Assembly (NCBI GenBank): GCA_951406725.2 | Contig: OX597814.1 | Location: 161,944,001-162,008,000 of the forward strand | From: Octopus vulgaris | Lineage: Eukaryota | Direction: 5' to 3' | DNA: 64,000 nucleotides | Part shown: positions 1 through 64,000 of the stretch, in pieces | How the letters are laid out: each line of letters begins with the position of its first letter | Numbering within the stretch: the first letter of the stretch is position 1 | Notes under the pieces: generated by a model | Told to the model about the DNA's origin: nothing | The model's input: only the letters and a program-made list of their open reading frames with translations | Database searches by the model: none | Translations under genes and position numbers: made by a program

Positions 1-1146
1 TTCAACATAGATCCCTTTTTCCATCAGTGAGGCAGTGCTTGGTGACCATTGGTGAAGAAGCTTTCATCCCGTTAATCAAACAGAGTCATCAATAGTAGAT
101 ATGGTGTCATCATCACAGCAATATTGGTTCTCAGCCAAGAGTTTTTCATAGTCAGATGGAGCCAAATCAGAAGAATAGGGAAGATGGTCAACTAGTTCAA
201 AGCCACATTCATAAACAGCAGCCATTGAAACCAAGAACTTGTATGCTGGAACATTGTCCTCATGAAGCTTGACCCATTTCATTAGTTTGTTTGGATGTTT
301 GATTTTGATAACCTTTCTAACTCCTTCTGCAAATTGGCACAGTACTCTCCATTGATGGTGTAGTCCTTTTGAAGATAGTCAACAAGCACAATACCTTTTG
401 AATAACCCCCAAAATTGAGCCCATTACCTTCCCTGTTGATATAACAACCTTGACCTTCTTTAGAGCAGGTAAGAAGGGGTGTTTTCACTGCATGAATTGT
501 CTTTTTGTTTCTATCTTAAAGTGATGAAGCCAACACTCATCCAGAGTTAGGAAACGTTCAAGGAAACCAGCTGGATCTGCTTCAAACAATCTCAGATTTT
601 GCCATGATGTGGTCATCCTGGTGCACTTTTGCTCACATGTCAGAAGACGTGGCAGCTACTGAGCAGAAATTTTTGTCATGCCAAGTTCATTGTACAGAAT
701 ATTCTTAACTTCTGTATGGGATATGCTAATAACATTGGCTATTTGATTTATAGTCAATCACCTGTCACCCATTATCATGTGGTGAACACGATTAACATTT
801 TCATTAGTGGTGAGAGTTACAAGACATCCAGACATGGGATCATCTTCAACACTCCTAAATTCAGCTGCCCACTTTTGCACTGTTGATAAAATCAGAGTAT
901 CATCTAATGTAGCAATTAAGTCAGCATGAACATCCTTGATGGTAAAACCGTTTTTCTGCAGGTAGTTGATAACACCACAATGCAAATTTTTGTCCATTTT
1001 CAAGAGAAGTTGCTACTACTTACATATTGAGGTGTTTTTTGAACAACCAGATGTCAGTTTACTTGGAAAGAAACAATGTAGTTATTAATCAGGAGAGTTG
1101 AAATTAGTGCATGGAAGATTTCACAGTTTGGCATTACTCCTTTATA
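1..1146 (-). mobile_element. Degenerate mariner (Tc1/mariner) DNA transposon, family A, truncated by window edge
   Basis: Minus-strand ORF fragments MDKNLHCGVINYLQKNG..STVQKWAAEFR, KGIVLVDYLQKDYTINGEYCANL and LHEDNVPAYK..HLPYSSDLAPSDY (mariner YSPDLAPSDY motif). Contains frameshifts and stops; homologous to 12794-14004. Confidence 0.9.
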
Positions 1147-1690
1147 CACACCCAAGCACACATGTACATATGCACCAATGAACTGATGCCGTCAGTTCAT
1201 ACATGAACACAAACACACACACACACACACGCACACACACATGCACATGTACACACATGAGATACACACACCTGTGCACTCATGCAGCTGGTATACCCCC
1301 ACATGCACAAATGGTGTCACTAGCAATTCACACTCCACTTCCTAGACAGCAAGGTGCCACCAACATCCTGTTCAACCACATGGTCCTAGAAATACAGATA
1401 GGGATTTCTATCTGATGTCACGATTATATCAATACCAAGATCAAAACAACACCATTAAGCCTGCCTCCACCAATAACTATCCAGTCTCTAGTAACCATGC
1501 TGAAATTCCTCCATTCAGTCACCTAAGCCTGAAGAGTTAGGTTCATTGTACAAGTTCACAAAACGTGAAGTTGCATTGAGCCAAATCAAACTGTTATCAA
1601 ATAATATAAATATTCATATGCACATATGTATGTATATACATATACATGTATATACATACATATGCACATATATATGTGTATAGCCATGTA

Positions 1691-2013
1691 CATCTTCTCC
1701 TTGACTTACAACTGAGTTCCATTCTGACTGACAGGTTGTAAATCAATCTGGTCATATGTTAGATTTATATTTTGAAACACTATTTTCATTCAAATGCAAC
1801 TGATACTTGAAAGCAACTGAGTGAGAGACAGTGGCAGGCAGTGGATGCCTGGGTTTGAGGGGGTGCCTGTGTTGCTTGATTCTGCCATAGTTAGCATATG
1901 CGCAGCTGCCCAACGTCCAAAAATCGATTTTTTAATTTATTTTCTTATTTTCTTGTGGCTGTAAGTGGATGGATGGTCATAAGTCATATAGGTCGTAAGT
2001 CAAGGAGAGGGTG
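1691..2013. mobile_element. Tc1/mariner-superfamily (pogo/Tigger-like) MITE
   Basis: Imperfect TIRs CATCTTCTCCTTGACTTACAAC ... GTCGTAAGTCAAGGAGAGGGTG, flanked by TA on both sides; no coding capacity. Confidence 0.7.
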
Positions 2014-2309
2014 TATAGGTATATGAGTGTATGTGTATGTGCATGTGTATGTATGTGTATGTATGTGTAAGAAAAGACTAATAATAAGAATAAGTAAATG
2101 AATGAATAAAATATAATTAGTGGAATCTGAGCTGAGATCTAAATAGGTGTGGAAGAAAAATGCCTCAGTAAAAATGTGCTGATAAGGGAAGAGAAAGAGG
2201 AGTGACAATGATATAAAGGAAACTGAATTTAAGGCAGGTTGTCTAATCTAGGAACATGAGAGATGTTTAACTGTCAGTCGAAAATGGGAGAAAACATATT
2301 CACAACATA

Positions 2310-2697
2310 TCTATATATATATAAAACTGTAGTTGTCTATGGCAGGTTTGGTAGCCTTCAACTAACACTATCTCCTCAAAGACCCTGCAGCGCAAGTTGA
2401 CCAAAATTGCGAGTATGATAGAAGAAGGCTTGCTCTTCCTTTCGTAGAAGAAAAAATTCAAATCGGAGCATGTTAATACCAAAAATTATTTACATCAAAA
2501 AGGTGCTTTTTTTCTATGAAAATCCCTATTTTTTACGATTTTTTGATTGCTGTGTCGCCATTTTTCGGTGTATTTCAACCAGAAAAATGTTCACTTAAAG
2601 AGAATAACAAGCTACATAATACAAAATTTTTACTTTTCAAAAATTTTAATTCTAAAGGGTCGAAACAAACCCAAGCAACGCTGGGCGATACTGCTAG
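2310..2697 (+). mobile_element. Non-autonomous Helitron (~388 bp)
   Basis: Starts TC(TATATATATATAAAA) after host A and ends CTAG before host T. GC hairpin CCCAAGC-AAC-GCTGGG (2670-2685) lies just upstream of the CTAG. No TSD; CpGs retained. Confidence 0.8.
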
Positions 2698-3180
2698 TTT
2701 CATGCTAAAGTTTGGTTAAGCATTTGTTATTTATGATTATCTAAAGACATATGGTATCTGAGTGGTAGTCAATGTACACTAAACAAAGAGTGAATATATC
2801 GAAATAAAGTTGGGACAGGGATCATCCTTATTTAACTCAACCATGCTTCTAAGATTTCTATTTTTATGTCCTTACGAGATTCCTTTGCTTATCTTCTCCC
2901 AATGAAAACAAATACCAGAATATTTCTAAACATACGTCCAGATAAAAAAGATTTCATTTTGATAAAATTAAGATAAAAAGATTAATCTTTTTTGTTCATT
3001 GCAGTAAGAATACAATCAGAGATCATTATTTTAGATAGAAAATTTGAAAACTCATACTATTTTTTATTATTTCTTAATCTATGCATAAAGCAAAAAAAGA
3101 ATATAGAAAGTGTAGTCACAACTTATCATATAAGACAACAATAATAGTTATTGGAAACAGTTCTCTTTTAACTCATTTAA

Positions 3181-3374
3181 CCCTTTCGTTACTGTATTTA
3201 TTTTGAGATGCTCTGTGTTTCTTTCAATTACTTTAGATATAACAAAAAATTTAGTAAAATAACTTAGTTATCATTCAGCTAGTGTTAGGAACATAAATTA
3301 TGACTAAGGTTTGGTGGAAGATTTTAATTCAAAGCTTATGAAAACAAGACATTTGTATTCAGAGCCAGAGCTGG
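3181..3374. mobile_element. TTAA-flanked (piggyBac-type) MITE, right end degenerate
   Basis: TTAA|CCCTTTCG...GG|TTAA boundaries. Confidence 0.45.
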
Positions 3375-3401
3375 TTAAACCAAAGTAGAACTTGTCAAAT
3401 A

Positions 3402-4076
3402 CTAGTTTCAGATTTTGGCACAAGGCCTGCAGTTTTGAGGGAGGTGGGTAAGTTGATTGCATCAACCTCAGTGTTCAATTGGTACTTATTTTATCAACCC
3501 TGAAAGAATGAAAGGCAAAGTGAACTTTAGCAGAATTTGAACTCAGAGTATAAAGATGGGCAAAATGCTGCTAAACTCCCAGCATGCTAACAATTCTGCT
3601 AGCTCACTACCTTAAACTCATCAAATAATGGTTTCAAATTTTGGCACCAGGCCACCAAGTTTGGGGGAGGGATTGAGTCAGTTACATTGACCCCAGTGTT
3701 CAACTAGTTCTTATTTTATTGACTCCAAAAGGATGAAAGGCAAAGTCAACCTTGGCAGAATTTGAACTCAGAATGTAAAGATGAATGAAATGCCACAAAG
3801 CATTTTGCCCAGTGTGCTAATGATTCTGCTAGCTCACCACTTTAAACTTGTCAAATATTCTTTTCTACTCTAGACCCAAGGCCCGAAATTTTGGGGGAAG
3901 GGGCCAGTCGATTAGATTGACCCTAGTACGCAACTGGCACTTAATTTATCGACCCCCAAAAAGATGAAAGGCAAAGTCAACCTCAGCAGAATTTGAACTC
4001 AGAATATAAAGACAGACGAAATACCACTAAGCATTTCATCCACCATGCTAATGTTTCTGCCAGCTTGTCACCTTAA
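3402..4076 (-). mobile_element. Three head-to-tail tRNA-derived SINEs (family 1, Meta/MESC-like central domain)
   Basis: Three copies (~3402-3614, 3628-3844, 3858-4076) of the reverse complement of AAGG..GAGCTGGCAGAA..GAGTTCAAATTC..CTTTGCCTTTCATCC..GTCGATAAA..GTACCAG, separated by a repeated AACTTGTCAAATA target sequence. Confidence 0.85.
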
Positions 4077-5734
4077 AACTTGTCAAATGTTAAAAGCAAA
4101 ATAAGCAGGAAGAATCCAAATAAATATTAGAATGATCTCTTGAGATGCATAAAACTATTAAGGATGAATTTACAGTAGTTGACAAGCTAATAGAAAACAA
4201 GTTGATACCATCATCTATTATGTGAAATCAAGGAAATTTCAATTCTAGACATATTTAGAATATGATAGATGTAGATGTCATTGCATTACTAACTCTTTAC
4301 AAAATACATCAAGATTATTGGTGACTATAATTCAGAAGTATGGTAGTAGCTTAATTTTATAAAAGTTGTTTGTCTAATATTTTTAAATGAAGTGTTGGTT
4401 CCATAAGAGCAGACTATTAATAAATAATCTTGTTATTCAATATTGATACATGATATCACAAATTATGATTTTGATTTGTTTCACAGATAAAATTCATTAA
4501 AAAGAAAAATTATACAGGTCACTAGTGGAAGATTTTGAATTATAAGAAATTTGGTTGACAGCAGTTAAAATAAACATAGCTAACATGGCTGTTTGTCATG
4601 GAAAATAAATAATTATTACATGATTTTTTTTTTTTTTAAATCAGTATTCCCTGTTGAAAATATATTGATATGTCATTATATGGAGAGAACATTTTTCTCG
4701 TGATGTGAAAAAGTCATTTGTAAAATTAATATCTTTTCTTTTTATTGATTGAAACATTCTTTTCAGTCAAAATTAGGAGATTCTTATTCAATAAAATGTC
4801 TCATTTAAACTAATTTATATGAAATAAACCTACCCATTTGACATACTTCTCTTCACCAAATGGATCACAAAAATGTAAAAGGAAGCTGAAATTCATTTGT
4901 TTTGTCCTCAGGAGAGGATCTTTCATATTTTAATGTTATGAACTGCATATTGGATTAAAGAGAGCAGATACAATTTCAATAACATTTGGCTTAAGACATA
5001 GGAGTAGCCACTAAGAATTATAGAAAATGGTTTATTCAATTACTAATGACTAGCTTCAGTTAGCTTCAATCACATACTTATTGTTTCCTTTCACTTTGCC
5101 CATATATCAGCCAATAAAACATAATTAGAATAATGAATATTTAATAACAATTCCATTTTTGAAATCCAGCCAAAATGACTGACTAAATTATCACCAAAGA
5201 CCACTTTGGGATTACTTTAAAGATTACTGTAATAAAAAATACTATTAACAATAATTACTATTTTCAATAAAGTACTGCAGTTTCTACTGTTGCAGTACAA
5301 ACAACAACAAAAACAACAACAACAGGAGCAATAATAACAGTTTAACAGTGCTTTGTGAGCTGATGCCAAATATACAATACAAATTTAACCATATCAAAGT
5401 AATTTATTGCTATATTTTTTTGAAAATGAGAAGACAAAATGTTTTGTTATACATAATCTTTAAATGCTTTAAATAATCCTCTAACACACTCATTATATTG
5501 ATGGTATATCTTTAACTTTAGATAATTTGCTGACACATTCATTGGTAACATTTTTGACCCAAGGTTACCATAGAAGATATTTACACAAAGTACTACATGA
5601 TAACATACCAGAATCACATACTTACAAACTTAAATTTTTATCCACAAATTTGTTGAATAAAAATTGAAACTTTATTTGATAATTTTCCTTTTCAATGCTT
5701 TCATTTTGTGTTAGAATTTTAAATTGTTTGATTT

Positions 5735-5900
5735 TAGTAGGCTTCATAACCACAGGGCTTTCAGTTCAGTCCCACTGTGGGGCACCTTGAATAAGTGTCT
5801 TCTGTTATAGCCTCAGGACAACTGAAGCCTTGTGGTTGAATTTGGTAGGCAGAAGTTTCTATTGTGTGTGTACATGTGTGTGTGTAAGTGCTTGTGCCTC
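5735..5900 (+). mobile_element. Degenerate SINE family 2 (CORE-like) fragment
   Basis: GTTCAGTCCCACTG..GGCACCTTG..AAGTGTCTTCT..ATAGCCTCAGG..GCCTTGTG..TTTGGTAG matches the copies at 21249 and 48253. Confidence 0.65.
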
Positions 5901-7404
5901 CAAAGAGAGTGGAGGGTTATTTGGGGTCCAAGGTATCACTTAACCATAATATTGATAACTGTCACAATGGCAGGCTTTAAAAAAATAATTATCTGACTCA
6001 TCAAATCTCAAAATGGAGGTAAACTTTTGAATCAAATATCTATCATTAAACTTGTCAAATGTTTAAAAAAGAAATTTCTTGCACAAAACTGTTTCAAGAA
6101 ATTGATTTAATAATTAATTTTGACAAGACTATAACACAACATTGTAAAATGTTTATTTCATATTCAGAAAAAAAAATTCGCATGAAGCTAGGCAGACATG
6201 TCACTCTAGTTGAATTTATCAATTTTACTGAAATATAATGATTTTTTTTTTATTCTGGCTTCAAAGAAAAAAACCTGAAGAAAATATATTTTTGATAGTC
6301 ATTCTAATTTTTCATCACTTTCAATAATAATTTGTAACAATTTCACATTTTCAACAAAAACACTTATTAAAAACAGGAATAAAAAATATGAAGTCAACAA
6401 ATTATCTCAAAAATTATTATGATCATGGTTATTATCATGAGATTGACAACTGTCATAATTCTGGACAGAGCTGCAGAATGGTATGTCAATATTGCTCTTG
6501 ATCCTGTATTATCTAATCTATGATACTACTTTAAAATTACTGTATTGTTATCTATATCGTATTATGTCTTCTTTTTTTTTTTTCTATCTGAGATATTTTC
6601 ACCATCAGAATACAAATTTTTTCACCCATCATTCAAACCACATGTCCATAACAGTACATCTACTTTCCCTGCACACACAAGCTGATATGTTTAATGGTGA
6701 GTCATTTCTATTGATTTGCACTTCACCTTTCATGTGAGTTGATGTTAAACATCTAAATATCAACTCATTTCTCTCCAATCTTTGCTGATTTTCAACATTC
6801 AACATTCATATGTCACTACTAGACAGCCTACATGTTTCATATCTGTACTTTATACAGTGAAAGAGGGCCCCTTATTTTAAACAGAAACAACAATAAAGTA
6901 TCGTTTTGACTGAGTTTTAGAAATGGTTCCTTAACCATTTAATCTGAACTTCCACATCATCTTACATTTGAAGATATTCCCTTGCTTTTTTGGAGAATAT
7001 TCCTTGTTTTATTTCACTAAGATACAAAAGTAGGGGGATTGATCAGCTTTCAATAAATGTTGACATTGTGTATTCTCCTCCTCCTCTTCATCATCATCAT
7101 CATCATTTTAGCATCCACTTTTATATGCTTGCATGGGTTGGATGGAGTTTATTGAAGATTTTCTATGGTTAGTTGCTCTTCCTGTCACCAAACTTCACTA
7201 TATACAAACATACATACATTTATATAAATATATATGTGTGTGTGTGTGTATGAATTTCTAGGATTCAGGAGAATTAGGTACTTAAATAGCAAAGCACTTA
7301 GGTCAGATCGGTGACAGTACTATTGTGTACACATCTGACTGAAACAGCTGTAGTGAACCCCAATCCATCTGTTGTTATATATATATTATATATATATATA
7401 TATA

Positions 7405-7941
7405 TCATCATCATCATCGTTTAATATCTGCTTTCCATGCTAGCATGGCTTGGATGGTTTGACTGAGTACTGACAAGCCAGTAGGCTGCACCAGGCTCCA
7501 ATCTGATCTGGTAAGGTTTGTACAGCTAGATGCACTTCCTAGTGCCAACCAGTCAGAGAGTTTAGTAGGTGCTTTTTACATGCCACCAGCACAGGGGCCA
7601 GTCAGTGGCACTGGCATTGACAACACTTGAATGGTGCTTTTTATGTGCCACCAGCTCTGGCGCTGACCACACTCAAATGGTGCTTTTTATGTGTCACCAG
7701 CACGTGTGCCAGTCATGTGGCACTGGCATTGGCCATGACTATGATTTCACTTGACTCAACAGGTTTTCTCAAGCACAGCATATTGGCTGATGATTAAAGG
7801 GTACTTTTACATGGGCTGGTTATGCGACACTGGCATCAGCCATGGCTACGATCTCACTTGGTTTGCCGGGTTTTCTCAAGCACAGTCACTAGTCATTGCC
7901 TCAGTGAGGCCTAACATTCAAAGGTCATGCTTCACCACCTC
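7405..7941 (-). mobile_element. 3' end of RTE-clade LINE (RT C-terminus, 3'UTR, (GAT)n tail)
   Basis: (CAT)n-CGTTTAA..TTTCCATGCTAGCATGG..GG end, internal GTGCTTTTTA(C/T)RTG(C/T)CACCAGC repeats; the minus strand at the other end reads EVVKHDL (RTE C-terminal motif). Confidence 0.75.
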
Positions 7942-7962
7942 AATATATATATATATATATAT

Positions 7963-8611
7963 GTAAATCAAAGGAAAAAAACAACAAAAAGAAATCGTCA
8001 AAGCACAATGAACAGGAAAAGGATGATAGCACAACAATGGCAGACAAGACAAAACAAGATACACGGAATATTCAAAGCCAATTGCTTCTTCAGTCGGAGT
8101 CTGGAATGTCTACATAGTTTTGCCCAATCCTCTCTGATACTACTCGAAACCAGTTGGGCCAAGGACTTCAGTTGAAGGCATTAAGCCCCTGAGCAAGGCA
8201 AATGAATGTACATATACAAACACAAGGAAATAACAAACAGAAAGTGTCTTTTGACTATCAGATGAATGTAACATAAGAAATAGAATTACACACATACATA
8301 TAGAATGGACAAAAGCCTTTCGGCTATACAACAAAACAAAACAAATAGAGTCTTTCTACTATCAGACAGTGTAGTAAGCTAGCGCAAGGAAAAAGGAAAT
8401 GGAAAAATCTTAACTGACTGGGTGGCAAGACAGAACAGAACAGATGTGAATGACCTCAAAGACAGTCAGCCCAAAAAGGATGACAATGCATACACCAGAC
8501 AGTGATCACATGGTAGAGGAAAGGAGTTGAAGAAGGCAGAGGGACTAAGGAATAGGAGAGTGGGGAAGAAATCAGAGGGATGGAGGAATGATGGGGAGAG
8601 AGGGAGAGAAA

Positions 8612-8614
<3 letters not shown>
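7963..8614. mobile_element. Purine-rich insertion bounded by (TA)n on both sides; possible Penelope-like pLTR remnant
   Basis: Distinct ~650-bp segment between two TA tracts with strong strand asymmetry; contains CGAAACCAGTT, resembling a CpG-decayed hammerhead 3' half. Confidence 0.35.
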
Positions 8615-8658
<44 letters not shown>

Positions 8659-8889
8659 GACGGTTTGCCAAAATTCAAACAACAGTAAATCAAAATTCCA
8701 TAAATAATATCTGTAATTCTGTATTGACTTGAATGGGAAAATGTGTCACTCAAGAAGGACTTCAGTTTGAACAATTTCCTTGATGTTTCATATTTAGATG
8801 CTTTTATTTAATTCATTCAGCTGTTAAGCATAAATAAATCTTGGATTTAAATGGTTTTGATTTACTGTCAGGTGACTTTTAGCCAACCC

Positions 8890-9310
8890 TATCATCAATT
8901 ATTGTCTGCCTTCCATGCTGGCATGGGCTGAACGGTTTGACAGGAGCCAGCCAGGTAGAAGTTTACTCTAGGTTTTTATGACTGGATGCCTTCCCTAACA
9001 CCAACCACCCCCACAGAGTGGACTGAGTGCTTTTTACGTGGCACCAGCACAAGCAAGATCAGTTTTGGCTTGGTTTTACAGCTGAATGCCCTACCAACTG
9101 CCAACCACTTCACAGTGTGAACTAGATGCTTTTTACATGGCACCAATACCGACTGGGTCACCAAATAACTTGCAAGACAAGGAATTTTGAGAAGGTAGAG
9201 GGCACTGGAGGAGGTGACCTTGTGTCAGATGAGGAAAGGTTAGAATGTGACAGAGAGGCAGAAAGAGGTGTCTTGCTATAGGGAAGGTACATGTTTACTC
9301 ACCCAGAGAG
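8890..9310 (-). mobile_element. RTE LINE 3'UTR fragment
   Basis: TTCCATGCTGGCATGGG..GGTTTGACAGG..GGATGCC..CCAACCAC..GTGCTTTTTACGTGGCACC shared with other copies. Confidence 0.65.
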
Positions 9311-9317
9311 TGAGATT

Positions 9318-9364
<47 letters not shown>

Positions 9365-9559
9365 AGTATCTTCCTGGCAGACCGCACACACATTCTTTTC
9401 TGAGCAAAGATTGTATTTCAAGGTAGGCCTTTCTCTTCAGAGCTTCTAAAAGCAACTAACTTTTACAAAGCTGAAGAGCCACAATGGCGTTCTGATACCA
9501 CATCTAGGATAACACTGCTGCTTCACGTATAGATGATCAAGCAGCCAATGAAATAATTA

Positions 9560-9740
9560 CAAAAGCACCCACCACACGCTGTAAAAGGGAAGGGCATAGA
9601 AACGAAACCAAATCGGACAGGAACCTGGTATAGCTCTCTGCCTTGCCACTCTGGTCAAACTGTCCAACCCATGCCAGCATGGAAAGCAGACGTTAAAGGA
9701 TGATGATGATGATGATGATGATGACGATGATGATGATGAC

Positions 9741-9801
<61 letters not shown>

Positions 9802-9875
9802 GTGATGGTGATGATGGTGGTGGTGGTGGTGGTGGTGATGATGATGATGTAATGATGATGATGTAATGATGATGA
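9560..9875 (+). mobile_element. RTE LINE 3' end with expanded (GAT)n/(GGT)n tail
   Basis: CCAACCCATGCCAGCATGGAAAGCAGACGTTAAAG followed by ~170 bp of GAT/GGT repeats; source of the poly-His and poly-Ile ORFs. Confidence 0.7.
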
Positions 9876-10384
9876 AGTGGGTACTGGAGTTGATATGATC
9901 AACTCTAGTCCTATGAAAGCAGTGCTCTGACATGGCAACAGTTGAATGATTAGAATGAGTAAAAGACTAGTAAAATGAATGAGGAGAATACCTAATGCTT
10001 GTATTATCTTTCAGACTGCATTTATAAATTTAAAACAAAACATATTTGAAATTTTCACAAATATAGATTACCATTGCTGTTCACTAACTAAATGTTTTTG
10101 AATGGTAGTATCAGTAACACTTCTCATTTTCCTGTACACATATGCCATTTGTGCTTCACTGCTCACCATCTTCATGATAAGGAGCTCACAAAAAGTAAAA
10201 ATCATGATCTGATAAAATAAATGTACATAGCTTCCACCAAGTGCTATCAGATTATTCATTATAACTTTGAGAATAACAAACATTTAAATATATCCCATTT
10301 TCAAAGAAAAAAAAACATTTTTAGATATAAAACAAAAGGAAACCAAAAACACAAACTCACTTACATAACTTTTGAACAATTATG

Positions 10385-10954
<570 letters not shown>

Positions 10955-11344
10955 ATTGTACTAATGCTGCTCCATATTTCTCCAGCACATACAGCAGAGA
11001 GTGCTGATACTATCTACTAAATAAAATTCAATTTTTTAATATTATTTCCATCTTTCAAAACAGGGGGTTTCTATGTGTGTTTTGGATGTTTTTGAATGGC
11101 GCATTTCTAATTACTGAAACAGATTTTATAAAAATTGATATATAGATTAATTTACAAATGCTATTAATCAATGCTTTATTTTGCTTGTTTCTGACTTTAA
11201 TTAATTTAAGCAGGAACTTCATATTCCTTTTATCCACATGTATAAACATGCTTTTAATTTTGTTTCATCTTTAAATGGATTTTTCAGCCACCAGCAAGCA
11301 CCCTTTTACAGTTATGTATTATTGTTATTGAAACAGATATTGTA

Positions 11345-11393
11345 TACATACATACATACATACATACATACATACATACATACATACATACAT

Positions 11394-11432
<39 letters not shown>

Positions 11433-11480
11433 CACGTACATGCATGTGTATATATACACATGCATACATGCATACATACA
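11345..11480. repeat. (CATA)n/(CA)n microsatellite
   Basis: Read directly. Confidence 0.95.
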
Positions 11481-12793
11481 TGCATAAAAGCCAATGAGGG
11501 GCCTTCATTTAGTCGCTCGCCATGCTAGAAATAGCAGCCAAATCTGCTGAACTATATCCTCTCACATAAAAAAAAAATACAAGATATATTGGATGATGTG
11601 ATTCTGTGATACTTTATATATGAAAATATGGGATGACCACAGCTGGGAAGCCTTTGTTCATACAACTATTCAATCAGAGCAGACCAACCAGGGGTTAAAC
11701 AGTAACATGCTTTCATACGTAATCTCTTCACTACTACATACACATGCACACATATGCACACATATACATGCTTACACATATTGATGCACACATATTTATA
11801 CATTTATCCATACAATCATACATACATATATACATACATACATACATACATACATACATACATACATACATACATACATACATCTGTACATATGTATGTA
11901 TGAATGCATGTATGTGTATATTATGTATGTATGTATATATGTATGTATTGTGTTCTCATAAGGCAATCCAGTAATTAGACAAGCCACCCCATTCGTATAC
12001 CCCCCTTTACTAAGATATTTTGCTTTGACCTGCTTTTAAGACAAGGTTAAAAATTTAGAATGTTTAAGTGAACCATAAAAACAATTGATCAGCTAATTAC
12101 CATGTGATCTTGGTCTAAAAATAAATTTTACTAAAACATGCCTCATCTGTTTCACATGCAGAAAGTGTTTCTAGCTAAAAAGAAATTAAACAAAAGGCCT
12201 ATTAATTCATTTTAATTCATATTTTCTGTAATAGAATATAGAAAAAGACTAAAATGAGAAAAAATTGTCTGCATTAAATTTGTACAGTTATAATTGTGGA
12301 TGCAATTTAGAAAATAAGCAGTTATCAGGAGTACCATTATTTCACTGTGACACAGCAAATTTAAAGTGCCAAACAGCTGATGCACTCACTTCATGAACTA
12401 ACATTATGTCTTTATCAAAATTTAGTGGTAGACAAAACTTAAAAGAAACATCTTTACAAATTTAATCTGATGGTAAAATATTTGTTTTATAAGTGGAAAT
12501 TTATAGTATCATGGATAGATAAGGTAACTGTGATTGTCAGGCTATGCAGTAGGATGAATAAGTTGAGGTTAGCTTTCAACAACTTAATTGTGACTTTCAT
12601 CCTTGCTTATCCACAGCACTTAGGTTTGGCCGTTAAAGAGAGACTCTTCCACTGACCACCTCCAAAATAAATATCAGCAACTTCATTATCATAACCATTA
12701 ATTTTAATGGACATTTGGGACAACATTATTGTCCATTTTCTATAGCAGTACATTCTGTGGATGCTGGCATTCATGAAAGCTGCAGCTATGGTA

Positions 12794-14004
12794 CAAGGGT
12801 TGGCTGAAAAGTTCATAGGCTGATTATGAAGGAGTGATGCCACAGCTGTGAAATCTTGCATGTATTGATTTCAACTCTTCTCATTAACAAATACATTTTT
12901 TTTTTGGCTAAATAAACTGACATCTGACTGTTCAAAAAAGACATCAAACCTAATAATTTCTCTTGAAAATGGACAAAATTTAGCATCATGGTATTGTCAA
13001 GTACCTTCAGAAAAAGGTTTTAGTCCCCAAGGATATTCATGTTGATATGGTTGCTACATTAAGGCATGATGCTCTAGCTTTATCAACAGTGCAAAAGTGG
13101 GCAGATAAATTTAAGAGGAGAAGGGAGAGTGTTGAAGACGACCCAAGGTCTAGACATCCTGCAACTCCCACTTCTGAGGAAAACATTGATTGTGTTCATC
13201 ATACGGTGATTGATAACAAGTGATTGACTATAAATCAGATAGCCAATGCTATTAGCATACCCCATGAGAGAGTCAAGAATATTCTGCATAATGAACTTGG
13301 CATTATGAAGGTTTCTACTCAGTAGTTGCCATATCTTCTGACACCTGATCAAAAGCACACCAGGCTGACCATGTCACAGAAAAATCTAACATTCTTTGAG
13401 GCAAATCCAGCTGGTTTCCTAGAATGTTTCTAAACTCAGGATGAATGCTGAGTTCATCATTTTGAGCCAGAGGCAGAGACAATCCATGCAATGGAAACAT
13501 CCCTCCTCACCTGCTCCAAAGAAGGCCAAGGCCATTTCATCTGCAAGGATGGTGATGGCCTGTGTTTTGGGGGATGCAAAAGGCATTGTGCTTATGGACT
13601 ATCTTGAAAAATTGCTAAGGCAGTATGAAAGAGTTCTTGTTGTATGAGGACAATGCTCCAGCACTCAAGTCCTTGGTTTCAATGGCTACTGTGCATGACT
13701 GTGGCTTTGAACTGATTGAACCATCCTTATTATCCTGATTTTATCCCATATGACTATCACCTGCTGCACAAAATGAGAAAACACTTGGCTAAGAACGAGT
13801 ATCACAGTGATAACGACATCATAACTGTTGTTGATGAATTTGTTTGAACAGGATGAAACCTTCACATCAATTGGATTCAAGCACAACACTGACGGAAGAC
13901 GTGTTGGGACTGCAAGGCAGGGACTATGTTGAAAAATAAGCCTCATTTGGTCACATTCCATGGGAATATTTTGGTCAGCCTATGAACTTTTCAGCTGACA
14001 CTCA
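12794..14004 (+). mobile_element. Near full-length degenerate mariner, family A (~1.2 kb)
   Basis: TA|CAAGGGTTGGCTGAAAAGTTCATAGGCTGA ... TCAGCCTATGAACTTTTCAGCTGACACTCA|TA TIRs. Transposase fragments include MDKI.. and QSMQWKHPSSPAPKKAKAISSARMVMACV..DAKGIVLMDYLEK; many stops. Confidence 0.92.
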
Positions 14005-14009
14005 TACCT

Positions 14010-14390
14010 GAATTGAGGAGAAATCAAAGCTCTTGGGATTTTGTGATGCAAATAACCTTGACATCTGTAACTTCAAGAAACCAGCTAACCACCTGATCAC
14101 CTACCAATTGGGTGAAAACAGAAGCTAGATGAACTTCGTATCATCAAAATGTGGGACATGCAATTGATTGTGAATGATAAATGTATACCTAGTGCAGATT
14201 GTATCATTCAACATAGAAAAGTGGTTAGTAGTGACTTCAGATTAAGAGCTAGACAGGCACAGAGAATGAAGACAATCTGGAGAAATAAGACTTGGAAACT
14301 GAAAGAGCAAACAACCAGCAATAAGTTTAAAGATATATTGATCAATGCATAGAACAAAGTAGAAGAGATATAAAATAATAATCTACTGAA
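14010..14390 (+). mobile_element. RTE LINE fragment (end of AP-endonuclease region)
   Basis: Translations FCDANNL..FKKPANHLITYQ and KCIPSADCIIQHRKVVSSDFRL..TWKLKE resemble the RTE endonuclease C-terminal part. Confidence 0.65.
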
Positions 14391-14419
14391 GGTGAGAAGA
14401 AATGTTGAACAGGTCTATA

Positions 14420-15835
14420 TTTTCTTGAGTCTTCCTCTTCCACAAATTCATCTACCTTAAGTGATCAGTACTTCTTTATGCACCTGTTCTCATCCATGCA
14501 CATCAGTTCAGTATTCTTTCTAACAGACTAAACTCCTCTTATGACCAGCATTTTCTTCAGCACATTTGCTCTATGCTTGTTCATACTGAGGCAGTATCAT
14601 GTTTTTGCCAGTCTTCTCAAGTCCTCTACATTCAAGTCTTATGTCTCACTATCACGAACATTGCAGTTTTAACACAAGCATCATACAATCTACTCTTCAC
14701 TATGGGAAAATACCTTTGTTGCCAACAACCTTGGTAGCTCTTTAAAATTTCTCCAGTTCATTCTTACTCTCGCTACTATACTTTCAGAACAACCACCTTC
14801 CTTACTAATTACATCTCCTAGTTAACAAAAGCTGTCAACTACTTCTTGTGAGCTCTCTGGGCATTTAAAAGAATCAATTACCAGTGTCCTCATAGCAAGA
14901 ACAGCTCCAGTGCATCTATCACAAACAAAGCTAACATTCTCTGTCAGTTTGCCTGCAATTCCCCTACATCTGCTGTTTTGTCCATAGCTTACACTGAGCA
15001 CAACATATGAAGCTTATACCAACTCTTTTTTTTTGTATGCTGAGCAAAGCCATTTCCCTAAAGATACTAAGGTCCTGTTCTCTTTCCGCCTTACTGAAAA
15101 CCTCATTTTTACTATAATACCTTAAGATTCTTTGATTCTAGGTTTAGCTTCCAAGCTTGGAAAATTCTTTCTAATTCTCCTATAGAGACAGCTTTGGGAA
15201 CTAAATTATTAGCATACAGGAGTTCCCATAGACATCCAATCTATGATGGTTAATAGGTTTATGATGAATAAGAGAGGACTGAGAACTAAGCCCTGATGAA
15301 CACCTACCCGAATACTAATTTTATCACTGAACTCTTTGTTGACACATATCACTCATTGCGTCTTTATACATTACTTGAATAGCCCTCACAAGCCACTCAT
15401 CTATACTTAGTTTCTTTATGGACCAACAAATTATTGAATGTGGTACCCTGTCCAATGCCTTCTCTAAATCAAAAAAAGCCAGGATTAGCAGTTTCTTCTT
15501 GGCCAAATATTTCTCCTGTAGCTGCCTCACTAGGAAGTTTGCATAAGTGGTACCTTTTCTAGACACAAAACTAAACAGCATCTCATTTAGGTTTGCTCTG
15601 TCATGGATCAATCATGGTATATCCCTCATTAAAACTCTCTTCTTGACCTTCATAACCTGACCAAGTAATTTGATTCCTCTGTAGCTGCTTCTCTCTATGG
15701 CATTTCCATTAACTTTATAGCAGTTTACAATGACACTGCTACACCAGTCATTGGGTATGATTCCTTCTTGAATAGCATAACTTACCATCCAGCTGGTAAC
15801 CATATAGCTTACCTCACCTGATATTTTGAGCATAC
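14420..15835 (-). mobile_element. Degenerate RTE LINE reverse transcriptase
   Basis: IPNDWCSSVIVNCYK..SYRGIKLLGQVMKV, FLVRQLQEKYLAKKKLL.LAFFDLEKALDRVP and C-terminal CGRGRLKK; frameshifted. Confidence 0.88.
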
Positions 15836-15874
15836 ATGTACTTGCAAACATGCAAAATTAATCTAAGGGAAATA

Positions 15875-16998
15875 CAGGGTGGTATCAAAAAGTTTTGGGA
15901 CTAGTTCTGGAGTACACCAACAGATAACAGCACACAGTTACATGCCAAGTGAGAGCAAACAGTGAACTTCATGAAGCAGTTGCCAAGTGATATTGTGGTG
16001 TTTACTTTGCAATTTGTGAAATTTGTGTTTTTGTGACCACATATATGCTGCAGTCTGTGATTTTGTCATGGACAGGAAGTTGGAACAAAGAGCCAGCATG
16101 ATATTTTGCATTAAACTTGGGACGTCTACCACAAAGACATTGTGCATGCTTCGGCAAGCTTATGGCAATGAGGCAATGAGTAATATGCAGTGTTTTAAGT
16201 GGCATGGCACTTCAATCAAGTGCAGTTAAATCAAGGGCATACTCATAGTTTTTTAAACATTCATGGTATTGCACACCAAGAATTCATCCCCCAGGGCCAG
16301 ACCATCAACTGTGAGTTCTGTTGCAATGTTTTGATGCATTTGAGGGAGGACATATGGTGAAAGTGACCAGATCTGAGGAGCACAAAGAATTGGATTCTTC
16401 ATGAAAACAATGCACTCTGTCACTGAGTTCTGCTCACTCATGAGTTTCTTGCCAAAATCATGGTCTCACTTCTGCACCTGCCTAATTCACCAGATTTAGC
16501 ACCTGTGGGCTTCCATCTCTTCCCCAAAATGAAAATGCAGCTCAAACAATGTTGTCAAAATCCAGAGCAAATCATAGAAGGTCCTCGACTCACTTTAGGA
16601 AAATTACTTCCAGGCCAGATTCTAAAAGTGGCGGTCATGCTGAGATTGGTGTGTTACTGTGCAAGGTGACTATTTCAAAGGCGGCAAGCTGGCAGAAATG
16701 TTAGCATGCCAGGCAAAATGTTTAGTGGTATTTCGTCTGCCATTATGCTCTGAGTTCAAATTCCGCCGAGGTTGACTTTACCTTTCATCCTTTCGGGGTC
16801 GATAAATTAACTACCAGTTACGTACTGGGGTCGATGTAATTGACTTAATCCCTTTGTCTGTCTTTGTTTGTCCCCTCTATGTTTAGCCCCTTGTGGGCAA
16901 TAAAGAAATAAGGTGACTATTTCAAAGAAGGTGATGTTAAAACTTGGGTAAATAAGTTATTTTTTATTAAACATAACTAACTTTTTCCTATGACCTTG
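15875..16998 (+). mobile_element. Degenerate, internally deleted mariner, family B, interrupted by a SINE
   Basis: TA|CAGGGTGGTATCAAAAAGTTT ... AAACTTTTTCCTATGACCTTG|TA ends. Fragments MDRKLEQRASMIFCIKLG..TLCMLRQAYGNEAMS..CFKWH and HLPNSPDLAPVGFHLFPKMKMQLK. Confidence 0.85.
16681..16909 (+). mobile_element. Full-length SINE family 1 nested in mariner B
   Basis: tRNA-like head with A/B boxes (TGGCAGAAATG; GAGTTCAAATTCC); 18-bp direct repeat AAGGTGACTATTTCAAAG at 16663-16680 and 16910-16927. Confidence 0.9.
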
Positions 16999-17379
16999 TA
17001 ATTCAAATGGACTATTGTTATCATTGTCATCAACATTGTCATTGTCATCATCATCATCGGCATTGACATCAGCATCATCATCCTTATCATCATCATTTTA
17101 ACATCCACTTTTCTATGCTTGCATGGTTTGGATGGAGTTTGTTGAGGCAGATTTGCTATGGCCAAATACTCTTCCTGACACCAACCTTTGCCTGTTTCCA
17201 AGCAGGGTAATATTTCCTTAAGAAAATACATTGATTTGTAGTATATTGGAAATGAATGACACTGCTTGTATGGCAGTGAAAATCATTTACAACTATCCTA
17301 TGATGTCAAGACAAGGATACACAAAGCACACTCTCCAACAAGCATCTGTCTGTAGAAAACTTGCATAGTGCTGCATATA

Positions 17380-17540
17380 ACAGGATTCTTTTGGTTTCCA
17401 TCTACTAAATTCACTCACAAGGCTTTGGTTGGCCTGGGGTTGTAGTACAAGACAGTTGTCCAAGGTGCCATACAGTGGGACTGAACATGGAACCTTGTGG
17501 TTAGGAAGCAAACTTCTTACCACACAGCCATGCTGCCATG
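17380..17540 (-). mobile_element. SINE family 2 (CORE-like) 5' part
   Basis: Reverse complement of GGCTGTGTGGTAAG..GTTCAGTCCCACTG..GGCACCTTGG..CCAAAGCCTTGTGAGTG. Confidence 0.7.
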
Positions 17541-17569
17541 AATTTAGATAATTCATGTAGGCATTGATG

Positions 17570-17960
17570 ATGCATGCACATACGCACACACACACACACA
17601 CACACGCACACACACACTCATGTACACACACACACACACGTACACTAATGTACACACACACAGATTCACACACTCACACCCACGCATGTGTGCATGCACA
17701 TACATGCACACACATGCACACATACACACACACACACATACACACAAACACAAACACACACACACTCATACACACACAGATTCACACACTCACTCCCACA
17801 CATGTGTGTGCTCGCACACACACCCACACAGATTCACAAACACCCACGCATGTGTGTGCGCATACACACGCACACACATACACACACACACATACACTCT
17901 CACACACTCACACGCATCCACACACACACACATCCACACACACACACACACACACACAGA
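17570..17960. repeat. Degenerate (CA)n microsatellite block
   Basis: Read directly. Confidence 0.95.
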
Positions 17961-18248
17961 AAAGAAAAAACAATTCTTAAAGAATCAAAATTTCCTCTTA
18001 GGTAGATAAAGAAAGTAAAAACCTTGTGGTAATTGTTTGTGACACTCACACAGAAGAAGAGATAATTTCAAGACATTAAAAATCAATTTCACAGAAAATT
18101 GAGTTTTCATGCTTAGGGAGATTGTCTGATTTTTATTAGCTAGCAAGATCACAGAATAAAACTCCCATTTAAGTCAATGTTCCTACTATAGATAATTATG
18201 ATAAAGCAATAGAAACTTTCTCTGAAATATTCAAATGTGACAGTTGAG

Positions 18249-18366
18249 TATGTATGTATGTATGTATGTATGTATGTATGTATGTATGTATGTATGTATG
18301 TATGTATGTATGTATGTATGCATATATGTTTGTATGTATGTATATATATATATGTATATGTATATG

Positions 18367-18430
<64 letters not shown>
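18249..18430. repeat. (TATG)n + (TA)n microsatellite
   Basis: Read directly. Confidence 0.95.
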
Positions 18431-18431
<1 letters not shown>

Positions 18432-18519
18432 ATACTTTAGCTTCTCAGAGATCAATCAGATTTACAATATTTTATTCTAAACAATAAGCTTATTCCACCA
18501 ACAATACTTCTGACAAGCA

Positions 18520-19599
18520 TCCTCCTCCTCCTCCTCCTCCTCCTCATCATCATCATCATCATCATCATCATCGTCACCACCACCACCGCTTTCACCACCA
18601 CCACTGCCATCACCACCACCACCACCACCACCACTAGCACCACCACCGCCGCCGCCACCACCACCACCACCACCATCATCATTTAACATCTGCTTTCTAT
18701 GCTGGCACGGGTTGGATGGTTTGACAGGAATCAATCATTTGTTTCAGTATGGTTTCTATTGCTGGATGCCCTTCATCTTGCCAACCACATTACAGAGTGT
18801 ACTGGGTGCTTTTTATGTGGCACCAGCACAAAAGCTTTTTATGCGCTGCTGGCAGAGGTACTATTTTACTTGACAGTGGTATTGATGCTCCTTACATGGT
18901 ACCAAGACAGGTGCTTTTATGCAGTACCAGCATGGGTGCTTTTTACATGGCACCAGTACCTACGGATGGGGTGGGCAGGGGGTGCTAAGTGACCGGCAAG
19001 ATAAGGACATCTCAGTTGAGAGAAGAAGAAAAACTAAGAGTAAGAGGGAGGGTCTCAGTGAGAGAGAACTGTCTTACTACAGAAGAGATACTTGGATACC
19101 TCCGTAGGACGAGGAAGAGGAGGGAGGTGAGAGGAAGAGGGAAACAGAAAGAGAGAGAGAGAGAAGGAGAGAGAAGGAGAGAGAGACGGAGAGAGAAGAG
19201 AGAGAAGGAGGGCAAGAGAAGGAGAGAGAGAGTCTGAGTGAGGGAGAGCTGTTTTTCTGCAGAGATACATGACTATCCCTGTAGAACAAAGAAGCAGGGG
19301 AAGGTGGAAGAAAGAGAGAAAAAGACAGAGACAGTCAGAGTGTGAGAGAGAAAGAGAGGGCATACTTGCACTGGTGGGGGGAACACTAGTAAGGGGAGTA
19401 TAAGTAGTAAGGGGAGTATAAGTAGCAAAGAGAGGATGGAGGAGATATTTAGAGTTAGCAAGTGATGTTGAGAGGGATTGGAGGGGCCACGACTGGGTGG
19501 TGGGGGTTTTGTGGGAGATGGTTGTGAGTGAGTTTTGCCAAAGCACAGAGTTGTGTATGCATGTGTGTGTGTGTGTTTGTGTGTGTGCATGTGTGTGTG

Positions 19600-19657
<58 letters not shown>

Positions 19658-20140
19658 CATGTGTGTGTGTGTGAGGTGAATGGTAGATTATAGCTGTAAA
19701 GGACATGCCTTTATATAACGGATGGTCATGATTTTACTTAGCTTGATATGTCTTCTCAAGGACAGCAAATTACCAGAAGTCTCAGTCCTTTGTTATCTCC
19801 TCAGTGAGGTTCAATATCTGAAGATCCTTTCTCATCCCTTCATCCTATGTCTTCCTGGGTCTACCCTTTCCACATGTTCCTTCCACAATTAGATATCAGC
19901 ACTTCTTTATTGCAGCTGTCCTCATCCATGCACATCACATGACCACACTTGCATGGTCTCTTGCACACAACATCTGATGCTTCTTATACCCAACCTTTCT
20001 CTTTAATCATTTACACTCTGTCATACATGCACATTGACATTAACCATCGAGCAGAACATGCTGACATTATTTTTTTTAAGCCTTCTCAAGTCCACTGCAG
20101 TCACAGTCTATGTTTTGCTATCATGTAGCATAGCTGTTCA
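18520..20140 (-). mobile_element. RTE LINE 3' portion with expanded (CCT/CAT/CAC)n tail and purine-rich/(TG)n interruption
   Basis: Tail at 18520-18682, then the 3'UTR motif. The RT C-terminus resumes at ~19720-20140 (minus strand GTCGKGRPRKT, WSCDVHG). Confidence 0.7.
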
Positions 20141-20164
20141 TATATATATATATATATATATATC

Positions 20165-20190
20165 ATCAATCAACATCATCATCATCATCG

Positions 20191-20223
<33 letters not shown>

Positions 20224-20541
20224 TCATCATCATAAACATTTAACATCCATTTTCCATGCTGGTATGGATTGGATGGCTTAACAGGAACTGGCAAGGCTAG
20301 GGGCCACACCAGATTCCATAGTCTGTTTTGGCTTGGTTTCTTTAGCTGGATGCCCTTCCTAATGCCAACCACTTCACAGTATACTGATGCTTTTTACATG
20401 ACACTAGCACCTACACTAATGCTTTTTATGTGGCACCTTGATTTTAGGATATCAATTCTGTTGTGGTGTGTAGGTCTTCTTGAGTACAGAAATGCACCAC
20501 ATTCTTTGGTTCTTTGTCATCTCTTTCATAAGGCTCAGCAT
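20165..20541 (-). mobile_element. RTE LINE 3' end
   Basis: (CAT)n tail plus TTTAACATCCATTTTCCATGCTGG 3'UTR motif. Confidence 0.7.
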
Positions 20542-20554
20542 GTGTGTATATATA

Positions 20555-20600
<46 letters not shown>

Positions 20601-20607
<7 letters not shown>

Positions 20608-21480
20608 AGAGGGAGATAGAAATGACTATTTCTTTGCATGCTGAAAATATATGCTTTAATAAAACAGCTATAATTCACCTTGATATGAAAAAAGCTGTCG
20701 CCAGGCAAGATGAACAGAATAATTCTTTTTAAAAATTACTGAGTTAATAGTGTAATATAGTTTTGGGTTTAACTTACAAATTAAATAAATTAATTTAAAA
20801 AAGTTAATTTAATTTAAATTTGTCTACTATGACCTTCCTCAGCATTATCCCTCCATATTTATGAAAAATATGAATAATTTTAAATATATTACCCTATTCA
20901 TTCACAGCCATTTGAATTTCAAGGTATAATAATATTTCAAAACATGAGTGAAAGAAAGCTAAACTTCCTTATCAAGTTTCAACATGCTTCTGCCTAGTGG
21001 CAAAATCAAATATACATATATAAAAAGAGAGGGAAATAGAAATGACTATTTCCTTGCATGTTGAAAAATAGATACTTAATGAAAAATCTATAATTCACCT
21101 TGATATAAAAAAAAGCTGTCAGCAGGCAGGATGAACAGAATAATTCTTTTTAAAAATTACTGTGAGTTAATAGTGTACTACAGTTTCAGGTTTAACTTCC
21201 AAATTAAATTAATTAATTTTTTAAAAATTTAATTAATTTAAATTTGTCATAGGCGTAGGAGTGGCTGTGTGGTAAGTAGTTTGCTTATCAACTACATGGT
21301 TCCGGGTTCAGTCCCAGTGCGTGGTGCCTTGGGCAAGTGTCTTCTTCTATAGCCTCGGGCTGACCAAAGCCTTGTAAGTGGATTTGGTAGAAACTGAAAG
21401 AAGCCCATCATATATATGTGTATGTATGTGTGTGTGTGTGTGTGTGCGTGCATGCATGTGTGTGTGTGTGTGTGCATGCA

Positions 21481-21514
<34 letters not shown>

Positions 21515-21753
21515 CTTGTGTGTCTGTGTTTGTCCCCACAACATTGCTTGACAACTGATGCTGTTGTGTTTACTTCCCCGTAACTTAGAGGTTCAGCAAA
21601 AAGAGGCCAATAGAATAAGTACTAGGCTTACAAACAATAAGTTCTGGGGGTCGATTTGCTCGACTAAAGGCAGTGCTCCAGCATGGCCACTGAAACACGT
21701 AAAAGAGTAAAAGAGTAAAGAGAGTATAACCTTCCTCAGCACTATCCCTCCAT
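20601..21753 (+). repeat. Local direct duplication (~260 bp aligned, ~420-bp period); second copy split by a SINE
   Basis: 20601-20858 recurs at ~21018-21248 and resumes at 21726-21753 (ACCTTCCTCAGCA.TATCCCTCCATAT). Confidence 0.8.
21249..21725 (+). mobile_element. Full-length SINE family 2 (tRNA head, CORE-like domain, internal (TG)n, (AAAAGAGT)n tail)
   Basis: GGAGTGGCTGTGTGGTAAG (A box) and GGGTTCAGTCCC (B box); CCTTGGGCAAGT CORE-like motif; tail GTAAAAGAGTAAAAGAGTAAAG. Confidence 0.85.
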
Positions 21754-22646
21754 ATAGTGGAGTGAATTATATCAAGATGAATTATGTATTTATATCTTTC
21801 CAAGTCCTAGCTCACTTTTTCTCTAAAGATGGAACAGATTACCATGAAAATGATGGTTGTGGACTCCTTGCAGGAAATTGCACCAATTGCACATCTATTC
21901 TTGAAACAGCTGTAAGATGCACATCTTCTTCCTTCTTATCCAGCTTTGGATTCTGGACTTTACTTGTGATGACCTACCTTAACCTACTATTTAATAACAA
22001 TAATACAGACTTTCCTTGTAACTGTTCTGGGAGAATGCCAGCATGCATCACAACCATTATGAACATACCTGAACTGATTTTTTTTATTGATATCATTAGA
22101 TCTATACTCCTGAAACATTTCAGATCCCTTTCTATCTTCAAGCTATGTCAATGCATAAATATCATAATCTGACCAGATACCAGTTGTTTGCCTGTCTATA
22201 TTTTTATGACACACATACATGTATATATATATATATATATGGCTTAACTGGTCAAAACTTCAAAGCCACTGCCCATAGTATTCTTGTTTAAGAATAAGAA
22301 ATCTGTACTCTACAAAAGTATTGAGTAACCCCATCAAATTAATGTAAAGTTGTTTTTATTAAACCTGAACATAAAACACACACAATGATGAGGCAAATTC
22401 ATAAGCATGTAATTTTCAGCAAATAATTATGTTGCCCAGTCAGTTGAATTAATGAAATATTTGTGTGTCTTATGAAGCTTAAAATACCAAATATGTTTTC
22501 TGTATTTTAACAATACTCTGTGTGTGTGTGTGTGCACGCATGTGCTTGGGAAAGTGAACATTAAGATGATGATAATGATAAGGGGATACATACATATATG
22601 TATATGTGTGTATATGTGTGTATGTGCATGCATGTGTGTGTATGTG

Positions 22647-22679
<33 letters not shown>

Positions 22680-22900
22680 ATTATAAAGAGAAGAAAATGC
22701 ACAAATTCTTTTGTATTGTAATTAATGAAATTATTCCAGAATACATTATTACATGTTCCAAAATGTTTTATTACATACCAATTTCATGTCTCATGGAATT
22801 TAGTCATTTTAATGTACATGTGTAAGGTCTGACTGTTAGCTTTCAGTTAAGATATACAGATATATTATGTAGCATTGAAGAGAAGTAATAGATGCACTTG

Positions 22901-24421
22901 GTAACAATGGAAAAAGTTCTTTGGCTGACCAAGATATTCTCAGGGAATGTGACCAAATGAGGTTTATTTTTCAACATAGCCTGCCTTGTGGTCCAAAGAG
23001 TTCTTCTATTGATGTTGCAGTACTTGGATCGCATTAGTGAAGAAGCTGTCTTCCTGTTGGTCAAGCAAAGTCAGCAACAACAGATATGACATCATCATCA
23101 CTGTGATACTCATTCCCAGCCAAGTGTTTCACAGATGATAGTCAGATGGGGTGAAATGAGGAGAATAGGAATGCTGATCAACCATTTCAAAGCCACGGTC
23201 ATGCACAGGGGCTATTGAAGTTAAGGACTTGTATACAGAGCATTTTCCTCATGAAACAAGACACCTTTTGTTAGTTCTCCTTAGTGTTTAGTCTTATTAG
23301 CCTTTTGTAACTGCATTGGCAAGTTAGAATTGTACTCTTCATTGACAGTGTGGCCTTTTTGGAGATAGTCAATGAGCAATGCCTTTTGCAGCCCCAAAAT
23401 CTCAGGCCATCACCTTCCCTGCAAATGAAACAAACTTGGCCATCTTTGGAGCAAGGGAGGAGAGATGTTTACATTGTATGTATAGCTTCTTTGTCTCTGG
23501 CTCAAAGTGATGAACCCAACACTCATCCTAGGCATGGAAATGTTCAAGAAAACCAGCAGGATCTGCCTCAAACAATCTCAGATTTTCCCATGATGTTATC
23601 AGCCTGGTGTGCTTATCATCAGGTGTCAGAAGACATGGCAGCCACTGAACAGAAACCTTCATTGTGCCAAGTTCATGGTACAGAATATTCTCAACCCTCA
23701 TGGGATATGCTAATGACATTGGCTATTTGATATATAGTTAATCGCCTGTCATCCATCACCTTGTGGTGAACATGATCAATGTTTTCCTCAGTGGTGGAAG
23801 TTGCAGATCTTCAGTCATCTTCAAAACTCTCTCTTTCTCTCTTAAATTTAGTTACCCACTTTTGCACTTTTGATAAAGCTAGAGCATCATCCTTTAATGT
23901 AGCAATTATGTTAGCATGTATGTTGTTGGAGGTATAACCCCTCTTCTGCAGGTACTTATTTTCTTTTTTTATTTTCTTTATTGCCCACAAGGGGCTAAAC
24001 ACAGAGGGTACAAACAAGGACAGACAAAGGGATTAAATCAATTACATCGATATCAGTGCGTAACTGGTACTTAATTTTATCGACCCTGAAAGGCAAAGTC
24101 GACCTCGGCAGAATTTGAACTCAGAACGTAACGGCAGACGAAATACAGCTAAGCATTTCGCCTGGTGTGCTAATGTTTCTGCCAGCTTGCCACCTTTCTT
24201 CTGCAGGTACTTGATAACACCACAATGCCGAATTTTGTCCATTTTCAAGAGAATTCACTACCAGTTACTTTTGAAGTGTTTTCTGAACAGTCAGATGTCA
24301 CTTTACCTGGAAAAAATAATGCACTTATTAACAAGTAGAGTTGAAATTAATGCATGCAAGATTCTAAAGCTGTAGCATCACTTCTTCATAGTCAGTCTAT
24401 GAACATTTCAACACATCTTCA
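22901..24421 (-). mobile_element. Near full-length degenerate mariner, family A, interrupted by a SINE
   Basis: MDKIRHCGVIKYLQK, ENILYHELGTMKVSVQWLPCLLT (WVP-like motif) and RLFEADPAGFL; degenerate TIRs at both ends. Confidence 0.88.
23958..24196 (-). mobile_element. SINE family 1 nested in mariner A
   Basis: Perfect 16-bp TSD TCTTCTGCAGGTACTT at 23942-23957 and 24197-24212. Confidence 0.9.
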
Positions 24422-25659
24422 TGCATACTTTAAATATTCAAAGACAAATGTACAAATCTATTTTAACAAACAATATTTAAATTTAAAATGTGTCATAATT
24501 ATTGATTTAAACTTGGTTTATATTCTATTATAAAAACAATCTCTTTTTAAGCCTATTAGAGACTAGTAACTTGTCAATCATTTGTTTTTTTGTCTTTTTG
24601 GTGTGTGTGTGTCTAAGTGTGGGGAGGGCCAAGCTGAATATATGACAATTTTTCCCTGTTGTCAATTGTATGAAAATAATGTATCATGACATGTATTAAA
24701 AAAAAATAGCCTGTCATAGACAAATGGTCTGTGAACCATATTTTGGCTATCTGAAAGAACTTATGAATCTCACTTTCTGGTTTTATTGTCACCAATAGCT
24801 ATAGGCAAGTTGTCACATTTTGCTTTATTCACCATTTAACTTCACCCTTGACTTGACTTCTCCAAAAGTCCAAAAGTGTGTAAGTTATCAACAATATATT
24901 TACTGCTGTCAGATATTTGCTCATAAATATGGTTACTTTATAGACATGAGCACATGTATGTATATATTCTATAATACTTACCACATTGCATTATTCTATT
25001 AACTTTATAAACAATAAATATATATGTACTTTTCTGCAACACATTATCCATTTGGCTAAGTAAAACACAAATATTTATATACATTTTTTACACATTTACA
25101 TAGAATTGCCATGATTAATGTTATAAATTGAGGTTTTCCACATTTGAATCCTGTCTGATCTTAATCTGTAAGTTAGAGCACTTGCTGTGCAATAATTATT
25201 GCTTCATATATTGTCCTAACTTGGAGATGGTCATTTTATTTATTTATTTATTCATTTTTTGGCCAATTAAACACACGCAGTATTTATTTGATCTTCACTT
25301 TAGTTTTATTCATATTATTTTTAGTTTATACATCTGTCAAAGTTCTTTCATCAAATATTCTGTGACCTCATCATTGACTCTCAGTCCCATGTGTCTCCTC
25401 CTGTCCTGCTTTGTTTCATCAATAAGGTCAGAAGAGATCTATTTTCTGCTTAGCATGTTGATATGCTTTAAATAAAAGGGGAAAATTATATATAATTCAT
25501 TATTGTTATTTCTATGAATGTTCTTTTAATTTCCAATAATCTCATAAGAACCAAAAAGGAAGTCATCTTTGATACAAAGTGGTATAATTCAAGTTATTTC
25601 TGTTCATTGCATCAATGTGTGTGTGTGTGTGTATGTGTTTACATATATACATATATAAA

Positions 25660-25807
25660 TTATAGCTTGCATCCCAGCCACACAGTTCCAGGCTCAATCT
25701 CACTGTGTGACACTTCGGACAAGTGTCTTCTTCTATAACCTCAGACTGACCAAAGCCTAGCGAGTAGATTTGGTAGATGGAAACTGAAAGAAGCCTGTTG
25801 TATATAC

Positions 25808-25887
<80 letters not shown>

Positions 25888-26135
25888 ATATGTATATGAT
25901 CTATCTATCTATCTATCTATCTATCTACCTATCTATCTATCTGTCTGTCTGTCTGTTTGTCTATCTATTTATCTGTCTGTCTGATTATCTATGATATATA
26001 TATGGATATATGTGGATATATGTATTGTATGTGCATGTGTCTTTCTCTCTGTCATTGTCTACCACCACCACCAAATTCTTCAAGGTGATGCCCCAGCATG
26101 GTAGCAGTCTAATGACTAAAACAAGTAAAAAGATA
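25660..26135 (+). mobile_element. Degenerate SINE family 2 with internal (TATC)n expansion
   Basis: GACCAAAGCC..GATTTGGTAGATGGAAACTGAAAGAAGCC, then (CTAT)n, then CCCCAGCATGG..AATGACTAAAACAAGTAAAAG 3' part. Confidence 0.65.
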
Positions 26136-26140
26136 GAAGA

Positions 26141-26196
<56 letters not shown>

Positions 26197-26306
26197 ATAT
26201 AAATATATATATATATATAAGTGTATGTATGTATATATATATGTATATACATATATATATATGTGTGTGTATGTATGTATGTATATATATATGTGTGTGT
26301 GTGTGT

Positions 26307-26341
<35 letters not shown>

Positions 26342-26610
26342 TGTATATGTGAGCTCACTTTATCATGCTGGCTGTATATAATTTTTGCATGCTCATTTTG
26401 ACGTAAGAGCTTAGCAGAGATTCACGCATGAACGAACAGAAAACTCTACAACTCAACAAATAGTTTCACCCAGTTATAGCTTCAAACATTAGTCATTATA
26501 CTCTACCCCAACACTAATGTTAAGCATATAAAGTCACACCTACTACTCAAGAAGCCAGTATAATAAAGCTGACCACAAGCAAAACTTGAAAGGTATTGTC
26601 AACCTTTCCC

Positions 26611-26656
<46 letters not shown>

Positions 26657-26993
26657 AATAAATCTCTGAGCGAGATATAAACAGTAACTGCTCTATAACA
26701 TAAGGGGGATCAGCCATCTGACTGTGGCTATGGTCAGGGCGGGGTGGTGGGGGTGTTACTGATGCATTTAGCCCCAGGCGAACATCAACGTCACCAGAAG
26801 GGCTGACACCATCTCGGTGTCCTTGCCAGCCTGCAAAGGGAGATCAGCCTCCCCGAAGATACGGATACTACATACGGACTGGTTTCGAGGTTATTGCCTC
26901 ATTATTGTTTTCGAACGGATTTTCTACGCCAGTGACTGTGGTTACTGTGAAAATCTATATATCCAGCCTGTAGAGGAAGTCCCTCAACGAAGA

Positions 26994-27057
26994 GCGGTGC
27001 TTACCATACGTTGACAAGAGGCAATAACCTCGAAACCGGTCCGTATGTAGTATCCGT
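26994..27057 (+). ncRNA. Minimal type I hammerhead ribozyme, copy 1 (U3-A8 variant)
   Basis: Stem I CATACG(27005-10)/CGTATG(27042-47), extendable with bulges to 26994/27057. Core TTGACAA; stem II GAGG-caataa-CCTC; GAAA; palindromic stem III ACCGGT; predicted cleavage after GUC at 27041. Confidence 0.8.
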
Positions 27058-27351
27058 ATCTTCGGGGAGGCTGATCTCCCTTTGCAGGCTGGCAAGGACA
27101 CCGAGATGGTGTCAGCCCTTCTGGTGACATTGAAGTTCGCCTGGGGCTAAATGCATCAGTAACACCCCCACCACCCCGCCCTGACCCTAGCCATATTCAG
27201 ATGGCTGATCCCCCTTATGTTATAGAGCAGTTACTGTTTATATCTCGCTCAGAGATTTATTATTGTTTTCGAACGGATTTTCTACGCCAGTGACTGTGGT
27301 TACTGTGAAAATCTATATATCCAGCCTGTAGAGGAAGTCCCTCAACGAAGA

Positions 27352-27415
27352 GCGGTGCTTACCATACGTTGACAAGAGGCAATAACCTCGAAACCGGTCC
27401 GTATGTAGTATCTGT
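27352..27415 (+). ncRNA. Minimal type I hammerhead ribozyme, copy 2 (U3-A8 variant)
   Basis: Identical core CATACG-TTGACAA-GAGG-CAATAA-CCTC-GAAA-CCGG-TC-CGTATG at 27363-27405; predicted cleavage after 27399. Confidence 0.8.
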
Positions 27416-27577
27416 ATCTTCGGGGAGGCTGATCTCCCTTTGCAGGCTGGCAAGGACACCGAGATGGTGTCAGCCCTTCTGGTGACGTTGATGTTCGCCT
27501 GGGGCTAAATGCATCAGTAACACCCCCACCACCCCGCCCTGACCCTAGCCACATTCAGATGGCTGATCCCCCTTATG

Positions 27578-27615
<38 letters not shown>

Positions 27616-28057
27616 TCACACACACGCGTATATAAATATACACAACACAGATGCATGTATACATAGATACACACATAATTACCTTCATATATATATATAT
27701 ACACATATATACATATACATGTGTGTGGGGGGGGGTAATAAAAAGAGCAGAAAATTTTTTTGATATTTTTACATTTTAAAAAGCAGGATAGAAAAGCTTC
27801 ATCCATGTTACTTTAAGAGAATGATCAGTTGATGGCATTGCTCAAAATCAAGTTGCAATAATCCTATATATATATGTGTGTGTACATGCACACACATTTT
27901 CTCACACATATACACACACACACGCGCACACACACACACACACACATACACACACACACCACACACACCGCGCACACAGACACACACACACACAAATACA
28001 TGCACATTCTTGTAAATAGGCTACAGCTTTACTTTGAGTGTGTGTGCACGCACAATA

Positions 28058-28090
<33 letters not shown>

Positions 28091-28307
28091 CATGCTTTGC
28101 TATGTACACAATATGAATAGGCTATGATTTTACTATACTGTTAAATGCACATTTGAAGACATAATAAAAGAGTCTATTTTCTCAGGGAACTGATTTCTTA
28201 ACCAGATTTTGATACCTTGTGGAGAAATTCTTCCTTTAGGATACTAAATGAAAGAAGTAATAGCACAACACAACTTCAGTTCTTGTTGTATGTGCATGCA
28301 TAATATT

Positions 28308-28755
28308 CTTTTCTATTCTAGGCACAAGGCCCGAAAAGTTTGGGGAGGGGGCCAGTTGATTAGATGAACCCCAGTATGCAACTGGTACTTAAATTATCGC
28401 CCCTGAAAGGATGAAAGGCAAAGTCGATCTCGGCAGAATTTGAACTCTGAATGTAAAGACAGATGAAATACTGCTAAGCATTTTGCCTGGTATGCTAACG
28501 TTTCTGCCAGCTTGCCGCCTCTTGCATGCATAATATTAGTTAGAAGTTTATGGTGAGGGGTAAGTTGATTACATGGTGAGGAGTAAGTTGATGCCATTGA
28601 CCCCAGTGCTCAACCAATACATACTGTATCAACCCCAAAAGGACGAAAGGCAAAGTCAACCTCAGTGGCATTTGAACTTGGAACATAAAGATGGTCGAAA
28701 TGCTGCTATGCATTTTGTCAGGTGTGCCAATCATCCTGCCAGCTCACCTCCTTAA
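28308..28755 (-). mobile_element. Two tandem SINE family 1 copies sharing a target site
   Basis: Copies at 28308-28522 and 28538-28755. TGCATGCATAATATT occurs at 28293 and 28523, and TGTATGCATAATATT at 28756. Confidence 0.85.
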
Positions 28756-28821
28756 TGTATGCATAATATTAAAAGATAAATAGATGCTTACTGAATACAT
28801 ATTTTGTGTATTGATCTATCC

Positions 28822-28825
<4 letters not shown>

Positions 28826-28854
<29 letters not shown>

Positions 28855-29255
28855 TGTATGTATGTGTGTGTGTATGTATGTATGTGTGTGTGTATGTATG
28901 TATGTATGTATGTATGTATGTATGTATGCATGTATGTATGTGTGTATGTGTGTATGTATGTATGTATGCATGTATGTATATATGTATGTATGTATGTATG
29001 TATATATGTATGTATGTATGTATGTATATATATATGCATGTATGTATGTATGTATGTATGTATGTGTGTATGTATGTATGTATATGTGTATGTATATATG
29101 TATGTATGTATGATGATGATGATGATGATGTATGCATGTATGTATGTATGTATGTATGTATGTATGTATGTATGTATGTATGTATGTATGCATGTATGTA
29201 TGTACGTATGTATGTATGCATGTATGTATGTATGTATACATGAGTGTGTGTGTGT
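28826..29255. repeat. Long (TATG)n microsatellite with embedded (GAT)n
   Basis: Read directly. Confidence 0.95.
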
Positions 29256-29578
29256 TTGTTTCTAAATATATGGATAGCATAAATATATGTGTGGCATAAA
29301 TATATGTGTGACATAAATGTATGCATGGCATGCATAAATTTTATCACATAACCAGCTAGTTTCTAGCATTTGGTTGATAATTTTCATGCTATATGATCTG
29401 CCCACTTCATAGCTAACTTTGTACAGCAAAGACAACAACAAAAGCATAAATTGAAGACAGAAAGAAACTTCTCAATGAATGACAGCTAAATTATTGACCA
29501 AGTATCTATCAGTTGAAGGAAGAATATATCATGCTCATTTCTAATATACTTTATCAAATAAATCAGCTATCTTGGTTA

Positions 29579-29615
<37 letters not shown>

Positions 29616-30778
29616 AGTATAACCCATGCTAGCATGGAAAACGGACGCTAAACGATGATGATGATGATATATATTGTTGGCATCCTTTTTGTCTCGGGAG
29701 ACATATATGTATATATATATATATATATATATACTCATTTTTCCATCCCACACATTAATGTCTACTACGAGAGCCTGTGCTTAGTGACATCAGCACAATA
29801 TTCTTTAAAACATTCGTTTCCATCAAAGAATTAGTTTTCATGTACTGACATTTGATTTTTTTTTTTTTAATATTGTTAATATTTTGTCATTTTAATGTAC
29901 TTAGTAAAACTGTCATTTGTATCAATAGAAATTTCAAAAATAGAATTACTTTGACGTTGTAGCCATCTTTTCTGATTATCATTTAGCAATTTGGATACAC
30001 TTTATTCTAAGATAAAAAAATTTAAATTCTGCTTAGTATGCAGCTGTGTTTTAATTATGCTGAAACTATCAATTATGCACTTTTTCACTCAGACTAATAC
30101 ATGTTTTTTTAAGGATTACTAACCATATCATTTGTTAAAATCTTATTCCAGTCACTATATTGTACCCAAGGACAGGAATTGCAATTCCAAGTCTTTGTTT
30201 TAGAATTTTCTGAAGTCTTTTTAATTTTGTTTGCTTGTTGTTAACTTTTTCTAAATTTGAAAATTCAAATTTATATTACTGAAAGGTTTTCATAAAGTAA
30301 AATCAGGTAGTGAAAATAAAGTCAGAAATTTTTTCAAACTGATTTTGAAATTTAAATTCAAATCAGGTTTCAATAAAATGTAAAATTCAAATTTTAATCA
30401 ATAAAAAGATTATCAATTTTATACTGAATTTTGATTTGTCTCATATTTCATCTTTGGATACTTGCTTTTCAAATTTTATTTGAAATACATCTCACTTTTA
30501 TCAATTAGTAATTTTAAACTGTAAAATAAGTAAAAAAAAAAAAAAAAAAGAGGCAAATTGCAAGTAAAATTATCTCCATTCAAAATTCTAATTGTTTGTT
30601 CAACTAGAGAAGGCCCATAACTCTACTTACTCATGTTTCTGAAGTTTCTTTCCTAATTCACATAAATTTTATCATATAACCATAGAAACCAAGCCAAAGT
30701 AGACACAAGTATAATGCACTCCTCTAACCCATTAGATACTGTCAAACCATTCATCCCATGCCAGTATAGAAGATAGAC

Positions 30779-31142
30779 AAGGCAGCGTGATGGCAGAAAC
30801 ATTAGCATGCCGAGCAAAATGCGTAGCCGTATTTCATCTGCTGTTATGTTCTGAGTTCAAATTCCGCTGAGGTCAACTTTGCCTTTCATCCTTTCAGGAT
30901 CGATAAATTAAGTACCAGTTACACACTGGGGTCGATGTAATCGACTTAATCCTTGTGTCTGTCCTTGTTTATCCCCTCTGTGTTTAGCCCCTTGTGGGTA
31001 GTAAAGAAATAGGTATTTCGTCAGAATTCTGAGTTCAAATTCTGCTGAGGTCAACTTTGTCTTTCATCCTTTTGGAGTCGATAAGTTAAGTACCAGTTAA
31101 GTTAAGGCCCGAAAATTTCAGGCCTTGTGCCTGGAGTAGAAA
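30779..31142 (+). mobile_element. SINE family 1 fused to a second partial copy
   Basis: Full head and body to ~31010, then a second GAGTTCAAATTC..GTACCAG segment; flanking AGTAT(A/G)GAAGATA direct repeat. Confidence 0.8.
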
Positions 31143-31339
31143 AGTATGGAAGATAAGCATTAAAAGCTGCTGCCGCTGCCGCTGCCACTGGCCATTGTTG
31201 CTGCTACTACTACTACTGCCACTGCTACTACTGCTGCTACTGCTGAGTTATTGCCCACTTGAAGGAGATTTAGCAAATATTTCAAGCAGATTGTGCATTC
31301 ACATACAGACATCCATCATTAGCTCATTAGCTCAGACAA

Positions 31340-32102
31340 TCACCTTTGCAGATGAAATGACCTTGGCCTTCTTTGGAGCCAGTGAGGAGCAGGGTGTTTC
31401 CACTACATGGATTTTTCTTTGTCTCTGGCTTAAAGTGATGAACCCAATAATCATCCTGTTTTGGAAACGTTCAAGGAAATCAGCTGGATCTGCCTCAAAC
31501 AATTTCAGATTTTCCCATGATCAGCCTGGTGTGCTTATGATCAGGTGTCAGAAGACATGGCAGCTACTGAACAGAAACTGTCATCATGCCAAGTTCACTG
31601 TGCAGACTATTCTCAACTCTTTCACAGGATACGTTAATAGTATTGGCTATTTGATTTATAGTCAATCACCTGTCACCCATCCCCATGTGGTGAACATGAT
31701 TAATGTTTTCCTCAGTGGTGGAAGTTGCAAGACTTCCAGACCTTGAGTCACCTTCAACATTCTCCCTTCCCTTCCCCTACTAAGTTCAGCTACCCACTTT
31801 TGTACTGGTGATAAAGCTGGAGTGTCATCCTCTAGTGTAACAACCATTTCAGCATGAATGTTGTTGGAGGCATAACCCTTTTTCTACAGGTACTCTACAC
31901 CACAATGCCAAATTTTGTCCATTTTCAAGAGAAGTCACTACTAGTTACTTTTGAAGTGCTCTTTGAACAGTCAGATATCAGTTTACCTGAAAAGAAACAT
32001 TGCAGTTATTAATAAGTAGAGTCGAAATTAATGCATGCAAGATATCACAGCTGTAGCATGACTCTTTTGTAGTCATCCTATGAATTTTTCAGCCCACCCT
32101 CA
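31340..32102 (-). mobile_element. 5' half of mariner family A
   Basis: TIR CCTATGAATTTTTCAGCCCACCCTCA|TA at the right end; DDTPALSPVQKWVAEL; homologous to ~12794-13550. Confidence 0.88.
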
Positions 32103-32229
32103 TAGTTAATGGAAGATGAACATGATTTTTACAGCATAGAAATCCTACTGGAACCAGATAAGCTAGGATTTAATGCAGGGATTATAAATGATAGCAGGAG
32201 ATCTCCAAAAATAAAATTAGAGTAGAATT

Positions 32230-33250
32230 AATAGGGTAGAGAAAGGAGATAGCTATAGAAAGAATTGACAAGAGAGTGGTTAATAACTAATTTAGAAGGG
32301 GCTGTTAGAATGGTCTTTACTACCAAAATGGTAGTACCAACAAATGGTAGCAAATGACATGTGATCATTTGTTTGACATTGTTCTTTGCATTGTTCAAAC
32401 TAATGTGCATTTCCTAAAGTACTGATTGATCTAGGTAGCAGAAGCACATTATAAAACTGAGGTTTTGATAGGTAATGTAGGGTGTATAATGTCCAATTCC
32501 AAGTGGATGTAAGTAGCTTTTTAACAGCACTTTGTTGAACTGCCCTGGAAAAGAGGTGGGTAATAGATGGTGGACTTCTTCTATAGTCAGCTGCAAATCA
32601 CCAAGGGAAGGAGTGGAGTGGTGTGCAAATGCAGTTTCAGTTTTTCAAGTAACAAACATTTTATCTAGTTGCGCAAGGAGTAAATTTCCAGAACTGAATA
32701 GTTTTCCCTACTTCACTGTAGCATGCTATATTTGTTCATTCTTCTCTTAGCAGAAGTGTTTTAGAACTAGAATCAGTTCAGATAAATGGAATTCCAGCTG
32801 TATGAGCTGATGAGTTGTGGAATTACTGAGGCAGGATGTAAACAAGAACTACATTACAGAAAATGTCAGGCCTGTTACTCAATTAAATAGAGAGTTTAAA
32901 ATTTTTGCCAAGGTTGGTACTTTTTATGAATAGTATTGTTGGCCCTGCACTAACCTGTGCAGTCAGGGACAGACTTGTCATGAACAACCTTCAGCATATG
33001 TAATACATTGTAGAGAGGTTTTGTTCTTGATCAGGTTTTAGGGTAGCACTGATCAATCTGGAATCATTTAAAATGTTCCATAGAGTTTACAAGTGGTACC
33101 TGCTGGCTGTATAATATACAATCAGTTTCAGTTAGGTATTTAAGGATGGGACAGCTGCATTGTTCAGTTGCATTTTATTTGTGTTTGTAGAGGTAAATAG
33201 CCACCTAATAGAACAGTTTAATATTGAGCACTCAGACTGTCTGATAATAC
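32230..33250 (-). mobile_element. Probable old non-LTR retrotransposon remnant
   Basis: Higher-complexity sequence with weak RT-like fragments (LQLTIEEVHHLL); no clear catalytic motif. Confidence 0.3.
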
Positions 33251-34399
33251 ATAATGGAGGAGATATTTATCACTTCTGTTTATCTTTCAACATTTGATTC
33301 CTCTCAGCCCAATTCTGGATGAGACTGGCAGCCCCATCATCCTAGATCCAATTCCCCTGGTGGTCGGGGCCAAACCAACCCCAAACACTTTAACCTGACT
33401 GTTGTTCCAGTGACTGTCATCACTGCACCTGGCAGATATGAACTTGCATTTCCAGGTGTCTAGTTGCAAGCACACTAATTTGTTTTGATTAATGAGTGTT
33501 CTTTTACCAACCTAATATTCATTCAGTATGGTGTCGACCACCTCAATTTCCATTCTGTCCTGCATCATAACATTAAATATGTATATGTCAGTGAATAAAA
33601 TGTTATATTCAATTCATCATATTTCCAACAATAATACATTAATTATGAAATAATTGTGTCTTTAAAGAATGGAAGACTGTTTACACTTAAATATCGAAGT
33701 AAAACAAAGTATGATTCCTTACCACAAGTCATTGTTATCGAACTGCATCGAACTGCATGCCAGACACAACAAAGTCATCATTTGACTGGTAGAATATTGT
33801 TTAGTTATACAAGGTAAATGCTGTACCAGTTAACAAAACAACATTGAAAGACAAAATTCATGATGTGCTAGAGTTTTGTTCTGAACTGTCAGGCTACCTT
33901 TTTTTTCATATAACTAAAATAGTTGGTATTTCGCAAAGAAATATAATGAAACATTGATAATTGTTACAACAATGGCTTTATTTAATAAACTAAGTATAAA
34001 TTACAACCATATTTGTCTTTAGTTCATTTTATATCCAACTCCATTAACACATCCTCGGAATCTGCATTTATAATCATTGTCTTCAATTTAAGCTCATTTT
34101 AGGTGTCAACATAGAATAGTTGAGTCATTTATTCCAAAGTACATTCAGGCCAAGGACTATGAAACAACTTCAAGAAATCTCTGTAGGAGTCAAATGCAGG
34201 CTTCACTAGTTTGGCATAATCTTTACAAGCATGGAAGTACCACTAGTTTCCATGTTGGTCATCATGATCAGCATTATTAGGATACACATTCTCTACTACA
34301 CTAAGGTAATTTTGTAACCTGAAAAAAGAATAGATTTAAAGTTATTTAGCCACATCAAAGGCATTCCAGTCATGCTGTACAATACTATCCAAAGAAAAA

Positions 34400-34725
34400 G
34401 GGTAAAGACTCCCTTCATTCATGAATAACCATGGGATTGTACCTAGAAAGTTCCCCTCTGAAACACAATGTTATCCAAGGCAAAGGCCAATACCATTTGG
34501 TACCAGTCATGTCACAACTCATTTCTACACCCTTTTTCCCATGCCACCAATGTTATCCAAGAGAAAGGCAAAGGCCAATACAGTTTGGTACCAGTGATGT
34601 CACAACTCATTTCTACAGCTGAGTGAACTGGAGCAATGTGAAATAAAGTGTCTTGCTCAAGATCACAACACAATTCGGTCCAGGAATTGAACTCTCTACC
34701 TCATGATTGTTAGCTTGATGTTGTC
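34400..34725 (-). mobile_element. Degenerate SINE (third family) with internal ~65-bp duplication
   Basis: Minus strand has a GAGTTCAATTCC B box followed by CTTGAGCAAGACACTTTATTTCACATTGCTCCAG. CAATGTTATCCAAG..CAACTCATTTCTACA occurs twice (~34467 and ~34548). Confidence 0.55.
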
Positions 34726-37305
34726 TTCACAAAACTAAAGTATCCTTTTTTATAAGATAGTAGGATGTGAATTAAGGGAGCTTTTGACTGCTATTTCTAG
34801 CAGAGTGAGCGACTATGAAATGGCTTCTTCATTGAGTTGAGTATCTTTGGGATTGTAGTTACCTCTTTTGTTTGAGACTGTTTATAGATGTACATATACA
34901 AGGGGCACTATTTTACATACCACACCTCTGATTTACCAGTGAGGTAAAGCAACAAGGGAACATCCGTATAGTTGCTCAATCTGCTAGAAATAGCAACCCA
35001 ATTCTTCTTAGTTCAGCCTTTTTATCAACTTGAAAAAGAATGAACACTGGATGATGTAGTACTGAATACATTATCTAAAAATCAGATGGGACAGTTAATG
35101 CTGATCATTAGTCTCCTTAATTAGAGATAACCTCAAGCTAACTTTTATAAGTAGAAGGTCCTTCATGTTTACTTTCAGTGTGTTTTCTTACTGATCTTCT
35201 GACCCTGAGATCATAGGGACATTTTTTGTTATTATACCTCTAATTTTAATTATTTCCTCCTGGGAAATTTTTCAATCTCCTTCATAGAAATGTTTTTATT
35301 GATTGAACAAACACATCAATCAATGTGAAAATACTGCCTTTTCTTTTGTGTTTGGAGAAATGTCAGAATGAATCTGCTCCCTTTTTTTCTGTTTGTGTGT
35401 ATTTATACTTCTGAGATGGCAGTAATGTTCTATTTTCTACTATAACCTCTGATCAATTTCTATACTGATTTTCTTTCAAAGGAATTCTGTTTCTTTTGGG
35501 GTGGAGTGACATATTTTCAATGTTCATTGAAGCATTTTGCTGGCCTTGGACATCTATTTAAAAGGTGGACTAAAAGCTAGCCACATATTGCATGCAGACT
35601 TGATGTTTTGCTGTAACATGTAATCTTTATAGCACAAAGATTTTAACTTTTATAGAATTTTTTTATTGATTTCAAAGAAAGAAAGGGTTAGTGACCATTG
35701 CGTCTACAGTTCCTCAGTTAATGTCTCTCATGAATAGTTACAAGTTGATGTCTGCTGGAAAATTGGGCAAGGTCTGGAATTCTAGAAGGTTGACTTTCTT
35801 AAGAGCAGGGACTGAGATTAGAGGTTAAAGGCTTAACAAACCAGTAATTATTTAGATTTTTGTTGCCAATTTCAGATATACATTTTGGAGAAACAGATAG
35901 TAGTTCCATTGGTTGTCACAGTCAAATTTATTTATTTCATTTATTTATGAGGAGCAGGGTTGGATTTGTCCTCTGAAAGGTTTAAGTTTTCTCTTGCAAA
36001 GCTTGTTTTATAATCATTCTTATTTCTTTCACTTCCATCTTCATGTTTTGCCACTCATTGCAAGTATCGTAGGAGTTGTTCAACCCTTTATCAGTTCTGA
36101 AATTGATGATCAAAACCATTCCAACCATGACCATTCTGCCATTTTTCTCAGCTCAGTGCATGCTACATCACAGTACCTAACATGTTCTCCTTTTTGATAA
36201 GAACTAAGTGTACTTTAGGAAATATTTGGCAACTATTTCTAGCATATCTAGCGACCACTAGAAGGTTCCATCATTGGCTCAATGTACATTTTGTTATTAT
36301 TCCTATTTATGCTATGTATTCTTATGCTTTCTTTAGTCTCTACAGAGTTTCATTTCTTGATTTTGTCATTGTTGTGAGCTATGATGCAATGGCTGGTATG
36401 TGGAAGAGGGAGACCTAGGAAGACAGGGGACAAAGTACTGAGGGGTAACCTCAGGATGCAGCACCTTTCAGACGAGATGACAAAGGACCAAGATACGTGG
36501 CACCTGGCTGTACTCAAGAAGACTTGCACTCCACAGTAGAAGTATTAAAGCCACCCCCACCCCCTGCCAGCTCCAGTCAAACCATCTAACCTGTGCTAGC
36601 ATAGAAAATAGATATTAAATGATGATGATGATGATGATTGATGATGTAGCTGGAAAATATGAAGGTGCAACCCAGAGGCCCAGTGCTTTTGATATACTAT
36701 ATCCTCTTTCACTCACTCACTCTCTCTCTCCTTCTCCCACCTCTCTCTCTCCTCTCTCTCATCAAGGTTTATTCTGTGTATCCCAAGATACAGTGGTTTA
36801 TCACATGGAGAACAATGTAATATAGTCTGTATTAGCCTTCATATATATAATTGTTCTGATAAGACCAGATATTTGGAGGAAAGAGTGATTTTAGTGACTC
36901 CAGTATTTTGATCAGTAATTTATTCTATCAACGCTTGGAAGTAAAAAAGTTAATCACAATATGAAGGAAAGTATTCAACCATTTAAAGAGGTTTTAAAAA
37001 CAACTTCTTTCTCTAGTTTGCCTTGGTGTATAAAACAGGACATGTACATTAAGCTTTGTGATATAGTTTACTAAGCAATGAGTAGAGTTCAGGGCAAACT
37101 AGTGCAGGTTAGAATCAGCAAATAATGAGTACAAACAGTTCAAAATGGATTAAATCAATTTTTTAGGAGGGAACAGATAAGTCTGAAGTTTCATTTCTAC
37201 CCTTTCTGGAAATCATTTATATTTCTTCCAGCAAAAGATTTGTCCAAAATGTTAGACCTTTTTTCCTTTTCCTTACAGTAAATCAATTTATTCCTCCCTT
37301 TGAAC

Positions 37306-37760
37306 TCATCATCATCATCGTTTAACGTCCGTTTTCCATGCTAGCATGGGTTGGACGGTTCGACCGGGGTCTTGGAAGCCAGGAGGCTGCACCAGGCTCC
37401 AGTCTGATCTGGCAGTATTTCTACAGCTCGATGCCCTTCCTAAAGCCAACCACTCCGTGAGTGTAGTTGGTGCTTTTTACGTGCCACCCGCACAGATGCC
37501 AGGGGAGGCTGGCAATGGCCACGATTGGTTGGTGCTTTCTATGTGCCACTGGCACAGGTATCACAACTACAATTTCCATTTGATTTTTTGATGTTGATGT
37601 ACTTGACTCAATAGGTCTCCTCAAGCACAGCAGGTCACCCTACGATCCAAGGTAAGCTCAGAAGGCCATCCTGCGATGCAAGGCACTTTGGATTGGCTGG
37701 GGCATTTATGTGAAGCTGGTGCAGGAAACAGCCATGAACTCACGTTATTTGTCGGGTCTT
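37306..37760 (-). mobile_element. Young RTE LINE 3' end
   Basis: (CAT)n-CGTTTAACGTCCGTTTTCCATGCTAGCATGGGTTGGACGG with CpGs intact. Confidence 0.75.
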
Positions 37761-39289
37761 CTTTGTTATTGAGAAGCTGTTCACATTCAAATTTATTACA
37801 TTAAAACTGTAGGTTACTACTGGATGAAGGGTGATAGAAATGATGTTGTAGAGTGTACACTTCAATGTCATTTATATGTTTTTATTCTGTTTAATTTACT
37901 ATTTAATATTCTAAGCAGATCAGCTCCTCTATTATGGGATATTTCTTTGGATCTTTGCTGATACTATGTACTTGTACACCTCAACTGTTATTATCCAAGC
38001 CAATGAGGAGGCCTCTAGATGATCATTCAGCTTGCAAGAAATTACAACCAAATCATCCTCAAATCTCACCTCATCATCTTGGAAAAAGCACATTGTATAA
38101 TCTTGCACATAGAAAAAAAGGTGGGATGGTCACTGTTGGAATGCTTTTGATCACAGCTCTACATGAATTAGAACTGACCTGGTGCTAAACAAAAACAAAT
38201 ATTATTTAATGTCTTGTCATAATTCCAGCTTCAGTGTTTACTAATTTGATTAGGCTGCCTTGTCAAAGAGTGGTTCAGGCACATTTGTCAAAACTAACTT
38301 TCAATAGCAATATCAAAGCTAAAATGCTTAACTCTGTTTCAAAAAAGATATTCCAAGCGTGTCTCTCAATTACCATTCAACTTTATATCTTCTATTTAAA
38401 GCAGATGATTTATCTTGATTCTGTTGACTTTCTAGCTATATCTGGTAGAATATAGAGCTGTGGTTAATGGAGCAAGAACTAGGCAGAATAATTGTAGGTA
38501 TAAAGTCTCCATGGAATATTCTGTTCATCTAATTTGTTTGAGTGACCTCACTGTTATTTTGTGTTACATTTGTCCTCCATTTACGCATGCTGGTTTTCAA
38601 GAAACCAACAACTAACAATAATAATATGAACATTTTCATAGATTCTTCAATGAGGGTATTTCCATAAATAATCAAAGCAGTATTTGTTTTTTTTCTTTTT
38701 GGTTTTTGTCTAAAGTTTTCATACATTATTTTGTTCATTAAGAACTTGTCAATGTGGTTGTACATTCGTTCTTAGTTATTAATATTTTTGTATATTAGCT
38801 GAACAGGTTTCACATCATCTCTGGTATGTTTTTTATGACTGAATGCCCTTCCTACCTCCTTGCTATATTATAATTATATTTAGAAATTCAAATAAGAAAA
38901 AAAAGAGTAATAGAATTTCAAGATATATATTTCAAGACATTGATAAATCTTACTTTTCGATTTAGTCTTAAAGATAATTGGATAGATAATTGGTTTATAA
39001 GCTCTGGTATCATTTGTGTTTTTGCTTTAATACCTATTTCTCTGTACCTATATGAAAAATATTTGTTGAAGCAAAATTCTTTACATTCAGATGTTCTTCC
39101 TGGTGCCACCATTCACTTGTTTCTAAGAAATGTAATAATGTTTATATGACTGTGAAATTTGTTTACAATTAATGCACTATGTCAAGACAGAGAGACACAT
39201 ATGCAAACCATAAATAATACATATATTTGTATGTGTATGCGTGATGTGTGTGTGCATGCGTGCATGTGCACATACATGTATATGCAACA

Positions 39290-39440
39290 GACTTCTTTCC
39301 AGTTTACACTTACTTGATTTATTCATAAAGCTTTGCTTAACCCAGTGCTTTAGTAGAAGACACTTGTACAAGATCTTACACAGTGGGACTGAACTTGAAA
39401 CCACATGTTTGCAAAGTGAACTTCTCAATCATGTAGCCAT
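39290..39440 (-). mobile_element. Degenerate SINE family 2 fragment
   Basis: AGTAGAAGACACTTG..CAGTGGGACTGAAC..ACCACATG is the reverse complement of the family head. Confidence 0.6.
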
Positions 39441-39496
39441 GAGAAATAAATATAACTGTAAGTCATTAAGAATAGATAAATTTCTGATAATCTAGA

Positions 39497-40090
39497 TCAT
39501 CATTTAATGTCCATTGTCCATGCTGGCATGGGTTGGACGGTTTGACCAGGGTCGGTAAGCTGAGGGGCTGCATCAAACGCCAGTCTGATTTGGCATGGTT
39601 TCTATGCCAACCACTCTGTGAGTGTAATGGGTGCCTTTTACGTGCCAGAGGCACAGGTAGCAGTTATGTGACACTGGCATCAGCTACATTGCCTCTGTGA
39701 GGTCCAACACTTGAATGGTGCTTTTTATGTGCCACTGGCATGGGTGCCAGTTATGTGATACCAGCATTGGCTATGACTACGATTTCCCTTGGCTTGATGG
39801 GTCTTCTCAAGCACAGCATATTGCCAAAGGTCTCGGTCACTAGTCATTGCTTCCATGAGGTCCAATGTTCAAAGATCATGCTTCTTCACCTTGTCCCATG
39901 TCTTCCTGGGTCTACCTCTGCCACAGGTTCCCTCCACAGATAGAGATTGGCACTTCTTTACACAGTTGTCGTTATCCATATGCATTACATGATCATACAG
40001 CACAGCTGTCCCTCTTGCACACCACACCTGATGCCTCTTATGCCCAACTTTTCTCTCAAGATGCTCACACTCTGTTGTACAGGCATACTA
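39497..40090 (-). mobile_element. RTE LINE 3' portion linking the RT C-terminus to the (GAT)-tailed 3'UTR
   Basis: Minus strand reads VEGTCGRGRPRKTWDKVKKHDL, followed by the shared 3'UTR and tail. Confidence 0.8.
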
Positions 40091-40439
40091 GTGAAACATA
40101 CTAGCTTCATGCTGTTATGTTGTAGACCCAGATCAGTACTGATCAAGCAACTCCATGGTACAACCAGGTACAATCCAAATATCTACTGTTTCTTGACAGT
40201 CCACACCTTTGGTTATGAAGAATCATGCTATGTGCTCCAACATGCAGTGAGTTAGTATATGTGGTGCAGTGTGACGATACAGGAATGTTGTTTTTGTAGT
40301 TCTGGAATAGAAGGATTAAGTAAAGTGGGACACTGTGAAGAAGGGCAGGGTCATCAAGTAGTTTTAAGAGGTGGCAAACAGTTTACTAGTTCAGAGAAAC
40401 AGAAGTTATTGTAATAGTAGAGAAGATAGAGAAATGGTA

Positions 40440-41880
40440 TATGCATGATCTAGAGGTTGTAGAGAAAATCTTCTCCAATCTTCCAGGTGGCCTTCTTTGA
40501 AAACACAAAAATGTTCATGTTTTATAGAAGCAGCACCATTCCATTAGAGCACAGAAGTACTAATCTTGTTAAGACTCATCTAATTAGTCAATTAGCTTGA
40601 GACTAATATAACGGTGGCACTACTGTACATCCTCTTAGATTTTGTAACAGCATATGCTGATACTATTTCATCAATTATTTCAAATAACATTTCCAGCACT
40701 AACTAGTTAACTAAATTTACTAATTTACATGGCATTTATGTATCCTCATGCATTCAACTGTTCAGTAAATATCCCCTTCACTGTCTTTCTCACTATACTG
40801 AGACTAATCTTAGTAGATGGTCTCTTTGTAGATCCTAACTATCTTTCAAATATTCTTTTGGAACTTTTCATTATGTACTCCTCTACCTGTTTCATTTCAC
40901 TGTCATTGGAGAGTAAATGTGACAGTATCATTCTAGATCCATTTTTTTCCCCTGTTGACATTACCTTTTAGTCTGAAATACTTCATACCTCTTATCCCTA
41001 TGATCAAAATAGTGATAAATATCCTGCTCTCAACCTTCTTGACATTAAAGGCAACAAACTGGCAGAATCTTTTGCACATCGGGCAAAATGCTTAGTGGCA
41101 TTTCACCCATCTTTACATTCTGAGTTCAAATTCCCCTGAGATCAACTTTACTTTTTATCCTTTTGGAGTTGATAAAATAAGTACTAGTTGAACACTGGAA
41201 TCAATGTAATCGATTTACCCCTTCTTGAAATTGCCTGCCTTCAACCAAAATTTGAAACCTTTCTGACATTATTCTTCCTGCTTAATTTCATGGTGTCCTT
41301 ATTTACTTCCCACATTTTTTAATTCCTCTCAGGCTAATCCCTTAGTTCTAATAATGTTACTCACATGCTTCATTATCCATAGACCTTTTTTGTGATTGGC
41401 AACAGATTGTCTTTGAAGAATTCTCAGTTTTCTCTCATATACTTCTCTATTTCATTTTTTTTGAATAGGTGACATCTTGTACAAATTAGAAATTTTACAT
41501 AACAGGAGGCTTCCATATTTTCCTTACCTTAGATATCATTTCATGACCTGATGAAGGAATCCCTACTTAGTTACATGATTTGATAAAAATCGCAACCAAA
41601 TTTCTTTTACATGGTACCCTACCTTCTTCTTCAAGTGCCTTCCCTACAGGCAAAGGATCTCCATGCTTTACTATCCCTCAGACATCTCAACATATCATTG
41701 CGCATTGAGTCAGTCTTTCTGAAGCTAGCTCCTAAGCCACTGAGCATCTCTTGTTTTTGTACTTTCCAGTTACTTCTTTTCATTTTCTTTGTTGTCACCA
41801 AATGCTCAAGGCTTCTTTTCCTTTTCTTGACATCCCAGTCAACTTTGTGTGTTGCCTCCTTATGTTGTTAAGAAACTTTC
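40440..41880 (-). mobile_element. Old LINE remnant interrupted by a SINE
   Basis: Purine-biased minus strand with decayed RT-like stretches; no intact motif. Confidence 0.35.
41047..41256 (+). mobile_element. SINE family 1
   Basis: AAGGCAACAAACTGGCAGAA..GAGTTCAAATTCC..GATAAAATAAGTACTAG; flanking AACCTT(CT/TC)TGACATTA direct repeat. Confidence 0.8.
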
Positions 41881-41900
41881 TGGGATCTTTGCTTATTTAA

Positions 41901-42101
41901 CTCTTTAGTATTTAAGCCAGCCATATCTGGCCAAAATATTCTACCTGTTTTATGTTCAAACTGGCCAGATATAACTTCATACACCTACCCAGCACAACCA
42001 CATCATTGAAATATTGAAGCCATGAGACAACACATGATTAATTTAAAGCAATATGAATAAATAAACATTATATTTAACAGAATAATCTGAAAACTAAAGG
42101 G
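41901..42101. mobile_element. piggyBac-type MITE
   Basis: TTAA|CTCTTTAG ... CTAAAGGG|TTAA; a second truncated copy lies at ~45001-45198. Confidence 0.7.
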
Positions 42102-43316
42102 TTAAAGACCTTCTTATTTGTCATTCTGATCCGCAGAGGATACCTCTACCATTCGTTTAGTGAACCACGTCTCTGCAGAAATGATAAGCATTTATATCTT
42201 ACTATCTTTAATAAAATAAAAAGAGAAACATAGATATTGGTTGGAATGCTTTTGATTATAGATCTGCTCAATCTAGGTTGAAATGGAGACTAAACAACAA
42301 CGATATGCTATTTTATACTTTATCTTCCTCACTTACAGCAGATGTCACTAATTAGTAATCTATGTTAAAGTAGCACAGTTCTCACAGGGCATGCTTTTGA
42401 TACACATAGCCATGTCTTTTCTTGGGATAAAGTCACGTTTGCTCTTCCCCATCATAATCATCACCCCACTACCATCATCATCATCAGCAGCATTTAACAT
42501 CAAGCTTCCATGCTGGTGTGGGATGGACAATTGACAGGAGCTGGTAAGCCAAAGGACCAGGCTCTGTCTGTTTTAAGCATGGTTTTACAAATAGATGCCC
42601 TTCCTAATACCAATCACTATATAGAATGGACTGGTTGCTTTTAGATAATGAATTGCTTTATGACACTGCAGGAACCTAGAGTCCAATCCTTTTACTTAGA
42701 TGTAAAAATTCATCTGAGTAATGTCACAGTCATTCTAGATTCAAAAGTCTAGTTCTCTCATAAGTCCAACTCTAAGCATTGCTGAATAGTATTGCTTATA
42801 TAGTCTTGCTAAATGACCTTGCTAAATGGCCTTGCTAAATGGCTTGCACTAGCACATGGATCACATGACTGCCCATGTATGTCAAACTTTCCACAATAGG
42901 AATGTTACATCTCTCCTTTCTTTCTTTCATAACAGATAAGAGAAAATTCATAATGTTTGGGCATGGATTAGTTTTCAAACTCATCTGTTGCTGAAGATAC
43001 CAGCTGCACACATTAAGGCCAGTTACACTTGTTGTATAACTCAAATGGATCCACACATATCAAATATAAACACAAACTCAATGTAAACACAACCAAATTT
43101 GTGTTATGCAATCCAACAGTAGACATACAAAAGAAGTAGATGCATCCCAAACAGAGTCTCACAGACCAAATGTAGTCACAAAGTATGAAACAACCCAAAT
43201 GGAGTTACATCCACCAATCCCCCATCTCCTCCTCAATGTTGTTGCTGCTGTGGCTGCCACAGCCACTGCCATCACCACTAACACTGGTGGAACACTGTAT
43301 TGACTTATAAGCCTCT

Positions 43317-43540
43317 AGGTGGCGAGCTGGCAGAAACGTTAGCATGCTGGGTGAAATGCTTAGTAGTATTTCGTCTGTTGTTACATTCTGAGTTCAAATT
43401 TTGCCATGGTCAACTTTACCTTTCATCCTTTCAGGGTTGATAAAATAAGTACCAGTTATGCACTGGGGTCGATGCAATCGACTTAATCCCTTTGTTTGTC
43501 CCCTCTGTGTTTAGCCCCTTGTGGGCAATAAAGAAATAAA
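43317..43540 (+). mobile_element. SINE family 1
   Basis: AGGTGGCGAGCTGGCAGAAACGTTAGC..GAGTTCAAATT..CCCCTTGTGGGCAATAAAGAAATA. Confidence 0.85.
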
Positions 43541-44199
43541 ATGTACAGGATAGCACGTTATGATTCTATATTAAAATAACCAGTAATTAATATGTACATA
43601 CCAATTGCCAAGAGGAATGTGTTTTACATGTAAAATTGGTATACTCAATTGTTACACCACTATATTTGGTGGTTATTTAAGCAAGGTGTTCATGGATGGT
43701 TAGTGGGTTGGAAGTGGTGCTGAAGAAAGAACAAGAACTCCTGAAATATACATATCCACCCATTATGCATTTTTCTATTTTTGATTGCATTATTTCCATA
43801 AATGCAGTAATAGTACATGAAACATCATAACTTCCATTGCTGAGTCTAGTTTCAACAGAAAACCAGCAGAGATAATTGAAAGACACTTATATAACTTCTT
43901 GAAAACACATATTATTCAACATCTCTTGTTGCTTCTTAAAAATAAAAAAACATTGTACAATGTAGTCTGGGACACATTATATCTGAAAACAAAGATGGGT
44001 TGGTCATGGCTGGAATGCCTTTGATCATAGGTCTTCTCAGTCAGTGCTGTCTTATAGCTAGAGAACAACAAAACAATCAAAATAAATCATGATGTTGAAA
44101 TAATTTTGAGAAAGTGATGTATAGAGGTCCATGAAACTAAAATGGTTGCAGGACGCTGTCTACAGTGCATGATACTGCATCTAATATTCATATACTGTT

Positions 44200-44525
44200 T
44201 TGTGTGTGTGTGTGTGTGTGTTCGTGTGTGTGAATGTATGCATGTGTGCCTCTGTGTGTATGTGCATGTATGTGTGTGTGTATCTGTGTGTGTCTGTGAT
44301 TGTATATATGTAATGTGTGTGTATGTATGTATGTCTGTGTATGTGTGCATATATATATCCCTGTATGTATGTATATGCATGTATGTACGTTAGTATGTAT
44401 GTTTGTATGTGTGTACATATGTGTGCATGTGTGTGTATGCAAGTATGCATGTATGTGTGTGTGTGTGTGTAGATGTATGCAAGTGTATGTATGCAGGCAT
44501 GTGTGTGTATGATTATGTACACGTG
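44200..44525. repeat. Degenerate (TG)n/(TATG)n microsatellite
   Basis: Read directly. Confidence 0.9.
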
Positions 44526-45000
44526 TCTTTATTTCGTTGTCTATATTTTACCTATTTTCAACATTATATCTTTCTTTTCTTTTCAATATTCCTTAACCCA
44601 TTTTGAGTTTATCTACGTTTTTTAGAGAGTGTCTAATGCAAATTACATTTCAGATAAATGACACATTGTACAGAATCTATATATTTTAAAAGAATTGCTA
44701 CAAAAGTACCAAATTCGTGATAGTGCTATCATAAAATCTATTTAACCTAAATGTCATTATAAAATAAGAAAAAAATAAGCTAAAAAAATATTATTAATAA
44801 ACATAAGAATGCATATGCTCGCACGTAATATAGTTGCATATTATATAAGGATAGTGAGATGGATGGATAATAATGATTGATAATAAACAAGTCAGAGGAT
44901 CTAATATTAAAGTGCTAGTACACACATCCCCTGTATTACTAATTTAGTATTAGAAAGCTTCTGAACAGATGTGATGCCAGAGTTGGAATGCTCTAATCAT

Positions 45001-45198
45001 ATCCAGCCAAAATATTCTGTCTCTTTTATGTTCAAACTGGCCAAGTCCAACATTTCACACTTGCCCTACAATGTCATTCTAGAGCTAAACAATTGCATCA
45101 TCAAAATCTTGAAGCCAGAAGATAATGCATGATTAATTCAAAACAATGTGAATACATAAGCATTACATTTGATAGAGTAATCTGAATGCTAAAGAGTT
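45001..45198. mobile_element. Truncated copy of the 41901-42101 MITE
   Basis: GCCAAAATATTCT..TTTTATGTTCAAACTGGCCA..TAATCTGAA..CTAAAGAGTT shared with that element. Confidence 0.65.
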
Positions 45199-45295
45199 GA
45201 AACAAAGGGAATGGTTACAGATAGAATGCTGGGAAGTCAATGCTGGAGAGCTTTTTAATATAGACATGATGGAAACCTGTCTACCACAGCAGAAT

Positions 45296-46292
45296 TGATA
45301 CTGGTACTAGTGTCACATATAAAGCACTGGTGCTGGTGTCACCTACAAAGCACTTGTCATGGTGCTATGTAAAAAGCACTGGTGATGGTGCCACATAAAA
45401 AGCTCTGGTACTGGTACTGGCACTATGTAAAAAGCACTGGTGCTGGTGCCATGTAAAGAGCACTGGTGCTGGTGTCACCTAAAAAAACACTGGTGCTGGT
45501 GTCACCTAAAAAAAACACTGATGATGGTGTCACATAAAAAGCACTGGTGCTGGTGCCACATAAAATGCACTGGTGCTGGTGCCATGTAAAGAGCGCTGAT
45601 GCTGGTGTCACCTAAAAAAACACTGATGATGGAGCCACATAAAAAACACTGGTGCTGGTGCCATGTAAAAAGCACTGGTGCTGCTTCCATGTAAAAAGCA
45701 CTGGTGCTAGTATTACATAAAAAGCAGTGGTGTTAGTGCCACATAAAAAGCACTGGTGATGGTGCTATATAAAAAGCACTGATGCTGGTACCATGTAAAA
45801 AGCACTAGAGCTGGTGCCACCTAAAAACACTGGTGCTCATGTCACACAAAAATCACTGGTGTTGGTGCCATGTAAAAGTACTGATATTGGTGCCACATAA
45901 AAAGCACTGATACTGGCACTGGCACTATGTAAAGAGTGGTGTTGGTGTCACCTAAAAAAACACTGATGATGGTGGTGCACCTGAGCACTGTATACAATAA
46001 TTTCACTATTTTTTATTATTTTAAAAAGCACTGGTACTGGTGTCACATAAAAAGCACTGGTGCTGGTGCCATGTAAAAAGCACTGGTGCTAGTGACACAT
46101 ATAAAAAATTGGTGCTGGTGTCACAGAAAAAAACACTGATGATGGTGTCACATAAAAAGCACTGGTGCTGGTGCCACATAAAATGCATTGGTGCTGGTGC
46201 CATGTAAAAAGCACTGGTGCTAGTGTCACATAAAAAAATTGGTGCTGGTGTCAAATAAAAAGCACTGATGATGGTGCCATGTAAAAAGCACC
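45296..46292 (+). repeat. ~26-bp minisatellite (AAAAAGCACTGGTGCTGGTGCCATGT), roughly 35 units, inside an RTE 3'UTR
   Basis: Tandem variants read directly. Interrupted at ~45975-46022 and runs into the RTE 3'UTR and GAT tail at 46293-46462. Confidence 0.9.
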
Positions 46293-46462
46293 CAGTGTAC
46301 TCTGTAAAGTGGTTGGCATTAGGAAGGGCATCCAGCTATAGAAACCATGCTAGAACAGACAATAGAACCTGGTGCAGCCCCTGGCAGAACCAGCTCCTGT
46401 CAAATAGTCCAGCCCCAGCCAGCATGAAGTATGGATGTTAAATATTGATGAGGATGATGATC
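46293..46462 (+). mobile_element. RTE LINE 3' end
   Basis: GTGGTTGGCATTAGGAAGGGCATCCAGC..CCAGCATG..GATGTTAAA..GATGATGAT. Confidence 0.7.
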
Positions 46463-47478
46463 ATGGTTGGAACACTTTTAAAATGGACAGGATGGTTGAA
46501 TTTGGAATGATGTTTTTAATGCAGGTCAAATTGTCATGGTTGGAGCACTTTAAGAGGTTGGACTGGATGGTCACAGCTGGAATGTTTTTAATACTGATAG
46601 GATGTCATGGCTGGAATGCTTCCAAAAAGGATGAATTGTCAAGGATAGAATGCTTTTAAACAATGCAGTCATAGTTGGAGCACTATATAAAAAAGTTAGA
46701 ATGATCAAGGTTGAAATGCTTTTCACACAGACCAGAAGGTTTGGGTTGTATTCAAGAATATCTTGCTTAAGTTCCATAACATGAATGCTATTTTCCCATT
46801 TACCACCATGTTACAGAAGATGGAAATCAATAGGAAAATAAGTTTCATATTACTGAATTCTACATTAAGGCATAATTTTCTAGAATGCAATACTTCCATA
46901 ATGTACAGAATGTATAATATAATTTCTTTCAAAGATAAATCCCTAAAGTAAATCATTTAGAATTATAATCACAACGGAGCTCAGTCTTTGTTGCAGCATG
47001 GTAGCTTATATACCTCATAAACCCTGAGAGTGGCTAATATGATTAGGGGTGACATCCACAATGGAAAACCCATAGTCAAGATAGGGTTACCACATTTAAT
47101 GTAAGGAACATTAACAAGCTAATTATGTGACTAGTTAATGATTAATACTTTTTAATAATGTCCTGTTGCTTAGAGCTTTTGTCAGTTTTGTAGAAAGACA
47201 ATTTGGAATAAAAATATTTTACTTGATAAACAATTAAGTGTTGGCAACTAAAAGGGCATTCAGTCATGGAATATTGTCACAATAAATCTTGTCCCAACCC
47301 ATACCAGCATGGAAAAAGGGGGTTTAAAAACAATGGTGAGGATGGTGGTGATGACGACAATGACGCCAATGACGATGATGATGCCCAGAATTGCCCCATT
47401 CCATATGTACCAGCATAATTAAAATAATATTAGTTATTGACCAAGGTTGTTTCAGTTGCTGACCAATATTCTTCACTG

Positions 47479-47711
47479 AAGGCGGCGAGCTGGTAGAAAC
47501 GTTAGCACGTCGGGCGAAATTCGTAGCCGTATTTCATCTGTCGTTGTGTTCCGAGTTCAAATTCCGCCAAGGTCAACTTTGCCTTTCATCCTTTCGGGGT
47601 TGATAAATTAAGTACCAGTTACGCACTGGAGTCGATGTAATCGACTTAATCCCTTTGTCTGTCCTTGTTTGTCACCTCCGTGTTTAGCCCCTTGTGGGTA
47701 GTAAAGAAATA
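47479..47711 (+). mobile_element. Young full-length SINE family 1
   Basis: Perfect 14-bp TSD AATATTCTTCACTG at 47465-47478 and 47712-47725; CpGs retained. Confidence 0.92.
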
Positions 47712-48252
47712 AATATTCTTCACTGCATAATTATTTTCTATTATTGAGTCCAGACGAGAGGAGCAACTTTGACTGACACAATGTCCTTTCTATTAGCAGA
47801 AGTAGAACATCAACTGGTTACTACTCCTCCCTTTAAAGACTCCTTTGGACAGACTGCCAGTCTGCCACATAGTTAACCCCCACCATTCTGTGGGTATCAG
47901 CAATGTAAAATTAAGTGCCTTGTCCAAGGACATGTTATATTTCTTGGTCAAGGAATTAAGCCTACAATCTTAAGATCATGCACCCAACATCCAAACCAGT
48001 GGTCTACCTATCTTCACTATTACTTATAACCTTATAAGGCTCATTTCATTGACTAAGTTGACCATCATCTTCCTCATCAGCATCAGTTAATGCCCATTTT
48101 CCATGCTGGCATGGGTTAGACAGTTTGACTGGGACTGGTAAGCCAGAGAGCTGAACCAGGTCCCATTGTTTTTGGCTTAGTTTCTACAGATGGATGCCCT
48201 TCATAACACCAATAACTTTATAGAGTGTAACTGGGTGTTTTTTAGCAGCATA

Positions 48253-48643
48253 TAGGTGCAGGAGTGGCTGTGTGGTAAGTAGCTTGCTTACTAACCACAT
48301 GGTTCTGGGTTCATTCCCACTGCGTGGCACCTTCTACTATAGCCTCAGGCTGACCAAAGCCTTGTGAGTGGATTTGGTAGACGGAAACTGAAAGAAGCCT
48401 TCATATTATATATGTATATATATGTGTGTGTGTATGTTTGTGTGTCTGTGTTTGTTGCCCCAACATTGCTTGACAACCGATGGTGGTGTGTTTGCATCCC
48501 CATAACTTAGCAGTTCGGCAAGAGACCAATAGAATAAGTAGTAGACTTACAAAGAATAAGTTCTGGGGTCGATTTGCTTGACTAAAGGCGGTGCCCCAGC
48601 ATGGCTGCAGTCAAATGACTGGAACAAGTAAAAGAGTAAAAGA
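48253..48643 (+). mobile_element. SINE family 2 nested in a minus-strand RTE 3'UTR (~48062-48720)
   Basis: Same head, body and AAAAGAGT tail as 21249-21725; the RTE UTR continues on both sides. Confidence 0.85.
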
Positions 48644-51600
48644 GCATAGGTGCCTTTTACATGTCACCAACATGGGTAATGATCACGATTCACTTAGCTT
48701 GATGTATATTACCAATATGATGCAATATTTTTGAATTGCTACTACTCTGTTGAAGGGTTACTTCCTGTAACATTGCTTTTTATGAGATATTCACAAAGCA
48801 GTAAATCAATTTCTCCTCAACTGGAGGTTTTCCCATTGACATTATTCTCCAGTTCAGTAGCACAGGACAATGAAAACTTGATCAGTTTTATGTATCTCCA
48901 GCTGCTTACACCACTAGTTCCTGTTGGAAAGTGGTGGTTTATGTACTTCAATGACCCTAACAGCTATGTCAGTGGAGCACATGCTCCTGGTAGGGCCTCC
49001 TATTTTGAATAGCTCGAAGAAAAGAGGCCAGATTAATAGGAATCACTTCTTCCTAAAGGTAAAAAAAAGGGATTTGTGAAGTGCCAACACCCCTACCAAA
49101 GTAAAAAGCAAAATTACAGAAGCATTAACAATTCAAAACCAACATGACCTGGGAGAGGAAGGTCTACCCTCAGGGGAAATATATGCAGGAGACAGATGCA
49201 GAGCTGAAAAAGCAGGGATCCAGATGGAGAGAAGCAGAAAAGATAGCCAGAAGTGAAGAAGAATGGAAAAAGTTATTGATAGCTTATTCTCCACCAAGAG
49301 TGAAGGGCTTAAATAGTTTAAGTAATACTGCATTGAACTATAACAACCTGTGGTATCTATATAATTATTTGTGGAGAATTGAGTATCTTGATTATAGTCA
49401 TAATATATTTGTGGTAAGAAGATTCAAATTACTGGCGTTTCTTTTGTTTGACCAGTGCTCTCTCTATATTCCTCAAGCCCCTTACCTCAACCAAAGCTAA
49501 ATAATCTACATTGTAATGGGGAAATATAGCATATCTGATCATCCACATGAAATGTGATTATATGGCTTGCATGGTACAATAAATCTGAGAGTGATGCGGT
49601 CTAGAAATTATTAAACTTGTTAGGGTTCCTGTAAGAGACTCCAGACTTAACATGACCATTTTCACTTCATGACCCCAGCAGTAAAGCAAATAGATACCAG
49701 TCGAAAATAGTGGTTAATCTGAATAACATTTGAACTGGTAAAGGAGGGCAATGCCATATTGAATGGTTAAGAAGGCACCACTTGAGTCTGCATCTGTATC
49801 AACAGCAGTTCATTGCAATTTTATCACCTGTGCCTCATTCTACCTGTGCCACAGAGAATGGTCCTGAAACCAAAATGAGTGGGTTGCCCTCTGGCAAGTA
49901 CAGATCTACTGTAGATAAATCTATGCCCTTGGCATTTCTTTTTGCTCATATTTCCTTTAACAGAGAGAAATTGAAATTCTCAGACCCAAGAAGCCACTGA
50001 CAATATATTAATGCAGGGCCTTGGGAGAAAGTCAAAGAAAGGAATAAATACGTAGTGCATCTTTTGATAGAGGAAAGCTGAGAATAACAGAATGTTCTAC
50101 CACTTGATTGTTCTTGTAAATATAATATTTCCTCCGTACATGTTGTTTTCATAATATACTGCTAAAATATGGAAATTCCTGCAAATATTTTGTTAGAAGA
50201 TGCAATTAACCACACAGATGATAAATTTTACATAAGGAAATTCGGTCTGTAATATTCCAGGTTAAAAGATCAACAGATGAAATAAGAATAGCTACGAGTC
50301 ACTTTCTCTTGTGCTGCGTATTCTTTTTTCCTTCTTCTCTCCTTTGAAAATAACCAATGGAATAACTGAATTCTGATTACACAAATGCCAACATACATTT
50401 CTAAAAGACTTTCGTTCCCTGTATTTTCTGCTGCCAATTGTTCCAAACAAAATTATATGTGAGAAACTATAAACAAATAACAGTTTACAATATCTATTCA
50501 ATAGGAAAAAAAAAATCGTCAACTTTCCGGTAGTGTTCATTTTTGTCAGACCAGAAAGCTGTTCTATTTTATGCAACGTAACTTGATGCAACAGCTAACC
50601 GTACTTTTGTGTTTGTTTTTATTTTGCACTTGTATTGTCCTTTTTGTCATTGATTTTTCGACATATGTTTTTGTTGCTTGTTGATGCTATTGATTTTTCT
50701 TGTTATTGTTACTGTTTACTTAATCATATAAATGAAAATTTCTTGAGTTTGTTCATGTATGTTGTTGTGTTTAGATTTTTTCATATTAATGTTTTTAATG
50801 TCATTACACTTTTAGTTTATTATTTACTTTGTTGTCATTATTGTGCTGTTATTTATTTTGTTTTTACAGATTCCTCTTTGATAAGTTCTCTTTTTCTTTC
50901 TTTTTTATTATTTTTTCGTTAGCTGGAGCTATTGGCAAGTTCTCCTAGCAAACATCACCCAGTTCTTCTTCCTTGCAATGCTATTCATAGATGAGTTGAT
51001 GAATATTTGATATTATTTATCATTTTCATGCACATTTTTACACCCATTTATCTGTGACAATATGGGGTTACAATTCTCTTTAAAACTATCTCACTTATAT
51101 TGTGTGCTTTCTTCATTGACAGATAGAGAATGAGCCGCTATTTTCTGTTTTTTTAATGTAATATTCTATATGTTGTTTAAAGTAGTACCATTACAGAAAG
51201 ACTAGGAAAGGGGTAAATAAGTTACGTGTGTGTGTGTGTGTCTGCGTGCACGCACGTGTTTGTGTGAGGATCCGAATTACATTCTTCATTAAATTCAGTT
51301 GGCTTAGATTCGTTCGAAATATTTCTATCCATGAAGTCTCCAGTCTTTCTAAAACTTACTCAGAAAAGTTTTTTTCTGCGCCATTGTCACTATCCATTCT
51401 CTTTAAGAATTCACTGTTTTCCAAAGAATGTCTCATATCAAAAGCTCTTCTATAGCTCCATGCTGTGGATGGTAAACTCACCATCTTACACGAAAGAATT
51501 GTTTAAAAAATACTGTTGTTGTAAGTTCAGATTTTTGTCAACCATTCTTCTTAACATGTTTAATGAATTGAGCTACAACAAAATATTGGGTTAAATATCT

Positions 51601-51865
51601 AAAACTCTTCTTATCTATATACTTTTTTTGCTATAGGTTTGCTCAATGCTAATTGTTGAAATTAGACACAATAAACAACAACAATAACAGTAAGCCAGCA
51701 AAGGAGCCTCTATATTGTCTTTTGAGCTGCTAGAAATGGCATCCTAATCTCCTTAATATAACATTCAATAAGCTGTTACAAAAAAAAAAAAAAGAAATAC
51801 ATTACATATTTGTGGTGCTTGTTTATAACTAGCCTGTGATGTCAAGATAAGGTCACAGACACACA

Positions 51866-51900
<35 letters not shown>

Positions 51901-51902
<2 letters not shown>

Positions 51903-52231
51903 TCATCATCATCGTTTAGCGTCCGTTTTCCATGCTAGCATGGGTTGGATGGTTCAACTGGGGTCTGTGAAGCCGGAAGGTTTCATCAGGGCTAGTCAGA
52001 TCTGGCAGTGTTTCTACGGCTGGATGCCCTTCCTAACGCCAACCACTCCGTGAGTGTAGTGGGTGCTTTTTACGTGCCACCCGCACAGGTGCCAGACAGA
52101 GCTGGCAAACGGCCATGAACGGATGGTGCTTTTTATGTGCCACTGGCACGGGGGCCAGGCGAGGCTGGCAACAGACACGAACGGATGGTGCTTTTTACGT
52201 GCCACCGGCACGAGGCCAGTCGGGGCGGCGC
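51901..52231 (-). mobile_element. Young RTE LINE 3' end
   Basis: (CAT)n-CGTTTAGCGTCCGTTTTCCATGCTAGCATGGG with three GGTGCTTTTTAYGTGCCAC repeats. Confidence 0.75.
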
Positions 52232-52266
52232 TATATATATATATGTATATATATATAATAAATCTC

Positions 52267-52389
52267 TCGTGAAGTATATTTACCACTTAAATGTGGCTAA
52301 CCCTTAAAGGTGGATGCTACAAGCTACAAGCTACAGTAGCATCCACCCTTAAGGGCTAGCCACATTTAAGTGGTAAATATACTTCATGA
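52267..52389. repeat. Fold-back inverted repeat (54-bp arms, 15-nt loop) in (TA)n
   Basis: 52267-52320 pairs with 52336-52389 with 3 mismatches. Confidence 0.9.
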
Positions 52390-52400
52390 TATATATATGT

Positions 52401-52481
52401 ATATATCAAATAACATCAAAAACAGAACACAAAGGATACCGCGACATCCCTTGTGTTCTGTTTTTGATTTTATTTTATATA
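52401..52481. repeat. Second fold-back hairpin
   Basis: ATCAAAAACAGAACACAAAGGAT (52415-37) pairs with ATCCCTTGTGTTCTGTTTTTGAT (52446-68) around an 8-nt loop; extends imperfectly outward. Confidence 0.85.
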
Positions 52482-52554
52482 TTCCCTTTTACCTCAGCCA
52501 CTAGCTGGCGTATACAGGTGCTTACACTTATCAAGTATTCACCCTAAATTTGCA

Positions 52555-52590
<36 letters not shown>

Positions 52591-53830
52591 AAAAACATAT
52601 ATCCCCTCTTCTCCACCATTCCCATCTCAGATCTTTTCCTCATGCAGTTGTGAAACCTCCACTCACTCACACTTCTCATTCCTCTGTTCCCACTTGCATG
52701 AATTTGGTCAACCTAATCTATTGAAAAGAACGCTTAGTTAAGGTGCCACACAATGGGACTGAACTTGAAACCATGTGTTTGTGAAGTGAGCTTCTTAATC
52801 ATACTGCTGTGCTTCCACCTACTTATGTATTCATATATATATATTCTCACATGCATACACGCATGCACACACACACACACATGTGTATGTGTGTATGCGT
52901 GTATATTTAGCTCTCAGAAAATTGTCTTACATGAACTGCCAGTTTCTTATATCTTTTCTTCCCTCTTATCATATGCATCAGTTAATACCACTTTGAATCT
53001 ATGACCAGCAGAGATTTCTCTGAATTTCCAGTTCTTTCCTTTCCCACTCAATTTCTGTCTCTATGTCAGAATAGCTCATATTTTGAAGTCACTAACTACT
53101 AATCTGCATTTGGTAATACATTCTTCACCTGGGAAGGATTTGGCATTTATAATCATCTGCCAATCTCACTTCTTGGGGAGAATAAAATCTATCTGGCATG
53201 TGTGCTCTCCTTGTTAGTATTTGGAGTAGGAGATTTTCTAAAGTTTGTGCTGTAGATTAGGAGATCATTTGCTACATCCTTGCTCATTTCTTTTACAGTA
53301 TCCCAAGCCAACACACACTTCAGAGAAGCTATCAAAGTATTCTCCAACAAGGCCATTTAAATTGAAAGCTATGATAATGAAGCTACTGTCATCTGTTATT
53401 AGAGTAGTTTACAGAAGAGTATCATAAAATAGTCCTTCTGTTCAATCACAAGCTCTGAATATGGTGTATATGTGGAAATAATAATCACTGGAGTTTTGTC
53501 TACGACTAGTCTAAACTTTAAAATTCTGTCAGATGATCTGATTACCTCAGTTATCTTATGTAATCTTTTTTCTGCTAAGAGAATGCCATCCCACTCTTTC
53601 CAGTTCCCTTACTAACCCAGCAGAATTTGTACACCTGTTTCAATCTGGCTGAGGATTCTGTCCACCTTAGCTCTTGCACGCAGCAAATATCCACTCTTCA
53701 ATACTTTTACATTTCTACAATCTCACCTGACCTATCTACATAGTGCCAATGTTAGAAGTAGCCAACCTAAAGTTTTGAGTCTTACAGAGTTGAAGTGGGG
53801 TTTCGGATGTGCAGTTCCTCATGCTTCTCA

Positions 53831-53846
53831 TGTATGTATGTATGTA

Positions 53847-53914
<68 letters not shown>

Positions 53915-53922
53915 AGCGAGCG
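53831..53922. repeat. (TATG)n-(TGCG)n-(AGCG)n microsatellite
   Basis: Read directly. Confidence 0.95.
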
Positions 53923-56181
53923 ACTTTTGATGTACATTTTTCTTACTCATAAAACAGAAATACAATTGTTACTATACTACAGGTATTCATTCACTTTTTA
54001 TTGAATTATTAACAGCTGAGCATAACTATGTAGCATTTCAATAGTTAAGTGTTTCATACAATATTGACTAATTAAGCTATATATTTAACATACATTTTAT
54101 TGATGTTTAAGTCTTTGATAAATATTTGATAGTTGGAATATCTAACAATTATGCATAGTATTTAAACGCAAGACCTTGTATTTAGCTACTAAATTCTCAG
54201 ATGTGACTTTTAAGCTTAGTTACAAACTGTTCATTTAACTAATCTATAATCAATCAGAAGAGTTTTAAGAATGCCTTTAGCAACCACCGTTTTTTCATCC
54301 ACTCCTATTTTGTTTTCTTATTCTCTTACAACAGAATAAAGGATTGTTCTGTTGATCAGTTCAGTCATTAACACTGTTCCTCTTGAATGGTTTTCTTTTC
54401 TGATTACTTCATCCCAAAATACATTTGACAGATTCTTGTAATATCATTTTGGATAGAAAGTTATGTTGCAAAATGTAAACATATCAGTTAAGCTTGTTTA
54501 GCAAGAAAGGATTCTGGATGGAGTCCTGTTTGCGAGTAAGTGCAGTAAATTATTTTACAAAATTGTTAACTTTGCAATCTTTATAAGTGAATCATGAGAT
54601 TTGGAAATATTTAAGAACCTGTTTTGCTACTTTTATAACATCTTATTTAGTGTCAGTGTTGCAGGAAACTTTTGAAGTTGTTGCTCATTCAAATTATGGC
54701 AGATAAGGTAGGTTTTAGACTTGCTTTTATTGCTCTTGACAAATAGCTGTCCTTATATAGCTTCAAGATCTATCGTCTATCCTTAGGTGACATCAAAATC
54801 CTTAAAATTACCTGCCTTATATATTCCTTATTTAATTTGATTACTATACATATTGATTTCTTACATAGAGAGAAGGTCTCATATTTTTAAGAGGAGTTAG
54901 TTACTTTTATTGACTCTAAAATTTGACCTCAGAAGAATGGAAGACAGTATCTTCCCTAGTAGGATTTGAAATAATAGGAAGAACCATAATTTTATTCCAC
55001 ATGTTGTTTTTACCTGTTAATAATTTCCAGAGATCTAGTTTCATAGCCTTCTTAGATGTTGATATGCTTACTGAATCACAGGTTTTAGATAACGGAGAAG
55101 TGCAAGTCTAGTACAATATCTTGCATGATGTATACACGTACTAATGAAAAGTAGATGTTGAACACAACAAAATGTAATAAATATGCTTGAAGTATTTCTG
55201 CTGTATTTTTTCCTCTTTGAATCTCTCTAGAGTTCTTTGATTGCTCAGATGAGGCTAGTATTGATCCTAAAATTTCTCATCAATTGCCAACACCTTGGTA
55301 AAAATCTATAAAATTGTAAAACAGGTCATATTGATGCAGCATTGATATTAAAAAAAAAAACATGCTCTTTTGAAATACTGCTTGTGTTTTTGCAAGGATT
55401 TATTCAGCTGTTCATTTCAGTATGTTGAGAATTCTCATTATCACTTTTTTGTGTCAATTTTATCAGGGTTCAGTTTCTATTTAAATTGCTAAACATAGTA
55501 TTTTGCTACAAGAATCAAGATTTTTACTGTTAGATCCAATATTTAGTACCCAAATGCAAAAAATTCAGCAGTTTAATGTTGAATAGTTAGAAAGAGCATT
55601 TAACTATTAAGTGCTGTATATAGAGGAAAAGATTAAACACCAATAAACATTAACTGTAGTATTAGAAAAGCTTAAAAAATATTTTGTCTTACTTTACACA
55701 AACTTCCAGCTACCATTTTCCCCACCTTACTCTTGGAAATCAATGGGATCAATGTTTTAAAAATACTCCATCAAGGAAATTCCTTATATTGGAAGCATGT
55801 TCAATATTTATTCTGATACTCTCTCAGCTCTCTTTCTTTTTCTTTCAGTATCTCCATTGGCACATTATATGAAAAAAATTACCAGTCTCCAATGAAAACA
55901 TAACATTGGTGCAGAAGAAAGGATGAAAGTAGTTCAGACCTGTAAAGAAACATTGCTTTTCTGCCAGTTTAATTTCAAAAATAGAGCTATAAAAACATAG
56001 TGGAACTTACTTAAGAGAGATTAAACTTAATCTTCTTTTAATTTAGGTTTTGTTATATCTTTTTTTTTAACAATTAGAATAATGATGAGGATGATGAAAA
56101 TGAATTTGATGATGATATGAACAACAATGATGATGATGATAACAAGGATAGTAGTTGTATTGATGATGACGTCAGTGCTAC

Positions 56182-56223
<42 letters not shown>

Positions 56224-56691
56224 ATTATTATTATTATGCAAGCTAGATAACAAGTTAGGAGCATCTTAGATTTCACTTGATTGAATTAAATTCAATCAAT
56301 TTTGGACATTGACGTAAAGAGGTATAATGAAAGCATTGTACAGTAAGCCAGTATCTTTTTTTAAATCTATTCTATGTTCCAAGTGTAAAATGTTGTGATA
56401 CTGGTTATACAACAAATTAGGAACAATAAAGATGTTGTTACTCAACTTGGTTTACCCTATGTTTTAGAACTTCACCACCTAAATGTTATTAATATGCAAT
56501 GATAATTATGAGGGAGGGAATAGTCAATTCAATCAACCCTAGTGCTTGACTAACACTTGTTTAATCAACAGCAAAAAGATGTAATGTGAAATCAACCTTA
56601 TTGAGAATAACAATCAGAATAAAAGAATGTAGCTAACTATCACATGGCATTTTGTTCAATATAATAATAATTAAAGTAATAATAATGATAA

Positions 56692-56905
56692 TCCTTTCTA
56701 CTAATGGCAGAAGGCCTGAATTTTAGTGGGTGGGGGCAAGTCAATTACATCGACCCAGTACTCAACTGGTACTTATTTTACCAACCCCCAAAAAATGAAA
56801 GGCAAAGTTAACCTCAGCCAAATTTGAACTGAGAATGTAAAGATGAATGAAATGCCACAAAGCATTTTGCTCAACACAGTAATGATTCTGCCAGCTCACA
56901 GCTTT
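56692..56905 (-). mobile_element. SINE family 1 (an older decayed copy lies at ~56510-56660)
   Basis: CTGGTACTTATTTTA..GAAAGGCAAAG..ATTTGAACT..TTCTGCCAGCTC. Confidence 0.8.
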
Positions 56906-56928
56906 AATAATAATAATAATAATAATAA

Positions 56929-57162
56929 TCATTGTTTAACGTCTGTTTTCCATGCTAGCATGGGTTAGATGGTTTGACCAGGGTCTGGGAAGCCAGGAGG
57001 CTGCACTAGGCTCCAGTCTGATCTGGCAGTGTTTCTACAGCTGGATGCCCTTCCTAACACCAACCACTCTACGAGTATAGTGGCTGCTTTTTCCGTGCCA
57101 CTGGCACAGGTGCCAGACAAGGCTGGCAACGGCCACGATCGGCTGGTGCTTTTTACGTGCCA
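56929..57162 (-). mobile_element. RTE LINE 3' end
   Basis: GTTTAACGTCTGTTTTCCATGCTAGCATGGG 3'UTR motif. Confidence 0.7.
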
Positions 57163-57479
57163 TAATAATAATAATAACAGCAACAACAATAACAGCAGCA
57201 GTAATGATGGTGGCAGCAGTGGCGATGACAATGACAAAGATAATGAGTTGAGACAAGGAATGTGAACTAGTCTCCACACTTGTGGATTAAGCAAAGATGA
57301 GAACACTTCAAGATTTAAAAAAGTTTAGGTGCCTGTTAGAAAAGGAAATTCATCATAAGAGTGTAGAGTTAATATTTGGAAGGAAAAGATCAACAGATAT
57401 ATAGAATCATTTAAGATGACAACTTCTCTCTGTCTTTTTGTAATTAACTTTGGATAAGCTGAATTTTCTGGGGCATCCA

Positions 57480-58285
57480 TATTTTTCCATGCTTCTTTCA
57501 AAAGTGCGTCTTCTATTTAGTGTCAAAAGCTTTGATAGAATATTTGGTATCCTCTTCCTAAAATTGAAGCTGTCCAGCAGCAAATCTTTCTAAAAGCCAT
57601 ATTGTAAAGGTAAATAATAAACATCCTTAAAGTCCTGTGGAACGATCTCATGTTGTCAAATAATTTGAAGCAATTCATGAAGATTCTCAATTAGTGCTAA
57701 TCCATCTTCTTTGTAGATCTTAGCAGGGATAGATTCTGAACCAGATGCTTTACCACTGGATAGCTTTTTGCAACTCCTCCAAAGCTGATTTGGCATCCAC
57801 ATTCTTATAAATTAGAACCTGGGGGAGCTAATCAATGGATTCATCATTGATGGTAGAAAGGTGATTCAGTACATTGACAAAATGCTTGGGACAGATGATG
57901 TTTAAGGTGGCAGAGTCATGGATTTCTTTCAGGCTATTGTTGGATTTTTTTCATATCTTTTCTACCAGTATAGCCTTGGATTTTATCAGCTATGCTGCTC
58001 AACCATGAGTTCTGGATCTGACATAGTATCAGCTTGATAGTGTTGTGAAGTTTCCTTCGGGCACTCTTATTTACTGAAGACTTTGTGTCATCAAGATGGG
58101 CTTTGTATGTGCAGCATTTGTTTACAAGCAACTGGGCAACAGGCTGGACTCCTAGGAAGTTTTCATCAGATCAATCTTTATACTTCCTGATTAAGAGCCC
58201 AAGGCAATTCATGGCTGTGTTGTACACTGTGTCACAATGTGTGCTCCATGTTGCTTCCAAATCCAGATTTCCCACCACAATGGAC
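57480..58285 (-). mobile_element. Degenerate RTE (BovB-like) LINE fragment, linker and RT N-terminus
   Basis: IQNSWLSSIADKIQGY and KLSSGKASGSESIPAKIYK..VPQDFKD. Confidence 0.7.
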
Positions 58286-58290
58286 TATAT

Positions 58291-58708
58291 ACAAGAAAGT
58301 ATTCAAAAGTAACTGGAAACATCCTCTGTAAGAGAAGACTGTTGTAATTCAGGCTTCTGCCAATAGAAGTCACTTGATGTGACCCTCAGGCATCAGTCTG
58401 CTGACCGGCAACAGCGAGTGATGACGTGATGAAACATGGTGCATCTTTGATTTGCAGTGCTTCTCCCCTGTTCATCGATTTTTGAAATGGCTGAAAAGAA
58501 GGAACAGGATGCTTCTGTGAGATTCTGTCTTCTGTTGGGGAAAATGGCAATTGAAACTGTTGTCATGCTTTAAACAGTGGAAAACACATCTGGACCAATG
58601 CATTGCTTCAAATGGAGAATACTTTGAAGGCATTAAAAGTGTAAACATATAAAATTAAGTGAATGAAATAATATTGCAAAATTCTGGCTTCTTTTGGGGA
58701 CCCCCTTG
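58291..58708 (+). mobile_element. Internally deleted mariner-derived element
   Basis: TA-bounded ends CAAGAAAGTATTCAAAAG / CTTTTGGGGACCCCCTTG; internal MAEKKEQDASVRFCLLLGKMAIETVVML resembles a mariner N-terminus. Confidence 0.6.
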
Positions 58709-58718
58709 TATATATACA

Positions 58719-59571
58719 CAGGGTATGATGGGTATATTTTTAATTTCATGCATGCTCATTGTTTGTTTTTGATTTTGTTAACTACACAATATAGTAGGGT
58801 CAGTTGGGCACCGTCTGCAAGAAAAACAGCGCCATGACACAATTCACTCTTCCAGAAATTTGGAAATGACATGCTGTACTGCTTGACATTTGCACCAGAA
58901 GTTCCAATATGAACATTTCAGAGTTCTTGAGTGGCAATCTGAGGACATACTGAAAGTGATAAAAATCAGACATCCAGTCAACATCATGGTGTTTAGAGTG
59001 ATCACAAGTTATGGCAGCGTTATGCCTCCATTCATCTTCCTACATGGCCTCAGACTCACACAAAGGCCTACATCAAGTGCCTGGAGGAGGTAGTGCTGCC
59101 CTGGGTCAAGAGGATGGCTGCTGGAAGATTCTATGTCTGGCAACAGGATTCTGCACCAAGCCACACAAGCAGGGGAACCCAGTATTGGCTGTCAGATAAT
59201 TTCTGTGACCACATCACTCCTAACATCTGGCCACTTAACTCCCCAGACTGCAACCCTCTTGATTATTATGTGTGGGGCGCAGTTGAGTGAGAGACCAACA
59301 AAACTCCTTGTAACACTAAAGATGAACTGAAGGCAAAGATTATGGCAGCATTCACCAACTTAGACAAGGGGACTGTCCAGAAGAGTTGCCAGAGATTTCA
59401 AAGTCATCTGGAGGCCGTGGTTGAAGCCAATGGCGATTTTATTGAATGTATTTATTCTTTAGTATTTCAAGATGTTTTTTGCAATTTTGGTAAATATATC
59501 TGTTAAAATGTGATGTCAGTGTTATTTTCATTTTTGCGTAATTTAGACGACAGTTTATTCATCGCACCCTG
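58719..59571 (+). mobile_element. Internally deleted DD37D (maT-type) Tc1/mariner transposon
   Basis: TIRs CAGGGTATGATG / CATCGCACCCTG in TA context. WQQDSAPSH...WPLNSPDCNPLDYYVWG has 37 residues between the second and third catalytic Asp. Confidence 0.8.
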
Positions 59572-60609
59572 TATATATATATATATATATCATCAGTAAA
59601 TCATAAATTCAAAAGAAAAGCACACTCTAAGTTATGTACACACATTTGTGTGTGTGTGTGTGTGTGTGTAATGTATGTGCCAACGTTATAACATTTTCAT
59701 ATGCTGTATAAATGTGCATATATTTATGTGTATGTGTAGACTCCTAATAGGTAGTATTTCTGACATACTGTTTTTACTTGAATACAATGCAATATTGAAT
59801 ATAATGTGAGCTCTACTTCTTTTATGTGAAAATCAATGTTATATTTTAACCTCTTTTAATTTTTTCTTTACACAAGAGTATAATGCCACCCTACAATTTT
59901 GATCTTGATGTTTCGCATTAAATAATTGATTATACAGTTATAGAGGAGCGTCGTCAATCAAGGAACACTTGACACACAGGCTAACCTGATTACCAGAGGT
60001 AAAGACCCTCTCCCAACTATTATTTTCTGATACATGCAGAGAGTGAATTCATAGATCCATTCTGTCTTACTTTTTTACCACTATCACCCACCTTTTAATA
60101 TATTTAGTGAAGGAATAATGATAATAAAATGGAGAGGAAAATGGTATATCAGTAAGTGTTTCAATATGTTCTGAGTTCAAATATAGCCTTTATCCCTTCT
60201 TAGTCAAAGAAACAAACACTTGTTGATGACTAATCTTAAATTCCTTCTGATCCAGCAGAACTACGATCAAAATTATTCCAACCATGACCATCCTGTGTTT
60301 TTAAAAGTATTTAGAACTACATCATCAAATATATTCTTTCCTTGTGTAAGATGATAAAATGTTAATTGTGGAAAATTTGATCATTTCTCTCACATCACAC
60401 AATTCTTACATAGGCACATTATACTTAAGTGAATTCAATGAAATATGCTCAATCACTTGAGAAAATTAGCTTAGCATTAATTAAAGAACAATATGTTTCT
60501 GTCATAATTATATTTTCAAGTGTGAAAGCACAGTAAAATAAAATTATGGCAAATTGTTTTCCCTAGTTTACATTATTAATGTTATTAATGCTAAATTATG
60601 GATATTTAC

Positions 60610-60662
<53 letters not shown>

Positions 60663-61869
60663 CATATATATATATATATGCACGTGTGTGTATTAGAGAT
60701 ATTACATATGAGTTGTCCCTTGCAGTTCACTTAGAACAATAGCATTTTTTTTCAATCCATCATCAACAATTCAACATTTCTGACTTTCAGCCTCATCATC
60801 AGGATGTGAGGTATTATTGGCATATGAAGGTAAATAGAAGGCAGATGTAATTACAGCATGATATAAGAGCAAAAACTGAAGAATGCACATCAGAATTCTA
60901 GAGAAAATTGATTGAACAACAAATATACATAGCCATCTAAGTGACATAAAAGCTGAACATTTTCAGTTAAAAACTGAAGTAGTAAGATTATTAAATTATA
61001 AACATTAATCAACAAATGTGTGTGTGTGTGTGTGTATTTTTAGAAAGTTAAAAGTTATGGCTGGTCATAAAGTGACCATTGGTTTTGCACCTATAAAGCA
61101 CTTAGCAGTATAGGTATCTTGTCAGACTCAAATGGTTAAAGGCACATAACCTCTCTACTACTAGAGGAAGAAATACGTAATGGTCAGTTGGTTTTGTAAA
61201 CAAAATATAATTTTCTGTGCTGCAGATTGGATGGGTTCATCCCCATTACATCGGCTCCAGCCATGGTGATATTCAAAGAGGCTGTGGTAGTACTATTCAA
61301 CGAATGAGGAATTCCAAGTCTGAAATATGCAACCTTTTAGATAAGTGCTTTGACTGAATGCTTCTTTCCTGAAGTTTAAAAAGGTCCCTGGCTTGAGCAA
61401 GTTCTTCTGGATACTTGCTCTCCCTGCCACTAGAAAGTTACAACATCATGTTCCAGACCAACTATGTATGGTACTTTAAATAGAAAGGAACCCCATACAT
61501 AATTAAATGGAAGCTCCTTGGACAGCTGGGGGCTTATGTAAATGGGAGTAAATGATGGAAACTTACTTCCAATGCCAATTAAGGCAAAATTTCCAAGTGA
61601 ATATTTACATAATATTCACAGTTTCTTAACTTTAGAGTGGCACCTCTTCAGACCTGCGCCAAAGGTATGCTCTTATATTGTATGTCTGATGGGCTTTGTG
61701 TATTGGTTATATCAGGAGAAAACAAAAAGTAATAAAAATAAAAATGTAAATAGACTGTGAAAAGATGGATAGGACAAGTACTTGCTCAGTCCATCTTTTC
61801 ACAGTTTAAAACTGTTGACATTACGTAAATTTTCACTTGGAACTTTTGTGTGCTCTAGGACTAACTTAT

Positions 61870-63440
61870 ATTTTGCATTTGTGGCTCCATTGGTGGCTAA
61901 TGAGTCCTGCTCTTGACAAGCCTACATGACTGCAAACATTGCAAACCAAACCTTCCCCATTCACTAAACCAGCAATGTGCTTTCGAGCAGCATGCTTAAG
62001 TTCTTCATGCAGAACATGTGCTCTCTCAAAAGTGTTGAACCCCTTTTTAACCTGCTTTATCCATCTGTGACGATAACAGGCATTGCTCTCCTAGTCAGTC
62101 TCCTGCATATCACAGGCCTTTAATGAGGACCTGACACATTCCTTAAATCACAGCCTTGGTTTCTGCTGGGGTCTCTATCCATTCACAAGTTCCCCATATA
62201 GCATCTGCTTAGGGATCCTGCTATCCTTCATTCTAATAAGGTGTCCAGTCCATCCTAACCGGTATTTGTGTACCACTGCCTTAATACTCAAGATATCAGC
62301 TGTCCTCAGGACATGTATATCTGGTGTTTCTAAGGTTCAGCCAACATTCAGAATGTGTCTGAGACATCTCTGATGAAAATGTTCAAGGACCCTTACATGA
62401 TGTTTGTAAAGGGTCCATGTCTCACATGAGTAAAGGAGTGATGTCAGTACATATGCATGGTACATAGCAGTTTTTGTTTGCTTTATGATGCCATGCTGGG
62501 ACCAGACATGAGACTGAAAAGATCGGAAGGAATTAGTTGCTCTCTGCAGCCTGAAAGATATTTCATCATTCAGGGTGCAAGAACAGCTGAGTGTGCTGCC
62601 CAGGTAGACAAACTTGTCTACCACTTTCAGAATTGTTCCTTCAACCAAGATAGCTGGTTCCACTTATGGAGGTCACAAATAAGAGACTGGAAAACTTTTG
62701 AATTGGCAGCAAATTGGTGCAGATTAAAGAGGCAGCCAGAAGATCGATACCTGACATAATTCCCAGAAAGCTAACCTTAGCTTGAGTAAAAGCAGCAGCA
62801 AAGAGAGTTGGGGTAAGGATGTCACCATTCTCTTCAGGAATGGGTCCCGCTATGCCACCACCAACATTGACCCAAGTTTTCTCCCAGCATGAAATGATTT
62901 AATTATAGATACAAAATGATTCAGACATCCAAGATTTCCAAGTATTTTCCATAGCAAGGCCCTATTCACAGTATCAAAGGCCTTGGTTAAATCAATGAAT
63001 ACCTGGACAATATCCATATTCTGTTCATAACACTTCTGCATCTGTCTTGCTGTGAAAATCATATCCATTGTCCCTCTACCAGATCGGAAGCCACATTGAG
63101 ATTCAGATAGGACATCATTTACAAGACACCCATTCAGGCAGGTAAGAAGAATATTTGCCAGAACTTTACCAGCAGCTGATAGTAGAGCAATACCTCTGTA
63201 GTTACCACACATTGTTCTGGTTCCTTTTCCTTTATAGAGAGGGACAAAAATTGCATCTTTTCAGTCCTTAGGCATTGCACCATCCCTCCAGACTGCACTA
63301 GTAAGTTCATGAAGGGACTGTATGATGTAATCACCACCAAATCGCAAGATCTCAGCACAAATTCCATCCTTTCCAGGTGCCCTACCAAGATTCAATTTAC
63401 TTATTGATGTTATTACTTCATCTATTGAAATATTATTAAT
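61870..63440 (-). mobile_element. Degenerate RTE (BovB-like) LINE reverse transcriptase
   Basis: GRAPGKDGICAEIL, CGNYRGIALLSAAGKVLA..ESQCGFRSGRGTMDMIFTARQMQ..VFIDLTKAFDTVNR and VDKFVYLGSTLS..LLYSCETW..FHQRCLRHIL; stops, frameshifts and an internal deletion. Confidence 0.92.
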
Positions 63441-64000
63441 AGTCAGCATAAAAACAACAAATATTTACATAAATAAACAGCAAATGCTACACCAGACGTG
63501 CAGTCAAAAGTTACAAGAGTAACATATATACACAGTTCAGACTCCATATCCCAGTTTTTGGTCTCCACAAAATTGGCATCACACAAATTTGGTTTTTCAA
63601 AAATAGCATTCCAAAAATTTTGGATTTCATAAAATCCGGATTTCCATTTTTGTACAAATTCAGTTTTTGCATTTCAGATTTCAACAGTGGATTTTGAACC
63701 TTGATTTCATAAAATCTGTCTATCAATTCGGTGTTCAACTTTGGGTTTCAAACCTTGGATATTGAACCTTGGAATATAGAAACCTTGGACATACACATAA
63801 TTAAATCTAATGTCAAAGCAACCATTTAAACTAAAGGTTCATGACACAAAACAGCTGCCAAACTGCATCAATAATTATTGTTAAAAAATTAAATAGTCAA
63901 GCAAAAAGCTAGTTTGCTTTAAATTCACACAAACCTGCTTAATACAAGTATACTGAATAACCATTGGACAAAATTTACAGTTAGTTGTCTAATACAAAAA

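What the first reader, a model, noticed from the sequence alone, without database searches (positions are those of the whole stretch)
27005..27047. Hammerhead with non-canonical U3-A8 core (UUGACAA) and palindromic stem III suited to dimeric cleavage
Seen in sequence: CATACG-TTGACAA-GAGG caataa CCTC-GAAA-CCGG-TC-CGTATG, identical in both units (second copy 27363-27405). Both departures from CUGANGA (C3U and G8A) fall on the two partners of the known 3-8 Watson-Crick pair, so the change is compensatory; this argues for selection on catalysis and means CTGANGA motif searches would miss it. Stem III is only ACCGGU, which is self-complementary. As established for minimal hammerheads of PLEs and satellite DNA, two tandem copies can swap strands to form a 6-bp stem III in a dimer. 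Stem I extends with bulges over 26994-27057, which could provide a loop 2 tertiary contact (inference).
Basis: partly seen in the sequence, partly recalled or inferred. Interest (0 to 1): 0.85.

Follow-up and report, generated by a model that had tools for sequence, protein, structure and literature searches.

The report
Hammerhead retrozyme with shifting core pair
This is a likely self-cleaving hammerhead RNA inside a 358-base mobile repeat with hundreds of copies, likely copied by Penelope-type retrotransposons; its U-A core pair is a known variant, but related copies spread with all four C/U-G/A combinations at that pair, which makes them a natural test set for how much the pair matters.

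Summary
The motif is there as described, identical at 27005-27047 and 27363-27405. It is a type I hammerhead in a 358-bp non-coding repeat. The insertion (26652-27582) is an inverted 5'-truncated arm plus two tandem units inside (TA)n. Three mutually exclusive patterns find 876 related hammerheads genome-wide, controls 0. Stems covary, and two 43-mers co-fold best as a double hammerhead. Of 50 insertions with two outward 3' ends, 45 have one short and one ~43-nt longer end, the Penelope 'tail' signature. Verdict: a non-LTR retrozyme, likely mobilised by a Penelope-like element (PLE); cleavage is untested and no partner ORF was found. U3-A8 is already published in nature (PMC3088659, PMC4209133). 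U3-A8 likely arose from C3-G8 through U3·G8, and a young C3·A8 clade holds 18 insertions. So the change is compensatory over the lineage, but a Watson-Crick 3-8 pair is not needed for spreading.

The parts
26652..27582 (.). Whole insertion: inverted 5'-truncated arm plus 1.9 tandem units of a 358-bp non-coding repeat (retrozyme)
26652..26900 (-). Inverted arm, unit positions 118 to about 366; carries the long ('tail') 3' end
   Evidence: (I1)
26652..26693 (-). About 42-nt tail present at this end and absent at the right end
   Evidence: (I1 versus I2)
26871..26900 (-). 5'-truncated half hammerhead (stem II onward, stem III reads ACCAGU); lacks the 5' core
26901..27258 (+). Tandem unit 1 (358 bp)
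   Evidence: (D11)
27259..27582 (+). Tandem unit 2, ends at the short 3' end (unit position about 319-324); 98.8% identical to unit 1
26963..27092 (+). Predicted long rod that extends stem I and carries the hammerhead at its tip
27005..27047 (+). Type I hammerhead copy 1; U3 at 27011, A8 at 27016, palindrome ACCGGU 27035-27040, predicted cleavage after C 27041
27363..27405 (+). Type I hammerhead copy 2, identical; predicted cleavage after C 27399
27042..27399 (+). Predicted 358-nt monomer between the two cleavage sites; circular fold -119.3 kcal/mol, z -4.6 against 60 shuffles
   Evidence: prediction only
26616..26651 (.). (TA)n target, left flank
27583..27614 (.). (TA)n target, right flank

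Best explanation
The motif is a type I hammerhead inside a 358-bp non-coding mobile repeat (non-LTR retrozyme) that likely cleaves as a double hammerhead in tandem transcripts and is likely copied into (TA)n sites by the protein of a Penelope-like element. Shown: the motif, the dispersed family, the covarying stems, the tandem-plus-inverted layout, two fixed 3' ends about 43 nt apart, the TA-rich targets, and subfamilies with all four pyrimidine-3/purine-8 combinations. Predicted: two copies swap stem I strands and pair their ACCGGU palindromes into a 6-bp stem III, cleaving after GUC to release a 358-nt monomer. Inferred from the retrozyme and PLE literature: the monomer is circularised, and a PLE reverse transcriptase/GIY-YIG protein primes from both nicked target strands at two internal RNA sites, giving one long-ended and one short-ended arm of variable repeat number. 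The 3-8 pair in this lineage tolerates wobble or mismatch states well enough for them to spread; U3-A8 likely arose from ancestral C3-G8 through U3·G8.
For: Family: 121 matches from the 40 scored of 1724 candidates; 364 + 176 + 336 exact pattern matches, controls 0. Core: with the core left free, 409 matches, control 1; of the first 100 rows only 3 single copies depart at U4, G5, A6, A9 or G12-A15.1, while positions 3, 7, 8 and loop II vary by subfamily. Covariation. Stem III words: of the first 100 rows, 97 are perfect palindromes, 8 of them by a double change (ACUAGU 7, ACAUGU 1); older groups have ACCCGGGU, ACCUGGGU, ACUGCAGU. Folding: unconstrained co-fold of two 43-mers is the double hammerhead, -26.5 against 2 x -10.8 kcal/mol; in the tandem transcript the double form is -238.8, two monomer forms with a 1-bp stem III -226.5. 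PLE marks: of 82 independent insertions, 50 have two outward 3' ends; 45 have one short and one long end, 0 short/short, 0 long/long, 5 have an irregular end; 97 of 125 regular ends abut (TA)4+. PMC8557442 and PMC11167929 describe this tail and layout as PLE features. A young Neptune-type PLE in the same genome (150 of 150 scored matches identical in the endonuclease region) has its own U3-A8 hammerhead with ACCGGU and two ends 39 nt apart. Units within one insertion look copied from one template: 55 of 244 differences are alleles seen in 3 or more other insertions, chance 20.8%. History: C3-G8 in 27 of the first 30 oldest-group loci, U3·G8 in 22 of the first 30 of the ACCUGGGU group; tree.
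Against: No cleavage or circular RNA was shown. In the tandem transcript the double hammerhead lies 3.1 kcal/mol above the minimum-energy fold, and the inter-unit stem III has probability about 0.01; the long rod may trap monomer folds. C3·A8 and U3·G8 subfamilies spread, so full catalysis may not be needed. In PMC9901934 only the G-C swap rescued this pair in a type III hammerhead; other single and double mutants there, which would include U-A, were low. In preprint 10.64898/2026.07.22.740005 only 1 of 9 Xenopus retrozyme dimers cleaved in vitro. In PMC11167929 hammerhead mutants did not affect PLE insertion in vitro. No unit was seen joined to a PLE ORF as its pLTR, and the Neptune pLTR has no similarity to the unit outside the core motif, so the mobilising element is not identified.
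Confidence: 0.7

Rival explanations
1. The hammerhead is weak or dispensable. The repeat is a PLE-mobilised non-autonomous element copied from uncleaved linear tandem transcripts, and the motif is kept mainly as a folded structure or protein-binding site.
For: C3·A8 clade of 18 insertions at 0.7% from its column majority; widespread U3·G8; the 10.1-11.1 pair is unpaired in 10 of 25 rows; the double hammerhead is not the lowest-energy fold of the tandem transcript; PMC11167929 found cleavage not needed for insertion in vitro.
Against: U4, G5, A6, A9, G12-A15.1, U16.1 and C17 stay invariant in 25 of 25 rows that span a long branch of about 0.68 changes per site (rows were picked by a core pattern, but one search shows the same for U4-A15.1 without that filter in the young groups); position 3 stays a pyrimidine and 8 a purine at subfamily level; stem III keeps self-complementarity through changes of sequence and length.
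Confidence: 0.2
2. The copies are 5'-truncated pLTR remnants of an autonomous PLE family rather than a self-standing non-autonomous element.
For: Inverted arm, tail and TA targeting are the marks of autonomous PLE insertions (PMC8557442).
Against: Arrays of up to 5 or more head-to-tail units with no ORF between them; unit length about 357-360 bp is kept in older groups; tblastn with three PLE frames over the fetched loci (208 held, minus the 31 PLE loci, then) found only neighbouring PLE fragments, with no pLTR-ORF junction seen.
Confidence: 0.07
3. Ordinary satellite or minisatellite spread by DNA-level recombination, with the hammerhead a frozen relic.
For: Tandem arrays exist; the preprint 10.64898/2026.07.22.740005 discusses local amplification by unequal crossover.
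Against: Short arrays dispersed over many contigs with fixed 3' ends, variable 5' ends, the one-short-one-long rule and TA targets; RNA-type covariation.
Confidence: 0.03

Closest known systems
Metazoan non-LTR retrozymes (Cervera and de la Pena 2020, PMC7229834; e.g. Mytilus ~350-390 bp repeats)
   Same: Non-coding ~350-bp tandem repeats, each with a type I hammerhead and a short stem III; highly self-paired predicted circle; PLEs proposed as mobilisers.
   Different: U3-A8 core; palindromic insertions with a strict short/long end rule measured here; expression and circles not shown here.
U3-A8 hammerheads: natural examples in Perreault 2011 (PMC3088659) and Cercyon PLE pLTRs of Schistosoma mansoni (PMC4209133, about 1,300 hits)
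   Same: Same covariation at the 3-8 pair.
   Different: Here in a canonical 6-bp/4-bp type I fold within a tandem non-coding repeat, with U3·G8 and C3·A8 sister subfamilies also amplified.
EN+ Penelope-like elements, Neptune type (PMC8557442; mechanism in Poseidon, PMC11167929)
   Same: Partial tandem plus inverted 5'-truncated copy, tail at one end only, TA-rich targets, hammerhead with palindromic stem III.
   Different: No RT/GIY-YIG ORF; tail about 43 nt against the 30-40 described; no sequence link to the one Neptune pLTR compared.
Xenopus non-LTR retrozymes related to PLE pLTRs (bioRxiv 10.64898/2026.07.22.740005)
   Same: Non-autonomous tandem hammerhead repeats co-occurring with PLEs.
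   Different: There the link is sequence homology to pLTRs; here the link is insertion geometry, and homology to a pLTR was not found.

Membership tests
Hammerhead ribozyme, type I | Three-way junction with stems I and II and open stem I | tested here: met
   (pair probabilities 0.78-1.0)
Hammerhead ribozyme, type I | Core U4 G5 A6 N7, A9, G12 A13 A14 A15.1, U16.1 H17 | tested here: met
Hammerhead ribozyme, type I | Watson-Crick 3-8 pair | tested here: met
   U3-A8 in the window copies; family-wide 231 U-A, 102 C-G, 30 C·A, 1 other of 364 in the 6-nt stem III group; U·G common in the 8-nt group
Hammerhead ribozyme, type I | Stable stem III, as monomer or dimer | tested here: inconclusive
   Only 1 bp as monomer; 6 bp as dimer, favoured for short constructs, 3.1 kcal/mol above the minimum in the tandem transcript
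Hammerhead ribozyme, type I | Self-cleavage at NUH | not testable with these tools
   needs in vitro assay
Rfam hammerhead families | Covariance model match | tested here: not met
   No hit at E up to 10 for window 20000-35000 or for 4 loci with C3-G8 copies
Non-LTR retrozyme | Non-coding tandem repeat of 150-400 bp with a type I hammerhead in each unit | tested here: met
Non-LTR retrozyme | Dispersed multi-copy mobile family | tested here: met
Non-LTR retrozyme | Accumulates as circular monomer RNA | not testable with these tools
   only contigs of runs not on record as RNA were available
Penelope-like element (autonomous) | ORF with RT and GIY-YIG endonuclease | tested here: not met
Penelope-like element (insertion signature) | Partial tandem with inverted 5'-truncated copy and a tail at one end | tested here: met
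   45 of 50 two-ended insertions short/long
Penelope-like element (insertion signature) | AT-rich or microsatellite targets | tested here: met
   97 of 125 ends beside (TA)4+; no genome background was computed
Penelope-like element derivative | Sequence homology to a pLTR | tested here: inconclusive
   None to the two PLEs in L141; other PLE families of the genome not surveyed

The most novel reading that the evidence does not exclude
One retrozyme lineage has walked the hammerhead's 3-8 core pair through every pyrimidine-purine state, C-G to U·G to U-A to C·A and back to C-G, each state spreading as its own subfamily. Wobble and mismatch cores either still cleave in this scaffold, helped by the long stem I rod or PLE protein, or are cut in trans by strand-swapping with active sisters that share the ACCGGU palindrome, that is, ribozyme 'cheaters'.
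Probability: 0.25. Interest if true: 0.65.

Novelty: new member of a known kind. Interest (0 to 1): 0.4.

Why it matters
The family around it is more useful. It gives a natural series of U·G, U-A, C·A and C-G cores in one scaffold, which makes an open question directly testable: does hammerhead cleavage matter for the spread of retrozymes and PLEs? The strict one-short-one-long end rule ties a retrozyme to the PLE two-start-site mechanism seen in vitro, whereas published links rest on co-occurrence and pLTR homology in the parts of those papers that I read. Searches limited to CUGANGA would miss 261 of the 364 matches in the young group.

Tried and rejected
Rfam: no hammerhead hit for the window or for C3-G8 sisters; only microsatellite-driven miRNA noise. 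My early reading that U3·G8 is absent (at most 1 of 364) was an artefact of a pattern that fixed a 6-nt stem III; one search overturned it. Direction of change with only the distant outgroup: unresolved (AU p 0.41 and 0.32; 0.13-0.39); with denser sampling the U·G grade falls between the old C-G family and the 6-nt clade, but the order inside that clade is an open fork, so the full cycle is not shown. Idea that C3·A8 insertions are less often tandem: 2 of 22 against 13 of 56 for C3-G8 (counted by eye from the listings, the latter showing 100 of 102 rows), Fisher p 0.21: rejected. Idea that arrays mix several templates: no excess of shared alleles. The PLE beside a sister copy in L133/L141 as the direct parent: its pLTR is unrelated; PLE hits near other copies are neighbours. 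Per-copy core conservation was not used, since 90 of the 120 loci were fetched by core patterns. Sequencing runs: no RNA holder listed; contigs of 4 runs guessed to be RNA cover the unit but cannot show ends, strand or level; used only as a lead to older sister families. Target-site duplications cannot be read in (TA)n. Literature searches for natural mismatch cores or subfamily-level compensation: searches gave nothing beyond the papers cited; two searches found no retrozyme report for octopus. These searches cover only the held library. Lunse et al. (RNA Biol 14:1499) and Przybilski and Hammann 2007 (RNA 13:1625) were not read and may hold such variants; the supplements of the 2026 preprint are closed and those of PMC4209133 and PMC3088659 were not opened.

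Full report
Observation. The 43-mer is at 27005-27047 and again, identical, at 27363-27405. It parses as a type I hammerhead: 6-bp stem I, core UUGACAA, 4-bp stem II with a 6-nt loop, GAA, ACCGGU and C17. A descriptor allowing any Watson-Crick 3-8 pair found only these two sites in the window. Rfam gave no hammerhead hit, but it also missed canonical C3-G8 sisters in 4 loci, so the miss is not due to U3-A8.

Surroundings. The two copies lie in a 931-bp insertion, 26652-27582, between (TA)n runs. It is an inverted arm (26652-26900), a full 358-bp unit (26901-27258) and a partial unit (27259-27582). The inverted arm starts at stem II, so it carries only half a hammerhead. No frame of 100 aa or more overlaps the insertion. 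The genome is 2.8 Gb in 227 contigs; size and microsatellite load suggest an octopus-like animal (recalled, not tested).

Family. A DNA search returned 121 matches from the 40 scored of 1724 candidates. Exact patterns count 364 hammerheads with a 6-nt stem III, 176 with ACCUGGGU and 336 with ACCCGGGU, each with reversed control 0. The three patterns exclude each other and are lower bounds. Units of about 357-360 bp recur in the older groups.

Insertion geometry. The first 120 loci merge into 82 independent insertions. Fifty have two outward-facing 3' ends. Of these 45 have one short end (unit position 315-324) and one long end (362-367), none has two of a kind, and 5 have an irregular end; of the 32 with one 3' end, 18 are short, 13 long and 1 irregular. 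Of 125 regular ends 97 abut (TA)4+. PMC8557442 (passages) describes PLE insertions as partial tandems with an inverted 5'-truncated copy and a 30-40-bp tail often at one end only. PMC11167929 (parts 1-2 of 4) traces the tail to two internal reverse-transcription start sites and shows that both target strands are cut and extended. A young autonomous PLE of this genome, with RT, a Cys-rich linker and GIY-YIG as in Neptune/Nematis, has two ends 39 nt apart and its own U3-A8 hammerhead with ACCGGU. Its pLTR is otherwise unlike the unit, and no unit was seen joined to a PLE ORF. The mobiliser is therefore inferred to be a PLE but is not identified. Differences between units of one insertion show no excess of shared alleles (55 of 244 against 20.8% by chance). 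That fits copying from a single template, circular or a homogeneous multimer; it does not tell the two apart.

Structure. Stems I and II form with probability 0.78-1.0, at the tip of a long rod. Over 25 hand-picked representatives of young and old subfamilies, 92.4% of cells pair, 13 of 23 pairs change on both sides, 0 of 500 shuffles reach that, and slid structures pair 23-49% (rows are related, so this is not a probability; one false row from L128 was dropped before aligning). With the core left free in the pattern, only 3 of the first 100 of 409 matches depart at a catalytic position, each a single copy.

Dimer. Two 43-mers co-fold, unconstrained, into the double hammerhead (-26.5 against 2 x -10.8 kcal/mol). 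In the natural tandem transcript the double form is -238.8, two monomer forms with a 1-bp stem III -226.5, and the minimum-energy fold -241.9, in which G5-A6-C7 pairs with GUC. So the dimer is the only plausible active fold, but it is not the predicted ground state. Stem III stays self-complementary through changes: 97 of the first 100 rows are palindromes, 8 by a double change, and older groups have 8-nt versions.

The 3-8 pair. In the 6-nt group there are 231 U3-A8, 102 C3-G8, 30 C3·A8 and 1 other. I first read this as no U3·G8, but one search showed a U3·G8 subfamily (8 of the first 100 rows, 7 insertions) with the 8-nt stem III. Of the first 30 loci of the ACCUGGGU group 22 are U·G, 5 C-G and 3 U-A; of the first 30 of the oldest group 27 are C-G. 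In a tree of 59 rows without the two trait columns, the U·G grade lies between the old C-G family and the 6-nt clade (99/100), U-A appears twice, and C·A plus C-G form a clade (95/99) within the 6-nt group, whose base is an open fork. U3-A8 therefore likely arose stepwise through a wobble. The C3·A8 clade holds 18 independent insertions at 0.7% from its column majority, so it replicated with a mismatch. C7-G8 is a CpG, so G8A may be mutationally easy (inference). Whether the young C-G copies are a reversion is not settled.

Comparison with what is known. Natural U3-A8 covariation is in PMC3088659 (passages) and in Schistosoma PLE pLTRs, about 1,300 hits, in PMC4209133 (parts 1-2 of 4), which also sets out dimer cleavage through a palindromic stem III and reports low activity in vitro. 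Tandem type I hammerhead repeats of about 350-390 bp are the non-LTR retrozymes of PMC7229834 (passages and Discussion), expressed as circles in mussel, with PLEs proposed as mobilisers. Preprint 10.64898/2026.07.22.740005 (parts 1 and 3 of 5) links them to pLTRs and found cleavage in 1 of 9 dimers. PMC9901934 (passages) saw only the G-C swap rescue this pair in its hammerhead. PMC3884650 and PMC6765202 were seen as passages.

Verdict. A new retrozyme family of a known kind, with a known core variant; cleavage and circles untested. The added value is the natural four-state series at the 3-8 pair and the strict end rule. Searches found no report of such a series in the held library, but two key papers were not read. 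Interest 0.4.

Noticed in passing
L141:3314-7139 (G000:C1:68333013-68336838): Very young, high-copy Neptune-type PLE (150 of 150 scored matches identical over the 147-aa endonuclease region, 18,337 candidates); its pLTR has a U3-A8 hammerhead with a 2-bp stem II, ACCGGU and a GUA site, and two 3' ends 39 nt apart.
   Followed up: partly
L141:942-2273 (minus) and L083:1808-3029: A second PLE family, C-terminal part with Cys linker and GIY-YIG, about 97% identical between the two places.
   Followed up: no
L122-L127 (G000:C1:11168484-11169102): A 119-bp tandem array made of the 3' end of the older sister family plus its (TA)n target, six copies: a minisatellite born from a retrozyme end.
   Followed up: no
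L179-L208 and L239-L268: The 10.1-11.1 closing pair of stem II varies by subfamily (G-C, G·U, U·U, U-A, C·A), although it is usually a conserved G-C.
   Followed up: partly
L096 and L098 (G000:C1:67409516 and 67470907): Two insertions with identical sequence and flanks in inverted orientation 61 kb apart: a segmental duplication or an assembly duplicate; both were counted among the 82 insertions.
   Followed up: no
window 23598-24422, 28354-28753, 30779-32103: Other dispersed repeats of 66-89% identity, direct and inverted; the 218-aa frame at 31090-31746 has no Pfam match.
   Followed up: partly
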